DNA of 64,000 nt from assembly GCA_913045315.1 (NCBI GenBank), contig CAJWQJ010000003.1:31732-95731 (forward strand). Direction: 5' to 3'. The translations under genes were made by a program, and so were the position numbers. Positions 1 to 64,000 of this stretch are shown here, one piece after another. The stretch comes from an uncultured Chloroflexota bacterium (GTDB taxonomy: Bacteria; Chloroflexota; Dehalococcoidia; Lucifugimonadales; UBA1127). The notes below the pieces were generated by a model. The model was not told the DNA's origin. It made no database searches and was given only the letters and a program-made list of their open reading frames with translations. Within the stretch, counting starts at the first letter, position 1; each line of letters starts with the position of its first letter.

Positions 1-291
1 GTATTTGCAAGAAGTGTTGCTAAATTAAATGTATTATCCGAACTCACCCTTCCATTTTTGGCAATAGAAGGAAAAGCAATTTTTCATAAAAGATTTCCTA
101 TAGATGATGAGTTAGAAAATTCTAAATTCTCAATAAACATTCTTGGTGGATCTAATCCTGAAATTTTTCCTGTTAATCACGCTAGTTTGCCTGATCGATC
201 AATATTGGTGAAAATTTTGAAAACTACACCATCCCCTTTGAAATATCCGAGACGGGTGGGTATTCCAAATAAAAGACCTTTGAGTGGATAG
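1..291 (+). CDS. rsmG: 16S rRNA m7G527 methyltransferase RsmG (GidB), C-terminal part; gene starts before the window
   Basis: Frame 1 is open from base 1: VFARSVAKLNVLSELTLPFL...ILGG...KTTPSPLKYPRRVGIPNKRPL, matching the RsmG ARAVA motif and C-terminal YPRRxGxPxKxPL. Confidence 0.85.
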   Translation, partial: VFARSVAKLNVLSELTLPFLAIEGKAIFHKRFPIDDELENSKFSINILGGSNPEIFPVNHASLPDRSILVKILKTTPSPLKYPRRVGIPNKRPLSG

Positions 292-299
292 TTTTTTAA

Positions 300-2024
300 T
301 TATGTCCTTCCAAATTGTTTTGAAATGTCACCAGATTGTATTCTTAGGATAGTTGGTCTTCCATGAGGACATGTTTCAGGTGCGTTACATTTTGCTAAAT
401 CATTGATCAAATTATTCATTTCATTGTGATTCATGGATTGACCTGCTCTTATGGAGCTATGACAAGCAATAGTCGCAGCAAGTTTTTCATGAATTATTGG
501 GATTTTTTGGTTTTCAGATATAACATCGATGATTTCTCTGAAAACCAGATCAATATTCTTTCCACTTATTATAGTTGGTACAGATCTAATGACGTATGAG
601 GAATTTCCGAAAATTTCAACTTCCCAGCCGTAATTGGATAAATTTTCTAGATTTTTCCTAATTAAATTGATTATGTGTTCGTTTGCACTATCAATTACTG
701 GCTCTAGTAATCCTTGTTGGATGTTGATTTCGTCTTTTTGTTCTTGAAGTATTTTTTCATAGTTAATTCTCTCATGGGCAGCATGTTGGTCTATTAGTGT
801 TAATTCTTTTTCATTATTGTACAAGATGTACGATTGCCAGATTTGCCCTAAAATTTTGTTTTCGTTTGAAAAGTCTTCTATTCCTGAAAAAATTTGAAAT
901 TTATGAGTTGTCCATTCATTGGATTTTGAATTTGAAATATGTTCGTAATCATTAATCTTTCCACTTGATAAAGCTATGTTTTCAGCTGGCCATGAAATAT
1001 CTTTTTGTATTGATCCAGATACAAAATTTGTAATTGATGATGTTTTGATTAATTCTGCTCTAATTACGTTACTAATTATTCCTAGGAGTTCATTTTGCTT
1101 GTGTATTCTTACCTCAGTCTTTGCTGGATGTACATTTGCATCAATCTCCTTTGGCGGTAATTTGATGGATAGGCTTACTACTGGATATCTTCCTATAGGT
1201 AAAAAACCTCTGTATGCATTAGTGATGCTATGCGTGATATTTCGGTTCAGTACTGGCCGACCATTTATAGATATATTGATATATTTTCTATTGCTTCTAC
1301 TGATTGACGGAGGGCTTACAAGAGCTTCTATATCTATGAGTTCATTATATTCTCTAATAGATATTAGGGATTCTGCTGTTTTTACTCCGTAAAGAGCAGT
1401 TATAACTTCTCTATGGTTATTCATGCCATAAGATGACAATAAGGTTTTACCATCACTTTCAAGTGAGAAATCTTTTTCTGGGTAGTTTATTGCGTATGGT
1501 GTAACTACTGATTGAATTTTACCTATCATAGATCTTGTTGAACCCATGAACTTTAGGCGTGCGGGTAGATTAGAGAATAAATTAGTTACTGAAACGATAG
1601 TTCCTTCATTGCCCATCCAAGGTTCCCAGTATACTAATGAGCCTTTTTGTCCTTGGAGTCTAGTTCCGGTAGTTTCATTTTTCGCCCGTGTATGAATTTC
1701 TATTTCAGACACTGAAGAAAGAGAATGCAGGGCTTCTCCCCGAAAACCAAGAGAAATGATATTTTCTAAATCCTTTTCAGTTTGTATCTTTGAAGTCGCA
1801 TGTCGTTTAAATAATGAATGGATATCGTCTTGGGCTATACCGGATCCATTATCAAGTATTGTTATTTGATTGAGTCCACCGTTTGCTATTTGTATTTTAA
1901 TGGTTGAACTATCAGCATCAATGGAATTTTCAACAAGTTCTTTAATTGCCGATGCTGCATTTTCTACTACTTCACCTGCAGCTATCTGAGCAGCTAGAAA
2001 TGGTGTCAAAATTTGTATACTCAT
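300..2024 (-). CDS. mutL: DNA mismatch repair endonuclease MutL
   Basis: IAAGEVVE, KELVENSIDA, RHATSK, GFRGEAL ATPase motifs; endonuclease motifs DQHAAHERINYE, ACH, CPHGRP. Confidence 0.97.
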   Translation of the reverse strand: MSIQILTPFLAAQIAAGEVVENAASAIKELVENSIDADSSTIKIQIANGGLNQITILDNGSGIAQDDIHSLFKRHATSKIQTEKDLENIISLGFRGEALHSLSSVSEIEIHTRAKNETTGTRLQGQKGSLVYWEPWMGNEGTIVSVTNLFSNLPARLKFMGSTRSMIGKIQSVVTPYAINYPEKDFSLESDGKTLLSSYGMNNHREVITALYGVKTAESLISIREYNELIDIEALVSPPSISRSNRKYINISINGRPVLNRNITHSITNAYRGFLPIGRYPVVSLSIKLPPKEIDANVHPAKTEVRIHKQNELLGIISNVIRAELIKTSSITNFVSGSIQKDISWPAENIALSSGKINDYEHISNSKSNEWTTHKFQIFSGIEDFSNENKILGQIWQSYILYNNEKELTLIDQHAAHERINYEKILQEQKDEINIQQGLLEPVIDSANEHIINLIRKNLENLSNYGWEVEIFGNSSYVIRSVPTIISGKNIDLVFREIIDVISENQKIPIIHEKLAATIACHSSIRAGQSMNHNEMNNLINDLAKCNAPETCPHGRPTILRIQSGDISKQFGRT

Positions 2025-2039
2025 AGTGAGTTTATCGCA

Positions 2040-2489
2040 TCAGTCTTTGTATAACCCTAGAGGTCTTGGTCTAAACGCGTGATCATCTGATGAACCAGTT
2101 TCGTCATATATTGATATTATGTTGTACATATGTTCCATTTCTCTGTCATAGTTGTCACCTGCAAAGAAAGCTTTTATAAGCCCTCCACCTAAAGCTGAAA
2201 CTATTTCTTCGTGATCATCTACTACGAAATCAGGGTACACATCAATTTCTCCCTCATTGAATTTTTTCTTTACGAGTTCCTCGAAATCATCTATTGGTTT
2301 TGAGGAAACGCCAGCAATATATTCAGAAAGTCCTAATTTTTCTACTTCACTTGATCTGTTACCTAAACCAGACCATATGTATAGTGTGTGACCATCATCA
2401 ATAAGTTGCTCGAAAGTTTCTATTACTAGAGGTCGAAGAGTACCTGTAAGGCCGATAAGTGTGTAATCCATGTCAAAAAATATATTCAA
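2040..2489 (-). CDS. Small capless HAD-superfamily hydrolase
   Basis: Motif I FFDMDYTL, motif II IWSG, motif IV VVDD; 149 aa; TTG start with AAAGGAG upstream. Confidence 0.75.
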   Translation of the reverse strand: MNIFFDMDYTLIGLTGTLRPLVIETFEQLIDDGHTLYIWSGLGNRSSEVEKLGLSEYIAGVSSKPIDDFEELVKKKFNEGEIDVYPDFVVDDHEEIVSALGGGLIKAFFAGDNYDREMEHMYNIISIYDETGSSDDHAFRPRPLGLYKD

Positions 2490-2700
2490 TTAGCTTTTGG
2501 TCTCCTTTGAAAATATGAAAGTTATGAAGCACTTGTACAATTCTACTCTATCAAAATAGCTTAATTGATGGAAGAAGAAAATACCTTTAAGGTTATTTGA
2601 TTTCTGTGCACAGTCTTAGTATAGTTGTATTGTATGATAATGGAAGTATTGCTAACTAGCAGTATTGTTGTACATTCAAAAATAAATCCTGGAGGGTTTC

Positions 2701-3102
2701 TTGCCAATAGTTATCAGTTTTGATATTGATGGAACACTAGAAGTTGGTGATCCCCCAGGAATAGTTACAATGGATATGGTTAGGCGTGCAATTGCACATG
2801 GGCATATTGTTGGTAGTTGCTCTGATAATACAGTTTCTAATCAGATAGAACTTTGGGAAGAACATCAAATTAATGTGGCCTTTACCATATTAAAGCACAA
2901 TCTTGACGATGTTAAAGAAAGATTCGAGGCGGAGAAATATTTTCATTTGGGGGATACCTTTATGGATAAATATTTTGCTAATCAATCTGGATTCGAATTT
3001 ATTGATGTAACCGATAAAAGCGATTCAATTTGGGAGCCATTTCAGCCATATCTTTCTGATATGGACCCTTGGTGGATAGATCCTTTGCCTGACATTAATT
3101 AG
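2701..3102 (+). CDS. Small capless HAD-superfamily hydrolase
   Basis: Motif I SFDIDGTL, motif II GSCS, Lys in ILKH, motif IV LGDTFMD; GGAGG RBS before TTG. Confidence 0.78.
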   Translation: MPIVISFDIDGTLEVGDPPGIVTMDMVRRAIAHGHIVGSCSDNTVSNQIELWEEHQINVAFTILKHNLDDVKERFEAEKYFHLGDTFMDKYFANQSGFEFIDVTDKSDSIWEPFQPYLSDMDPWWIDPLPDIN

Positions 3103-5671
3103 TTTTATCCTGCAATCTGGTTATTCTTTCGCGTAATTCATTTAATAGATTTATTGCATCGATTGGCTTCGTTTCAGCTATGTCTATAGATTTTAGTTTT
3201 TGAATTATTCCCATCAACTCTTTCGGAATTGAATAACCTTCTGTCGATTGAGATTCTTTTTCAGGTAGGTTATTTTCTGATTCGAATAGTTTTAATAGTT
3301 CAAATGCCCTTTGTGTAACTGTTTTTGGTAATCCAGCCAATTCGCCAACTTGAATACCATAGCTTTTATCAGCTTTCCCAGGATATATTTTATGAAGGAA
3401 TATAACTTTTCCATTTATTTCTTCAACAGCAACATTTTGCAATACCAATTTAGAGAGTGACTCTTCAAGCTTGGTAAGTTCATGGTAGTGAGTTGCAAAT
3501 AAAGTTTTAGATCCTAAGTTTCTTGATTCGTGAATATGTTCAGCTACGGCTTGAGCAATTGCTAATCCATCGAAAGTACTTGTACCTCGTCCAATTTCGT
3601 CAAGAATTATTAATGATTTTGTAGTAGCCTGACTTAATATCATCGCAGTTTCAACCATTTCCACCATGAAAGTGGATTGTCCAGTTCCTAAATCGTCCTG
3701 GAGGCCTACGCGTGTAAAAATCCTATCTGCAATATCTATACATGCATACTTAGCCGGGACGAAAGAACCTATTTGAGTCATTAATTGTATTAACGCTACC
3801 TGTCTAATATAGGTGGATTTTCCTGACATATTAGGTCCAGTGAGTATGACTAAAGATGATTGATCATGATCAAGTTGCGTGTCGTTTGGAATGAATGTCC
3901 CATTAGGTATTAATTCCTCTACAATTGGATGTCTGCCCTCAATAATAGTAGTGCTAGAGGAGTTGCTGAGAATTGGTTTTACATAATTATTTTTTGTAGC
4001 TATTTCTGCTAATCCTCTGAAGCAATCTATTTCGGCAATGATTTTTGCAATAATCAGCATGAACATTGAGTTCGATGATGCTTTATTGCAAAGATCATCG
4101 AATAATTCACCCTCAATTTCATTGATTAATTTTTCAGATTCAAGTACGGATCTTTCATGTTTTTTAAGTTCTTCAGTGATGAATCTTTCTGCATTGGTTA
4201 ATGTTTGTCTTCTAATATATTTTTCAGGGATTTTTTCTAAGTTAGATTTTGATACTTCAATGTAGTATCCATAAATTCTATTAAATCCTACTTTTAGTGA
4301 TTTAATTCCTGTTGAAATCTGTTCTTGTTGTTCTAATTTCAGTATGTAATTTCTTCCTTCTGTAAGTATATCCTTTTCTATGTCAAGAATTTTCGAATAT
4401 CCCTGATTAAAGATTGGTTTTAGTCCTGTAGAGTCCTCATTTAAAGCAGAATCAATTAGTTTAATAGTTGCCTTACAGCTTTCAACTGAATCGATAAATT
4501 CTTGCGTAACAATATTATTTGAATTTTTCAAGAGTTTTATTAACAGTGGCAAAACTTTTATGCTTTCAGATATAGATATAAGATCTCGTGGAGAGGCAGT
4601 TCCCACGAGCAATCTATTTATTAATCTTTCTATGTCGGATATTTTTGATAAATGAGAGGAACTTTCGTTGAGAGCCATTCGATGATTTGTAAACCATTCT
4701 ACAGAGTTTAATCGATTTTCTATTTCCAATCTGTTAAGTAAAGGTTGGCCAATCCATTTGTTGAACAACCTACCTCCCATAGGAGTCTTAGTTGCATCAA
4801 TGGTGTTTATGAGAGCTTTTCCTCCACCAAAACGACCACCCTGAAACAATTCTAAGTTTCTTTTTGTTTGGACATCTAGAATCATATACTCCTCAGTTGA
4901 GTAATATTTAATAGTTTTGATTTGTGGGATTAGGTTCATTTGGGTTTCTCTTAAGTAATCTATTGCATTAATACTAGCTTGTAGGGCTAAAGGGGACTTT
5001 TCTAACCCAAAATCCTCCAGGTCTTTAATATTGAAATGTTTTAGCAATTTCGTTTTTGCTTTTTGATAGGAGGAATGATGTTTAAGTATAGATATGGGTA
5101 TTTGTAATTCTATTTCTCTTAGGAGCGATGACATTTGAGAATCATTTGATAGGAGAATGATTTCTTTTGGTTCTATTCTATCTAATTCTGTGATTAATTT
5201 TTCTATAGATATTTGAGTTGTAAAAAAATTCCCTGTTGAAATATCAGTGTATGCTATTCCTACATCATAATTTTGGCTTACAATAGCCAAGAGATGGTTA
5301 CTATTATTGGGATTAAGTAGATTAGGTTCGATAATAGTGCCTGGAGTTATTTTACGGACTACTTCTCTTTTAAATAAGCTTCTTGTTTCATCAGCTACAC
5401 CTGTTTGTTCGCATATAGCTACTTTGTGTCCTTGTCGAATTAATCTAGGGAGATATGAATCAAGGGCATGATGAGGTATTCCTGCCATTTTTACTCTTTG
5501 CCCCTTGCCCATTTCGCGTGACGTCAAGACAATATCAAGTGATTGAGAAAGTTTCTCAGCGTCTTCATCAAAAGCTTCATAAAAATCTCCCAAACGGAAC
5601 AACAAAATACTGTCATAATGTTGACTTTTTACTTCTAAGTATTGTTTCCGTAATGGTGTGACTTGTTCCAT
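3095..5671 (-). CDS. mutS: DNA mismatch repair protein MutS
   Basis: FRLGDFYEAF mismatch-binding motif; TGPNMSGKSTY Walker A; STFMVEM; DEIGRGTST; FATHYHEL. Confidence 0.98.
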   Translation of the reverse strand: MEQVTPLRKQYLEVKSQHYDSILLFRLGDFYEAFDEDAEKLSQSLDIVLTSREMGKGQRVKMAGIPHHALDSYLPRLIRQGHKVAICEQTGVADETRSLFKREVVRKITPGTIIEPNLLNPNNSNHLLAIVSQNYDVGIAYTDISTGNFFTTQISIEKLITELDRIEPKEIILLSNDSQMSSLLREIELQIPISILKHHSSYQKAKTKLLKHFNIKDLEDFGLEKSPLALQASINAIDYLRETQMNLIPQIKTIKYYSTEEYMILDVQTKRNLELFQGGRFGGGKALINTIDATKTPMGGRLFNKWIGQPLLNRLEIENRLNSVEWFTNHRMALNESSSHLSKISDIERLINRLLVGTASPRDLISISESIKVLPLLIKLLKNSNNIVTQEFIDSVESCKATIKLIDSALNEDSTGLKPIFNQGYSKILDIEKDILTEGRNYILKLEQQEQISTGIKSLKVGFNRIYGYYIEVSKSNLEKIPEKYIRRQTLTNAERFITEELKKHERSVLESEKLINEIEGELFDDLCNKASSNSMFMLIIAKIIAEIDCFRGLAEIATKNNYVKPILSNSSSTTIIEGRHPIVEELIPNGTFIPNDTQLDHDQSSLVILTGPNMSGKSTYIRQVALIQLMTQIGSFVPAKYACIDIADRIFTRVGLQDDLGTGQSTFMVEMVETAMILSQATTKSLIILDEIGRGTSTFDGLAIAQAVAEHIHESRNLGSKTLFATHYHELTKLEESLSKLVLQNVAVEEINGKVIFLHKIYPGKADKSYGIQVGELAGLPKTVTQRAFELLKLFESENNLPEKESQSTEGYSIPKELMGIIQKLKSIDIAETKPIDAINLLNELRERITRLQDKTN

Positions 5672-5748
5672 AAGTATTCATTATAAGTGAAAATAATTTG
5701 ATGGTCTCTCGGTAAATAAAAAGATTAAACTTTCAAACTCATTGAAGA

Positions 5749-6516
5749 TTATAAAGAATTGTGATTATTATCAATACTTTTAATAAAGGTTAATTCTTTA
5801 GAGCTAAGTTGTGCTTTTTCTAGGAGATCAGGTCTATTTTTCTTTGTTCTTTTTATGGATTCTTGCTTTTTCCAAGTTTGAATTTCTTTGTGATTTCCAG
5901 ACCTTAAAACTTCTGGTACAGAAAATCCTCTGTATTCATGAGGACGCGTATATGATGGACTTTCTAAAAGATTATTTTCGAAAGTTTCATTCATTGTTGA
6001 GCTTTCGTCACCCAAAACTCCAGGAATTAATCTTGATATCGCGTCAATAATTATCATTGCTGGTAATTCTCCGCCTGTTAAGATGTAATCCCCAATACTA
6101 ATGCTTTCTGTTACAAGATTTTCTTCTACTCTCGCATCGATCCCGCCGTAATGTCCACATATAAAAATCAAATTCGATTTTGTTGCCAAATCAAGTGCTA
6201 TTGATTGATTGAATGGTTTTCCCTGTGGTGATAATAGAATGATTGGAATCTCATTGGTATTAATTGATGGATTGGTTGACTTATATTGTTTCTTTACATC
6301 TTCTACGCAATCGAAAATAGGTTCAGGTTTCATAATCATTCCCGGACCTCCACCATATGGTGCATCATCTACCATTTTATGACGATCTTTTGCGTAGTCT
6401 CTGATGTTAAATATATCAACATTAAGAATTTTTTTATCAATTGCTCTCTTTAGTATGCTCTCAGACATTGGGGAAAAAAACATGGAAGGAAATAAACTTA
6501 ATATTGAAATGTTCAT
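5749..6516 (-). CDS. trmD: tRNA (guanine-N1)-methyltransferase TrmD
   Basis: VDDAPYGGGPGM, LSPQG, CGHYGGID, SIGDYILTGGE, YTRP. Confidence 0.97.
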   Translation of the reverse strand: MNISILSLFPSMFFSPMSESILKRAIDKKILNVDIFNIRDYAKDRHKMVDDAPYGGGPGMIMKPEPIFDCVEDVKKQYKSTNPSINTNEIPIILLSPQGKPFNQSIALDLATKSNLIFICGHYGGIDARVEENLVTESISIGDYILTGGELPAMIIIDAISRLIPGVLGDESSTMNETFENNLLESPSYTRPHEYRGFSVPEVLRSGNHKEIQTWKKQESIKRTKKNRPDLLEKAQLSSKELTFIKSIDNNHNSL

Positions 6517-6552
6517 TTTTTCTCCAATGAGATTTAATTCTCAATTAAGAAA

Positions 6553-7035
6553 TTAATTTGTGTGATTTTCTATTTGTTGTGACATAGTTTCAAGTATGTG
6601 AGGTATTAAATTTTGAATAACACTTAATGACTCTTTTGCACCTTGAGGACTTCCTGGAAGGTTAATTATAAGACAACTTCCAAGTGTTCCTGAAATACCA
6701 CGACTTAGTGATGACATAGGAGAAAATTTATACGTTTCTCGTCGCATTAGTTCTGAAAGCCCTATTGATTTTCGATCTAAAATTTTCTCCGTAGCTTCTG
6801 GAGTGACGTCATCTTTTCCGAAACCTGTACCACCTGTAGTAAGTATCAAGTTTGTTAATTCTGACCAATTAATGAGAGTTGCTGTTATTAATTCAAAATC
6901 GTCAGGTATAATTTTCTCTAATGTGACATTAAAATCTTCCGAAGAAATCATGTCACGTAATGTAGGTCCACTTTTATCTACCCGATTACCTGATGAACCT
7001 GATGTGCTTATTGTTAAAATACCTACTGTGTACAA
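6553..7035 (-). CDS. MogA/MoaB-family molybdopterin adenylyltransferase
   Basis: DKSGP, TTGGTGFGKDDVTPEAT, INLPGSP. Confidence 0.9.
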   Translation of the reverse strand: MYTVGILTISTSGSSGNRVDKSGPTLRDMISSEDFNVTLEKIIPDDFELITATLINWSELTNLILTTGGTGFGKDDVTPEATEKILDRKSIGLSELMRRETYKFSPMSSLSRGISGTLGSCLIINLPGSPQGAKESLSVIQNLIPHILETMSQQIENHTN

Positions 7036-7126
7036 TTCAATGCTCCAAATATTTACGCCATCGTATCACAATAATTATAAAATTTAAAATTTTTTGAGAA
7101 ATTAATTAGTAATTTTTTGAAATGAA

Positions 7127-7155
7127 TTGACAAATTTTTTGCATACCACTACAGT
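7127..7155 (+). promoter_or_regulatory. Putative sigma70-type promoter of rsmH
   Basis: TTGACA (7127-7132), 17 nt, TACAGT (7150-7155). Confidence 0.5.
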
Positions 7156-7203
7156 AGTGACAGTTTACTTCTGGGTGCTTTGCATTTAAGGGTGAATTTG
7201 TTG

Positions 7204-8160
7204 ATGGATAATGAGTTTCAAGACGTCTCAGCTGATAGCTTTCTTGGATCCCATGAGCCTGTAATGGTTGATGAGGTTCTTCATTTCCTCAATATTTCGC
7301 CTTCCGGAAATTATATAGATTGCACTCTTGGAGGTGGTGGACATTCGATTGCTATACTTGATTCTACGGAATCCTCTTCCAGGATTCTTGCTTGTGAGGT
7401 TGATATTGATGTATTTAGAAGTTCCTCCCTTAAATTCTCGGAGTATAGTAAGAGAATAAAAATAGTTAATGATAGTTATGTAAATGTCAGTGTTATCGCT
7501 GAGAGGGTTGGTTTTTCTAAGGTTGATGGAATAATTTTTGATCTTGGGGTATCTAGTATGCACCTTGATGTTGGATATAGAGGCTTTAGTATTATGAGGG
7601 ATGGCCCATTGGATATGAGATTTAATTTATCACAAAATCTTACCGCCTATGATGTTGTTAATTCCTATAATTTTTCTGACTTAGAACATCTTTTACGAAT
7701 GTATGGTGGTGAAAAAAAATCCCGTCAGATTGCACGTGAAATCATTCAGAACAGGCCTATTTCTACAACTATTAAATTAGCTGCAGTAATATCAAAGGTA
7801 TTTAATAACTGGCGTGGTCGTATACACCCTGCGACTAAATCATTTCAGGCTATACGTATAGAAGTTAATCACGAATTGAAGACTATTGAGAATGGAATCA
7901 AATCCTCAATTAATTTACTGAAATCTGGTGGTAGGCTTTGTGTTATTGCTTATCATTCTTTAGAAGTTCAAATTATACGGAATATTTTTAGGGAAGCTAC
8001 ATTGGATTGTTTATGTCCTAGATGGTTCCCAGTATGTAGGTGTGATCATAATCCATCATTAAAGATTATTACACAGAAAGCAGTTACGCCTACTTTGGAA
8101 GAAGTGAAGAAAAATCCAAGGTGTAGATCTGCCAGCCTTAGAGTGGCGGAACATATATGA
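7204..8160 (+). CDS. rsmH: 16S rRNA m4C1402 methyltransferase RsmH (MraW)
   Basis: HEPVM, DCTLGGGGHS, DLGVSSMHLD, DGPLDMR, HPATKSFQAIRIEVN, NPRCRSASLR; ATG at 7204 preferred over TTG at 7180. Confidence 0.96.
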   Translation: MDNEFQDVSADSFLGSHEPVMVDEVLHFLNISPSGNYIDCTLGGGGHSIAILDSTESSSRILACEVDIDVFRSSSLKFSEYSKRIKIVNDSYVNVSVIAERVGFSKVDGIIFDLGVSSMHLDVGYRGFSIMRDGPLDMRFNLSQNLTAYDVVNSYNFSDLEHLLRMYGGEKKSRQIAREIIQNRPISTTIKLAAVISKVFNNWRGRIHPATKSFQAIRIEVNHELKTIENGIKSSINLLKSGGRLCVIAYHSLEVQIIRNIFREATLDCLCPRWFPVCRCDHNPSLKIITQKAVTPTLEEVKKNPRCRSASLRVAEHI

Positions 8161-8190
8161 GATGGAGGATTGCTCTGTCTATCGATATTT

Positions 8191-8269
8191 GCTATGTCAG
8201 GAATTATGAGGGTGTTAGCCAATCACTGTCATCCCCCCTCGGTTGGCACCCTTATGGTTCCTGGTTAGC
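8191..8269 (+). ncRNA. Putative structured RNA hairpin between rsmH and ftsA
   Basis: 8198-8220 pairs uninterrupted with 8241-8263 (23 bp including 6 G-U pairs); 20-nt loop ending CCCCCCUC. Confidence 0.5.
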
Positions 8270-8371
8270 TTAAGGGTTAGTTTAAGAATTACTCACAGTA
8301 TAAAATTATGCTGAAGAGTCATTAAGAGCCATTTTTCTGTCAGGATTGACAGTGAGAAAGGGGCACGATAA

Positions 8372-9628
8372 ATGCCAAAGAATGTAATAGTTTCAGTTGT
8401 TGATGTGGGCACATCAAAAATTTCAACACTAGTAGCGAATGCTCTTCCTGGTGAAAAACCTCGACTTATAGGTGTAGGATTTTCTAATTCTTCTGGAGTA
8501 AAAAAAGGTGCAATCGTTAACGTTGAGGAAGCTGCGAATTCTATTAAATCATCCATTGCGGAAGCCTCTCGTTCTGCAGGAGTTGATATCTCTAGTGCTT
8601 ATGTTTCAACATCGATGAGTCAAGTTGAAATCTTTCCTCGGTGGGGTTCAGCTAGATCAAGTGAATACAATCTACCTCTTGGATATGATGATATTGAAAG
8701 GGCAGTTGATGCATCATATCCCGGTGACCTTTCTCCTGAGAAATATTTGATGCACATAATGCCCAGACTTTATGTGGTAGATGGTCTGACAGGTATAAGA
8801 AATCCTGTGGGTATGCACGCTATAAAACTTGATGTGGAAACACTATCAGTAGTAGGAAGTTCTACGACTATACAGAATTTAATCCATGCAATACGAGGTT
8901 CAAAAGTAAAGGTGGATGGGGTAATTTTCTCTCCTTTAGCTTTGGGAGAGTCAGTCTTAAGCCGAGATGAAAAGGAAATTGGTGTTTTATCTATTGAAAT
9001 CGGTGGAGGAGTTACCTCAGTTTCAGCGTTTCAGGGAGGATCACTTTGGAATTCGTCTGTATTACCGGTTGGAGGACAACAGTTTTCGAGTGATTTAGCA
9101 GTAGCTCTTAATGCTCCGTATGACATAGCCGAAGATGTAAAAATCAAACATGGTCAAGCAAATATGGACGGAATTGGTACAGATGAACAAGTAGAAATAG
9201 AAGCTTTTGGTGATAAGAGGACTGTTCTTGTAGAACGTCGTGAATTGTGTAGATATTTACATGATAGAGCAGAAGAACTTTTCAAGCTTACTAGAATCAA
9301 AATGGAAGAATTTGGTTTTCCAAATGTACCTCCTGCAGGAATTGTTTTATCTGGTGGAGGTGCACTAATGCCGGGTATAGATAGGGTAGCAAGAAGAGTC
9401 TTTTCTGCACCTATAAGAATAGGGTCCCCAAAAGGAGTTGATAATCTTCCAAGCGGAATGGAGTCTCCTGAATATGGATCTTCAATAGGAGCTCTTTTAT
9501 GGGTAGGTAAAAATGAAGATGGAGTAGAACGAAATAATGTTTCCATGAGATTTACAAATGGCTCGAAAAGAGGCACTAGAAGTCCAGTGAGTTGGCTTCG
9601 AGGCCTCGTTAAAGGTGTAGCTTTATAA
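8372..9628 (+). CDS. ftsA: Cell division protein FtsA
   Basis: VDVGTSKI, GVKKGAIVN, RNPVGM, EIGGGVT, PVGGQQ, GIVLSGGGA. Confidence 0.95.
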   Translation: MPKNVIVSVVDVGTSKISTLVANALPGEKPRLIGVGFSNSSGVKKGAIVNVEEAANSIKSSIAEASRSAGVDISSAYVSTSMSQVEIFPRWGSARSSEYNLPLGYDDIERAVDASYPGDLSPEKYLMHIMPRLYVVDGLTGIRNPVGMHAIKLDVETLSVVGSSTTIQNLIHAIRGSKVKVDGVIFSPLALGESVLSRDEKEIGVLSIEIGGGVTSVSAFQGGSLWNSSVLPVGGQQFSSDLAVALNAPYDIAEDVKIKHGQANMDGIGTDEQVEIEAFGDKRTVLVERRELCRYLHDRAEELFKLTRIKMEEFGFPNVPPAGIVLSGGGALMPGIDRVARRVFSAPIRIGSPKGVDNLPSGMESPEYGSSIGALLWVGKNEDGVERNNVSMRFTNGSKRGTRSPVSWLRGLVKGVAL

Positions 9629-9674
9629 AAAACAATAAGTAGAACCTATAATTGTAGATATTAAGGAGGGTCAC

Positions 9675-10802
9675 ATGACCAATCAGGGACAATATAATTC
9701 ACAAGATTTTAATCCTTCTGGTGGCACGCCGGTAATTAAAGCAATCGGTGTTGGTGGTGGTGGTTCAAATGCAGTAAATCGAATGTTTAAAACTCCTTTG
9801 GAGGGAGTCGAATATATTTCGGTAAATACTGATGTGCAGGCTTTGTATCGTGCTTCGACACCAAAAAAAATCCAGATTGGAGAGCGGTTAACACGAGGAC
9901 TTGGGGTTGGAGGTGATCCTGAGACCGGCAGAATGGCTTCAGAAGAAAGCCGTGAAAATCTTGGAGAATTAGTCAAAGGAGCGGATTTAGTATTCGTTGC
10001 TGCAGGTATGGGTGGTGGAACTGGAACTGGCTCTGCCCCATTAATTGCGGAATTAGCAAAAGAATCCGGGGCTCTTACTGTAGGTGTTGTAACAAAACCA
10101 TTTGATTTTGAGGGTTCTAAACGTAGAGGTCAAGCAGATGAAGGAATTCATAAACTGCGAGAGAAAGTTGATTCTCTAATTGTTATTCCCAATGATCGAT
10201 TAGCAACATTCAGTGATGAGAAGATTACTATGGCAAATGCATTTGCACTTGCAGATGATGTTTTAATTCAAGCAGTTCAAGCTATTGCTGAACTAGTTAC
10301 AACCGCAGGTGATATTAACCTTGATTTTGCTGACGTGAAGAGTGTTATGTCGCAAGCTGGACCATCTTGGCTTGGTATAGGTCACGGACATGGAGAAAAA
10401 CGAGCAATTATGGCTGCGAAAGACGCGATAGCATGTCCTTTGTTAGAAGTTTCTATTGAAGGCTCCAAGGGAGTTTTATTTAACATTACTGGTGGAGATA
10501 ATCTCACTTTAGATGAGGTTCGTGCTGCTTCAGATACAATTAGCCAAGTAGTTGATCCGGATGCAAATATCTTTTTTGGAATGGTTACAGATCCTACCAT
10601 GGAGGATCAAGTAAGGATAACTATTATTGCTACAGGTTTTCCTTCAAGTGAATCATACAATGAGCTACGTGATCAAGAATTAGCCACACTTGTTTCTGGT
10701 TCTGTTTTTGGGAATCAGGAGCCTGATATTGACTTACCTCCATTTCTACGTAATTCCTCTATGGCCCGTCGAAGACTTACTAGCCGTCTCAACGGGTTCT
10801 AG
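9675..10802 (+). CDS. ftsZ: Cell division protein FtsZ
   Basis: GVGGGGSNAVNRM, tubulin signature GMGGGTGTG, NLDFADV, C-terminal DLPPFLR; AAGGAGG RBS. Confidence 0.99.
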   Translation: MTNQGQYNSQDFNPSGGTPVIKAIGVGGGGSNAVNRMFKTPLEGVEYISVNTDVQALYRASTPKKIQIGERLTRGLGVGGDPETGRMASEESRENLGELVKGADLVFVAAGMGGGTGTGSAPLIAELAKESGALTVGVVTKPFDFEGSKRRGQADEGIHKLREKVDSLIVIPNDRLATFSDEKITMANAFALADDVLIQAVQAIAELVTTAGDINLDFADVKSVMSQAGPSWLGIGHGHGEKRAIMAAKDAIACPLLEVSIEGSKGVLFNITGGDNLTLDEVRAASDTISQVVDPDANIFFGMVTDPTMEDQVRITIIATGFPSSESYNELRDQELATLVSGSVFGNQEPDIDLPPFLRNSSMARRRLTSRLNGF

Positions 10803-10813
10803 CCTCACTTAAC

Positions 10814-10873
10814 ACCTGTTCTGCGCAGAACAGGTCTTCTGGGCCGCCTTGGCACCCCTCCCAAGGTGGCCCA
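10814..10873 (+). other. Tandem GC-rich hairpins just downstream of ftsZ
   Basis: Perfect 22-bp palindrome ACCTGTTCTGCGCAGAACAGGT (10814-10835), then a 13-bp stem (10840-10852/10861-10873) with loop CACCCCTC. Confidence 0.7.
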
Positions 10874-10992
10874 AAACATATCCTTTCAATTTTTTCTATG
10901 CACATTGCTTTCTTGCATCTATAATTAAAACGTTGATTATAAGTGGTTTGTTCCCATGACTTTTTATAGATGATACCGAATCATATGATGAG

Positions 10993-12261
10993 ATGAGTTA
11001 TAAAATGAATTCCTTCGCTCCTAATGATCCAATATCTTCTTTTGAAGCAGTAAGTTGGTTTTTTGAAGAAGCTGCTAATTATTTACAACTAAGTGATGGT
11101 ATTAAAGATTTATTGCGAAATCCGTGGAGGGTGATTCATACGCAAGTTCCTGTAAGAATGAATGATGGGAAGATTAATGTTTTTCAAGGTTATCGTGTTC
11201 AACACAACGGTGCTAGAGGTCCCTATAAGGGAGGAATTCGTTTCCATCCCGATGCTACAAGAGATGATGTAACAGCTTTATCCTGTCTTATGACATGGAA
11301 AAATGCCTTAGCTGATGTTCCATTTGGTGGTGCTAAAGGGGGTGTTCAATGTGATCCTAGCAAAATGGATTTAGTTGAATTGAATTCTCTAACGCGCCGT
11401 TTTACCCAAAATATAGAACATATATTGGGACCGAATAGAGATATACCTGCTCCAGATATGGGTACTAATTCTCAAGTTATGGCCTGGATGATGGATGCAT
11501 ATGGGCAAATTAATGGACATACTCCATCAATCGTCACAGGAAAACCTATCGAATTAGGTGGTTCATATGGTCGTGAAGCTGCACCTGGTAAAGGAGCCGT
11601 TATAGCACTTTCCGTTTGGGCCAAATTGGTTAATTACGAATTAAAAGATCGAAAAGTAGCTATTCAGGGTTTTGGTCAAGTTGGTAAAGCAGCTGCTGAG
11701 AACTTAATTAAATTGGGATGCATAATTGTGGCTATCAGCGATGTTAATGGAGGTATTTATAATAGTACTGGCTTGAATATTGATAGATTAAATGAATATT
11801 TCCAAGAAAATCAAACTGTTGTAGGTTTTGAGAGCAGTGATGCTGTGAGTAATAGGGAACTTATCGAATTGCCTTGTGATATATTGGTTCCTGCTGCAAT
11901 TAGTGAAGTAATTAATAGTCGCAACGCTAATTCGATAAAAGCAAATGTAATTCTTGAAGGTGCAAATTATCCCGTAACACCTGCTGCTGATAAAATTTTA
12001 AATGAATCTGGAGTTGCTATATTGCCTGATATCTTAGTGAATGCAGGCGGAGTCATAGTTTCATATTTTGAATGGGTTCAAAATACACAACAATTTCGTT
12101 GGACTGAAGAACACGTTAATCGTGAATTAGAAAGATATATAAACGATTCAGTTAAGACAGCATACGCTTTATCTGGATCTGTTCAAACACTTAGGCATGC
12201 ATCATATATAGTTGCTGTTGAAAGAGTTGCAAGAGCTGTGGAATTAAGAGGCTTTGTTTAA
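10993..12261 (+). CDS. gdhA: Glu/Leu/Phe/Val dehydrogenase, likely glutamate dehydrogenase
   Basis: GYRVQHN, GPYKGGIRFHP, MTWKNA, GGAKGG, DIPAPD, QGFGQVG, NAGGVIVSYFEWVQN. Confidence 0.9.
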   Translation: MSYKMNSFAPNDPISSFEAVSWFFEEAANYLQLSDGIKDLLRNPWRVIHTQVPVRMNDGKINVFQGYRVQHNGARGPYKGGIRFHPDATRDDVTALSCLMTWKNALADVPFGGAKGGVQCDPSKMDLVELNSLTRRFTQNIEHILGPNRDIPAPDMGTNSQVMAWMMDAYGQINGHTPSIVTGKPIELGGSYGREAAPGKGAVIALSVWAKLVNYELKDRKVAIQGFGQVGKAAAENLIKLGCIIVAISDVNGGIYNSTGLNIDRLNEYFQENQTVVGFESSDAVSNRELIELPCDILVPAAISEVINSRNANSIKANVILEGANYPVTPAADKILNESGVAILPDILVNAGGVIVSYFEWVQNTQQFRWTEEHVNRELERYINDSVKTAYALSGSVQTLRHASYIVAVERVARAVELRGFV

Positions 12262-12264
12262 TTA

Positions 12265-13254
12265 TTAAGGTTGAACAAGCATCCTAAGTGTTCCCTCATT
12301 TTCCTTGCGTTGATTGAGAATTTTATGTCCAGAATTCTCAGCCCATACAATGACATCATAAATGTTAAGAATTCCTGGGATTACAACTTCAATTAAGCTG
12401 CTGTTATCCTGTTTTATTTGTTCAGATAGAGCTGCAATAATTCCAGCACAGTTTTTACCTGTCCCATCTATAACTATCCATCCTGAGGTATTTGATGAAA
12501 CAAGGTTATTTACTTCTAGTGGATTTTGTAAAACATCTATCTCACCGAATTTTCTTAATTCTACCTGATGTTTAAATTCTGCAACTGATTCCCAATATAC
12601 TCCATTATCTCGATCACCTCTTGAACAGACAGCACCTCTCACACCAACTATATCAGGATTAACTCGTGCTAATTCATCTAAATCTGACATCTTTAGATGT
12701 CCTGATAAAGCTGTGCTCATTCCATCGGATTTTCCTTCCATTACCATGTCTTTAAGTTCGGATTCTGGAATGAAGTCAAATAAATTTCTACCATCCTTGG
12801 TTAAAGTGTCTATTAACCAACCATCACAATTACCATCACGTGCTAGTTTTGGCATTAAATGAGGATCTAATCCCCCTTTGTATAAAACGTTATCAGCAAA
12901 AAGCGAACCTATTAACTTTGTTTCTGTTCCTTCCAATGCTTCTTTTGATGCTTGTAGTATTTCAACAGATTTTTCATATTCTGCTTGCATAAATCCTACT
13001 TTTACAGAAGTTGCATTCATTTTTCCAGCAGCCCAAACTGCCATAGCTACAGTCCCTTCCTGATTTGGAACTACGCCTAGAGTTAGAGATGCATGTATTT
13101 CAGAAGGAACTGCATCTCTAACGCTTTTAAAAATAGTAGGTTTTGCAGATCCAACTAAAGCTTCTTGTAAATTTTTTACATCTATTATATCTGCATGGCC
13201 TTGCATTGCTTGCTTAGCTTCATGAAGATTTTGGACACTTACCATTAACATCAT
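12265..13254 (-). CDS. MfnB/DUF556-like (5-formylfuran-3-yl)methyl phosphate synthase with a C-terminal TusA/SirA-like domain
   Basis: LMVSV..EA, ADIIDVKN (Schiff-base Lys), SVKVG, LIDTLTKDG..LFDF, LSGHL, PDIVGVRGAVC; extra 71-aa tail IDGTGKNCAGII...DVIVWAENSGH. Confidence 0.8.
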   Translation of the reverse strand: MMLMVSVQNLHEAKQAMQGHADIIDVKNLQEALVGSAKPTIFKSVRDAVPSEIHASLTLGVVPNQEGTVAMAVWAAGKMNATSVKVGFMQAEYEKSVEILQASKEALEGTETKLIGSLFADNVLYKGGLDPHLMPKLARDGNCDGWLIDTLTKDGRNLFDFIPESELKDMVMEGKSDGMSTALSGHLKMSDLDELARVNPDIVGVRGAVCSRGDRDNGVYWESVAEFKHQVELRKFGEIDVLQNPLEVNNLVSSNTSGWIVIDGTGKNCAGIIAALSEQIKQDNSSLIEVVIPGILNIYDVIVWAENSGHKILNQRKENEGTLRMLVQP

Positions 13255-13256
13255 AA

Positions 13257-14246
13257 TTATGCACCTGCTATTTGTTTGATAGGATGGCCTATTGCCAACA
13301 AGTCGTTTTCTAATTCTAATTTTTCTGTATGATCAAAAGGCGTCAGTGGTGGTCGAGGATCTCCTGCAGCCATACCCATTAATTCTGACCAGTATTTACA
13401 TAAAGTTACTGGAAGCACACCACCAAATTTCTGTACAGTTCTAGGCCACCATTTATCTGAAACTTCTTTAACGGCTTTTACGTGTGTATCATAGAACTTT
13501 TTATCTATTAATCCTTCTGATGCTTTGTTAATAAATTGTACATAATAATTGTTTTCCTTGGTATCAAAACGCCAATCAGAGGTATTTGCGAACATAACTT
13601 GTTGGTGGAAACCCAGCTCCTCTTGTTTGAAATAAATCCACTCATCAGGAGTGCTTATTACTTTTTCTTTTCCTATAAGCATGTGAGTGTCGAGAGATAT
13701 TTGTTGATTAAAACTTGCTTCTTTTACTCCAACTACATTAGAAGGTTTACATACTTCTTTGAGTCCTTCAGGACTCATAACAATTCCAAATTGTGGAGAA
13801 TTATAAAACATAATTGCCAGATTAGTATTATTTGCTAGAAGTTCCGTATACTCTACTACTTGTTTCTCAGTCTTTGTAGCGAAATAAGGTGCAGCAAGTA
13901 TTAGTAAATCAATACCAATCTCCTCAGCATATTTGGCTAAGTTTAGCATATCTTTATAAGAAGTATGTGTAACATGAGCTGCGGTAAGCCAGTTGCCACG
14001 AGCTTCATCACTTAGAATTTCCATCACATTAAAACGTTCTTCAAGCTCAAGGCTCCAGAATTCGCCCATACCCCATGTGCATCCTCCACCTTTTGTTCCC
14101 AATGAGCGAATGTGTTTAATATTTTGACGAAGGCCTTGTTCATCTAGTTCATTGTCTTTTCCAAAGGGAGTCATTAATGTGGTCCATTGACCTTTAAGAT
14201 TTTTCCATGCCCATTCCTGTGCATCTTGTTTGTCGTAATTGGCCAT
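13257..14246 (-). CDS. Dihydrodipicolinate synthase/N-acetylneuraminate lyase-family class I aldolase (probably not DapA)
   Basis: MTPF, GEFWSLELEER, APYF, FYNSP, VVGVKEAS, PRPPL; canonical GTTGE replaced by WGMGE. Confidence 0.85.
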   Translation of the reverse strand: MANYDKQDAQEWAWKNLKGQWTTLMTPFGKDNELDEQGLRQNIKHIRSLGTKGGGCTWGMGEFWSLELEERFNVMEILSDEARGNWLTAAHVTHTSYKDMLNLAKYAEEIGIDLLILAAPYFATKTEKQVVEYTELLANNTNLAIMFYNSPQFGIVMSPEGLKEVCKPSNVVGVKEASFNQQISLDTHMLIGKEKVISTPDEWIYFKQEELGFHQQVMFANTSDWRFDTKENNYYVQFINKASEGLIDKKFYDTHVKAVKEVSDKWWPRTVQKFGGVLPVTLCKYWSELMGMAAGDPRPPLTPFDHTEKLELENDLLAIGHPIKQIAGA

Positions 14247-14281
14247 TTTCCCCCCTTGAATTTATTTAAGTTTCTAGATTG

Positions 14282-14311
14282 AGTGTAGTCAGGTTTAAAC
14301 CGGAGTGTCAA
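14282..14311 (-). promoter_or_regulatory. Putative promoter of the aldolase-mfnB-like unit
   Basis: Minus strand TTGACA, 18 nt, TACACT; palindrome GGTTTAAACC (14292-14301) in the spacer. Confidence 0.6.
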
Positions 14312-14326
14312 GCTAAAATGTAATGA

Positions 14327-17300
14327 TTAATTCATTAAATAATTTATTTGTGGTCTTATTGTGTATCCCTGATCATCAATTTTTGCGCGCATAATGGATA
14401 CTGCAGTTCTGGCAGTATCCATTGATGTAAAGCAAGGAATCCTTTGTTCAACAGCTGCTCTTCGAATATAAAACCCGTCACGCATAGGTTGTTCCCCACC
14501 AGATAATGTGTTTATTACGCAATCTACATTCGCATTGAGAATTAAGTCCAGAACATTTGGATTCCCTTGGTCTAGTTTCGATACTTCCTTTATATCATCA
14601 TAGCCCAAGCTTCTTATGAAATTTGCTGTTCCCTCAGTAGCATAAATTATGTAATTCGAAGCAATTAAATCGTTGATTAAATTTTCAGAATCTTTTTTAT
14701 CTCTATCAGCTATACTTAGAAGTATTGATCCGTTTTGTTTAAGCATTAATCCAGAAGCTATAAGTGCTTTTGCAAGTGCATTTTCGTAAGTTTTGTCAAT
14801 TCCCATCACCTCACCAGTAGATTTCATCTCTGGTCCAAGATGGGTATCAACTCCAGAAAGTTTGGCCATAGAAAAAACTGGTGCTTTTATTGCTACAAGG
14901 GGTTTACTTGAAAGTAAACCTGAAGTATATCCCATTGAGCGTAATTTTTTGCCAATCATTATTCCACTTGCTAATTTTACCATTGGGGTATCAGTTACTT
15001 TTGATATAAATGGTATAGTTCTGCTAGCTCTTGGATTGACTTCAATTATATAAACTTTTGGGGTATTTTCATTCCTCATAATTATGTATTGAATGTTCAT
15101 TAATCCTTTAATTTCCAGTCCTAATCCTATCTTTATTGTATAAGAGGTTATTTCATCTATTATTTGTTGGGAAATTGTTTGAGTGGGATACACTGCCATT
15201 GAGTCACCACTATGAACTCCAGTTCTTTCTATATGTTCCATAATTCCAGGAATTACTACTGTTTCCCCATCACAAACTGCATCAACTTCACATTCGATAC
15301 CTTCAAAATATTTATCAATTAGAATAGGTCTATCAGGACTTGCTATCAGTCCCTGCTCTATGTATTTTTCTAACTCAAATATGTTATAAACTATTTCCAT
15401 AGCTCTACCACCCAGAACGTAGCTAGGTCTTACTAAAACGGGATACCCAATATTTTCCGCTACAGTTATTGCTTCTTTTAGATTGGTAACAGTAGCACCT
15501 GGAGGTTGAGGTAACCCATTTCTTGATGCAAATTCCTCAAATTTTTTTCTATCAGATGCAATATCAATAACTTGAGCAGTAGATCCTAAAATTGGAAGTT
15601 CAACATTATTGAGTTTTTGTGAGAGGTTTATTGAAGTTTGTCCACCAAACTGAACTACTGATTCAGGTAAAAAATTTGAGGTAGAGTTAGTTTCATTATC
15701 TATAATATCCCTTAAGCTTTCTTCGTCTAATGGTTCAAAATATAATCGATCACTAGAATCAAAGTCTGTAGAAACGGTTTCAGGATTCGAATTAACAATA
15801 ATGCTTTGACGGCCTTGCTCTCGAAGAGAGGAAGCAGCGTGTACAGAGCAGTAGTCAAATTCTATTCCTTGTCCTATACGAATAGGGCCACTTCCTATTA
15901 CTATTGCTTTTGGTTCAGGTAATGGGAGGGCCTCGTTTTCTTCTTCATAGGTGCTGTAATAATAGGAAGTTATTGACTCAAATTCACCCGCACATGTATC
16001 TACCATTTTATATACAGGAGTAATTCCCATAGATTTACGTAGATTCCGTACATGCTCAGCAAGACCTTCTGCAATTCCTAAATTTGCAAGCTGAACGTCT
16101 GAATAGCCCATTCTCTTTGCATATAGTAAGAATTTGGAGTCAATAGACGTTTCAGGGTTTTCCATAACATATTTTTCGATATCAGTAATGTTTTTTATAG
16201 ATTGAATAAACCAAAAGTCAATAAATGTCTTTTTACTGATTTCCTCCACACTTGCACCTCGTCTTAATGCAGCTGCTAATGCCCATATTCTTTGATCTGT
16301 GGGAGGAAATAATGGAAGTTCCTGCCATGAATCAATAGATTTCCAATCAGGGTCTTCCCATAATAGACTTGTTTCAGTTTGTTCTAGCGATCTAATAGCT
16401 TTTTGTAACGCGGATTCGAAACTTCGATCAATAGCCATTACTTCACCTGTGGCTTTCATTTGAGTGTTAATTTGTCTATTCCCAGAAGGGAATTTATCAA
16501 AAGGCCATCTTGGAATTTTGACTACGCAATAATCTAATGCAGGTTCAAATGCAGCTACAGTTTGTCCTGTAACGGAATTTTGAATTTCATTTAATTTTTT
16601 GCCAATTGCAATTTTTGCTGCAACTCTAGCAATTGGATATCCTGTGGCTTTTGACGCAAGAGCAGAAGAACGACTCACTCTAGGATTCACTTCGATAACA
16701 TAATAGTCAATTTCTTTAGTAGGCCTTGAGTTTTTAGCAAGTTCAGCTGCAATTTCTTGGTGTGGAGCTAAAGCTAACTGAACATTACAACCACCTTCTA
16801 TCCCTAATGCACGAATTATTTTTATGCTTGCTGTTCGCAAAGTTTGATATTCTTTATCTGATAAGGTTTGGGATGGAGCTACTACGATACTGTCACCAGT
16901 ATGGACACCCATTGGATCAAGATTTTCCATGTTACAAATAGTTATACAAGTGTCATTCCCATCGCGCATAACCTCATATTCAACTTCTTTCCAGCCAATT
17001 AGTGATTTTTCCAATAATACTTGATTGATAGGACTAGCATTAAGGCCAGATTGAATCACGCTTTCTAATTCATTTTCATTATTTATTATTCCTCCACCTG
17101 TTCCCCCTAGTGTGTAGGCAGGTCTTGCAATTAAAGGATAGCCTATGGAATCTGCAACTTCGATTGCATTTTTTACTGAATCCACAGTTACATTTGGAGG
17201 TTCAGGCTCATTAATTTCATGTAATAATTGCCGAAAAAGTTCCCTATCTTCGGCTTTTTGTATTGCCTCAATCTGTGTTCCGAGTAGTTGAACATTGTAT

Positions 17301-17623
17301 TTTTCGAGGATACCTGATTCAGAAAGTTCAACAGCTAAATTTAAGCCTGTTTGTCCACCTAGAGTTGCTAATAAACCATCTGGACGTTCGATGTCGATTA
17401 TTTTTTCCAAAAATGCTTTTGTTAATGGCTCTATATAAACAACATCGGCTGTTTCTTGATCTGTCATTATAGTAGCAGGATTTGAATTAACTAAAATTGT
17501 TTTAATTCCCTCTTCCCTTAGGGATTTACATGCCTGAGTTCCTGCATAATCAAATTCGGCAGCTTGACCTATAACAATTGGACCTGAACCGATTACTAGA
17601 ACTTTTGAAGGGAGTGTAGACAT
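14327..17623 (-). CDS. carB: Carbamoyl-phosphate synthase large subunit
   Basis: GSGPIVIGQAAEFDYAG, NSNPATIMTD, duplicated ATP-grasp (GSGPIRIGQGIEFDY), MGS domain. Confidence 0.99.
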   Translation of the reverse strand: MSTLPSKVLVIGSGPIVIGQAAEFDYAGTQACKSLREEGIKTILVNSNPATIMTDQETADVVYIEPLTKAFLEKIIDIERPDGLLATLGGQTGLNLAVELSESGILEKYNVQLLGTQIEAIQKAEDRELFRQLLHEINEPEPPNVTVDSVKNAIEVADSIGYPLIARPAYTLGGTGGGIINNENELESVIQSGLNASPINQVLLEKSLIGWKEVEYEVMRDGNDTCITICNMENLDPMGVHTGDSIVVAPSQTLSDKEYQTLRTASIKIIRALGIEGGCNVQLALAPHQEIAAELAKNSRPTKEIDYYVIEVNPRVSRSSALASKATGYPIARVAAKIAIGKKLNEIQNSVTGQTVAAFEPALDYCVVKIPRWPFDKFPSGNRQINTQMKATGEVMAIDRSFESALQKAIRSLEQTETSLLWEDPDWKSIDSWQELPLFPPTDQRIWALAAALRRGASVEEISKKTFIDFWFIQSIKNITDIEKYVMENPETSIDSKFLLYAKRMGYSDVQLANLGIAEGLAEHVRNLRKSMGITPVYKMVDTCAGEFESITSYYYSTYEEENEALPLPEPKAIVIGSGPIRIGQGIEFDYCSVHAASSLREQGRQSIIVNSNPETVSTDFDSSDRLYFEPLDEESLRDIIDNETNSTSNFLPESVVQFGGQTSINLSQKLNNVELPILGSTAQVIDIASDRKKFEEFASRNGLPQPPGATVTNLKEAITVAENIGYPVLVRPSYVLGGRAMEIVYNIFELEKYIEQGLIASPDRPILIDKYFEGIECEVDAVCDGETVVIPGIMEHIERTGVHSGDSMAVYPTQTISQQIIDEITSYTIKIGLGLEIKGLMNIQYIIMRNENTPKVYIIEVNPRASRTIPFISKVTDTPMVKLASGIMIGKKLRSMGYTSGLLSSKPLVAIKAPVFSMAKLSGVDTHLGPEMKSTGEVMGIDKTYENALAKALIASGLMLKQNGSILLSIADRDKKDSENLINDLIASNYIIYATEGTANFIRSLGYDDIKEVSKLDQGNPNVLDLILNANVDCVINTLSGGEQPMRDGFYIRRAAVEQRIPCFTSMDTARTAVSIMRAKIDDQGYTIRPQINYLMN

Positions 17624-18748
17624 TTATACTGTTCCTTTTTTTATAAGATTAAGAAAATTTTCAAATATATCTTTATTGTCAGTTGGACCAGGGGAAGCTT
17701 CACTATGAAATTGCAGAGTCATTATAGGAAGATCATTGTGAACTAAACCTTCAACTGTATCGTCGTTGAGATTTATATAGCTTGGAGTTAATTCATTTGG
17801 AAGGGAATTTTTGTCAACTGCATATCCGTGATTTTGTGAGGTTACGGAAACTTTTCCAGTTTTTGTATTTATTACCGGATGATTTGCTCCACGGTGTCCA
17901 AATTTTAATTTATAAGTGTTTGCCCCAAATGCCCTTGCAATGATTTGATGCCCTAAACATATTCCAAAGATAGGTAATTTAGTAGATAACGTTTTAACCA
18001 TTTCAATGGTGTTATTTAACAATTTTGGATCTCCTGGACCGGGCGATAATAAAAGCCCATCAGTTTTTAATTCGAGAATATCTTGAGCAGTACTGGTATG
18101 TGGGAGTGTAATTATGTCGCAACCTAGGGATTTAAGAATTCTTTGAATGTTAAATTTTACTCCGTAATCGAGAATAGCAATTTTAGTAGGAGAATTGTTA
18201 GGGTAGTGCGAGTCTGAAATGGAGGAATAGGTTGTTTTTGTGCTAACTTTCTCAACTAGGTTAAGGTTTTCATAATGTGTAGCTATTTTTAGATTTTCAA
18301 TAATTTTTTCAGTTTGATTTTCAAAAGCTATTGCACCCATCATAACACCAGAAGATCGCAATTTTTTTGCTAAGGAACGGGTATCAATCCCATGAATTCC
18401 TGGGACGCCTTCTTTTTTTAAGTAATTATCAAGTGTCATTGCACTAGAAGAATGGCTTGGGTAGTCACATAAATTTCGGATTATTAATCCAGATGCTTGA
18501 ATTTTTTCTGATTCAATATTGGTGTCACTTATTCCATAATTTCCTACGATAGGGTAGGTAATAGTAATAATTTGCCCAGCAAAAGAAGGATCTGTAAGCA
18601 TTTCTTGGTAACCTGTCATTCCTGTTGTAAAAACAACTTCTCCGTAACCATTTTCTAGGCTTCCAAACCCTTCTCCTTGGTATACGGTTCCATCTTGTAA
18701 AATTAAGTTTGCAATTGGGGCATCTGATAAAATTTTCAAATAGTACAC
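17624..18748 (-). CDS. carA: Carbamoyl-phosphate synthase small subunit
   Basis: GEVVFTTGMTGYQE, SPGPGDP, GICLGHQ, SQNHGYAV, QFHSEASPGP; exact start uncertain. Confidence 0.98.
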   Translation of the reverse strand: MYYLKILSDAPIANLILQDGTVYQGEGFGSLENGYGEVVFTTGMTGYQEMLTDPSFAGQIITITYPIVGNYGISDTNIESEKIQASGLIIRNLCDYPSHSSSAMTLDNYLKKEGVPGIHGIDTRSLAKKLRSSGVMMGAIAFENQTEKIIENLKIATHYENLNLVEKVSTKTTYSSISDSHYPNNSPTKIAILDYGVKFNIQRILKSLGCDIITLPHTSTAQDILELKTDGLLLSPGPGDPKLLNNTIEMVKTLSTKLPIFGICLGHQIIARAFGANTYKLKFGHRGANHPVINTKTGKVSVTSQNHGYAVDKNSLPNELTPSYINLNDDTVEGLVHNDLPIMTLQFHSEASPGPTDNKDIFENFLNLIKKGTV

Positions 18749-18760
18749 CTTTAAAAGTAT

Positions 18761-20134
18761 TTATTTATCTTCGTAAACAATTTCGCCATTTCGAATCGTA
18801 TAAGCTATCTTACCTTCTAACTCCATTCCATTTAATGGAGTATTCTTTCCTTTTGACAAAAAAGTATTTGAATCAACTAACCATTTTTTATTTATATTAA
18901 TAATGGTTATATCTGCTACAGTATCTTCTTTTAAGGACTCTAATTCTTTCCATTTGGGTCCCAAAATTTTGACTGGTCCTGTTGTTAAACTAGATATGAT
19001 TGTTTCCAAAGTAATTAATTGATTTTTAGATGCTGTCGTAAGTAAACCAATAGCAGTTTCTAACCCACTAATTCCTACAGAAGCATCTTCCCATGTAGTA
19101 GCTTTATCGAAATAGCTATGCGGTGCATGATCGGTTGCTATAGCGTCAATTGTTCCGTCATTAATCGCCTTTAGAACAGCTTTATTATCTTGCTTGCTTC
19201 TTAGAGGAGGACTTACTTTAGAATTGGTATCGTATGTATTTTTTGTTACTTGGGAAAAAATATTTGGTCCCGTAAGGTCTTTTTTTTCATTATCACCCCA
19301 ACCCATTATCCAGTCTTCTGATAATAGAATGTGATGTGGGGTAGCTTCTGCGGTTATATTAATTTTCCGCTTTTTGGCATCCCTGATTAAACGGACCGAA
19401 CCTTCAGTACTTATATGAGCTAAGTGAAGTTTACCCCCTGTTATTCGTGCCATTTCTATATCACGAGCCACCATCATTTCTTCAGCTATAGAAGGTGAGG
19501 AAGGTAAACCCAGACGACTTGATACCCAGCCTTCATTTATTCCTTTGCCGGTAACTAATTCAGGATCTTCACAATGAGTAATTATGGGTAATTCAGTTAT
19601 AGTACTGTATGAAAGAGCTTCTCTGAGCAGATCGGGTCTTTTTAAAGCGTCTCCATCATCACTAAATCCTATTACGCCAGCTTGAGCTAGGTCAGACATT
19701 TCTACAATAGAATTGCCTGCACGGTTTGTAGTTATGCTTGCAATGGGTAGTATTCTAATTTTGGTGCGGTCACCAATTCTTATAATATCCCTAACTACTG
19801 GTGCATTATCAGGACAAGGATTAGTATTCGGCATGGAACAAATTGTAGTGAATCCACCCTTTGCCGCTGCTTGAGCTCCTGTAAGTATAGTTTCTTTATG
19901 TTCGAATCCAGGTTCGCGTAAATGTGTGTGAATGTCGATAAAGCCTGGACATATTACCATCCCTTCACAATCAATCATTAAACAATCATTTGGAAGAGGT
20001 TTGGGAACAGCATTTTTGGGTATTAAACTTTGTATTTTACCGTTTGATATTAGTAGACTACCTTCAAAATCTATTTTTTGTGAAGGGTCAATTATTCGTC
20101 CATTATTTAAGAATATGGATTTATTCATTAACAT
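18761..20134 (-). CDS. pyrC: Dihydroorotase
   Basis: DIHTHLREPG, AAAKGGFTT, MPNT, HCED, ATDHAPH, SKGKNTP. Confidence 0.96.
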   Translation of the reverse strand: MLMNKSIFLNNGRIIDPSQKIDFEGSLLISNGKIQSLIPKNAVPKPLPNDCLMIDCEGMVICPGFIDIHTHLREPGFEHKETILTGAQAAAKGGFTTICSMPNTNPCPDNAPVVRDIIRIGDRTKIRILPIASITTNRAGNSIVEMSDLAQAGVIGFSDDGDALKRPDLLREALSYSTITELPIITHCEDPELVTGKGINEGWVSSRLGLPSSPSIAEEMMVARDIEMARITGGKLHLAHISTEGSVRLIRDAKKRKINITAEATPHHILLSEDWIMGWGDNEKKDLTGPNIFSQVTKNTYDTNSKVSPPLRSKQDNKAVLKAINDGTIDAIATDHAPHSYFDKATTWEDASVGISGLETAIGLLTTASKNQLITLETIISSLTTGPVKILGPKWKELESLKEDTVADITIININKKWLVDSNTFLSKGKNTPLNGMELEGKIAYTIRNGEIVYEDK

Positions 20135-21143
20135 CCCTACCTTTATTAGTCATAAGAAGTAATATTGCCATCCTTATTGCAATACTATTGGATACTTGTT
20201 CTTGAACTACTGAATTGGTTGAATAAGCCACTTCTGGGCTGATTTCAACTCCTATATTCATTGGGCCAGGGTGCATGAGAAGAACATTAGTTGAAGCCTT
20301 TGCAAGGCGGTCAGTTGTTACTTGCCAAAGATTTGCATACTCTCTAAGGCTAGGTAATAGACCCTTTGAATGGCGTTCTGATTGTAGTCTTAAGGTCATT
20401 ACTACGTCAGCATCGATTATGGCTTGATCGAGATCAGGCATAATCGATACTTTATTGAAAGGATTAGAATCAACCCTATATTGTTTTCCAAATAGATCCC
20501 AGGGAATCAGGTTTGGAGGTCCAGAAATAATTGGCTTAGCTCCTAAAGTACACAAAGCTAATAAATTTGATCTAGCAACTCTGCTATGTGCAACATCACC
20601 TACAATTAAAACTTTTTTGTCTTTTAAGGATTTCATGTGTTGAGCTAATGTAAACATATCTGCAAGAGCTTGAGTGGGATGAGCATGTGATCCATCTCCA
20701 GCATTAATTACCAGTGTTTTTTCTAAATGTTTTGCTGCCATATATGGAGCTCCAGAGTGATTGTGGCGAATAACTAAAAGATCAATGTTGTTTGATTGGA
20801 GAGTTAACATAGTGTCGTAAAAAGATTCTCCTTTTCTGGTGCTACTATTATCAACAGATAAATTTATTACGTCAGCTGAAAGCATTTTTCCAGCAGCTTC
20901 AAAAGAAATTCTTGTTCGAGTACTTGGTTCATAGAATAATGTGGCAATCGTTATTCCCTTAAGAAGAGATGATTTTTTTGGCCCAACTGTGTAAATTTTT
21001 TTCATTCTATTAGCTATAGAAAAAGTTAATTCGAAATCTTGTTGAGAGAAAGTATCTACATCCAATAAATGCGGTGTAATAACAGGACTATCTTCTCTAT
21101 ATACTTTATCAAAATGGTGCAAATTTTTTTGCATAAAATGCAT
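20121..21143 (-). CDS. pyrB: Aspartate carbamoyltransferase catalytic subunit
   Basis: FYEPSTRTRISF, NAGDGSHAHPTQAL, HSRVARSN, LRLQSER, MHPGPMN. Confidence 0.97.
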   Translation of the reverse strand: MHFMQKNLHHFDKVYREDSPVITPHLLDVDTFSQQDFELTFSIANRMKKIYTVGPKKSSLLKGITIATLFYEPSTRTRISFEAAGKMLSADVINLSVDNSSTRKGESFYDTMLTLQSNNIDLLVIRHNHSGAPYMAAKHLEKTLVINAGDGSHAHPTQALADMFTLAQHMKSLKDKKVLIVGDVAHSRVARSNLLALCTLGAKPIISGPPNLIPWDLFGKQYRVDSNPFNKVSIMPDLDQAIIDADVVMTLRLQSERHSKGLLPSLREYANLWQVTTDRLAKASTNVLLMHPGPMNIGVEISPEVAYSTNSVVQEQVSNSIAIRMAILLLMTNKGRDVNE

Positions 21144-21183
21144 TTAAGTAATTCTCTCCAAAATATTTTTATTATTAGTAAAA

Positions 21184-21729
21184 TTAATCATATTGTTCCA
21201 ATAAAACTTCATCTTTGGAATCAACCTCCAAAAGTGAAACTTTTATTTTTTCTGATAAAGCACTTGGAACATTTTTTCCTACATAGTCGGCTCTAATTGG
21301 CAACTGTCTATGTCCTCTGTCTATCAGAACAGCTAGTTGTATAGTATCAGGTCTGCCGATATCAATAATTGCGTCCATTGCAGCTCGAATTGATCTACCT
21401 GTATAAAGAACATCATCTACAAGAATCACATTTTGCTGGTCAACCATTTCAAAATCAGGAACAGGTAAATTTTTTAAATTTAATGGATTCTGGTGCTTAT
21501 AGGTTGCATCATCTCTATATGTAGAGATATCTAAACATCCAACTGGGACATTCACGCTTTCAAAAATATTAATTAATTCAGCTAATCTTTTTGCTATAGG
21601 AAAGCCTCTTGTATGAACTCCAACTAAAGACAACTTATTTGGTCCATCTAATCGTTCAAGCATTTCATGGGCAATTCTAGAAAAAGCCCGTCGCATCTCA
21701 TTCTCGTTCATAATTTGTTTAGCATTCAT
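21184..21729 (-). CDS. pyrR: Pyrimidine attenuation regulator / uracil phosphoribosyltransferase PyrR
   Basis: RIAHEMLE, LDISTYRDD, LVDDVLYTGRSIRAA, DRGHRQLPIRADYVGKN. Confidence 0.97.
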   Translation of the reverse strand: MNAKQIMNENEMRRAFSRIAHEMLERLDGPNKLSLVGVHTRGFPIAKRLAELINIFESVNVPVGCLDISTYRDDATYKHQNPLNLKNLPVPDFEMVDQQNVILVDDVLYTGRSIRAAMDAIIDIGRPDTIQLAVLIDRGHRQLPIRADYVGKNVPSALSEKIKVSLLEVDSKDEVLLEQYD

Positions 21730-21772
21730 ATAATAATTGCCCTGTATTCATTCAAATGAGAAGTTTATTTAT

Positions 21773-21804
21773 AAAAAAACCTCGCAAATTTTGCGAGGTT
21801 TTTT
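21773..21804 (-). terminator. Attenuator terminator in the pyr leader
   Basis: Minus strand AAAAAACCTCGCAAAATTTGCGAGGTTTTTTT hairpin plus U tract, about 45 nt upstream of pyrR. Confidence 0.85.
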
Positions 21805-21829
21805 ATTTGTATTTTTCTTTTTAACACTT

Positions 21830-21858
21830 AGCTAGCCTCGCTGGACCACTTTAAAGTC
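21830..21858 (-). promoter_or_regulatory. PyrR-binding loop (anti-antiterminator)
   Basis: Minus strand CUUUAAAGUGGUCCAGCGAGGCUAGC matches the PyrR site consensus (UUUAA...RUCCNGNGAGGYU). Confidence 0.85.
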
Positions 21859-21867
21859 TTAATAAAA

Positions 21868-21897
21868 AATATAACATTTTTAACATATAAACATCAA
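21868..21897 (-). promoter_or_regulatory. Putative pyr operon promoter
   Basis: TTGATG, 18 nt, TATATT with extended TGn, just upstream of the PyrR loop. Confidence 0.5.
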
Positions 21898-22057
21898 CTA
21901 AAAACTAAAAAATTTATTTGCAAATGCTTTAATGATGATAAAATGAAATGTATAATCTAAATTAATAAATGCGTAAATTTATTTTATTCCTTTGTTGGTT
22001 CTATTTTATTATTCTAGGGATAATTTATATTAAATTATTACTAATTTGGTGGAATTG

Positions 22058-23362
22058 ATGTCAAAGAAATATAGTCAAGATATCCAACAAATAATAGGTC
22101 GTGAAATATTAGATTCTCGAGGAATTCCTACTGTATCTGTTGAGGTTCATCTGGGAGATGGTTCAATAGGTATTGCTTCTGTTCCTTCTGGGGCTAGCAC
22201 TGGTCGCCACGAAGCTGTTGAACTTCGAGACGGTGATCCTGATCGATTTTTTGGGTCTGGAGTTCTGAAGGCAATTTTTAATATTAATACCACTATTAAT
22301 ACGAGTTTAGCTGGTTCTAATGCTTATGAACAAATCAATATTGATCAGAAGCTTATAGATTTGGATGGTACGGAAAATAAGTCAAATCTTGGTGCTAATG
22401 CTACTTTGGGTGTTTCACTGGCTGTAGCTCAGGCCTCAGCTGTTTCGAAAAAAATTCCATTATATAAATATCTTGGTATGAAAGAAACAACAAACCTTCC
22501 TGTTCCACTTTTTAATATTCTTAATGGTGGTAAACATGCTCAAAACTCCACTGATTTTCAGGAATTCATGATTGTTCCATTAGGGATTAATTCATTCCCT
22601 GATGCCTTACGTGCTGGTTCTGAAATTTATTATTCTTTGAAAAAATTTCTTAATTCTGAAGGGTTAGGTTCAAATGTTGGTGATGAGGGTGGTTTTGCTC
22701 CTTCTTTAAAAACCAACCGAGAAGCTCTTGAGGTTATAATGATTGCTATCAATAATGCTGGATATACAGCTGGAAAAGATATTTATTTGGCTTTGGATGT
22801 TGCTGCAACAGAATTATTTGAGGATGGTAAATATTTTCTCTCGAGAGAAATGAAATCATATAAGTCTCCTGAAATGGTTCAGTATTATAAAGAATTGATT
22901 GAAAACTTTCCTGTTATCAGTATTGAAGATGGAATGGCAGAAGATGATTGGGAAGGATGGAGTATGTTAACTCAAATTATTGGCCATAAAGTTCAACTGG
23001 TGGGAGATGACCTCTTTACTACAAATACTGAAAGAATTCAAAAGGGGATCAATGAAAATTCAGCTAATTCGGTTTTGATAAAACTCAATCAGATAGGAAC
23101 TCTTTCAGAGACTTTATCAGCTGTTAACATGACTCAAGCTGCAGGATGGAGTGCAATCATTAGTCATCGTTCAGGTGAAACAGAGGATACTTTTATAGCT
23201 GATCTTTCTGTATCTACATCCGCAGGTCAGATAAAAACCGGGGCACCTGCACGATCTGAACGGAACGCAAAATATAACCGATTGTTAAAAATTTCTAATG
23301 AAATTTACGACCACTCATCTTATGGAAGTAATGCGCTGGAGGCATTTTCGAAAAAGTTTTAA
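22058..23362 (+). CDS. eno: Enolase
   Basis: [48 protein letters not shown]; ATG at 22058 preferred. Confidence 0.98.
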
Positions 23363-23400
23363 TTTGATACCATATAATTATTATTACACGGGGGGTAATC

Positions 23401-24414
23401 GTGACAATAAAAATAGGGATTAATGGGTTTGGAAGAATTGGGCGACAAGTTTTCAAAGCGATTCAAGATAGATATCCATCGAGTTTGCAGGTTGTAGCCG
23501 TTAATGATTTGACAAATACTAATACTAATGCACATCTGCTTAAATATGATACTAACTATGGGCGTTTTCCTGGAACTGTTGAAGCGACTGAGGATAGTCT
23601 TGTAGTTAACGGGAACACAATTCGTGTTCATTCTGAGCGGGATCCAGGACTAATACCATGGGGTGAATCAGGAGTCGAAATTGTTGTAGAGTCTACTGGT
23701 GTTTTTACGGATGCAAGTAAGGCACGTCTTCATGTGCATGATACTGTAAAAAAGGTTATTATTTCTGCGCCAGCTACTGGAGAGGATCTTACTGTAGTTT
23801 TAGGAGTGAATGAAGATAAATATGATCCTGCAAATCATCATGTTGTATCGAATGCATCTTGCACAACTAATTGTGTTGCTCCTCTGGCAAAAGTTCTTAA
23901 TGATTCTTTCGGCATTTCCAATGCGTTGATGTCAACTATTCATGCTTATACCAATGATCAAAGTATTTTGGATGTGGTTCATAGTGATTTGAGACGAGCT
24001 CGAGCAGCTGCTATGAATATTATACCTACAAGTACAGGTGCAGCTAGAGCAGTTGGAATAGTAATCCCTGAGTTACAAGGAAATATACATGGGATGGCAT
24101 ACAGAGTTCCTGTTTCATCAGTTTCGGTTACTGATCTTGTTGCCACGACCAATAAAAAAGTAAGTGTAGAAGATCTTAAAGAAGCATACGCACAAGCAGC
24201 TTCTGGTTCTTTAAAAGGGATACTTGACTACTGTGATGAACCTTTAGTCAGCAGTGATTTTAAAGAAGATACTCATTCTTGTATATTTGATGCTCCAAGT
24301 GCTATGGTCATAGGTGACAATCTGGTAAAGGTAGTTGGATGGTACGATAATGAATGGGGATATTCTTGCAGAACAAGTGACTTGTGTGATTTTATAGCTC
24401 AAAAGGGCTTTTAG
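23401..24414 (+). CDS. gap: Type I glyceraldehyde-3-phosphate dehydrogenase
   Basis: [28 protein letters not shown]. Confidence 0.99.
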
Positions 24415-24423
24415 GTTTACAAC

Positions 24424-26595
24424 TTGAAGTCAGACCTCCTGACTAAACTTAACAAGCAGCAATTATTGGCTGTAACTAATGATTCAGGACCTTTACTGGT
24501 AATTGCTGGCCCGGGAAGTGGTAAGACGCGTGTTATTGTTCATCGTGTCGCTTTTCTTATCAGTGAAAAACAAGTAAAACCAGATGAAATAATGGTTGTT
24601 ACTTTTACTAACAAGGCTTCCCGAGAACTTAAAGATCGATTGAATGGGTTGCTTGGTCAATATGATGCATCAAGGATTATTTCTGGAACTTTCCATTCTA
24701 TAGCATCCAAAATGCTGAGAATTAATGGAGATTCGATAGGTATTGCAAATAATTTCAGCATCTATGACAGAGAAGATCAGATTTCGATAGTTAGACAAGC
24801 ATGTGAATTAGTGGAAGTTGATACAAAACGCTATAATCCCTCAATTTTCCTAAGTATAATCTCAAATGCTAAATCAAAAATGATTGATCCGATATTAAAC
24901 CAAGCAACTTCAGATTCATTGTTTGATAAATTAGCAGCTAATGTTTATTTAGAATATGAAAAATTATTACACGATAATCAAGCATTAGATTTTGATGATC
25001 TGCTTTTACGTGCATGTACTCTTTTTGAAAAATCACCATTGGTTCTTGCTGATCTCCAAAATCGAATAAAATATCTGCTTGTTGATGAATTTCAGGATAC
25101 AAATTTTGTTCAATATAAATTTGCAAAACAATTGACAGGCGATAGTCAGAATATTTGTGTTGTGGGTGACCCTGACCAATCTATTTATTCCTGGAGGAAT
25201 GCTGATCTGAGGAATATATTGAATTTTCAAAAGGATTTCAAAAATTGCACTGTAGTAAAATTAGTCGAGAATTATCGGTCAACATCTAATATTCTTAATG
25301 CATCTCAAGCACTTATCAGCCAAAACAGTAATCGAATAACTAATGATATAGAAACTTATAATCCTGAAGGAACTCCGATCGAATTGCACGTGGCAGAAAA
25401 TGAATATGATGAAGCAAGTATAATTACCGAAAAGATAAAAAAACTTAGATTGGAAGGGTTTTCCTATGAAAACTTTGCAGTTACCTATAGGGTTAATGCA
25501 CAGTCAAGAGCTTTTGAAGAGGCTTTTGTAAGAAATGGAGTGCCATATAAATTAATTGGAGCATTGAAATTTTATCAGAGAAGAGAAATCAAAGACATTA
25601 TTGCGTATTTAAGAATTATTCAAAATTCCAATGATGATAATAGTATGCTTCGTGTTATCAATGTACCACCAAGAGGAATTGGAGAACGAACAGTTACTGC
25701 CCTAAAAAATCTTGCAAATCTGAATGGTGATTCCGTATGTCATGCACTTCTAAATCTAGATGAAACTGTGTTGAATATTCATAAAACTGGAATTAAATCC
25801 CTGAAAAATTTTCAAGGAATTTTAAATGAAGTAATTGAAGAAAGCTTAAGCGATCACAGTTTGACCTCATTACTGGATAAAATTTTATCTATCACTGGAT
25901 ATCGTGAACATATTTTGCGTGAACTCGAGGGTTCTGAGGAACGATGGGAAAATATTGGCGAATTAAGATCTATAGCCGGACAATTCGACGATATTCAACC
26001 CAATGAAGCACTTAATGCATTTTTAGACCAAGTTGCATTAGTGACTGCTGAAGATGATCCATCTAGTGATTCTAATGAATCTGTTACTCTTATTACTTTG
26101 CATCAAACAAAAGGGTTAGAATTTCCAGTAGTTTTTATACCTGGGCTTGAGGAAGGATTGTTACCTCATAGTAGATCCATGGATAGTTTTGATGAGATTG
26201 AAGAAGAACGACGTCTTTTCTATGTAGGGATAACACGAGCAATTTCAAATTTGTATTTGTCTTGGTCAAAATACAGAACAATTTTTGGAACTACTACTCG
26301 AACAATAAGATCTCAGTTTGTAGACAATATCCCAGAGAATCTATTGAAGATCGTAAATACCAATAAATTTCAACTTGAAGAAAGATCTTTTACAAAGACA
26401 ACAAACTTGTTCGATCAGCAAAATTTATTGCCTACAATTAACGAGGGAGATAAAGTTGAACATTTTAAATTTGGCAAAGGTGTAGTTGTCCAGACAATTC
26501 CAAGATCTGGGGATTTTGAAATTGTTGTAGCCTTTAAAGTTAATGGAATTAAGCATCTTCTTTCTTCTGTAGCAAAACTAAAGGTTCTTGAGTAA
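24424..26595 (+). CDS. pcrA: UvrD/PcrA superfamily 1 DNA helicase
   Basis: AGPGSGKT, TFTNKA, VDEFQDTN, VGDPDQSIYSWR, NYRST, KGLEFP, EERRLFYVGITRA, C-terminal HFKFGKG domain. Confidence 0.95.
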   Translation: MKSDLLTKLNKQQLLAVTNDSGPLLVIAGPGSGKTRVIVHRVAFLISEKQVKPDEIMVVTFTNKASRELKDRLNGLLGQYDASRIISGTFHSIASKMLRINGDSIGIANNFSIYDREDQISIVRQACELVEVDTKRYNPSIFLSIISNAKSKMIDPILNQATSDSLFDKLAANVYLEYEKLLHDNQALDFDDLLLRACTLFEKSPLVLADLQNRIKYLLVDEFQDTNFVQYKFAKQLTGDSQNICVVGDPDQSIYSWRNADLRNILNFQKDFKNCTVVKLVENYRSTSNILNASQALISQNSNRITNDIETYNPEGTPIELHVAENEYDEASIITEKIKKLRLEGFSYENFAVTYRVNAQSRAFEEAFVRNGVPYKLIGALKFYQRREIKDIIAYLRIIQNSNDDNSMLRVINVPPRGIGERTVTALKNLANLNGDSVCHALLNLDETVLNIHKTGIKSLKNFQGILNEVIEESLSDHSLTSLLDKILSITGYREHILRELEGSEERWENIGELRSIAGQFDDIQPNEALNAFLDQVALVTAEDDPSSDSNESVTLITLHQTKGLEFPVVFIPGLEEGLLPHSRSMDSFDEIEEERRLFYVGITRAISNLYLSWSKYRTIFGTTTRTIRSQFVDNIPENLLKIVNTNKFQLEERSFTKTTNLFDQQNLLPTINEGDKVEHFKFGKGVVVQTIPRSGDFEIVVAFKVNGIKHLLSSVAKLKVLE

Positions 26596-26603
26596 AGGTA
26601 TTT

Positions 26604-27548
26604 ATGAATAGAAATGATTTGTTTGTAAATAGTGGAAATGGTATGGTTTTTCACCAACAAAAAAGTTGGTCAGAATCATTTGAAATATTTGGCATGTCAT
26701 TAAATTACAAACAGATTGGGAATTTTGCTATTGTGCTTGGATCTCCATGGAATGTTTCTGGTGAATTTATTACTAATTTTGAGCAATTTTGTAATAAATC
26801 TAAATTGATACCAGTTTTCTGTGGTATCAATTCTATAAGCAAGAATTTTTTTGATAAACGGAATTATCAGATATTAAAATTGGGTGATGAAGCTATTATA
26901 GATTTGCCTTCAATGGATTTAAAAGGAAGACAATGGAGATCCTCTCGATCTGCTTTAAATAGAGCAAAAAAAAATAAATTAACATTCCAATGGGTAAAGT
27001 CTAACAAGCGTAATGCAATTATAAATGAAATATGCAAAATTTCTGACGAATGGTTGCAAAAACGTTCACTACCTGAACTTGGATTTGTTATGGGAACTTT
27101 TCAGGATGCTCGCAAGTCAGATTTACTAGCAATAGCTCGTGAATCTGATGGTACCATTTGTGGGTTTGCTACATGGAACCCTATTCCTGGTTCGCAAGGC
27201 TGGATGTTGGATCTTATGAGAAGTAAAGATAATGTAATGAATGGATTAAATGATTTTTTACTTACTAAGTCGCTGTTATTTTTTCAAAAATCAGGTTGTT
27301 CTATTGCTAGTTTAGGAGGAGTTCCTCTTTCGAATTGGAATTCAGAAAATCAGGGAATTACTCGAAAATTCATGGATATTATTTTTGAATATTGTAATAT
27401 TGTTTACCCATTTAAAAGGTTGTGGAATTTCAAAGAAAAATTTAATCCTCACTGGCAACCTATGTATTTGGCAATCGGTTCAAAAGGATCGAAAATATTA
27501 CCTTTATTAGCGGTTTTTCGAGCCTGTATTTTGCCTAAGTCTAATTAG
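26604..27548 (+). CDS. Stand-alone DUF2156 / aminoacyl-phosphatidylglycerol synthase catalytic-domain protein
   Basis: VLGSP, KLGDEAIIDL, LKGRQWRSSR..NR, ISDEWL, ELGF.MG, LDLMR...NG..DFL, SLGGVPL, FKEKFNPHWQPMYL; no transmembrane domain. Confidence 0.88.
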   Translation: MNRNDLFVNSGNGMVFHQQKSWSESFEIFGMSLNYKQIGNFAIVLGSPWNVSGEFITNFEQFCNKSKLIPVFCGINSISKNFFDKRNYQILKLGDEAIIDLPSMDLKGRQWRSSRSALNRAKKNKLTFQWVKSNKRNAIINEICKISDEWLQKRSLPELGFVMGTFQDARKSDLLAIARESDGTICGFATWNPIPGSQGWMLDLMRSKDNVMNGLNDFLLTKSLLFFQKSGCSIASLGGVPLSNWNSENQGITRKFMDIIFEYCNIVYPFKRLWNFKEKFNPHWQPMYLAIGSKGSKILPLLAVFRACILPKSN

Positions 27549-27558
27549 AATATTTATT

Positions 27559-29205
27559 TTAGTATTCGCCAAATACAGTTCTTAAAGAATCCATCATTTC
27601 ACCAAGAGTAGCTAATGCTTCTACAGATTGAATTAAAGCTGGCATAACATTTTTTTGAGATTTTGCTACTTTTTCTAGATCATTTAAGGCTCGGGAGACT
27701 GCTTTATTGTCCCGTGTGCGTTTTAGTTCATTAAGTCGATGGATTTGTTCATTTTTACCTTCCTCATCGACTTTCAGTAGAGGTATTTCAATCATATCGT
27801 CAGTGGTATATTTGTTTACTCCGACTATAACACGTTCTCTGGATTCAAGTTGTCGTTGCAATTGATATGATGATTCTGCAATTTCTTGTACAATGTAGTT
27901 ATTGTTTATACAGGCAATAATTCCACCATGGGCATCTATTTTTTTAAAATACTCTATGGAATTCTCTTCCATTTTGTTAGTGAGATTTTCAATGAAATAA
28001 CTACCACCTAAAGGGTCAACAGTATTCGCAACACCTGTTTCTTCGGCAATTACTTGTTGAGTTCTTAGTGCAGTAAGAACAGCTTCTTCTGATGGCAATG
28101 CCCAAGCTTCATCTAATGAATTTGTATGTAAGGATTGAGTTCCAGCTAATACTGCTGCAAGTGCTTGAATGGCTACTCTTGCAACGTTTAGATTTGGTTG
28201 CTGAGCAGTGAGGGATGCTCCAGCAGTTTGGGCATGGCATCTAAGACGTAATGTTCTTGGATCTGTTGCGTGATATTTTTCTTTTAATGTTTTGGCCCAA
28301 ATTCTTCGAGCTGCTCTCATTTTTGCTATTTCCTCAAAGAAATCCATCTCGACATTCCAAAAAAAGCTGATTCGTGGTCCGAATTCATCAATTTTAAGAC
28401 CTCTTTCAATGGCCCATTCAATATATTCAAAACCATCAGCTAATGTAAAAGCTAACTCTTGAACTGCTGTCGAACCAGCTTCTCTCATGTGATAACCACT
28501 TACACTTATAGGGTTCCATTTTGGCATTTCTTTTGTTGCAAATTCGATTGTATCTGTAACTAGTCTCATCGAAGGATTGGGAGGAAAAATATACTCATTC
28601 TGTGCGTGATATTCTTTAAGAATGTCATTTTGGAGAGTTCCTCCAAGGTTAGCTATATTAATTCCTTGTTTTTGAGCTGCAACTATATACATTGCCCATA
28701 TAATTGCTGCTGGACTGTTAATTGTCATGGATGTTGTGATGGATTCAAGGGGGATACCTTCGAATAATTCTTGCATATCCCATAGTGAAGATACTGCGAC
28801 ACCACATTTACCAAACTCTCCAGCGGCACGTTCATCATCAGTATCGTAGCCGTATAATGTTGGCATATCAAATGCAGTACTTAACCCAGATTCACCATTA
28901 GCTAATAAGAATTTAAATCTTTCATTTGTGTCTTTCGGAGTTCCAAATCCTGCAAACATTCTCATCGTCCAGGTTTTACCTCGATATCCTGAAGCGTGTA
29001 CGCCTCTTGTGAAAGGAAATTCTCCTGGAAAACCGATTTGTTCAAGATACTTAGAGACATCTATGCTTTTAGGTGTGTATAAATTTTCCATAGGAAGTCC
29101 TGATAAGGTTTGATATAGACGTTGTTCTTGATTTGAATTACTAATCGCGTCTAACCAATCTTTTTCAGAAGGTTCAATTTCTTCCCATGGATATTGATTA
29201 TTCAA
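27559..29205 (-). CDS. B12-dependent acyl-CoA mutase large (substrate-binding) subunit, isobutyryl-CoA mutase-like
   Basis: [61 protein letters not shown]; no B12-binding domain. Confidence 0.92.
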
Positions 29206-29258
29206 TGCTGATCACACTTTTTTGTTTCTGCAAGATTTATTGATAAGTATAAAAGATA

Positions 29259-29333
29259 TGGACCGGAAGAGGGGATTCGAACCCCCGGCCTCCTCCTTGG
29301 CAAGGAGGCGTTCTACCACTGAACTACTTCCGG
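29259..29333 (-). tRNA. tRNA-Gly(GCC), CCA encoded, atypical C1-G72
   Basis: CCGGAAG-TA-GTTC AGTGGTA GAAC-G-CCTCC TTGCCAA GGAGG-AGGCC-GGGGG TTCGAAT CCCCT-CTTCCGG-T-CCA forms a complete cloverleaf. Confidence 0.95.
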
Positions 29334-29344
29334 TCGGAATAGTA

Positions 29345-29374
29345 ATTATAATTTGGGCATTCGTAAAGGGTCAA
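29345..29374 (-). promoter_or_regulatory. Putative promoter of tRNA-Gly
   Basis: TTGACC, 18 nt, TATAAT ending 11 nt upstream of the tRNA 5' end. Confidence 0.65.
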
Positions 29375-29393
29375 CAAATATTCCTTAGTTTAC

Positions 29394-30227
29394 TTAGTTC
29401 AGTTTAAACGATGCAGGTTCTTCAGTAACTAAACCGTCTTTGATTAATTTTGCCAAGTGAGTCCTGACATTTCTTTCCGCTGCATCGCGCAAACCTTTTT
29501 TTAGGTTTCTGGGATAGATATCACTTACAATTTCTTTAGTGTTCGTGATTCCTTTTTTTAGAGATTCCATAACCTCTTTTTCCCTTTGCTCTCTATGGTT
29601 TATGTACCATGATACCAATTGTCCTCCTCTTGGTGGAGATACTATTTTTCCATGTGCAGGGCATATGGTTGTATGTTTAAATTTAGAAAGTAATCGCAAT
29701 GATTTCATATAATTATATAAGTCTTGAACTGTTGAAGAAGAAGAACCCAAAATAGAATCACCAGTAAACATAACTTTATCTTTTCTAAGATAGTAACATA
29801 CATGATCTACTTCATGGCCGGGAGTAAATAATGCTCGTAAAGTAACATCATCGATATGGAGTAATTCGCGGGATTTAAGAGGGATTACATTTTCCTCACC
29901 AACTATTTTTTGAAGCTTTTTTACTAATTTTGGATGACATCTAACTGGGCACTGAAATTCTTCGTGTAGTCTATCTAATCCACCTATGTGGTCAAAATGA
30001 CCATGAGTGATCAGGATTGAAGTAATTTGTGGGCTACCCAATTCTTTGTGAAAATCAAGAATTCTTTTTAACCATTCTTTTTCATGGTCTCCAGTATCGA
30101 TAAGAATCATTTCTTTTTTTGGGTTTCCTACGAAACAGTTATTACTTCCACCTGGATGCGCTGTTGCCCCATCATCGTAGTGCATAACCCAAACATGATC
30201 AGTGACTTGCATTCTATAATCCCCCAA
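29394..30227 (-). CDS. Metallo-beta-lactamase-fold hydrolase (LACTB2-like)
   Basis: LIDTG, THGHFDHIGG, TPGH..DH, FTGD, PAHG, C-terminal helical domain (HLAKL). Confidence 0.88.
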   Translation of the reverse strand: MGDYRMQVTDHVWVMHYDDGATAHPGGSNNCFVGNPKKEMILIDTGDHEKEWLKRILDFHKELGSPQITSILITHGHFDHIGGLDRLHEEFQCPVRCHPKLVKKLQKIVGEENVIPLKSRELLHIDDVTLRALFTPGHEVDHVCYYLRKDKVMFTGDSILGSSSSTVQDLYNYMKSLRLLSKFKHTTICPAHGKIVSPPRGGQLVSWYINHREQREKEVMESLKKGITNTKEIVSDIYPRNLKKGLRDAAERNVRTHLAKLIKDGLVTEEPASFKLN

Positions 30228-30280
30228 ATTTTCTAACGAGTATACATCAGTGTTTTTCTTTCGAAAACCTGAAAAAAAAT

Positions 30281-32017
30281 TTATAGATAATTTAAAGATC
30301 CCTTGAAAGGTTCATCGGAATCTTCTTGAAACCATTTTCCCCCACTATTTGCTGGAATAACAGGAAGTATGATTGAGGAAGGATAATCCTTTGAATGATA
30401 AATTGAATTTAATGATGGATAAGGGCAAGGTTCTGTTTTAGGAAAATTGGCATTCATAATGTCGATACGAATACGATTTCCTTTTTTAAAAACTTGGCTC
30501 ATTGGCCATATTTCTATCTCTAGCTTATGTATTTGATTGGGTTCTAGTTTAGTTGGGTTTGAATGTGAGTTATTATGGCTTGCCTTTAGTATTCCGTCAC
30601 TACAAAGCCAAGAAGTTCCATCCGGGTATACGTTTGTGAGGTTCACAGCCCATACTTGATCTACTGCTGTGCTAGAAATATATAATTCAACCAGTACTTC
30701 ACCCGTTATTTCTAAATCCTCTTCCAATATACTTGTAGAATAAGTAAGCACTTGACCCGATACTTCGTCATCTAATTGGTTGCTTCCAGGATTATTTGCT
30801 CCAATCGCCAAGCTTCTAAAACCGATGTTTCCAGGCAAATTCTCATTGACAGGATTGTAATCGATGACATCTATTTTCTCAGAAGAGTTTGGTATTTCAA
30901 TCTTTAAAGATCCATCATTCAATGATTGAACTGAACCACTTTTTTCTTCATTGAGATAGAATTTCTTGAATTCAGTCCTTTTAAGTGGCCATTCCTTTTC
31001 AAATCGCCAAATTCCTTCCTGTGGTCCTGAACTATCAGGATTTGCACCAACCACAAATATTTTTACTGGGAATTCTAATAGATGAGAGTTATTTTCATCT
31101 TTCATCCAATAGTCTAACCATTGTTCTTCTATTTGGGATATGAATGGGGTGTCGATTTTTCCATGAAACCATGGTCCAATAATTAACATTTGAGGACCTG
31201 CATTCGGATTATTTTTCATTCCTTTATAATTTTCTAGGTTTCCACGTTGAAACTGGTCATACCAACCAGCTATGTGGAGAGTGGGCACTACAGTATGTGC
31301 ATACTTGTCATCTATTGATTGGGCTTTCCAGTAGTCATCAAATTTTGAATGATGATAGGATTCCATAAGAAAATCTGTAGCGAGAGGGTTTCCTTGACCT
31401 AATTGCATTCTCTTAACGGTTTTTCTTGCTCTTTCAATGGTAATTTTTTTTATTCTATCTATAGTTTCGGATGATAAATTTGAATTTTTTGGCAATGGTT
31501 TTGGGCCAGTGTTAACTTCAACTAGTTGTGCCCAATGTGCTGCGTGAGCAACGTGCCAAACACCTCCTCTCCACCTCCCATCAAGATAATTGTTTGAGGT
31601 GCCTAGAGCACATATCATTGCTGTTAGTCCATTTGGTTGAGTTGGAGCAAGTAAATATCCTGCATTGGCACTATACGATGTTCCTACTATACCAACTTTT
31701 CCATTAGACCAATGTGTTTTGGAGATCCATTCCACAGAATCATGCCCATCATCTGCATCATCAAGATAGTAGTGGTAGTCTCCTTCAGAATTACCAGTTC
31801 CGCGGCAATCTTGGACAACAACTACATATCCTCTTTTTACCCATCTTGAGGCACCCTGTAAAGTTCCTTCACGATCTTTCCCGTAAGGTGATCTTATTAA
31901 GATGGATGGAAATTTTTCGTTATTATTAGGTAAGTAAATATCTGCTGCAAGGTGTGTTGTGTCACGCATAGGAATGTAAACATTTTCATTTATTATCATA
32001 ATGATGCCTTTAATCAC
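30281..32017 (-). CDS. CocE/NonD-family (peptidase S15-like) serine hydrolase
   Basis: IPMRD..LAADIY, RSPYGK, QDCRGTGNSEG, GTSYSA nucleophile, GWYD, GPWFH, C-terminal jelly-roll. Confidence 0.92.
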   Translation of the reverse strand: MIKGIIMIINENVYIPMRDTTHLAADIYLPNNNEKFPSILIRSPYGKDREGTLQGASRWVKRGYVVVVQDCRGTGNSEGDYHYYLDDADDGHDSVEWISKTHWSNGKVGIVGTSYSANAGYLLAPTQPNGLTAMICALGTSNNYLDGRWRGGVWHVAHAAHWAQLVEVNTGPKPLPKNSNLSSETIDRIKKITIERARKTVKRMQLGQGNPLATDFLMESYHHSKFDDYWKAQSIDDKYAHTVVPTLHIAGWYDQFQRGNLENYKGMKNNPNAGPQMLIIGPWFHGKIDTPFISQIEEQWLDYWMKDENNSHLLEFPVKIFVVGANPDSSGPQEGIWRFEKEWPLKRTEFKKFYLNEEKSGSVQSLNDGSLKIEIPNSSEKIDVIDYNPVNENLPGNIGFRSLAIGANNPGSNQLDDEVSGQVLTYSTSILEEDLEITGEVLVELYISSTAVDQVWAVNLTNVYPDGTSWLCSDGILKASHNNSHSNPTKLEPNQIHKLEIEIWPMSQVFKKGNRIRIDIMNANFPKTEPCPYPSLNSIYHSKDYPSSIILPVIPANSGGKWFQEDSDEPFKGSLNYL

Positions 32018-32054
32018 AATCTGTCTTAAGTTTTGATGACGATTTTTTCAAGTG

Positions 32055-32126
32055 TGGCAAGGACAGGATTCGAACCTGTGACCTAGCGCTTATGAAGCGC
32101 CCGCTCTGCCGCTGAGCTACCTTGCC
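32055..32126 (-). tRNA. tRNA with CAT anticodon, most likely elongator tRNA-Met; CCA not encoded
   Basis: GGCAAGG-TA-GCTC AGCGGCA GAGC-G-GGCGC TTCATAA GCGCT-AGGTC-ACAGG TTCGAAT CCTGT-CCTTGCC-A; paired G1-C72 (not initiator), A4-U69 (unlike Ile2 C4-G69). Confidence 0.9.
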
Positions 32127-32146
32127 TTAGTTTGTGATTATTGTTT

Positions 32147-32176
32147 AATCTAGCAATATATTTTTATTAGTGTCAA
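32147..32176 (-). promoter_or_regulatory. Putative promoter of tRNA-Met
   Basis: TTGACA, 18 nt, TAGATT. Confidence 0.55.
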
Positions 32177-32188
32177 TGCCGAATACGA

Positions 32189-33622
32189 TTAATCTACTAT
32201 TTCAAGTAATTTTGCACATTCATAAAGGAGCATTGTTAAATTATTCTGATTTGTTGTTTCTGAATAGATTCTTATCAGTGGTTCAGTTCCTGAAAATCGC
32301 ATTGCAACCCATGAGCCATCTTCGAGTGTAAATCGTACTCCATCTAAGTGATCTATCTTAATGACATTTTTTCCAATAAGACGTTTAGGGTTTAAATTTT
32401 TAGCAATTTCGATAGTTTTTGATTGATCTTTTTTGCTTATAGGGATATCCCATCTGTCGAAATAATGAGGACCTACAATGCTGAATAGATTTTCTATCAA
32501 TTCTGGAATTGATTTTTTTGTTTTTATCATTAGGTCTAAAATAAAAAGTCCACTGATAATTCCGTCTCTTTCAGGTATGTGTCCTTTAAAAGCAAATCCA
32601 CCACTTTCTTCTCCACCGATAAGAGCGTCATGTTGTATCATTTCAGGTACGATATTTTTGAAACCTACTGGAGTTTCAATAACGTCTACACCATATTTTT
32701 CTCCAAGTTTCCACATCATGTTGCTTGTAGTTAAAGATTTAACAATAGGGCCTTTGAGTTGCCGAATTTCCAAAAGATAGTAGGCGAGTAAAGCAAAAGT
32801 TTGGAGTGTGGTAACGTAGTTATTATTTGAGTCAATTATTCCTAATCTGTCAGCGTCTCCATCAAAAGCTAATCCAACCGAAGATTTATGCTTAGAAATA
32901 GATTTTTTGAGAGGAATTAAATTATGATTAATTGGTTCAGGGTTATACATGTTGGGGAAGTTTGGATTTAGCAAAGAACGAATTTCGTTTATCTTTATAC
33001 TTCCCCCTTTAAGTATTTTTTTAATGTAGCCTGAGCCAGCTCCATGCATTGAATCTACCGAAATATTCATCTTGGTATTTTTAATATCTTCAATTTTTAG
33101 CAGCGCGTTTATTTTCTTGAAATATGGTGTAAAAGGGTTAATATGTTCTATTTGTTTTTGTAGATTTCCATTTGTATCAGAATGGTTCTCTAAATTGTTT
33201 GAAAAAGATTCTGAATTTATAAAATTTTCAATCGTACGTATCTCATTATTATCAGGACTACCTCCATAACTTGTACGGTATTTAAACCCATTCCAATTAT
33301 AAGGGTTATGGCTTGCTGTGATTATTATTCCTCCGGACGCTTTGAAATCAACAATGGCATTACTTACAACTGGGGTTGGGGTAGTATTTTCGCATAATAA
33401 AACTTTGATATTATTTCTAGCTATAGTATTTGCTGCATGTTCTGCAAATTCTTTTGAAGCAAATCTGGTATCATAACCAATTACTAAAGGTTGGTTATGT
33501 AGATTTTGGGCTATATGATATCTAGCGACACCTTCTGCACAGGATTCCACACCTGAGAATGTAAAATCCTTGGCAATGATTCCTCGCCAGCCATCGGTCC
33601 CAAATAGAATATTTTCTTTCAT
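32189..33622 (-). CDS. Phosphoglucomutase/phosphomannomutase family protein
   Basis: FGTDGWRG, TASHNP, DGDADR, GGEESGG, RFSGTEP. Confidence 0.95.
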   Translation of the reverse strand: MKENILFGTDGWRGIIAKDFTFSGVESCAEGVARYHIAQNLHNQPLVIGYDTRFASKEFAEHAANTIARNNIKVLLCENTTPTPVVSNAIVDFKASGGIIITASHNPYNWNGFKYRTSYGGSPDNNEIRTIENFINSESFSNNLENHSDTNGNLQKQIEHINPFTPYFKKINALLKIEDIKNTKMNISVDSMHGAGSGYIKKILKGGSIKINEIRSLLNPNFPNMYNPEPINHNLIPLKKSISKHKSSVGLAFDGDADRLGIIDSNNNYVTTLQTFALLAYYLLEIRQLKGPIVKSLTTSNMMWKLGEKYGVDVIETPVGFKNIVPEMIQHDALIGGEESGGFAFKGHIPERDGIISGLFILDLMIKTKKSIPELIENLFSIVGPHYFDRWDIPISKKDQSKTIEIAKNLNPKRLIGKNVIKIDHLDGVRFTLEDGSWVAMRFSGTEPLIRIYSETTNQNNLTMLLYECAKLLEIVD

Positions 33623-33660
33623 TGAATTACTTTAGAGAGCTAATAAATAATAATTTGAGT

Positions 33661-34881
33661 TTAGTTTGTTGTTGCTAGAGGATCGTTTGCTATATTTGCT
33701 GCTCTATTTGTTTCTTCCCATGGAAATTGAACGTCATCTCTTCCGAAATGTCCATAACTAGCACTTTTTTGAAATATTGGCCTGCGTAAGTTGAGATCTT
33801 TAATTATTGCACCTGGACGAAGATCAAAATATTTTCTGACTAATTGATCAAGATTTTCATGTGGAACCTTACTTGTGCCAAATGATTCAACAGCGATCGA
33901 TATAGGTTCTGCTACACCAATTGCATAAGAGATTTGAACTTCAACCCGATCTGCCACCCCAGCAGCAACAAGATTTTTTGCTACGTACCTAGCAGCATAG
34001 GCTCCAGATCGATCGACTTTAGTAGGATCTTTTCCAGAAAATGCCCCTCCACCATGTCTTGCTATTGCACCATAAGTGTCAACTAATATTTTTCTACCTG
34101 TCAAACCACTATCTGCCGCTGGTCCTCCGAGCACGAAGCTTCCTGATGGGTTTACGAAATAACGAGTATTTTCGTTTAAAAGAAGTTCAGGAATTACAGG
34201 TTTGATGACATTTTCCATCATGTCTTTGTGAAGTTGATCTGGTTCAATTCCAGGGTCTGTTTGAGGACTTACAACAACTGTATGTACCGATTGAGGGGAT
34301 CCATACGAATATTCGATTGTCACTTGAGATTTCCCATCAGGTCTTAGATAGGAAACAACTCCTTCCTTACGTACCTTTGCCATTTGCATTGTTAATCGCT
34401 GAGAAAGGAATAAGGAAAGAGGCATTAATTGGGTTTCAATTATTTCATTTCCAATCTTCTCTTTACAAGCAAAACCAACCATCATTCCTTGATCACCGGC
34501 TCCTACTGAAGCTGGGTTTGCTTCCGGGTTTACTGCATTTGCTATTTCCTCAGATTGTTTTTGGACAGCAAGTTGGACAACACAACTATCTGCTCCTATC
34601 CCTTTTTCAGGAGATACATAGCCTATATCTCGAAGAGTTTTACGAACTATAGATTCTATATCTACTGTTCCTCTAGAAGATATTTCCCCCATTACTAAAA
34701 CATGTTCGACGCTTGCGCAAGTTTCACAAGCAACCCTGCTATAAGGATCCTGTGCAAGATATGCATCTAGGACAGCATCTGATATTTGATCACATACTTT
34801 ATCAGGATGACCCTCAGTAACTGACTCTGATGTGAACAAATATAACGGTGATTCTTTGAAACTGAGACCATAGGTTGTCAT
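33661..34881 (-). CDS. metK: S-adenosylmethionine synthetase
   Basis: FTSESVTEGHPDK, GAGDQG, RPDGKSQV, GGGAFSGKDPTKVDRS, YGHFGR. Confidence 0.98.
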   Translation of the reverse strand: MTTYGLSFKESPLYLFTSESVTEGHPDKVCDQISDAVLDAYLAQDPYSRVACETCASVEHVLVMGEISSRGTVDIESIVRKTLRDIGYVSPEKGIGADSCVVQLAVQKQSEEIANAVNPEANPASVGAGDQGMMVGFACKEKIGNEIIETQLMPLSLFLSQRLTMQMAKVRKEGVVSYLRPDGKSQVTIEYSYGSPQSVHTVVVSPQTDPGIEPDQLHKDMMENVIKPVIPELLLNENTRYFVNPSGSFVLGGPAADSGLTGRKILVDTYGAIARHGGGAFSGKDPTKVDRSGAYAARYVAKNLVAAGVADRVEVQISYAIGVAEPISIAVESFGTSKVPHENLDQLVRKYFDLRPGAIIKDLNLRRPIFQKSASYGHFGRDDVQFPWEETNRAANIANDPLATTN

Positions 34882-34920
34882 ATATTCTCCTGTAAATTAG
34901 TATTCTCAATATTATTGGAA

Positions 34921-36772
<1,852 letters not shown>

Positions 36773-36802
36773 CGCTATTGTTTCCTTTCTAATGTTCTAA
36801 TT

Positions 36803-37162
36803 TTATGGATTAGAACCTTGATTAGTAGGTAAGTTATTTTCAATCCATACTGGTGTTCCATCTTCAATGTTATATATCAAATCAGGGTCCACACCCATTG
36901 CTGCTACCATTTCGCATGCCAGACCACTTCGACCACCCATTTGACAGATAAAAAGAAGAGTTTTTTCAGTAGGTAATTCTGAAAATCTTGATAAAACGTC
37001 ATTTACTGGTATGTTAATAGAATTTGCCACATGCCCTGATTCGTATTCATCTGGATTTCTTACATCTACAACTTGAACTGAATTAGGGTCTTGCTCAATA
37101 ATTTCCTGTGCCTCAAGTGAAGTTATTCTTGCAAATGGTTCACCTTCTTGACGTTTGGTCAT
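36803..37162 (-). CDS. Single-domain rhodanese-like sulfurtransferase
   Basis: VDVRNPDEYESGHV..SINIP, active loop ICQMGGRS, NIEDG...W. Confidence 0.9.
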   Translation of the reverse strand: MTKRQEGEPFARITSLEAQEIIEQDPNSVQVVDVRNPDEYESGHVANSINIPVNDVLSRFSELPTEKTLLFICQMGGRSGLACEMVAAMGVDPDLIYNIEDGTPVWIENNLPTNQGSNP

Positions 37163-37190
37163 TCATCACCTTCTTATCAGATTATTCAAA

Positions 37191-38051
37191 CTAAATATAT
37201 TTATGAATTATTGGATTAAGTCGTTCTACTATCTTTGGATCCAAATTATTCAAATCACTAATTATAGCGTCTTTTAGAGAATTATTACATTTACATTTTA
37301 TTTGGTCGGGAAGATTTGGTAATATTGACGCTAATATTTTTCTAGAATTTGCAACGTTACTTTGCAAATTCTTTATTACCATTTCTACTGTAACATTTTC
37401 AAAATCGTCATGCCATACATCGTAGTCAGTAACACATGCAAGTGTGGCATAGCAAATTTCTGCTTCTCGAGCTAATTTTGCTTCTGGTAACGCAGTCATT
37501 CCAATTATACTTGCGTTCCATGATCTATATAATTCCGACTCAGCTTTTGTCGAAAAAGCAGGTCCTTCCATAACAACATAAGTGCCATTCGTATGTACTT
37601 TTGTACCATTATTTTCTGCTCCTTCAATTAATATTTTCCTCAATGTTGGGCAGAAAGGTTCAGCTAATCCTACGTGAGCTACGATTCCCTTTTCAAAAAA
37701 TGTTGATTCCCGTGCCTTTGTTCGATCTATTAATTGATTTGGAACTATCATATCTTGAGGTTTGATATTTATATCCAAGCTTCCAACTGCGCTTATTGAT
37801 ATGATTTGTTTTACGCCAATGGACTTTAATGCATAAATGTTTGCTCGGGAAGGTAATTCGCTAGGGTTAATTGTATGACCTTTACCATGTCTAGGTAAGA
37901 AAGCAACATTTTCAGATCCTATTCTCCCGATGGTAATTGTATCGCTAGGATCTCCAAATGGAGTTTTGACTTGAATCTGATCTAATTCTGTAAGGTTGTC
38001 AATATGATATAGTCCACTTCCCCCAATTATTCCAATAGATGCTGTTTTCAT
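37191..38051 (-). CDS. mtnP: S-methyl-5'-thioadenosine phosphorylase
   Basis: GIIGGSGLY, TPFGDPS, FLPRHG, RANIYAL, EGPAFSTKAES, GMTALPEAKLAREAE, VTDYD. Confidence 0.95.
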   Translation of the reverse strand: MKTASIGIIGGSGLYHIDNLTELDQIQVKTPFGDPSDTITIGRIGSENVAFLPRHGKGHTINPSELPSRANIYALKSIGVKQIISISAVGSLDINIKPQDMIVPNQLIDRTKARESTFFEKGIVAHVGLAEPFCPTLRKILIEGAENNGTKVHTNGTYVVMEGPAFSTKAESELYRSWNASIIGMTALPEAKLAREAEICYATLACVTDYDVWHDDFENVTVEMVIKNLQSNVANSRKILASILPNLPDQIKCKCNNSLKDAIISDLNNLDPKIVERLNPIIHKYI

Positions 38052-39103
38052 CTTGATATCCTTTCTAAAGTTATGGAATATGGCTGGTAAGCAATTCCGT
38101 TTTCGGTAATTATCGCATCAATATAATGATTAGGAGTTACGTCAAAAGCGTAGTTTAGAGTGGATGTTTTTTTATTAATGATATTGGTACCGAACAGGCT
38201 CCCTATTTCTTCCCCATCTCTTTTTTCAATGATTATATCTTTTCCCGATTCGATTTCGAAATCAATTGTGCTAGCTGGTGCAGCAACGTAAAAAGGAATA
38301 GAGTGTTCTTTAGCCAGGATAGCAACAGTGTACGTTCCAATTTTGTTTGCCACATCTCCATTTGCTGTAATCCTGTCAGCACCAACTATTACACCGGATA
38401 TCATTTTATTACTCATCATTACTCCAGCCATATTGTCGATAATTACCGTTACAGGTATTCCAGATTTCTCTAATTCCCATGCGGTTAACCTTGACCCTTG
38501 GAGAAGAGGGCGTGTTTCTGTGGCATAAACTTCATTTATTTTTCCCTGTTTCCATGCTGATCGAATAACTCCTAATGCGGTACCAAATCCTGCCGTTGCT
38601 AATGCACCTGCATTACAATGTGTGAGGATTGTTGTTTTATGTTCAAACAAACTAGCACCAAAATTTCCTATGGCAATATTTGCTGCAATATCTTCAGCTT
38701 GGATCATTTTTGCTTCATTCAATAATTTTGCGTAAATTTCTTTAGGATTTGAGATATTTGCAATTGAATTCATACACCGTTTAATTGCCCAACTTAAATT
38801 TACAGCTGTTGGCCTAGAATTTGAAATATTTCTTGCTGCATTTTCTAATTCCCTAATAAATATCTTAGGGGGCATATTACTAAATTCATAAGCAGCTAAG
38901 GCTATAGAAAATGCACCTGCTAGACCAAGTGCAGGTGCTCCTCGAACTCGCAATGATTTAATTGCTTCGATCATGTTTTCCCAGTGTTCTATGGATAAAT
39001 ATATTTCTTTGTTAGGTAAAAGGGTCTGGTCAAGTATAATTATTTTATTATCTGTCCAATCGATAGCTCTATAATCTTCTAGATTTGATTCGTTATTAAA
39101 CAT
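38048..39103 (-). CDS. mtnA: Methylthioribose-1-phosphate isomerase
   Basis: LDQTLLP, VRGAPA, RPTAVNL, THCNAGALAT, ETRPLLQG, GADRI..NGDVANKIGTY. Confidence 0.96.
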   Translation of the reverse strand: MFNNESNLEDYRAIDWTDNKIIILDQTLLPNKEIYLSIEHWENMIEAIKSLRVRGAPALGLAGAFSIALAAYEFSNMPPKIFIRELENAARNISNSRPTAVNLSWAIKRCMNSIANISNPKEIYAKLLNEAKMIQAEDIAANIAIGNFGASLFEHKTTILTHCNAGALATAGFGTALGVIRSAWKQGKINEVYATETRPLLQGSRLTAWELEKSGIPVTVIIDNMAGVMMSNKMISGVIVGADRITANGDVANKIGTYTVAILAKEHSIPFYVAAPASTIDFEIESGKDIIIEKRDGEEIGSLFGTNIINKKTSTLNYAFDVTPNHYIDAIITENGIAYQPYSITLERISR

Positions 39104-39262
39104 TTTGTAATACTTTCCATTGGAGAAGATATGATGTAAATATTAAGCAAGTAATTAGTAGATAACTATTGGATTATTCATAATAGGATTATTTAGTATA
39201 CTAGATAATATCAGAAGTATCACAAAGGTGAAGTTATAACTTAGTGATTGATGAGGGTATAT

Positions 39263-39736
39263 ATGAGAGTTGCAATAAGTTCTGATCATGCAGGGTTTAA
39301 TCTCAAAAAAGAGCTATTAGATTATATGATTTCTTTAAATTATTATGTTTCAGATTTTGGAGGCGAAATTATTGATCCTAATGATGACTATCCTGATGCT
39401 GCATATGATGTTGCTTCCTCTGTAGCCAAAGGAGATGTTGATAGAGGAATTATAGTTTGTGGAAGTGGAGTGGGTGCATCTGTAGCGGCTAATAAGGTTG
39501 TAGGTGCTAGAGCATCTATTTGTCATGACTTATATTCTGCTAGTCAAGGAGTGGAACACGACGACATTAATATATTATGCCTTGGTGAAAAAGTTGTATC
39601 TACTCAATTAGCTAAGGAAATACTTAACGCTTTTTTAAGAGCTGAATTTTCAGGTGAAGAAAGACATAAACGAAGATTAGAAAAGGTATTGAAAATTGAA
39701 AGTGATAATTTCATAGGTAGAAACAAAAATGAATAA
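39263..39736 (+). CDS. rpiB: RpiB/LacA/LacB-family sugar-phosphate isomerase
   Basis: SDHAG..LK, DDYPD, CGSGVG.S..ANK..G.RA, EHDD.N, ERH.RR; ATG at 39263. Confidence 0.9.
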   Translation: MRVAISSDHAGFNLKKELLDYMISLNYYVSDFGGEIIDPNDDYPDAAYDVASSVAKGDVDRGIIVCGSGVGASVAANKVVGARASICHDLYSASQGVEHDDINILCLGEKVVSTQLAKEILNAFLRAEFSGEERHKRRLEKVLKIESDNFIGRNKNE

Positions 39737-40766
39737 TAAGTTTTCTTCAAAGGATATTATACCTATATTAGCTGTGACTCCTGGGGATCCCCTTGGGATT
39801 GGCCCTGAGGTGACAGTTAAGACTCTTGTTGAGAATTCCTTAGATGGTAATGCTAAAACCATAATCATTGGCAGTGTTAAAGTTATTTCAAAAATAGTCT
39901 CAATCCTTAATATGAAAATTACTATTGAAGTTATTGAATCGATTTCAGCATTCCGTGACTTAAAAGAAACTAAAAATGACTCTGTTTATGTTTTTGATAT
40001 TGATAACTTTGATGTTTCATCAATTTCGTTTGGAAATGTTTCAGCTGAAGCTGGACGAGCAAGTATGGAATGGGTTTTTCGTGCTGGAGAGATGTGTTTG
40101 AATGGTGAAGTAGATGGAATGGTTACAGGTCCAATTAATAAGGAATCTTGCAATTTAGCTGGATATGAAGACATTGGCCACATGGAAGTTTTGCAAAGAC
40201 TTTCAAATTCGCCATCAGTTTACACAATGCTATCCACAAGAGGACTTAGAGTTGTTCATCTAACTACACACAGATCCATTGCACGTGTTGCAGATGCAGT
40301 AACTAAAGAAAATATCCTTAAAATGATTAATGTCACTAATGAACAGTTTCTTGCCTGGGGTTTTCCTGAACCGCGAATCGGGGTTGCTGCACTTAATCCA
40401 CATGCGTCTGATTCTGGATTACTAGGGAATGAAGAATCGATGGAAATAGCCCCAGCTATTGAAGTTGCATTTAATCAAGGGATTTTAGCTTATGGTCCGA
40501 TACCGGCTGATGTAGTTTTCCATGATGCCATTCAGGGAAAATACGATGTAGTTCTTGCTATGTATCATGATCAAGGTCATATTCCTATTAAAGTTTATGG
40601 TTTTGAAGAAAGTATTAGTATAAATCTTGGTCTTCCTTTTGTGAGAACTTCTGTGGATCATGGGACAGCGTTTGACATTGCAGGAAAAGGGATTGCAAAT
40701 CACTTAAGTATGAAAAATGCATTAAAAGAAGCATGTATGCTTGTTAAAGGACAAGGAATTTTGTGA
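39729..40766 (+). CDS. pdxA: PdxA-family 4-phospho-sugar-acid dehydrogenase
   Basis: GDPLGIGPE, TGPINK, GHME, TTH, ALNPHA, MYHDQGH, RTSVDHGTAFDIAGKG. Confidence 0.9.
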   Translation: MNNKFSSKDIIPILAVTPGDPLGIGPEVTVKTLVENSLDGNAKTIIIGSVKVISKIVSILNMKITIEVIESISAFRDLKETKNDSVYVFDIDNFDVSSISFGNVSAEAGRASMEWVFRAGEMCLNGEVDGMVTGPINKESCNLAGYEDIGHMEVLQRLSNSPSVYTMLSTRGLRVVHLTTHRSIARVADAVTKENILKMINVTNEQFLAWGFPEPRIGVAALNPHASDSGLLGNEESMEIAPAIEVAFNQGILAYGPIPADVVFHDAIQGKYDVVLAMYHDQGHIPIKVYGFEESISINLGLPFVRTSVDHGTAFDIAGKGIANHLSMKNALKEACMLVKGQGIL

Positions 40767-40828
40767 CTCATTCTTTAAATTCCGTGCTATAATCCAATTT
40801 GAATTAAATAGGAATTTTTGAGGATTTT

Positions 40829-41635
40829 ATGAAAGTTTCTTTTATAGGTGGTGGGGTAATGGCTGAAGCGATTATTGCGTCAGCCATAGATAAGTTGGTA
40901 TTACAACCAACAGAAATAATGGTAAGCGATCCTTTAGAATCTCGTAGATCGCATTTGATAGGAAAATACTCAGTTAACACTGTGTCTGAAAATCATAAGG
41001 CAATTCAGAACGCAAATTTAATTGTGCTAGCTATGAAACCTCAAGATTTAGGTGCTGTTGCGGATAGCCTAAGAAGTTACCTGCAAGATGATCAAGTTAT
41101 TTTATCAATTGCAGCTGGAGTTACGTTGAATTCTCTTGAGAATGGGTTGACTCATAATAGAATTGTTCGTGCAATGCCTAATACTCCTGCTCAGATAGGT
41201 GCAGGAATTACAGTTTGGACTACATCTTCTAATGTTTCTAAAGATGACATGGAAATAACACAATCAATCCTGGGTTCTATTGGTAAAGAGATATATGTTT
41301 CAGAGGAAAAATATCTTGATATGGCCACAGCTATAAGTGGTAGTGGTCCAGGATATGTATTTCTGATAATGGAAGCTTTTATTGATGCAGGAGTTAACCT
41401 TGGTCTTTCAAGGATCATTGCGGAAGAGCTTGTAATTGAAACATTTTTGGGCTCAGCAACTCTTGCGCGTGAGTCAGATAATCATTTGAGTACATTACGT
41501 AATATGGTTACATCTCCTGGAGGAACTACGGCTGAAGGATTGATGGCTTTGGAAGAGTCAGGTTTAAGGTGGGCACTTGCAAGTGGAGTTATTGCAGCCT
41601 ATGAAAAATCAAAATCACTTGGAGGCTCGAAGTGA
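40829..41635 (+). CDS. proC: Pyrroline-5-carboxylate reductase
   Basis: FIGGGVMA, LAMKPQ, SIAAG, RAMPNTP, SGSGPGY, VTSPGGTT. Confidence 0.96.
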   Translation: MKVSFIGGGVMAEAIIASAIDKLVLQPTEIMVSDPLESRRSHLIGKYSVNTVSENHKAIQNANLIVLAMKPQDLGAVADSLRSYLQDDQVILSIAAGVTLNSLENGLTHNRIVRAMPNTPAQIGAGITVWTTSSNVSKDDMEITQSILGSIGKEIYVSEEKYLDMATAISGSGPGYVFLIMEAFIDAGVNLGLSRIIAEELVIETFLGSATLARESDNHLSTLRNMVTSPGGTTAEGLMALEESGLRWALASGVIAAYEKSKSLGGSK

Positions 41636-41883
41636 GTGTAATACTTGCAATTATATATATGGTGCTTCAAATCTTTTGGTTTGCTATTCTTATTCGTGCT
41701 ATATTGTCGTGGTTCCCAATAAGTTCTGAGAATCCAATCAAGCTAATTGTCGAGCAAGTTACTGAACCGATTCTGAATCCAATAAGAAATGCTCTTCCCA
41801 GAACAGGACCAGTTGATTTAAGTCCTATGGCTGCAATTATGATTTTGTTTGTAGTAATGACCGTTTTAAGAAGAATAATGTAA
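41632..41883 (+). CDS. YggT/YlmG-family membrane protein
   Basis: IRAILSW, TEPILNPIR, DLSP; typical position after proC. Confidence 0.9.
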   Translation: MSVILAIIYMVLQIFWFAILIRAILSWFPISSENPIKLIVEQVTEPILNPIRNALPRTGPVDLSPMAAIMILFVVMTVLRRIM

Positions 41884-42016
41884 ACCTAGTAAATTACAAA
41901 ATCTATCTTTTTTGATATAATCAGACAATGTTTGAGTGAGGATGGATTCCTTGTTCGTTTTTGGCTCCGAGCTCGTTCTCTAATTAAGTGTTTTTCTTGG
42001 AAAAAGGGGGCTATTC

Positions 42017-43261
42017 GTGAGTAATGATCGTATAGTAGTTACTGGAATGGGTGTTATAACACCTCTAGGTTTAGATTTAAAAACTACATGGGCTGGTTTG
42101 CTTTCTGGATCATCTGGTATTGCACCAATAACAGCCTTTGACGCCTCTGAATTCCGTTCGCAGATTGCTGCTGAAGTAACTGGATTTGACCCCGTCGATT
42201 ATATGGAAAAAAAAGAATCCAGACGAATGGATAGATTTTCCCAGTTTGCTGTTGCAGCTTCCCTTGAGGCTCTAAGTCAAGCAAGAATTGATTTAAGTGG
42301 TCCTTTGGGAGAAAAAACAGCTGTTGCCATAGGTAGTGGCGTAGGAGGAATTATAACTCTTTCTGAGCAATATGATGTCCTTTCAAATCGGGGTCCTTCT
42401 CGAATTAGTCCTTTTTTGGTCCCTATGATGTTAGTTGATATGGCTGGGGGACAAGTTTCTATTGCCCTTGGAGCTAAAGGTCCGAATTATTGCACAGTGA
42501 CTGCATGTGCAACTGGCGGAGACTCGATTGGGCATGCCTCCGAATTACTCAAAGCTGGTATTGCTGATGTAGTAATTGCTGGTGGTACTGAGGCACCAAT
42601 TTGTCCCATAGCTATTGGTGGTTTCAATGCATGCAATGCTCTATCAGTATATAATGAAAATCCTCAAAAAGCTTCACGGCCGTTTGATGCTAATCGTGAT
42701 GGTTTTGTGATAGGAGAAGGAGCTGGAGTCCTTGTACTTGAAAGGCTTGATCATGCTTTATCACGAAATGCTGAACCCATAGTTGAACTTGTAGGCTATG
42801 GCGCAACTTCAGATGCAGCTCATATCACTCAGCCAGCTCCATTTGGCGAAGGTGGTGCACGTGCAATGAAAATAGCCATGGATATGGGGGGGATCGATGT
42901 AAAGGATGTCGATTACATAAATGCACATGGCACTTCTACACCAATGAATGACAAATTTGAAACTGAGGGAATAAAATCAGTTTTTGGTGACAGATCGTAT
43001 AAAATTCCCATCAGTTCTACAAAATCAATGACTGGTCATTTACTAGGTGCAGCAGGAGCTATTGAAGCAGTTTTTGCTATTATGGCTATCAAAAACAATA
43101 TTATCCCACCTACAATTAATTTAGAAAATTCTGACGAAGAATGTGATCTTGATTATGTGCCAAATCAACCTAGAGAATATGAGGTTAATGTTGCCTTGTC
43201 GAATTCATTAGGATTTGGAGGCCATAATGCTGTTCTTGCTTTCAAAAGGTTTACTCAATAA
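42017..43261 (+). CDS. fabF: Beta-ketoacyl-ACP synthase II
   Basis: VVTGMG, TACATG, SRPFD..RDGFV.GEG, YINAHGTST, KSMTGHLLGAAG, SNSLGFGGHN. Confidence 0.96.
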   Translation: MSNDRIVVTGMGVITPLGLDLKTTWAGLLSGSSGIAPITAFDASEFRSQIAAEVTGFDPVDYMEKKESRRMDRFSQFAVAASLEALSQARIDLSGPLGEKTAVAIGSGVGGIITLSEQYDVLSNRGPSRISPFLVPMMLVDMAGGQVSIALGAKGPNYCTVTACATGGDSIGHASELLKAGIADVVIAGGTEAPICPIAIGGFNACNALSVYNENPQKASRPFDANRDGFVIGEGAGVLVLERLDHALSRNAEPIVELVGYGATSDAAHITQPAPFGEGGARAMKIAMDMGGIDVKDVDYINAHGTSTPMNDKFETEGIKSVFGDRSYKIPISSTKSMTGHLLGAAGAIEAVFAIMAIKNNIIPPTINLENSDEECDLDYVPNQPREYEVNVALSNSLGFGGHNAVLAFKRFTQ

Positions 43262-43303
43262 TTAAATCTATGGTTCGTTTTTTGTTATAAAATTGGTAGT
43301 GGT

Positions 43304-45049
43304 ATGACTTCTTCATTAAGTCTCGAAGGTTTTGATTGGATTTTATCGGAACCAATTCCTAACAGCCATAATATAATTCCCGAAATTCCTGCTCTACTTC
43401 TTCAACTTTTTTATACTAGAGGAATTATAACAAAAGATGATGTCAATTCTTATCTTTATCCAGAACTTTCTCAACTACATGACCCCTTTCTCATACAAAA
43501 TATGGATACTGCAGTTCAACGGATTATTAAGGCACGAGATCATAATGAATTGATTTCAGTTTTTGGAGATTTCGATACGGATGGTATCAGTGCAACAGTA
43601 CTTCTATACGAAGAATTATTAAGAATCGGTTGTAAAGTCTTAACTTATATACCAAATAGATCCGAAGAAGGACATGGTCTTAATAAATTGGCTATAGATT
43701 ACTTAGAAAAAAGTGGTGTTTCGTTAATAATCACTGTTGATACGGGTATAACAGCTATTGAGGAAGTCTCGTATGCTAATGATAGAAATATTGATACTAT
43801 TATTACTGATCACCATGTCCCTAATGAAATTGCCCCAAAAGCACTTGCAATATTAAGTTGTGATTCACTTTCTACTATTACCGAAAAATTCCTATATCCT
43901 TTTCAACATCTTACAGGTGCCGGTTTGGCATTTAAGTTAGTGCAAGCATTGGATGATCAACTATCATTATCTATTTTAAATAAATCCTTGGAGATGGCAG
44001 CTATTGGAACGATAGCTGATATGGCTCCATTGTTAGGTGAGAATCGAGTAATCGCAATTGAGGGATTAAAATCTCTTAAGCAAACTAATCGCCCAGGATT
44101 TAACCAATTGTTCCGGTTGTTAAAGCTTGATAAGGAATACTTGGATCATTCTACAATTCCTTTCATTTTGTCTCCAAGAATTAACGCTCCAGGAAGATTG
44201 GGGTCTCCTGATCTAAGTTTTAAATTCCTTACAGAAAAAAATATTGATCAGGCCGAGTTATTAGCAAAAGAGATAGAAAATCTTAATAATCAGAGAAAAA
44301 GATTAACCCAAGAGTCCTTAGAAATAGCAATGGAAGAAGCTGATCAGCAATCCAAAACGGAATCCATGATTGTCTTATTTGGAGAGAATTACAACCTTGG
44401 ATTATTAGGCTTAATAGCAGGTCGAATATCAGAAAAATATAATCGTCCGGCTTTTGTTGTTACCCAAGAAGATGGTTTGCTTAGAGGAAGTGGGAGAAGT
44501 GTAGATTGGTTTGATATTGTAAGTGCATTTGAGAAATGTTCTTCACTTTTTCTAAAACATGGTGGACACAAGGCTGCGGGAGGATTTACTGCTGAGAAGG
44601 AAAATTTTGAGGAAATTAAAGCAAAATTAAAATCAATAGCTCGCAACAATTCAAACATAGAAGAAATTAAAAAATCTATAAAAATTGATTCTGTGGTATT
44701 GCTCAAAGATTTAGTAGGTGAAACCTTTTCTCTAATTTCGTCTATGGAGCCATTTGGAATTGGCAATCCTGATCCCATTTTTATGTCGCAAAATGTTCAA
44801 ATTAAAGAAATTAGATTTTTGGGTATTCGTAGGAATTTTGTATTACTCAAAATGGTTCAAGATAATGTAACTTGGGATGGATTTTCTAGTGCAAAAATTG
44901 TTGAGAAATTTCCTTTTGAACCTAATAAAAATAATCCACTTAACGTAGATGTTGTATACAATGTTGAAAAATCTTCATATCAAGGTGTTCAGGTTGTTAG
45001 ATTGAGAATTATAGATTTAAAGCTATACGTTGGAACTGATATCTGTTAG
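43304..45049 (+). CDS. recJ: ssDNA-specific exonuclease RecJ
   Basis: GDFDTDG, PNR..EGHGL, TVDTG, TDHH, GTIAD, PRINA.GR, GSGRS, GGH..AGG, EPFG.GNP.P. Confidence 0.95.
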   Translation: MTSSLSLEGFDWILSEPIPNSHNIIPEIPALLLQLFYTRGIITKDDVNSYLYPELSQLHDPFLIQNMDTAVQRIIKARDHNELISVFGDFDTDGISATVLLYEELLRIGCKVLTYIPNRSEEGHGLNKLAIDYLEKSGVSLIITVDTGITAIEEVSYANDRNIDTIITDHHVPNEIAPKALAILSCDSLSTITEKFLYPFQHLTGAGLAFKLVQALDDQLSLSILNKSLEMAAIGTIADMAPLLGENRVIAIEGLKSLKQTNRPGFNQLFRLLKLDKEYLDHSTIPFILSPRINAPGRLGSPDLSFKFLTEKNIDQAELLAKEIENLNNQRKRLTQESLEIAMEEADQQSKTESMIVLFGENYNLGLLGLIAGRISEKYNRPAFVVTQEDGLLRGSGRSVDWFDIVSAFEKCSSLFLKHGGHKAAGGFTAEKENFEEIKAKLKSIARNNSNIEEIKKSIKIDSVVLLKDLVGETFSLISSMEPFGIGNPDPIFMSQNVQIKEIRFLGIRRNFVLLKMVQDNVTWDGFSSAKIVEKFPFEPNKNNPLNVDVVYNVEKSSYQGVQVVRLRIIDLKLYVGTDIC

Positions 45050-45120
45050 AGTTGTTTTTTGGCCCTCTTGAATTCCTTTGATAAAAACATTTTCAATATA
45101 TGTTGAAAAAATAAGCAAGG

Positions 45121-46512
45121 TTGATTGTGTCTGAAGAGAAAAATTTACCCGAAGGTGATTTAAATAACAGAGATTCTGTAGTAAATGAACCTTCGAGCCA
45201 AATAAATAATAATTTTACCAATTCTTTTGCAACTGGTGGAGCGTCAAGTTTTCCTCCTGCTCAAAAACTTAGTTTGAAAAATCTGCAAACATTTTCTTCT
45301 CTTAAAAATGGTGTTTTTAGGCTCTATTATGGAGCCATGTTAGGACAAATGGCAGCCATGAATATGCAGATGATGATTCGATCACTCTTGATTTATCGAC
45401 TTACCGATTCCGCACTTCATTTAGGTTATTTGGCATTGGCTCAGTCACTACCAATGTTAGTATTTTCCTTATTTGGTGGAGTTATAGCTGAACGTATCCA
45501 AAAGAAATATGTTTTACTTGTTGGGCAAGCAGCATCAGGTATTCTTACTTTAATTGTTGCTATTTGTCTTACATATGGATGGATGACAAGTCAAACTTGG
45601 TGGATCTTGATCTTAGCATCTTTGGGTCAAGGAATAATTATGGGATTAATGATGCCAGCCCGTCAGGCAATGATTGCAGATATTGTTAGACGTGACCAAC
45701 TTATGAATGCTGTTGCATTAAATACATTCGGAATGAATGGTTTAAGATTGACTGCTCCCGCGTTATCAGGGTTTCTTATTTACTTCTTTGGAGGTGATAA
45801 GGAAGGATTAGTAGGATTTGATGCTGTATATTATTTTATGACAGCAATGTATTTAGTAGCAGTCATTTTTGTGCTTTTAATGCCCCATACAGGTGTTGTG
45901 TCTCTAAAAGGTAAGGGTGCATTAGGTGATATTGTCGCTGGAATCAAGTATGCAAGATATGAGCCAATTATTCGTATTATTCTTGTCATAACTTTCTTAA
46001 CAGTGTTGTTGTCTATGCCATACATGTTCTTATTACCTGTATTTACTGAAGATGTTCTTGATGTTGGGGCAAGCGGATTAGGAGTTTTGATAAGCATTTC
46101 TGGTATTGGTGCTATGTTGGGTTCTTTGGTTCTTGCTTCCCTTCCTGATAAGCATCGAGGTCATATATTGTTGATTGGTTCGCTTGTTTCAGGAATTTCC
46201 CTAACCGGTTTTGCATTTTCAACCGTGTGGATTGGTGCAGTTATTTTTATTTTTTTTGTTGGACTCGGGCAAACAGTAAGAATGACTCTTGGGAATGCTT
46301 TATTGCAGTACTATGTTCAGGAAGAGTTCCGTGGCCGAATTATGGCTTTGTATATGATGGAATTTGGTCTAACAAGCTTTGGTGTTTTTGGTGCTAGTCT
46401 TCTTGCAGATATGATTGGTGTTGAGTGGTCGATTGGTGGGATGGCTATTGCTTTGATAATAGCTACTATTATTGTTTATTTTGTAAGCCCTCGTATGCGT
46501 CAGCTTCAATAG
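45121..46512 (+). CDS. MFS transporter
   Basis: About 12 hydrophobic segments; GGVIAERIQKK motif A; PARQAMI; RGRIMALY. Confidence 0.9.
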   Translation: MIVSEEKNLPEGDLNNRDSVVNEPSSQINNNFTNSFATGGASSFPPAQKLSLKNLQTFSSLKNGVFRLYYGAMLGQMAAMNMQMMIRSLLIYRLTDSALHLGYLALAQSLPMLVFSLFGGVIAERIQKKYVLLVGQAASGILTLIVAICLTYGWMTSQTWWILILASLGQGIIMGLMMPARQAMIADIVRRDQLMNAVALNTFGMNGLRLTAPALSGFLIYFFGGDKEGLVGFDAVYYFMTAMYLVAVIFVLLMPHTGVVSLKGKGALGDIVAGIKYARYEPIIRIILVITFLTVLLSMPYMFLLPVFTEDVLDVGASGLGVLISISGIGAMLGSLVLASLPDKHRGHILLIGSLVSGISLTGFAFSTVWIGAVIFIFFVGLGQTVRMTLGNALLQYYVQEEFRGRIMALYMMEFGLTSFGVFGASLLADMIGVEWSIGGMAIALIIATIIVYFVSPRMRQLQ

Positions 46513-46596
46513 ATAGTGTTATGGAATTTACTTGTATTGCTATAGCATGATAGAATGGAAGTTGATATGTAACCCTATATTAAGGAGGTACTAGCT

Positions 46597-48606
46597 GTGG
46601 CACAAGAAGTCGCAGTCGCTTTTGGCGCCGGGGTATTAGCATTGATTTTTGCAGGATTTTTAGTTGCAAAAGTTATGCGAGAGCCTCAGGGCAATGATGA
46701 TATGCAAGCCATCGCACGAAGCATACAAATTGGTGCAATGGCATTTCTGAGAAGGGAATATACCTATCTTTCAATTTTTGTGGTTGTGGTTGCTATTCTT
46801 ATAGCAGTATTGATTGAACCTGAAACTGCGATAGCATATGTGTTAGGAGCTGTTATATCTGCTGCTACTGGATTCTTAGGAATGATAATTGCAACTCGTG
46901 CAAATGTAAGGACAACTGCAGCAGCAACTAAAGGACTTAATCCCGCATTACGTGTTGCTTTTTCAAGTGGTGGAGTAATGGGTCTAACTGTAGTTGGATT
47001 AGGATTGATTGGTCTTACCGTATTATTTACTGTGTTTGGAAATATTTCCGATAACGCAGATGATGTGATTAGTTGGATTACAGGATTCTCCTTTGGAGCC
47101 TCAACGATAGCATTGTTTGCTCGTGTTGGTGGAGGTATTTTCACCAAAGCGGCTGATGTAGGTGCCGATTTGGTTGGAAAAGTTGAGCAAGGTATTCCTG
47201 AAGATGATCCGAGAAACCCTGCAGTAATTGCTGACAATGTTGGGGACAATGTTGGTGATGTTGCTGGTATGGGTGCAGATCTTTTTGAATCGTATGTTGG
47301 ATCAATCATAGCAGCAATGGCCATTGCTGTTTTTGCAGGTTTAGCTGCGAAAGATCTTGCATCTGAGTACCTGTTTTTCCCAATGTTAATTGCAGCTGGC
47401 GGAATTGCAGCTTCAATTATTGGAACTTTTTTTGTTAGGGCTAAGGAAGATGCAAATTTCAGTAGCCTTTTATGGGCAATTCGAAGAGGCATACTTATTG
47501 CTGGTGTACTAGTGGTAATTATTAGCTATTTCATTACTGACTGGTTAAGTTTAGACATCGATCTTTTCTATTGCGTAGTAACTGGTTTGGGAGGCGGTGT
47601 AATTATAGGTTTTATAACAGAATATTATACTTCGTATGATTATAAACCTACCCAAATTGTTTCTGAAAATTCTCAAACTGGACCTGCTACTGTAATTATT
47701 GCTGGCTTTGCATTAGGTATGCAGAGTACACTTATCCCTGTTCTTGTAGTTGCCATGGGTGTTTTTATTTCGTTTGAATTAGCAGGATTTTACGGAGTAG
47801 CTATTGCTGCTGTAGGCATGCTTTCAACGCTTGGAATTACCTTGGCCACTGATGCCTATGGTCCTGTTGCTGATAATGCTGGTGGAATTGCTGAACAATC
47901 TAAACAAGAACCTGAAGTAAGAGAAAGAACTGATGCTTTGGACTCTTTAGGAAATACTACAGCAGCAACTGGAAAAGGTTTTGCTATAGGTTCAGCTGCT
48001 CTAACTGCTTTGGCTCTAATGGCTGCATTTGCTCAAGCCACCGAAATTGAATCTGCAGATTTATTAAATCACAAAACAGTTGTAGGACTAATGATAGGTT
48101 CTATGCTTCCCTACGTTTTTTCAGCTATGACAATGAATGCGGTTGGAAGAGCGGCCTTTTCTTTGGTGAATGAAGTGAGACGGCAATTTCGTGAAATACC
48201 CGGAATTATGGAGGGAACGGCTGAACCTGAGTATGATAAATGTGTTGATATGAGTACTAGAGGTGCTCTTAGGGAAATGATTTTACCAGGTGTTTTGGCA
48301 GTTGCTGCTCCAGTAATTATTGGGGTTGTTTTAGGTAAAGAAGCTTTGGCAGGAATGCTTATTGGTTCTATTGCATCAGGCTTTATGCTTGCAGTTGCAA
48401 TGGCAAATGCAGGTGGTGCTTGGGATAATGCAAAGAAATATATTGAACAAGGACAGCATGGAGGCAAAGGCAGTGAATCCCATCACGCTGCAGTGGTAGG
48501 TGATACAGTTGGGGATCCATTTAAAGATACTTCAGGACCTTCTCTCAATATATTGCTTAAACTGATGTCAGTAGTAGCACTTGTTTTCGCACCTCTATTT
48601 ATCTAG
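46597..48606 (+). CDS. hppA: K+-dependent membrane pyrophosphatase, probably Na+-translocating
   Basis: [43 protein letters not shown] (Ala = K+-dependent type), [14 protein letters not shown]. Confidence 0.96.
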
Positions 48607-48640
48607 ATAAAAAATTTATAGTTATATGCATATTAATGGA

Positions 48641-48688
48641 CATTCTCAGGGGGTGGTAGATAATATCACCCTTGAGAATGATTTTTCT
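48641..48688 (+). terminator. Probable intrinsic terminator after hppA
   Basis: CATTCTCAGGGGGTGGTA...TATCACCCTTGAGAATG stem followed by ATTTTTCT. Confidence 0.6.
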
Positions 48689-48711
48689 CTGGATTGATGG
48701 TTTAATTCTGC

Positions 48712-51135
48712 TTGGGGGTATTTTGCCTGATGGCAGTAATGAAGTTCAGTAATAAGGTATTCCAAAAAAAATTAACTTTACTTGTTGCCTCTATTCTGTT
48801 GTTTATAATTTTACTAATTATTATCATTTCAAATTGTTCTTCTTCTGAAAATGAGATTAATTTCAATTCAAACCTAGATTCACAAATTGAATTGAATAAT
48901 ATTTTTCAATCAAATGAAGAAGATTTTAATAATCAAATTGCTACTCAATCTGATGTTGTGTTAATGGACAATCAATTTCCATTGAAGGCATATACACCTC
49001 AAGGCTGGAATTCCCCGTTAATTATTAATGGTGAAAACGGTGATCGAAATTTAAATTTTTTGTTAGAAAGTGAGGAGATTTTTATTAGTTGGTCAATTAT
49101 TAATGAATCTACAAGTAATGTTAACAAGGTTTTTTTTGTAGATTTATTACTTGATGGGATTCCTATAGAACGGTGGAAATTTTCAGGGATTTCACCTGGT
49201 GAATCTTATTCTATAACTGATTGGTCTGAACTTGCTGAGAAAGCAAATTTATCTAATGGAATTCACCAATTATCAATTGTGATTGATTCCACGAATTTAA
49301 TCGATGCTACGAATTCTCTTAATAAAAAGTTTTCAATTCAATTTACATTGAATCAATATCAAGATATAAATGTTTCGAAAAACACCAACCCTTTGAATGC
49401 AAGATTTCCAAATTTAGAATTTTTTGTGCCTGATGGTTGGAGAAATCCTATAAGGGTTAATTTAGAGAAAGATTTACCTCCTGGTGTTTTATCAACTCCC
49501 ATCGACACAACGGGTATATCAGTTCAGTTCGCCTATTTTAATGGTGGTTTAACAACAGTTGATGAATATTACCAAGTGCATGTTTATGTAAATGATGTTT
49601 TTGCTTCAAAATTTAGCAGGTGGGGTTCTTTACCTGGAGAATATGTAATTAGTACACCCATTTACAACCTGATTTCTGATCTAGATCTTGAATATGGGAA
49701 ACATGAACTAAAGGTGGTTCTAGATCCTACTTTAATGGTAATGGAATCAAATGAGAGTGATAATCAAATTACTGTTGAATTTATTTGGTCTCAAGATGGT
49801 ATTGAGATTCAACAGCAAAATGTTTCTAATGATAATGAGGCCCCCAAAGGATTAACTAATGTGCATGGATACAAATTTAATAATTGGTCTGCTTCCTTAA
49901 GTCTTTCTAACGAACCAGGTGTGTATGATAATGATCAACTTATTCATAGCAAAAATCCCTTATTTGTTAGCTGGGCACTAGAGAATAATGGATATTCTGA
50001 AACTGAATTTGAAGTTGAATTATTTGTAGATGGAAAGATTTTAAAAAAATGGGATCGTCCTAGTCTTCCTGTGGGATCTATCGATATGATTTTGGACTAT
50101 TCGATGGATTTTATTATTGATAGTGGATTCCATAATGTGCTGCTTAGAGTTATTACTGCATCTGGAGAAATTATCAATATATACGAAGATCGTTTTTATT
50201 GGGAAAAGGATTACCAGCCAAATTTTTCAAGGATCGAGAGTGTAAATTTCCTAACCAATTTTGGGGATTACTGGACAAGACATCAAGGATTAAATTTCCC
50301 AGATGATCAAATAACTACAGAAGAATTAATAACTTGGATGAGTGTTCTATATGAAGAGGTTCATGGAGAAACTATAGGAGAGAATCTTTTATTTCATATC
50401 TTAAATCCTAAGGAATATTATAGATGGATTGAATCAGAATGTAGAGATAAATCGATGAATTTATCTCCTGACATTCGTGTTTTTTATTTTGATAATTGTC
50501 AAAAAGGTGAACATTCAGATGGATACTATACTAATTGGCATGGATATAATCGTATTGTAGTCAAGTGGGATTTACGTCCATTAGAATTCTTGGCTGTTAT
50601 TAGTCATGAGCTCGGACATTACTATCAGAGTACCAAAAGAAATGAGTTGGATAAAACTTATGATCCTGAAATTATTGCCCTGAAGGAAACCCAAGCATAT
50701 GTTCATCAAAGTCTTTTGATAAAAGCTTTAGAAGATAAACTTGGTTTTGAATTAATGACATACCCTGCTACAAGAGCATACGAGCAATATGTAAGAAATG
50801 AAATAATGTCGATGAAGGAAAAAGTAGAAACATCACATGCTCATGGAAAATTATTGGCATGGGATTTGTTGCTCAATGATCCTAGTTTACGCTTGCAAAG
50901 AACAAATCTTTTTAATAATCTAAAATTAGATTTGAATAATCAAAAGTTTATGTTTGATTACCTTATTGAATTGGACATTGAAGAATCTGAAGTGAGATCA
51001 CGATTATTTATCTCTGATCTTAATACATTGTCGAATACTCTTGAGTCATTTGCAATATCTAGATTGAAGAATGGTTTATTAAATTTTGAACAAGGAGATC
51101 CGTTTTTACGAGAAACAGGTCTTTTAATTCCCTGA
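48712..51135 (+). CDS. Membrane-anchored protein with three CARDB/Ig-like repeats and a C-terminal HExxH zincin-like domain
   Basis: N-terminal hydrophobic helix; repeated W..(P/S)L / SW...N / F.V.L..DG / G.H.L....D units (one ending ESNESDN); VISHELGHYYQ...LKETQAY. Confidence 0.65.
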   Translation: MGVFCLMAVMKFSNKVFQKKLTLLVASILLFIILLIIIISNCSSSENEINFNSNLDSQIELNNIFQSNEEDFNNQIATQSDVVLMDNQFPLKAYTPQGWNSPLIINGENGDRNLNFLLESEEIFISWSIINESTSNVNKVFFVDLLLDGIPIERWKFSGISPGESYSITDWSELAEKANLSNGIHQLSIVIDSTNLIDATNSLNKKFSIQFTLNQYQDINVSKNTNPLNARFPNLEFFVPDGWRNPIRVNLEKDLPPGVLSTPIDTTGISVQFAYFNGGLTTVDEYYQVHVYVNDVFASKFSRWGSLPGEYVISTPIYNLISDLDLEYGKHELKVVLDPTLMVMESNESDNQITVEFIWSQDGIEIQQQNVSNDNEAPKGLTNVHGYKFNNWSASLSLSNEPGVYDNDQLIHSKNPLFVSWALENNGYSETEFEVELFVDGKILKKWDRPSLPVGSIDMILDYSMDFIIDSGFHNVLLRVITASGEIINIYEDRFYWEKDYQPNFSRIESVNFLTNFGDYWTRHQGLNFPDDQITTEELITWMSVLYEEVHGETIGENLLFHILNPKEYYRWIESECRDKSMNLSPDIRVFYFDNCQKGEHSDGYYTNWHGYNRIVVKWDLRPLEFLAVISHELGHYYQSTKRNELDKTYDPEIIALKETQAYVHQSLLIKALEDKLGFELMTYPATRAYEQYVRNEIMSMKEKVETSHAHGKLLAWDLLLNDPSLRLQRTNLFNNLKLDLNNQKFMFDYLIELDIEESEVRSRLFISDLNTLSNTLESFAISRLKNGLLNFEQGDPFLRETGLLIP

Positions 51136-51155
51136 GGCTTGGATAAGGTTTTTTA

Positions 51156-51893
51156 ATGATATATGATTCTAACTTTGAAATAGTAGGCCCAAACTACAAA
51201 TTGGGAGCATCTAAACATTTTTCCACTGATAATGATTCGTCTATTATCTTTTCTCATGGATTGGAAGGGGACAAGGACGGTTCAAAGTGGATGGAATGGT
51301 CCAATTTTTTACCTACTAAAGGTTTCAATGTATTACGATTCAATTATAGAGGATGCGGAAAAAGTACTGAGCAACCTAGTGATGGTGACTTTTTTGATAC
51401 AACTCTTTCAAGTCGTGTGTTTGATTATGAATTAGTTTTGAATTCGTTATCAGATTTTGGTTTGGATAATTTTCAATTAGGTGCTATTGGTTCAAGTTTT
51501 GGGGGTATGGTAATAGCTGCATCTGCTAATCCAAAACTTAAGGCAATTGCTTTGGTTGCAACACCTTTTTCCCTGGATTTTGATTTAGGGGAAGATGTTC
51601 CTTCGGGTACGTTGGAATTAGAATCAGGGGAATTTCTTAGTGGAGAATTTTTAAAAGATATCGTTTTATATGATATAGGGGAAAAATTACAACAGTATAA
51701 TATTCCTACAATAATTATTCACGGTTCTAAAGATGAAGTTGTACCAGTTGCACACGCTTATAAGTTATATGATTCCATAAATGCCCCGAGAGAATTACAT
51801 ATAATTGAAGGAGCTGATCATTCTTTAACAAATTCATCTCATCGGGATGAAGCGATTCAGCTAATTACACAATGGATGTTAAAATATCTCTGA
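51156..51893 (+). CDS. Alpha/beta-fold hydrolase
   Basis: SHGL, RFNYRGCGKS, GSSFGG nucleophile elbow, IHGSKDEVVP, GADH. Confidence 0.9.
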   Translation: MIYDSNFEIVGPNYKLGASKHFSTDNDSSIIFSHGLEGDKDGSKWMEWSNFLPTKGFNVLRFNYRGCGKSTEQPSDGDFFDTTLSSRVFDYELVLNSLSDFGLDNFQLGAIGSSFGGMVIAASANPKLKAIALVATPFSLDFDLGEDVPSGTLELESGEFLSGEFLKDIVLYDIGEKLQQYNIPTIIIHGSKDEVVPVAHAYKLYDSINAPRELHIIEGADHSLTNSSHRDEAIQLITQWMLKYL

Positions 51894-51920
51894 TATTTTT
51901 CGCTTCTAATTTGTTCAAGC

Positions 51921-53045
51921 TTAGCCAAGGTACTGTAATAGAACTCCAGCTGCTATAGCTGACCCCAATACACCTGCAACGTTAGGGCCCATGGCATGCA
52001 TCAAAAGGAAATTATTTGGATTTGTTTCTTGCCCAACTCTGTGAACAACTCTGGCAGCCATTGGAACAGCAGAAACTCCTGCAGCACCAATTAAAGGATT
52101 AATTTTTCCTCTTGTAACATAGTACATAATTTTACCAAATAAAACTCCGCTACTGGTGGCAATAGTGAATGCAAGTAATCCTAGAACAAAAATAGAGATT
52201 GTTTCAAGATTTAGGAAGCTATCAGATGTCATTGTTCCACCTACAGTTATTCCTAATAAAATTGTTGTTATATTTATAATTTCGTTTTGTGCAGCTTGAG
52301 AAAGTCTCTCCACGACACCACTTTCTCTTAGTAAATTTCCAAATGCAAGCATCCCTAATAATGGAGCTGCTTTAGGTGCAACCATAGCTGTAAGAAGTAT
52401 TATCAGGAAAGGAAATATAATTCGAACAATTTGCGGTATTTGTTGATCAGTGTATGACATTACAGTTTCACGTTCTTTTTTTGTAGTAAGGAATCTCATT
52501 ATTGGTGGTTGAATAATAGGAACAAGTGCCATGTATGAATAAGCTGAAACAGCAATAGGCCCCAATAAATTATCACCAGCCAAACTATTCGCTATGTATA
52601 TAGCAGTCGGACCATCTGCACCACCTATTATGCTAATTGCACCAGCTTCTTGGAGTGAAAACGAAGGAAGCATGACTGCTGCAATTAAAGTCCCAAATAT
52701 TCCTACCTGAGCTGCAGCTCCAAGTAGAGCTGTAGTTGGCCTCTGAATCAAAGCACTGAAGTCAGTTAAAGCTCCAACTCCAAGGAACATTAGCAATGGG
52801 AAAAGTTCTGTTTTTAATCCAAAATTTTTCAGAGTTACTAGAAATCCACCCTCTTCAGCTATCCCGGAAAAAGGAATGTTAGCAAGTATCATTCCTAAGC
52901 CAATAGGTATTAAAAGAAGAGGTTCGAAATTCTTGGAGATAGCTAAGTAGATGAACACCCCAGCGATAATGAACATTACTCCATTACCCCAAAAGCTTGC
53001 AAACTCAGCAAAAAATTGGGAATTAATACCAATCTCAGTTAGCAT
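51921..53045 (-). CDS. Na+-translocating decarboxylase beta subunit (OadB/MmdB/GcdB family)
   Basis: FEPLLLIPIG, LGAAAQ.GIF, IIGGADGPTAI, AYSYMALVPIIQPP, GVSAVPMAARV, MGPNVAGV.GS. Confidence 0.95.
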   Translation of the reverse strand: MLTEIGINSQFFAEFASFWGNGVMFIIAGVFIYLAISKNFEPLLLIPIGLGMILANIPFSGIAEEGGFLVTLKNFGLKTELFPLLMFLGVGALTDFSALIQRPTTALLGAAAQVGIFGTLIAAVMLPSFSLQEAGAISIIGGADGPTAIYIANSLAGDNLLGPIAVSAYSYMALVPIIQPPIMRFLTTKKERETVMSYTDQQIPQIVRIIFPFLIILLTAMVAPKAAPLLGMLAFGNLLRESGVVERLSQAAQNEIINITTILLGITVGGTMTSDSFLNLETISIFVLGLLAFTIATSSGVLFGKIMYYVTRGKINPLIGAAGVSAVPMAARVVHRVGQETNPNNFLLMHAMGPNVAGVLGSAIAAGVLLQYLG

Positions 53046-53088
53046 GATAAGCTACTCAATTCCAATAGATTTTTTGATTTTGATAATT

Positions 53089-53430
53089 TTATCGCCACGA
53101 TCTGAGACCTCGGTTATCACTTTGGATTTGTAATCGTCTTCCCTGATCTCGCCATTGATTTGAATTAGAATATTTTGTTCTTGGAATTGCTGAAGAGTTA
53201 TCAAAATCTGATGCAGCTGCTAAAGCAGCTATTGCAATTGTTTCAATTGGGGTAGATGCGATTTTTGGTTCAGTTATAACTATTGCCTTATCTGAGATTA
53301 TTTCAGTTTGAACAAATTTTCGAGCAACAAAAGTTAGCAGATTGATCATTATTGCCAGAGCAATTAATGAGCAAAAAACAAGACTTACTCCGGTTATTGT
53401 TATTTGAATCGCTTCATTAAGTTCTGACAT
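53089..53430 (-). CDS. Na+-decarboxylase gamma/delta subunit (OadG/MmdD-like)
   Basis: N-terminal TM ITITGVSLVFCSLIAL, IAIAALAAA segment, C-terminal W...GR; directly upstream of the beta subunit. Confidence 0.8.
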   Translation of the reverse strand: MSELNEAIQITITGVSLVFCSLIALAIMINLLTFVARKFVQTEIISDKAIVITEPKIASTPIETIAIAALAAASDFDNSSAIPRTKYSNSNQWRDQGRRLQIQSDNRGLRSWR

Positions 53431-53523
53431 AGGTAGATTGAATTGCTTTCTTTAGGATATAAAAAGTATTTCGCTTATCTGAAATAAATTTTCCCAGTCC
53501 ACAAGCGTTGTGTCAACAATATA

Positions 53524-54168
53524 TCATTTATTAACTAGATTTTTTAGGTTAGATTTATTTCTTTCAATGGAAATTATAGCTTCTAATTGCAATAATGTTT
53601 CATTAAGCATACCTTCTTTATTTTCGATTTTGTAATCAAAAATTGATGATCCCTCTAATTCTTTTTTAGCTTCTTTTAATCTTTGTGCTATATTAACTCT
53701 TGATTCAGTTTCTCGTTTTAAAAGATGGCTTTCTAGATTCCTAAAAGATGTTGGGTTTAGGAATATTAATACGCTTTCCGGTAATTTTTGTTTTATTGTT
53801 TTTGCACCTTGTATGTCAGTTTTAATCACAATTAAATCGCTTCTTTCAAATCCTTTATTAACTTCTTTGATTAGAACTCCATATTTATGCTGATATACTT
53901 GAGCCCATTCAAGAAATTCATTATTTTGAACTTTTTTTTCGAATTCATTGTCTTTAAGAAATATGTAATGTTTTCCTTCCTGTTCATAAGGTCTTCTTTT
54001 CCTGGTTGTTGCAGTTACGATTGTTGTTATTGATAAATCAATGCTTGTTAGTCTATTTACTATTGCGTCTTTGCCAACACCTGAAGGGCCTGATATAACC
54101 AATAATAGTTTATTGTTTTTTTTGATGTTTTCGATTGAATAGGGATTATCTGTTTTTTGTTTTTTCAT
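53524..54168 (-). CDS. gmk: Guanylate kinase
   Basis: ISGPSGVGKD, TTRKRRPYEQEGKHYIF, FLEWAQVY...YG, DIQGA. Confidence 0.93.
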   Translation of the reverse strand: MKKQKTDNPYSIENIKKNNKLLLVISGPSGVGKDAIVNRLTSIDLSITTIVTATTRKRRPYEQEGKHYIFLKDNEFEKKVQNNEFLEWAQVYQHKYGVLIKEVNKGFERSDLIVIKTDIQGAKTIKQKLPESVLIFLNPTSFRNLESHLLKRETESRVNIAQRLKEAKKELEGSSIFDYKIENKEGMLNETLLQLEAIISIERNKSNLKNLVNK

Positions 54169-55450
54169 TATTGAAACTATCTAGTGTTTCCCAAAACTTG
54201 GGATATGAAATTGAAACACATTCTGCATTAGATATATTGGTGTTGCCATCTGAGTTTAAGGCAGCGATTGCAATTGCCATAGCTATTCTGTGGTCGCCAT
54301 GACTATTGCAAGAAGCACCAGCAAGTTTATTCCCACCCTCAATTATCATGCCATTAGTAGTTTCCTCTATTTTGGCATTCAATCGTCCGAGTTCTTGAAC
54401 GATTGATGTAATTCTGTCTGATTCTTTGGCTCGAAGTTCTTGTGCGTCGTCTATTATTGTTTTGCCTTTTGCAAAGCATGCAGCTACTGCAATTATAGGT
54501 AATTCATCTATCAATCCTGGAATCATGTTTCCTTTGATTTCGAGACCATGGAGTTCACTAGTTTCTACAGCTAAGTCTGCAACTGGTTCTCCTCCAACTT
54601 CTTTTAAGTTAGTAATAATTATTTTAGCACCCATTTCTTTTAGCAAGTTTACTATTGCAGTTCTGGAAGGGTTCATTCCAACATTTTGCACGGTGATTGC
54701 AGCATCTCTATGAATGGCTCCAGCTACAAGCCAGAAAGCAGCTGCACTCATGTCACCAGGAATATCAAGGCTAAGACTAGTTAATTTTCCAGGAGTTATT
54801 TCAATGGTTTGATCGTTAACTACAACTTCACCTCCCATATTTATCATCATACGTTCCGAGTGGTCTCTTGTTGGAGTAAGTTCTGTTATAATTGTTTTTT
54901 CTCTGGCAAACAAACCAGCAATCATGAGGCATGATTTTACTTGTGCACTGGCAACAGGCATTCTGTATTCTATTCCATTAAGATTTCCTGAATGAAATTC
55001 AAGTGGAGGGCAACCATTTTCTAACTTGCTTTTTACTTTAGCCCCCATAAGGGTAAGAGGTTTAATTATTCTTTCCATTGGCCTTCTATTTAATGAATAG
55101 TCGCCACTTATGGAGGAGTAAAATGGTTGTGCAGCAAGAATTCCACTTATTAATCTTAAAGTTGTGCCACTATTTCCTGCATCTAAATTTTGGGAAGGCT
55201 TAACGAAAGTGCTATTTGAACCTTCAATTTCTATCGTTGTTGGGTTCATTTCATCTCTATAAATTTTGGCACCTAATTGATTTAAACAATTTACAGTTGA
55301 GAGGCAATCTTCTCCTTGAGAGAAATTAGTTACTTTAGAATATCCTTTAGAGATTGCGTTAAATATAGCTGATCGATGAGAAATTGATTTATCTCCAGGA
55401 AGAGTGATTATTCCACGCAACATTTTTTTAGGTTCAATGGTTTTAAGCAT
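54146..55450 (-). CDS. aroA: 3-phosphoshikimate 1-carboxyvinyltransferase
   Basis: PGDKSISHR, GNSGTT.RL, RPM.R, ASAQVKS, RDHSERM, IDELP, ELRAKESDRI, DHRIAM. Confidence 0.97.
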   Translation of the reverse strand: MLKTIEPKKMLRGIITLPGDKSISHRSAIFNAISKGYSKVTNFSQGEDCLSTVNCLNQLGAKIYRDEMNPTTIEIEGSNSTFVKPSQNLDAGNSGTTLRLISGILAAQPFYSSISGDYSLNRRPMERIIKPLTLMGAKVKSKLENGCPPLEFHSGNLNGIEYRMPVASAQVKSCLMIAGLFAREKTIITELTPTRDHSERMMINMGGEVVVNDQTIEITPGKLTSLSLDIPGDMSAAAFWLVAGAIHRDAAITVQNVGMNPSRTAIVNLLKEMGAKIIITNLKEVGGEPVADLAVETSELHGLEIKGNMIPGLIDELPIIAVAACFAKGKTIIDDAQELRAKESDRITSIVQELGRLNAKIEETTNGMIIEGGNKLAGASCNSHGDHRIAMAIAIAALNSDGNTNISNAECVSISYPKFWETLDSFNNEKTKNR

Positions 55451-55452
55451 AG

Positions 55453-56457
55453 TTATCTTCTAGGATATTTAGTTTGACTGTCATCAGATTGCCCAATCTT
55501 TTCACCAGCACGTTTTGCTAAGCTGTCTCCCATAAGCAAACTCATCATGGCCTCTCCAGTTTTAGGAAGGTCATCAGTGAGGGATTTTTCATTTCCAACC
55601 TCTCCTTTCAACCATTTGGCTCTCGATTCCCAAGCATCAATAAATAAATCCTCAATTTCTTTTGATGTACCCGACATTATTTTTTTTATTTCCTCTAATT
55701 CGGTGATGAATTCATCAATCCAATAAGAAATACCGTTGACATTAGTCAAACAAATATCTCTGTGCATTAAAGGATCACCAGAAGCTAACCGTGACATGTC
55801 TCTGAATCCTGAACCTGCAAGTTTAGATATTTCTCTCCATCCTCTACTTTTTGAATTCATAGACATTAAAGTTGTTGCAAGAAGAAACGGGAGATGACTA
55901 ATTGCTGCAACATAACTATCGTGTTCTTCAGGGTCAACAAAATAATGATTACTTCCAATGATATTTACTAACCCTAAAATGGCATCTATTGCTTCAGGAG
56001 ATGCACTTACACTTGTACATATTGCATATGTGCAATTTTGAAATAAATCTGCAGTTGCGGCTTCAGGGCCTGATTGTTCTCTTCCAGCCATTGGGTGTCC
56101 ACCAATAAAATTGATGTTGGGAGGAAGTAGCTCTTTAGCCCATTCGTGAATTTGTCCTTTTGTGCTACCAGTATCAGTTACCACTGTTCCTTCATTAAGG
56201 TGTGGAGCAATATTTTCAAAAACTTCGCGAATAGATAATACCGGAGTGCAAATTATAACTAATTTAGAATCTTGTACTGCTTTTTTGTAATCCCCTTCGT
56301 CTTTATCGATTGCTCCCATTTTTTTTGCTGTTGAACGATGTTTTTTACTCAGATCGTGACCAACAATTTGTGTAGAAGTTAAGGCATTAGATTTTTTTAT
56401 TGCTAGACCTAAGGATGTTCCAATAAGTCCTAGTCCGATAATTGTTATTTTTTCCAA
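55453..56457 (-). CDS. tyrA: Prephenate/arogenate dehydrogenase
   Basis: IIGLGLIGTS, TDTGSTK, GGHPMAG.E, HD..VA.ISHLP, GSGFRDMSRLA. Confidence 0.92.
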   Translation of the reverse strand: MEKITIIGLGLIGTSLGLAIKKSNALTSTQIVGHDLSKKHRSTAKKMGAIDKDEGDYKKAVQDSKLVIICTPVLSIREVFENIAPHLNEGTVVTDTGSTKGQIHEWAKELLPPNINFIGGHPMAGREQSGPEAATADLFQNCTYAICTSVSASPEAIDAILGLVNIIGSNHYFVDPEEHDSYVAAISHLPFLLATTLMSMNSKSRGWREISKLAGSGFRDMSRLASGDPLMHRDICLTNVNGISYWIDEFITELEEIKKIMSGTSKEIEDLFIDAWESRAKWLKGEVGNEKSLTDDLPKTGEAMMSLLMGDSLAKRAGEKIGQSDDSQTKYPRR

Positions 56458-56544
56458 AATATAAATTCCTCCATCTAGCTTTATAATTTTTTTATACTTT
56501 ATTAACTTATTATAACGTAGGAAATTTTTTTTGTAGTGTTATGT

Positions 56545-56583
56545 ATAAATCATGTTGATTCCTTAGGAATCAACATGATTTAT
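56545..56583. repeat. Perfect inverted repeat, 19-bp arms with a 1-nt centre
   Basis: ATAAATCATGTTGATTCCT-T-AGGAATCAACATGATTTAT. Confidence 0.9.
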
Positions 56584-56589
56584 TGATTA

Positions 56590-57270
56590 TTAAGTCCCTA
56601 TAAATAATTTCACGATTGCCAGTACTATTGGGCTAATTATGGTAGATAATATCCCAATATTTAAAAAAATATCTACTACTATTACTGAGAGCAATATAGG
56701 TGGCCCCCATCTATCTAATTGAATTAAGTATGGAGTGTATTTTGAGGGTAAAATAGCAGCTAAAATTTTTGAGCCATCTAAGGGTGAAATTGGAATTAAG
56801 TTAAATATAGCCAATATTACATTTACATAAATAAGCGTTATCATTAAATCCAAGATAACTACTATTGGGAAAGAATTTATTGAATAGTCGTTTGAAAATA
56901 AACCCATTCTAAAAATTGTTCCAAGTATTGCTCCTAGAATGAGGTTTGAAATTGGACCTGCAAGGGAAATTATTGCCAAGTTGCGAGAACGTTTATTTCC
57001 TACTTTAAATGGGTTTACAGGGACAGGTTTCCCCCATCCAAATCCAGCAACCAAAAGCATAATGCTCCCCAATGGGTCAAGATGTTTCATGGGGTTTATT
57101 GTTAATCGTCCTTCTAACTTAGCAGTATCATCCCCAAATTTGTATGCGAGGATAGCATGGCTAAATTCATGTATTGTTATTCCTATTACTAGGGATGCTA
57201 AGATGCCCAATATTTCCCAAAGAGCAAACCATGGGTTATTAATTAAATAATCGAGGTTAGCAAGAAGCAA
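56590..57270 (-). CDS. Site-2 protease (peptidase M50) family protein
   Basis: HEFSH, GDDTAK.EGRLT.NP..HLDP.G, GWGKPVPVN, AGP.SN, FNLIPISPLDGS. Confidence 0.93.
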   Translation of the reverse strand: MLLANLDYLINNPWFALWEILGILASLVIGITIHEFSHAILAYKFGDDTAKLEGRLTINPMKHLDPLGSIMLLVAGFGWGKPVPVNPFKVGNKRSRNLAIISLAGPISNLILGAILGTIFRMGLFSNDYSINSFPIVVILDLMITLIYVNVILAIFNLIPISPLDGSKILAAILPSKYTPYLIQLDRWGPPILLSVIVVDIFLNIGILSTIISPIVLAIVKLFIGT

Positions 57271-57297
57271 TGTTTATTCCGATCATATCGAGTGGAT

Positions 57298-58065
57298 CTA
57301 AATAATATCTTCATATTCATTGTCGTCATCGTCATAGTCATCGTTAGATTCTTCTGATGATGTGGACGAGGGTAATAAAGGACTATTTGAATTTTGCTTA
57401 TGAGGTTTTCGTTTTTTTGAAATTTTCAAGTTATTACTGATTTCAGTGAATTCTTCTTGGGTAATATTTGAAATATCTGCAACAATTCCCTGTACTCCAA
57501 TTTCATTAAGGCAATCAAGTTCCCATTTTGAAGGTTTTCTTTCGAGTTTGACGAGAAAGGGAAGGTTAATATCGCTTCTCAAAGCAGAAATATTAAGTAA
57601 TTTTTCTAAAGTTATTGGAGTTGTAAGGCTTTCTGAAAGGAGAATAGCATCAACGGGTAAAGTTTCTAGACCTGAAACTTGGTCCTTTAGAAATTTTTCG
57701 GAAATAACTAAAATTTTTCCTAGATCTTCTTTGTTGAGTTGTTCTAATTCAATAGTATGGTCATTTATCAAAATAAAATCGATATTGTTTTTGATAGAAT
57801 TGATATCGATATTTTCTGTTTGCAAACCAATAACAATTGAATCAGATGCTATTTCAAAGGGAGTATTTTTTTTATTTGAATTCTGTATCAATACTACAGC
57901 ATCCACAGGATAATTGCTTAAGTCGATTTTTTTTATTGATTCTGTTTTTGTTGTTGCTATCAAAACCATTGATGGAGGATTTGAGCTTGATTGTCTAAGA
58001 CCAAAACCAATCCTTGGACCTTCATTTTTCCCAAGTTGTTCTATTCGCCGTATCAATTTACTCAT
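57298..58065 (-). CDS. Hypothetical protein (beta/alpha-repeat pattern) with an acidic tail
   Basis: 255-aa ORF with GAAGGA RBS; N-terminal RIGFG, tail EESNDDYDDDDNEYED; no catalytic motif recognised. Confidence 0.6.
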   Translation of the reverse strand: MSKLIRRIEQLGKNEGPRIGFGLRQSSSNPPSMVLIATTKTESIKKIDLSNYPVDAVVLIQNSNKKNTPFEIASDSIVIGLQTENIDINSIKNNIDFILINDHTIELEQLNKEDLGKILVISEKFLKDQVSGLETLPVDAILLSESLTTPITLEKLLNISALRSDINLPFLVKLERKPSKWELDCLNEIGVQGIVADISNITQEEFTEISNNLKISKKRKPHKQNSNSPLLPSSTSSEESNDDYDDDDNEYEDII

Positions 58066-58184
58066 TTTTTCCTTCTTTTTATCAAGTGGTATGTCTTATC
58101 TGTAACCATTTTATCACATTATAGATAGTAGTTTTTTGTTAGATGATCCTTTTTAAAAAATAATTTCAGAATACAAAGGGATAA

Positions 58185-58925
58185 TTATCTTCCATACTCT
58201 AAGCGAGCTACTAAAATTTCATCAACCCCTGCATTTCGCATTTTTCTTTGTGTAGCTTCAATGTCATAGTTTGTCCGTCGTCTTGTCACGGTTTCATCAA
58301 CATCGTCATATATCATATAGCTCGCTCTAGGGTCTCCATCTCTTGGTTGTCCAACACTACCTGGATTCAGAACAATGCGTGTTTTTTTTGTTAAATTGTA
58401 TAATTCTTCCTCAGGAAATTTAATAAAGGTAGGGCCTGATTCTGTACAAATTAATGGCGTTCTGGATGCTCCAACAGCACAATAGGGTGTTCTGAAATAA
58501 AGGAAGGTATCATGTAAAGCTTCAATAGGCATATACATTGGGTGGAAAACTTCTTTTATTGGTTGACGAGGTGTTCCATGGGTCAGAGTAAAAGAATTAT
58601 GTTCAAGTGTTAATGGTAAATTTTCTAGATAGTTTTTTTGTGAGTTAGTAATTTGAGTTTTTGTCCAGTCAAAAATATCTATTGCAGGTTGACCATATCC
58701 ATCAGTTTCAATTTTTTCAGTCACTGCTAAATCTTGGTCGCCTGCTACGGCTATATGATTATGTGCTAGTAATAAGTCAATACAATTTTCAGGCTCTGAA
58801 CCACAACCCGTTATGTCTCCAAGAAACCATATCATATCAAAACCGCTTTTGATCATTGCATCTTCAAGTACAGCTTCAAATGCTTTTAGGTTTCCTTGAA
58901 TATCAGCTATTACTAAATTCTTCAC
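58185..58925 (-). CDS. Calcineurin-like metallophosphoesterase-family protein with degenerate active site
   Basis: ADIQGNL.A..AV, LGDITGCG, AGDQD, HGTP, VGASR, NPGSVGQPRDGDPRASY. Confidence 0.88.
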   Translation of the reverse strand: MKNLVIADIQGNLKAFEAVLEDAMIKSGFDMIWFLGDITGCGSEPENCIDLLLAHNHIAVAGDQDLAVTEKIETDGYGQPAIDIFDWTKTQITNSQKNYLENLPLTLEHNSFTLTHGTPRQPIKEVFHPMYMPIEALHDTFLYFRTPYCAVGASRTPLICTESGPTFIKFPEEELYNLTKKTRIVLNPGSVGQPRDGDPRASYMIYDDVDETVTRRRTNYDIEATQRKMRNAGVDEILVARLEYGR

Positions 58926-58985
58926 TAGTTTACAATTCTGCCCTTTATTATTGAGGTTGATATTTAGGAATACTATAATACAAGA

Positions 58986-59972
58986 ATGTTAATTTCCGAA
59001 ATTGGTGAAAATGGTCTTATACAACAAATAAACTCATGGCTTACTGAGTTAGATCATGATTCGGATTTTAGTAGCTTACCACTTTTTGTAGGACTAGGCG
59101 ACGACGCTGCAGCATGGGAAAGCTCAAGTCAAATGACTTTATTAACTACAGATACTTTAGTAGAAGATGTTCACTTTAATTTCGAAACAATGAATTGGTA
59201 CTCATTAGGATGGAAGTCGCTTGCAGTTAATATGAGTGATATTGCAGCTATGGGTGGAGACCCTCAGTATGCAACTGTAAGTTTAGCACTTCCAGGTGAT
59301 ATAAATGTAGAGGATGTACACAGTTTTTATAGAGGAGCAATCGATTTAAGTAGGAAATATGGAGGAAAAATTGTCGGAGGAGACGTAGTAAAATCGCAAT
59401 TAGTAGTAATCACAGTTTCTATGATAGGTATTACTAATAAACAATTACTCCTTATGTCATCTGCTAATGAGGGAGATGTTATTTGCGTTACTGGTTCGCT
59501 TGGTGGTTCTGCAGCTGGTTTGAAATTACTACTTTCCGAAACTGCATCGAATGATAATAAAGAATTGGTCATACTACATCAACAACCGAATCCAAGAATT
59601 GCAGATGCAAAAATTATTAAGCAAAATGGGATTAAGTGTGTCACGGATCTAAGTGATGGTCTTTTTGTTGACTTGCTTAGAGTAATTCAATCAAGTGGAG
59701 TAGGTGCAGTCATTTACTCGGATTCTGTTCCAGTAAATCATCTTGCAAAAAAGTATTTTCCAGACGATGCACAAGAAATGGCTCTTAATGGTGGAGAAGA
59801 CTATGAATTATTATTTTGCGGACCTGTAGATTTAGTTAATGAAACATTAAAGAAATTAAGTCCGGATAGTGCGATAATTGGAAAAATAGTTAATGGTTCA
59901 GGAGTAAAATTGGTAGATTCATTTGGCATTCCTGTTGAATTATTAAATTTTGGATGGGATCATTTTCAATAA
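58986..59972 (+). CDS. thiL: Thiamine-monophosphate kinase
   Basis: GE..LI, GDDAA, TTDTLVEDVHF, G.K.LAVN.SDIAAMGG.P, GGD, DLSDGL, GGEDYEL, GWDHF. Confidence 0.95.
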   Translation: MLISEIGENGLIQQINSWLTELDHDSDFSSLPLFVGLGDDAAAWESSSQMTLLTTDTLVEDVHFNFETMNWYSLGWKSLAVNMSDIAAMGGDPQYATVSLALPGDINVEDVHSFYRGAIDLSRKYGGKIVGGDVVKSQLVVITVSMIGITNKQLLLMSSANEGDVICVTGSLGGSAAGLKLLLSETASNDNKELVILHQQPNPRIADAKIIKQNGIKCVTDLSDGLFVDLLRVIQSSGVGAVIYSDSVPVNHLAKKYFPDDAQEMALNGGEDYELLFCGPVDLVNETLKKLSPDSAIIGKIVNGSGVKLVDSFGIPVELLNFGWDHFQ

Positions 59973-59984
59973 TGAGATTTAGTT

Positions 59985-60449
59985 ATGATTGAATTATTTA
60001 CTAATGAAGTATCAATGACTCAAAATCTAGGATTTTATTTGGGCGAGATGCTTGAATCTGGGGATATAATATTACTTTCAGGAGAATTGGGTTCTGGAAA
60101 AACCCAATTCACTAAGGGTATAGCTAGAGGACTTATGAGCGAACAGGAACCTCGTAGCCCTACTTTTGTTTTACTAGCAAAATATAAAGGTCGTATGGAT
60201 ATATATCATGCTGATTTGTATAGATTAGATAATGGATATCCTGAAGTTTTTGATATTGGCTTAGATGAAGTTATGCATTCAAATGGGGTAACTATTGTTG
60301 AGTGGGCAGAAAAAGCTTTTAATAATTTTCAAGAGGATCATTTATGGGTTCATTTTGAGGTTATTGAATATGACCATAGGAAAATACGATTATATCCAAA
60401 AGGGCGACGATATGAGCAATTGTTAATTCATTTTTCTGATAGAGTATAA
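59985..60449 (+). CDS. tsaE: t6A biosynthesis ATPase TsaE
   Basis: GELGSGKT.F..G, SPTF.L, HADLYRL, IVEW. Confidence 0.93.
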   Translation: MIELFTNEVSMTQNLGFYLGEMLESGDIILLSGELGSGKTQFTKGIARGLMSEQEPRSPTFVLLAKYKGRMDIYHADLYRLDNGYPEVFDIGLDEVMHSNGVTIVEWAEKAFNNFQEDHLWVHFEVIEYDHRKIRLYPKGRRYEQLLIHFSDRV

Positions 60450-60452
60450 AAT

Positions 60453-61121
60453 ATGGAATTAGCTATAGACACATCAACGAAATATGCAAGCTTGGGATTA
60501 TCATTCAATGGAAAGATGGTAGCAGAGAACCAGTGGTTATCTGGCTGGAATCATACTGTCGAAATAGGTGCCAAAATACGGAAGCTATTAAAGTCAAAAC
60601 TTCTGAAACCAAATGATATTGACAGTATTTTTTTAGCGATTGGCCCAGGTGGTTATAGTTCTTTGCGAACAGGACTATCTTTTGCTAAAGGGTTTGCAGA
60701 AGCAAGTGGTGCTCATATTTATGCTGTAAGCACCTTAGCTATTCAAGCATATCCATTTTTTTCTTTAAATGTGCCAATATGTTCATTATTACAAGTAGGT
60801 CGAGATCAAATTGCATGGTCCATATATGATCCATTGAATAAAAAAGGTTCAGAAGTAAAAATCAATTCCTTAGATGAAATCGTTAAATATTGTAGTTCTG
60901 ACTTTATTTTCTGTGGTGAAGGCATAAAAGAAATAGAATCTACTTCGGCTACTTTTAAAAATTATCGTAGGTTTATTGTTAATAGAAATATGAATACACG
61001 ATTTGTACGTGATTTGATAAAAATTGGATTTGAAATGAAACTGCAGGGTTTTCATAGTGATTTGACTACTTTGGAACCAAATTATCTTCGAAACCCAAGC
61101 ATCCATGTGTCAAAAAAATGA
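60453..61121 (+). CDS. tsaB: t6A biosynthesis protein TsaB
   Basis: LAIDTST, GPGGYSSLRTG...AKG, VSTL, LEPNYLR; follows tsaE. Confidence 0.88.
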   Translation: MELAIDTSTKYASLGLSFNGKMVAENQWLSGWNHTVEIGAKIRKLLKSKLLKPNDIDSIFLAIGPGGYSSLRTGLSFAKGFAEASGAHIYAVSTLAIQAYPFFSLNVPICSLLQVGRDQIAWSIYDPLNKKGSEVKINSLDEIVKYCSSDFIFCGEGIKEIESTSATFKNYRRFIVNRNMNTRFVRDLIKIGFEMKLQGFHSDLTTLEPNYLRNPSIHVSKK

Positions 61122-61140
61122 AATTTATAAGGGGTGATCA

Positions 61141-61602
61141 ATGTCTAGTGGTGAAAGAACTTTGTTTCTTATTAAACCTGATGGAGTTCAGCGTGGATTA
61201 GTCTCAGTTATTATAGAAAGGATAGAAAAAAAAGGGCTTCAAATTGTAGGATTAAAAATGATGATAGTATCTGGAGATCTTGCTAAAAAGCATTATGAGG
61301 AACATGTTGGCAAACCTTTTTTTGATAATTTAGTTTCTTTTATTACCTCAAGTCCAATAGTAGCGATGGTCTTGCAAGGTCCTAATTCTATAGAACTAAC
61401 AAGAAATATGATGGGCAAGACAAATCCACTTGAAGCATTACCTGGAACTATTAGGGCTGATTTTGGGGTTGAAGTGGGCAGGAATCTTGTTCATGGATCA
61501 GACTCGCCTGATTCTGCAATTAGAGAGATAAGTCTGTTTTTTGAGGATTCAGAATTATTGGATTGGAAGAACAATCAAGCTAATTGGATCATTGAATCCT
61601 AA
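61141..61602 (+). CDS. ndk: Nucleoside-diphosphate kinase
   Basis: ERTLFLIKPDGVQRGL, HYEEH..KPFF, PGTIR.DF, NLVHGSDS. Confidence 0.98.
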   Translation: MSSGERTLFLIKPDGVQRGLVSVIIERIEKKGLQIVGLKMMIVSGDLAKKHYEEHVGKPFFDNLVSFITSSPIVAMVLQGPNSIELTRNMMGKTNPLEALPGTIRADFGVEVGRNLVHGSDSPDSAIREISLFFEDSELLDWKNNQANWIIES

Positions 61603-61939
61603 TCAGAGCTGTAGCATCTTCCCAAAGTTCTTCAAGCTGAAAATACGCTCTTTGTTCTGATCCAAATATATGTATTATGATGTCTCCATAATCTAGAAGA
61701 ATCCAACCTGAATCTGAATTACCTTCTTTGCTAGTAAGTTTAAATTCAGTGTTTTTCATTGCTGTTGTTATCGCATCACTTAAAGCTTCAATATGCCTTT
61801 TGTTTTCTCCAGTCATTATTACAAAATAATCTGCAAAATCAGCAATTGATGTTATATCTAGAAGCAGTATTTCTACACCTTGATGTTCTGATGCTATTTC
61901 AGCTGTCTTTCTAGCGAACTCATCTGCGTTATTAATCAA
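61589..61939 (-). CDS. rsfS: Ribosome silencing factor RsfS (Iojap)
   Basis: ADYFVIMTG, EG..SGWILLDYGDIIIHIF..EQR.YF.LEELW; TTG start at 61939 with GGAG RBS. Confidence 0.92.
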   Translation of the reverse strand: MINNADEFARKTAEIASEHQGVEILLLDITSIADFADYFVIMTGENKRHIEALSDAITTAMKNTEFKLTSKEGNSDSGWILLDYGDIIIHIFGSEQRAYFQLEELWEDATALIRIQ

Positions 61940-61985
61940 AAAACTCCAAAAATTGCTTATAGCAAAACGCACTTCCCTGATCACG

Positions 61986-63320
61986 TTATTTAATTTTAGT
62001 TCCTGGTTTACCGTTCTTAATTGATGGAACAAGAAGAATTGGAGCCAAAACTGTAGTAATTACTGTCATTAGAATAGCTACACCAAATTGTTCTTGGTTT
62101 ATTACTCCTCTGGACAAACCCACACCGGCAACAATTAATGCAACTTCTCCACGGGGGAGCATTCCTAGTCCAATTCTATAAGCACCAGTTTTATTAAATC
62201 CTGTAAATAGAGATGGTATTCCAGAACCAGCGATCTTGCTAATTATAGCTAAAATTGTCATTACAATACTAAATTGAATTGCACTAAGCATTCCATTTAT
62301 ATCAACCAACATTCCCATTACAACAAAGAATACAGGAACTAGAAAGTCGTGAACTCCTTCGAGTTGTTCCCAAATTACTCGTTTAAGATTAGTTCCAGAT
62401 AAGGCCAAGCCAGCGGAATAAGCCCCTATAATCATTGCTAATCCAAAATGTTCAGCTAGCGCAGCACCAAAAATTGCTAATGATAATGATAAACACAAAG
62501 CTGCTCCAGTTACATTTAAGCTTGTAAAAGCTCGAGAAATCCTATTTGAGAGTAATACTAATAATCCTGTAAAAAGAAGCCAGAACCCAATACCTTTAAA
62601 TGCAATAAAACCTAGTTCGCCAAGTGATATTTCTCCAGTAGCACTTATAGCAACTACTATCGTTAAAACTAGTATTACCAAAATATCATCTATTACCGCA
62701 GCCCCAAGAATGGTTACACCTTCAGGGCTTGTCATAGCTCCTAAATCAGATAACACTCTTGCTGTGATTCCAACTGATGTGGCAGTAAGAATAGCTCCCA
62801 AAAAAAGAGCTACTGGGTCAAATATTGATTCTGCTTGATTGAACATAAGTGCGCAAATTATTCCAAAGCTAAAAGGTAAAACGACTCCTCCTATGGCAGC
62901 AGCTGTTGCAGGTCCTGTATACCTTAGGAATTGTTTTAAATCTGTTTCCAGTCCAGCTGTAAAAAGTAGTATTATTGAGGCAATCTGTGCAATTACGTAT
63001 AATTCAAAAGGAATTACACTTACGGGGTTTAAATTGTTTGTATGTAATTCGAATAATGGTCCAAATGAACCAATGCTCATATTCCCCAAAGCGTAAGGTC
63101 CAATTAAGATTCCTGCAAAAAGTTCACCTAAGACAGGAGGGATTTTAATAAACCGTTCACAGAGTTCACCACAAAGTTTTGCTGAAAGTATAACTACAGA
63201 AAGTTGCACCATAATTTCGGTTATATGTTCAGTAATTTCGCTTTCCAATTGAATTTCCCCAGCAGTTTTTGAATTTAGAAGATCATTAACTATATAATTG
63301 TAACATTGTATTGAAGACAT
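61986..63320 (-). CDS. Cation:proton antiporter (CPA2 / NapA-like)
   Basis: PPVLGEL.AGILIGP, LF.AGLETD, ATSVGITARVL, GAAVIDD, IIGAY.AG, PVFFV..G, GMLPRGEV. Confidence 0.92.
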   Translation of the reverse strand: MSSIQCYNYIVNDLLNSKTAGEIQLESEITEHITEIMVQLSVVILSAKLCGELCERFIKIPPVLGELFAGILIGPYALGNMSIGSFGPLFELHTNNLNPVSVIPFELYVIAQIASIILLFTAGLETDLKQFLRYTGPATAAAIGGVVLPFSFGIICALMFNQAESIFDPVALFLGAILTATSVGITARVLSDLGAMTSPEGVTILGAAVIDDILVILVLTIVVAISATGEISLGELGFIAFKGIGFWLLFTGLLVLLSNRISRAFTSLNVTGAALCLSLSLAIFGAALAEHFGLAMIIGAYSAGLALSGTNLKRVIWEQLEGVHDFLVPVFFVVMGMLVDINGMLSAIQFSIVMTILAIISKIAGSGIPSLFTGFNKTGAYRIGLGMLPRGEVALIVAGVGLSRGVINQEQFGVAILMTVITTVLAPILLVPSIKNGKPGTKIK

Positions 63321-63435
63321 ACAAACCCATTATTCATTATTAAAACGAGCCACTTTACAATACTTATCGAACAGATAATTATTGCTATACACAGATTAAC
63401 CTTGATGTTGATATATATTAATATTCAATTAAAGC

Positions 63436-63465
63436 TTGACATTTGGCTGATTTCAGTCTTACCAT
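63436..63465 (+). promoter_or_regulatory. Putative promoter of the collagen-like lipoprotein gene
   Basis: TTGACA, 18 nt, TACCAT. Confidence 0.55.
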
Positions 63466-63558
63466 ACCCCCATTATTGGTATCTCGAGCAGAATCACCTA
63501 TGTTAATATTAGGGTTCTTTCTGCTCATAAAAAGATCTAAATTCTGTGGAGGAGCTGC

Positions 63559-64000
63559 ATGAAGATTACGAGTAGACTGAGCCTTATGTTGATTGCTGGT
63601 CTTGTATTTGCATTACTAGCTACCGCTTGTACTGGTGAAACTGGACCTGCTGGTGCCCAAGGACCTGCTGGACCTGCTGGTGCTGCTGGTTCCGATGGTT
63701 CTGTTGGACCTACAGGTGTTGATGGACCTGCTGGTAAGACAGGAAAACAAGGACCTGCTGGTGAACCAGGACCTCAAATTGTTGCTGGTATTAGTTTTGC
63801 TGACAACACCTACAATCTTGAAGGTGGAACAGGTAAAAGTGTAAGTGGGCCTTTGACCATCACTGGTTGGGGATTCCAGCCAAATGAAAATATCATTATT
63901 TCCACTACTACTAATGCCCGATTTGAGATACTTATGACTGCTGATGCTAATGCTTACGGTGCTTTTGAGAAGACTTCTTCGAAATTCCGTTTCATTTCGT
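63559..64000 (+). CDS. Collagen-like lipoprotein (runs off the window; absent from the ORF track)
   Basis: GGAGGAG RBS; MKITSRLSLMLIAGLVFALLATA-C lipobox-like signal; 16 consecutive Gly-X-Y triplets (GETGPAGAQGPAGPA...GEPGPQ); then a beta-rich domain (LTITGWGFQPNE). Confidence 0.88.
   Translation, partial: MKITSRLSLMLIAGLVFALLATACTGETGPAGAQGPAGPAGAAGSDGSVGPTGVDGPAGKTGKQGPAGEPGPQIVAGISFADNTYNLEGGTGKSVSGPLTITGWGFQPNENIIISTTTNARFEILMTADANAYGAFEKTSSKFRFIS

Follow-up and report, generated by a model that had tools for sequence, protein, structure and literature searches.

A conserved module of a DHDPS-like aldolase and an MfnB-TusA-like protein in SAR202-type Dehalococcoidia, a candidate for quinone head-group synthesis

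Introduction

The enzyme MfnB (4-HFC-P synthase), represented by MJ1099 (PDB 4RC1, 4U9P), is known from the synthesis of methanogen cofactors, and Lys155 of MJ1099 is catalytic (PMC11365854). DapA and N-acetylneuraminate lyase, two members of the DHDPS family, are class I aldolase barrels with a Schiff-base lysine and a neighbouring YN(x)P tyrosine. This family has many catabolic aldolases among its members, and in DapA the arginine of the "SRT" motif binds aspartate semialdehyde. The sulfur carriers of the TusA type carry a CPxP motif and, like SirA and YeeD, display a beta-alpha-beta-alpha-beta-beta fold with a cysteine at the start of helix 1. The ring of menaquinone is formed from chorismate either by the Men enzymes (MenF/D/H/C/E/B) or by the futalosine enzymes (MqnA, MqnE, MqnC, MqnD).

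In the dark ocean, SAR202 is one of the most abundant bacterial groups. A survey from 2026 describes many Chloroflexota without known quinone pathways (PMC13386864). In the literature searched, no quinone analysis of SAR202, no paper dealing with menaquinone and MfnB together and no account of the gene module described below were found.

Organization of the Locus

The original prediction dealt with two genes 2 nt apart, located between carB and gdhA in a window of 64,000 nucleotides (the whole stretch of DNA analysed), and this arrangement is borne out by the coordinates of the ORFs (Table 1), which read as two same-strand frames encoding 329 aa each with 2 nt between them. PdxA, which bears on PLP synthesis, is encoded in the same window.

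Table 1. Coordinates of the gene pair, its domains and flanking features in the window.
Feature	Position	Strand	Remarks
gdhA	10993..12261	+	flanks the gene pair
MfnB-TusA-like gene	12265..13254	-	329 aa; downstream of the aldolase gene
TusA-fold domain	12268..12480	-	residues 259-329; Cys269 at 12448-12450; motif DGxGKxC(A/S)G
Disordered variable linker	12481..12549	-	residues 236-258 of the second gene
MfnB-type (4-HFC-P synthase) TIM-barrel domain	12550..13254	-	residues 1-235 of the second gene
Atypical DHDPS/NAL-family class I aldolase gene	13257..14246	-	329 aa; PF00701
Predicted Schiff-base lysine K175 of the aldolase	13722-13724	-	aligned with two true DapA sequences
Shine-Dalgarno-like purine-rich run AAGGGGGG	14250..14257	-	3 nt before the aldolase ATG; read from sequence
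Sigma-70-like promoter pattern TTGACA-N18-TACACT	14282..14311	-	pattern match; GGTTTAAACC palindrome in the spacer
carB	14327..17623	-	flanks the gene pair

The TTGACA-N18-TACACT pattern and the GGTTTAAACC palindrome in its spacer, both of which had been noted before, are present as pattern matches only. The hexamers agree with 10 of 12 consensus positions and recur upstream in one of the three relatives examined (L056), and such sites number 2 in the region against 9.3 expected from shuffles. The palindrome was rejected as an operator, being absent from L056 and kept in none of the three relatives. In two metatranscriptome runs the short contigs that are about 99% alike lie inside the DHDPS-like gene only, one piece in the mfnB part is 91% alike, and no contig bridging both genes was found.

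Features of the Encoded Proteins

The product of the upstream gene matches the DHDPS family of Pfam (PF00701, 100.1 bits) and falls below every NCBIfam equivalog cut-off, for example that of dapA (TIGR00674, 78.9 against 206). It shares with DapA and N-acetylneuraminate lyase the class I barrel, the Schiff-base lysine and the neighbouring tyrosine, K175 and Y148 being invariant in an alignment of 13 family sequences. In contrast, it is only 21-22% identical to true DapA, the GTTGE motif of DapA is replaced by (T/A)WGMGEF in the module family (TWGMGEF in this protein, as aligned with two true DapA sequences), the "SRT" arginine is missing, with Q or a gap at that place, and two conserved insertions, QQVMFANTSDWRFD and SDKWW, are carried. 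Identity with the DapA of the lysine pathway was rejected based on these lost motifs and on a separate true DapA encoded elsewhere in the genome (contig C9, 295 bits). Matches in the ESM Atlas were confined to DHDPS clusters, the two nearest being from Chloroflexota and the third commonest in Pseudomonadota. As judged from its conserved residues, the protein is predicted to be a pyruvate-type Schiff-base aldolase and not DapA.

The product of the downstream gene contains a PF04476 (4HFCP_synth) domain scoring 180.2 bits over residues 3-227 (gathering score 22.4). This domain matches MJ1099 (4rc1) over its full length (phmmer E 7.9e-43) and has the same fold (Foldseek E 1.8e-21, TM 0.89), with 36% identity in the structural alignment. 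Residues D25, K27, K85, D149, K153, and R215 are invariant among 37 aligned sequences; K153 aligns with Lys155 of MJ1099 and D149 with D151, and D25, K27, K85, and D149 are presumably further catalytic residues of MfnB. The domain is thus predicted, from conserved residues, to be catalytically intact. Unlike described MfnB proteins, it shares its chain with a TusA-fold domain and has a DHDPS-like aldolase as a paired or fused partner, it lies under all NCBIfam MfnB equivalog cut-offs (185.4 against 341 for NF002573), and the module subfamily stands sharply apart from stand-alone MfnB, as identity falls from at least 60% to about 40% or less.

The two domains of this protein are joined by a linker whose length and sequence vary between family members (alignment A1) and whose residues 244-255 have a pLDDT below 50. 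The tail scores 15.1 bits against the TusA family (PF01206, residues 261-328), below the Pfam cut-off of 28.6. When the tails of 13 family members were compared with PF01206, every one gave E<=1 (8.9e-7 for the best), with scores of 15.1-19.5 bits against that same gathering score. The model of the domain (pLDDT 92) superposes on Escherichia coli TusA (3lvj, 3lvk, 1dcj) with a TM of 0.79-0.81 and an rmsd of 1.8-2.8 A, at Foldseek E-values that are weak (about 1e-2), and C269, which occupies the start of helix 1 as in TusA, SirA, and YeeD, is invariant in 37/37 aligned tails. A profile search of PDB sequences with this domain gave no match, and a search for short relatives in which the tail stands alone gave five fragments only. 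Going by the modelled fold, the TusA-like domain is real despite its sub-threshold Pfam score, and the proposed fusion of MfnB to a Cys-containing TusA-like domain is upheld by the family matches, the fold and the invariant cysteine. The tail differs from TusA in its C(A/S)G motif and in being covalently tethered to an aldolase.

Conservation of the Module

The module was found in about 500 species genomes, and the loci analysed were the 80 best, of the Chloroflexota type. At all 12 loci of relatives the MfnB-TusA gene comes next after the DHDPS-like gene. The 80 best further species loci include 79 with the pair adjacent, 55 of them with the module fused into a single ORF and 24 with it split; at the remaining locus the corresponding stretch is a run of N. 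This confirms that the pair is conserved elsewhere, and the invariance of K175 and C269 indicates that partner and tail are kept together with the MfnB domain. Together, the two gene products make up a single enzyme system, whose protein identity amounts to 61-79% across the class. The module is usually flanked by housekeeping genes, with FakA-DegV-RecG to one side and PheA-TrkA-TrkH to the other. As pheA adjoins the module in relatives, an alternative route to 3-dehydroquinate was considered; it was rejected since the genome encodes DAHP_synth_1 and a classical DHQ synthase and lacks DHQS-II.

Distribution with Respect to Known Menaquinone Routes

COX1 is present in 39 of 41 relatives, and these organisms respire. 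The genome studied gave no match to PF02621 or to MqnC, and its best score with the MenB model is 135 against a cut-off of 342.7. In an order sample of 176 genomes, in which MenB was called at E<=1e-85 and a strong MqnA/D-type protein as a PF02621 copy of at least 200 bits, the module occurs in 111 genomes, MenB in 24 and strong PF02621 in 25. None of the 111 module genomes also contains MenB or strong PF02621, one of which is encoded by 48 of the 65 genomes lacking the module, and by family label 40 families have the module and 16 have MenB or Mqn, with none shared; related genomes are not independent, so that these counts overstate the number of events. The same exclusion was observed in the relatives sample of 41 genomes, with the module in 29, true MenB in five, MqnA/D together with true MqnC in two, and no overlap. 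Families f1 and f62 hold both module genera and MenB/Mqn genera. A weaker, lone PF02621 paralogue occurs in six module genomes.

All three routes are absent from 17 of the 176 order-sample genomes and from five of the 41 relatives, and among the latter COX1 is present in G003, G005, G007, and G024; therefore, a further quinone source must exist in respiring relatives of this kind. In family f34, 25 out of 25 genomes encode UbiD and have neither the module nor PF02621.

In its apparent pathway place the module matches the Mqn and Men enzymes; it and they exclude each other across genomes, and it is found in a cluster of the same late genes. It differs from them in having no homology to either set and no radical SAM or CoA chemistry, and it would start from triose phosphates plus a 2-oxo acid instead of chorismate. 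This distribution suggests that the module is a replacement for the missing first menaquinone steps.

Late Menaquinone Genes and Their Clusters

The late genes kept in module genomes encode an MqnL-type UbiD, UbiX, an MqnP-like UbiA and MenG, UbiD being present in 27 of 29 and in 22 of 24 module genomes in two samples. In the genome studied ubiX-ubiD lies on contig C1, and UbiA adjoins MenG on contig C13. The best NCBIfam model for its UbiD is TIGR03701 "menaquinone biosynthesis decarboxylase" (470.6 bits against a cut-off of 495.9), and for comparison the UbiD of a futalosine operon (G106) scores 488.7 bits and that of a genome in which it clusters with the module (G390) 606 bits, above the cut-off. 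MqnP_DT is the best named enzyme for its UbiA (262 bits), the generic ubiA_other scoring higher (281.5), and MqnP models are under their cut-off in all three genomes tested. Its MenG passes TIGR01934 (214.7 against 158). The TPP enzyme that adjoins UbiA and MenG has distant paralogues only at the other loci compared.

The fused module follows ubiD-ubiA-ubiX in three genomes (G028, G390, and G039), and in a fourth (G009) the gene pair precedes them, although clustering of this kind is rare (3/80 best loci, 3/14 neighbourhoods). In the sister genomes G106, G149, and G410, ubiA-ubiX-ubiD is followed by mqnE, a PF02621 gene and mqnC, and in G130 and G167, which belong to the same family and have the module, ubiA-ubiX-ubiD stands without the early mqn genes. 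The trees of UbiD and UbiA show no split by type of early pathway: UbiD proteins of f62 from module and futalosine genomes fall in one clade (support 89/83), and the UbiA of G130 is sister to that of G106 (94/94). The complementary distribution of the module relative to MenB/Mqn and its presence within ubiD-ubiA-ubiX clusters are reported here for the first time.

Proposed Function

Complementary distribution and shared gene clusters narrow the reading of the module to synthesis of the head group of an isoprenoid quinone of the menaquinone type, and whether it does form the precursor of such a head group, a link drawn from genomic context, appears evenly balanced. In the mechanism considered, the MfnB domain would condense triose phosphates to 4-HFC-P or a closely related furan aldehyde phosphate, the aldolase would add a 2-oxo acid to this aldehyde, and the tethered cysteine domain may shuttle an intermediate or donate sulfur. 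In SAR202-type Dehalococcoidia the module would in this way stand in for MqnA/E/C/D or for the MenF-B enzymes, its product passing to the MqnP-like UbiA, the MqnL-type UbiD with UbiX, and MenG. The fuller proposal is tentative and falls somewhat short of an even chance. It holds that SAR202 bacteria derive the head group of their respiratory quinone from a 2-oxo acid together with triose phosphates, by means of two Schiff-base aldolases and a cysteine domain on a tether, without recourse to the Men and futalosine routes that start from chorismate; the outcome would be either a menaquinone ring made in a third way or a new furan- or sulfur-containing prenylquinone. An equation in which 4-HFC-P and two pyruvate give 1,4-dihydroxy-6-naphthoate, CO2, Pi and 2 H2O balances without redox steps; it was not relied on because simple aldol additions give carbon skeletons that cannot be folded into naphthalene, and no path to this naphthoate from 4-HFC-P plus pyruvate could be drawn.

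Alternatively, the module might produce a different furan-derived and possibly sulfur-containing cofactor or metabolite with no relation to quinones, the complementarity with Men and Mqn being a matter of lineage history only. The scarcity of quinone genes near the module among the 80 best loci, its usual housekeeping neighbours, a degree of conservation across the class that suggests a housekeeping role of any kind and the respiring relatives devoid of all three routes are in line with this explanation. It is nevertheless considered unlikely, though by no means negligible, as it accounts poorly for the strict exclusion of MenB and strong Mqn proteins from module genomes when most module-less genomes have one, for the switches of route inside families f1 and f62, and for the module lying within a ubiD-ubiA-ubiX cluster in four lineages.

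The co-occurrence with UbiD and the shared clusters could also mean that the module serves the UbiD/UbiX decarboxylase itself, by cofactor supply or maturation, and not its substrate. This is very improbable, since orthologous UbiD and UbiX do their work with no module present in G033, in G037 and in all 16 class-sample genomes that have two PF02621 copies, and it is specifically the early mqn genes that replace the module in those module-free genomes. An equally poor case can be made for a catabolic role of the pair, in the breakdown of a furan aldehyde or keto-deoxy sugar acid: the family background of the aldolase and the catabolic enzyme expansions for which SAR202 is known speak for it, and against it stand a module that is single-copy, highly conserved and often fused, the lack of any transporter, dehydrogenase or regulator conserved next to it, and the intact MfnB residues of a biosynthetic condensation.

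Biosynthesis of ordinary methanofuran or methylofuran, which the PF04476 domain with its catalytic residues would permit, can be dismissed with near certainty given the equivalog score far under its cut-off, the sharp separation from stand-alone MfnB and a search of the genome (89.4% complete) in which Fae, MCH, FTR, and TIGR03123, the MfnF model, gave no match. The pair is not methanofuran-related, and the original prediction of a dedicated module for an unusual heterocycle or cofactor in place of ordinary methanofuran, with no other mfn or H4MPT gene in the window, is supported, within that search, by these absences and by the conservation described above.

Concluding Remarks

In most of the SAR202 genomes sampled neither known route to the menaquinone ring is present, though nearly all of them encode a cytochrome oxidase. 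The proposal that the module forms a quinone head group can be directly tested because SAR202 strains exist in culture (PMC10444878). If true, a two-gene and often single-polypeptide module present in about 500 species genomes would fill this quinone gap, as a third, non-homologous solution for the menaquinone head group or as the source of a new quinone. Furan chemistry of the MfnB type would then gain a role beyond methanogen cofactors, and genome-based predictions of respiration in these lineages would need correction.

Domain architecture and conserved residues

The predicted pairing of a DHDPS-family aldolase with an MfnB-like synthase carrying a TusA-like domain was confirmed by Pfam matches and by fold. 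The upstream gene encodes an aldolase of the DHDPS family (PF00701, 100 bits) that falls below the cut-off of every NCBIfam equivalog (e.g., dapA, 78.9 bits vs 206), and the product of the downstream gene matches 4-HFC-P synthase (MfnB; PF04476, 180 bits, residues 3-227) and, weakly, TusA (Pfam, residues 261-328). Over its full length the MfnB domain can be aligned with M. jannaschii MJ1099 (E 7.9e-43), the predicted structure of the domain superposes on 4RC1 with a TM of 0.89, and D25, K27, K85, D149, K153, and R215 are invariant in 37 family members; K153 is the aligned counterpart of MJ1099 Lys155, termed catalytic in PMC11365854. A disordered and variable linker (residues 236-258) leads to a tail domain with beta-alpha-beta-alpha-beta-beta topology (model pLDDT 92; TM 0.79-0.81 on E. 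coli TusA), which matched PF01206 at E<=1 in 13 of 13 family members and contains an invariant cysteine, located where helix 1 begins, within the motif C(A/S)G. In the aldolase, Schiff-base lysine K175 is retained, as is the YNxP tyrosine; however, the enzyme differs from DapA in showing (T/A)WGMGEF where DapA has GTTGE, in missing the arginine of the SRT motif and in two conserved insertions evident in the alignment. A true DapA (295 bits) is encoded elsewhere in this genome, on contig 9.

Gene context and conservation of the module

The original prediction placed the two genes 2 nt apart between carB and gdhA, and the ORF coordinates agree, with both genes on the minus strand. The TTGACA-N18-TACACT pattern and the palindrome GGTTTAAACC in its spacer, also predicted, are both present; among the three relatives examined the hexamers were found again in one and the palindrome in none. 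Evidence for transcription is slight: two metatranscriptome runs contain short contigs (about 99% alike) within the aldolase gene, none of them bridging the pair. The other genes of the window are of housekeeping type (MutL/S, FtsA/Z, CarAB, PyrBC, enolase, GAPDH, PdxA, AroA, and others).

Features of the window around the gene pair, and two further ORFs
Feature	Position	Strand	Remark
gdhA	10993..12261	+	
Gap between stop codons	12262-12264		gdhA (+) and MfnB-TusA gene (-) convergent, stops 3 nt apart; no room for a terminator-like hairpin
MfnB-TusA gene	12265..13254	-	329 codons; downstream gene of pair
DHDPS-like aldolase gene	13257..14246	-	329 codons; upstream gene of pair
TTGACA-N18-TACACT	14311..14282	-	pattern match, putative promoter
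carB	14327..17623	-	
ORF	48712-51135	+	807-aa protein; weak CARDB match, no other
ORF	57298-58065	-	255 aa; no Pfam match at E<=1e-8

The protein collection contains more than 1000 relatives of the fusion protein. The top 120 are at least 67% identical and, where named, carry SAR202, Dehalococcoidia or Chloroflexi labels; clustering at 50% left only about three full-length clusters, and identity to stand-alone MfnB falls to about 40% or less. A scan of the genome collection detected 502 aldolase-encoding stretches in species genomes. Among the best 80 of these loci, the MfnB-TusA part directly follows the aldolase in 79 (55 fused in one ORF, 24 split), the remaining locus having a run of N there. 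The usual neighbors in relatives form a conserved block, FakA-DegV-RecG-[module]-PheA-TrkA-TrkH (window 10993-17623 compared with loci L017-L026). In this streamlined genome the module lies instead between gdhA and carB, so it has been relocated as one unit. An IS66-family transposase gene directly adjoins the module in one genome (G040, L016:6528-7907).

Distribution against known menaquinone routes

UbiD-like ORFs beside the module in two relatives provided a quinone lead, which was examined by distribution, respiratory need, late steps, and gene clusters and orthology. The module was compared with MenB (classical Men route) and with MqnA/D-type PF02621 and MqnC (futalosine route).

Occurrence of the three routes, counted over related, non-independent genomes
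Sample	Genomes	Module	MenB	MqnA/D-type	Module with MenB or strong Mqn gene
Relatives	41	29	5 (over cut-off)	2 (also true MqnC)	0
Order	176	111	24 (22 over cut-off)	25 (PF02621 copy of 200 bits or more)	0
Class	401	24			

Five of the 41 relatives lack all three routes; among the 65 module-less order genomes, MenB or a strong Mqn gene was detected in 48 and neither in the other 17. At family level in the order sample, 40 labels have the module and 16 have MenB or Mqn with none in common. Families f1 and f62 each comprise some genera with the module and others with MenB or Mqn. Six module genomes of the order sample, five of family f25 plus G468, carry a single PF02621 paralogue of weaker score; in one f25 genome (G247) this divergent copy (L030:4558-5481) is found some 10 kb away from the module and is 38% identical to in-operon Mqn-type PF02621. 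Within the order sample, G466 alone has two known routes, with true MenB and two PF02621 genes.

Regarding the need for quinone, 39 of the 41 relatives encode cytochrome oxidase subunit 1 (COX1). Four genomes (G003, G005, G007, and G024; 92-97% complete) have COX1 and lack the module, MenB, and MqnA/C/D, which points to a further source of quinone; G024 even contains a ubiD-ubiA-ubiX-ubiE cluster (L040) despite having none of the three routes. In family f34 (class sample; e.g., L041, G115), all 25 sampled genomes encode one high-scoring UbiD (about 300 bits) and neither module nor PF02621 was found; in G115 UbiD lies beside ABC transporter genes.

Candidate late quinone genes

UbiD is encoded in 27 of 29 module genomes among the relatives and in 22 of 24 in the class sample, the exceptions being G008 (94% complete), G015 (91%, 260 contigs), G231 (57%), and G246 (55%). 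The genome studied here has ubiX-ubiD on contig C1 and MqnP-like UbiA adjoining MenG on C13. Its UbiD scores best with the menaquinone decarboxylase model TIGR03701 (470.6 bits, just under the cut-off of 495.9), and the G106 UbiD, which belongs to a true futalosine operon, likewise falls just under this cut-off. The orders ubiD-ubiA-ubiX-[fusion] (G028, G390, G039) and [pair]-ubiD-ubiA-ubiX (G009) were found in module genomes, ubiA-ubiX-ubiD-mqnE-PF02621-mqnC in G106, G149, and G410, and ubiA-ubiX-ubiD only in the module-type relatives G130 and G167. Maximum-likelihood trees of 15 UbiD and 13 UbiA sequences displayed no split by early-pathway type. A TPP-dependent enzyme is encoded directly beside UbiA and MenG on C13 (3256-4902, minus strand, outside the window); it scores highest with NF004807/PRK06154 (550 bits, under the cut-off of 607), and near ubiD/ubiA in the other loci examined there are only distant paralogues of it.

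Possible function of the module

A methanofuran role was rejected, as Fae, MCH, FTR, and TIGR03123 had no match in this 89.4%-complete genome; together with conservation of the pair, this supports the broader proposal of a dedicated module. The main rival of a quinone role, that the module produces another undescribed furan-derived cofactor or metabolite, is conceivable but less likely. In favor of this rival, the module is clustered with ubiD/A/X in only 3 of the best 80 loci; against it, the module never co-occurs with MenB or a strong Mqn gene in the relatives and order samples. The respiring relatives that lack all three routes and the f34 genomes with UbiD alone are further weak points of the quinone reading. 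Under the quinone reading or its main rival, the module matches no described pathway.

As to chemistry, a conversion of 4-HFC-P and pyruvate to 1,4-dihydroxy-6-naphthoate was discarded: the atoms balance but the carbon topology fails. The literature search retrieved no paper combining menaquinone and MfnB and nothing on the aldolase/MfnB-TusA module, and passage searches in two SAR202 papers (PMC10444878, PMC11994032) gave no discussion of quinone synthesis.

According to PMC13386864, Chloroflexota are prominent among the lineages without known quinone pathways. Formation of the head group in the synthesis of a menaquinone-type quinone is the most likely function of the module in SAR202, a reading that we hold with moderate confidence.
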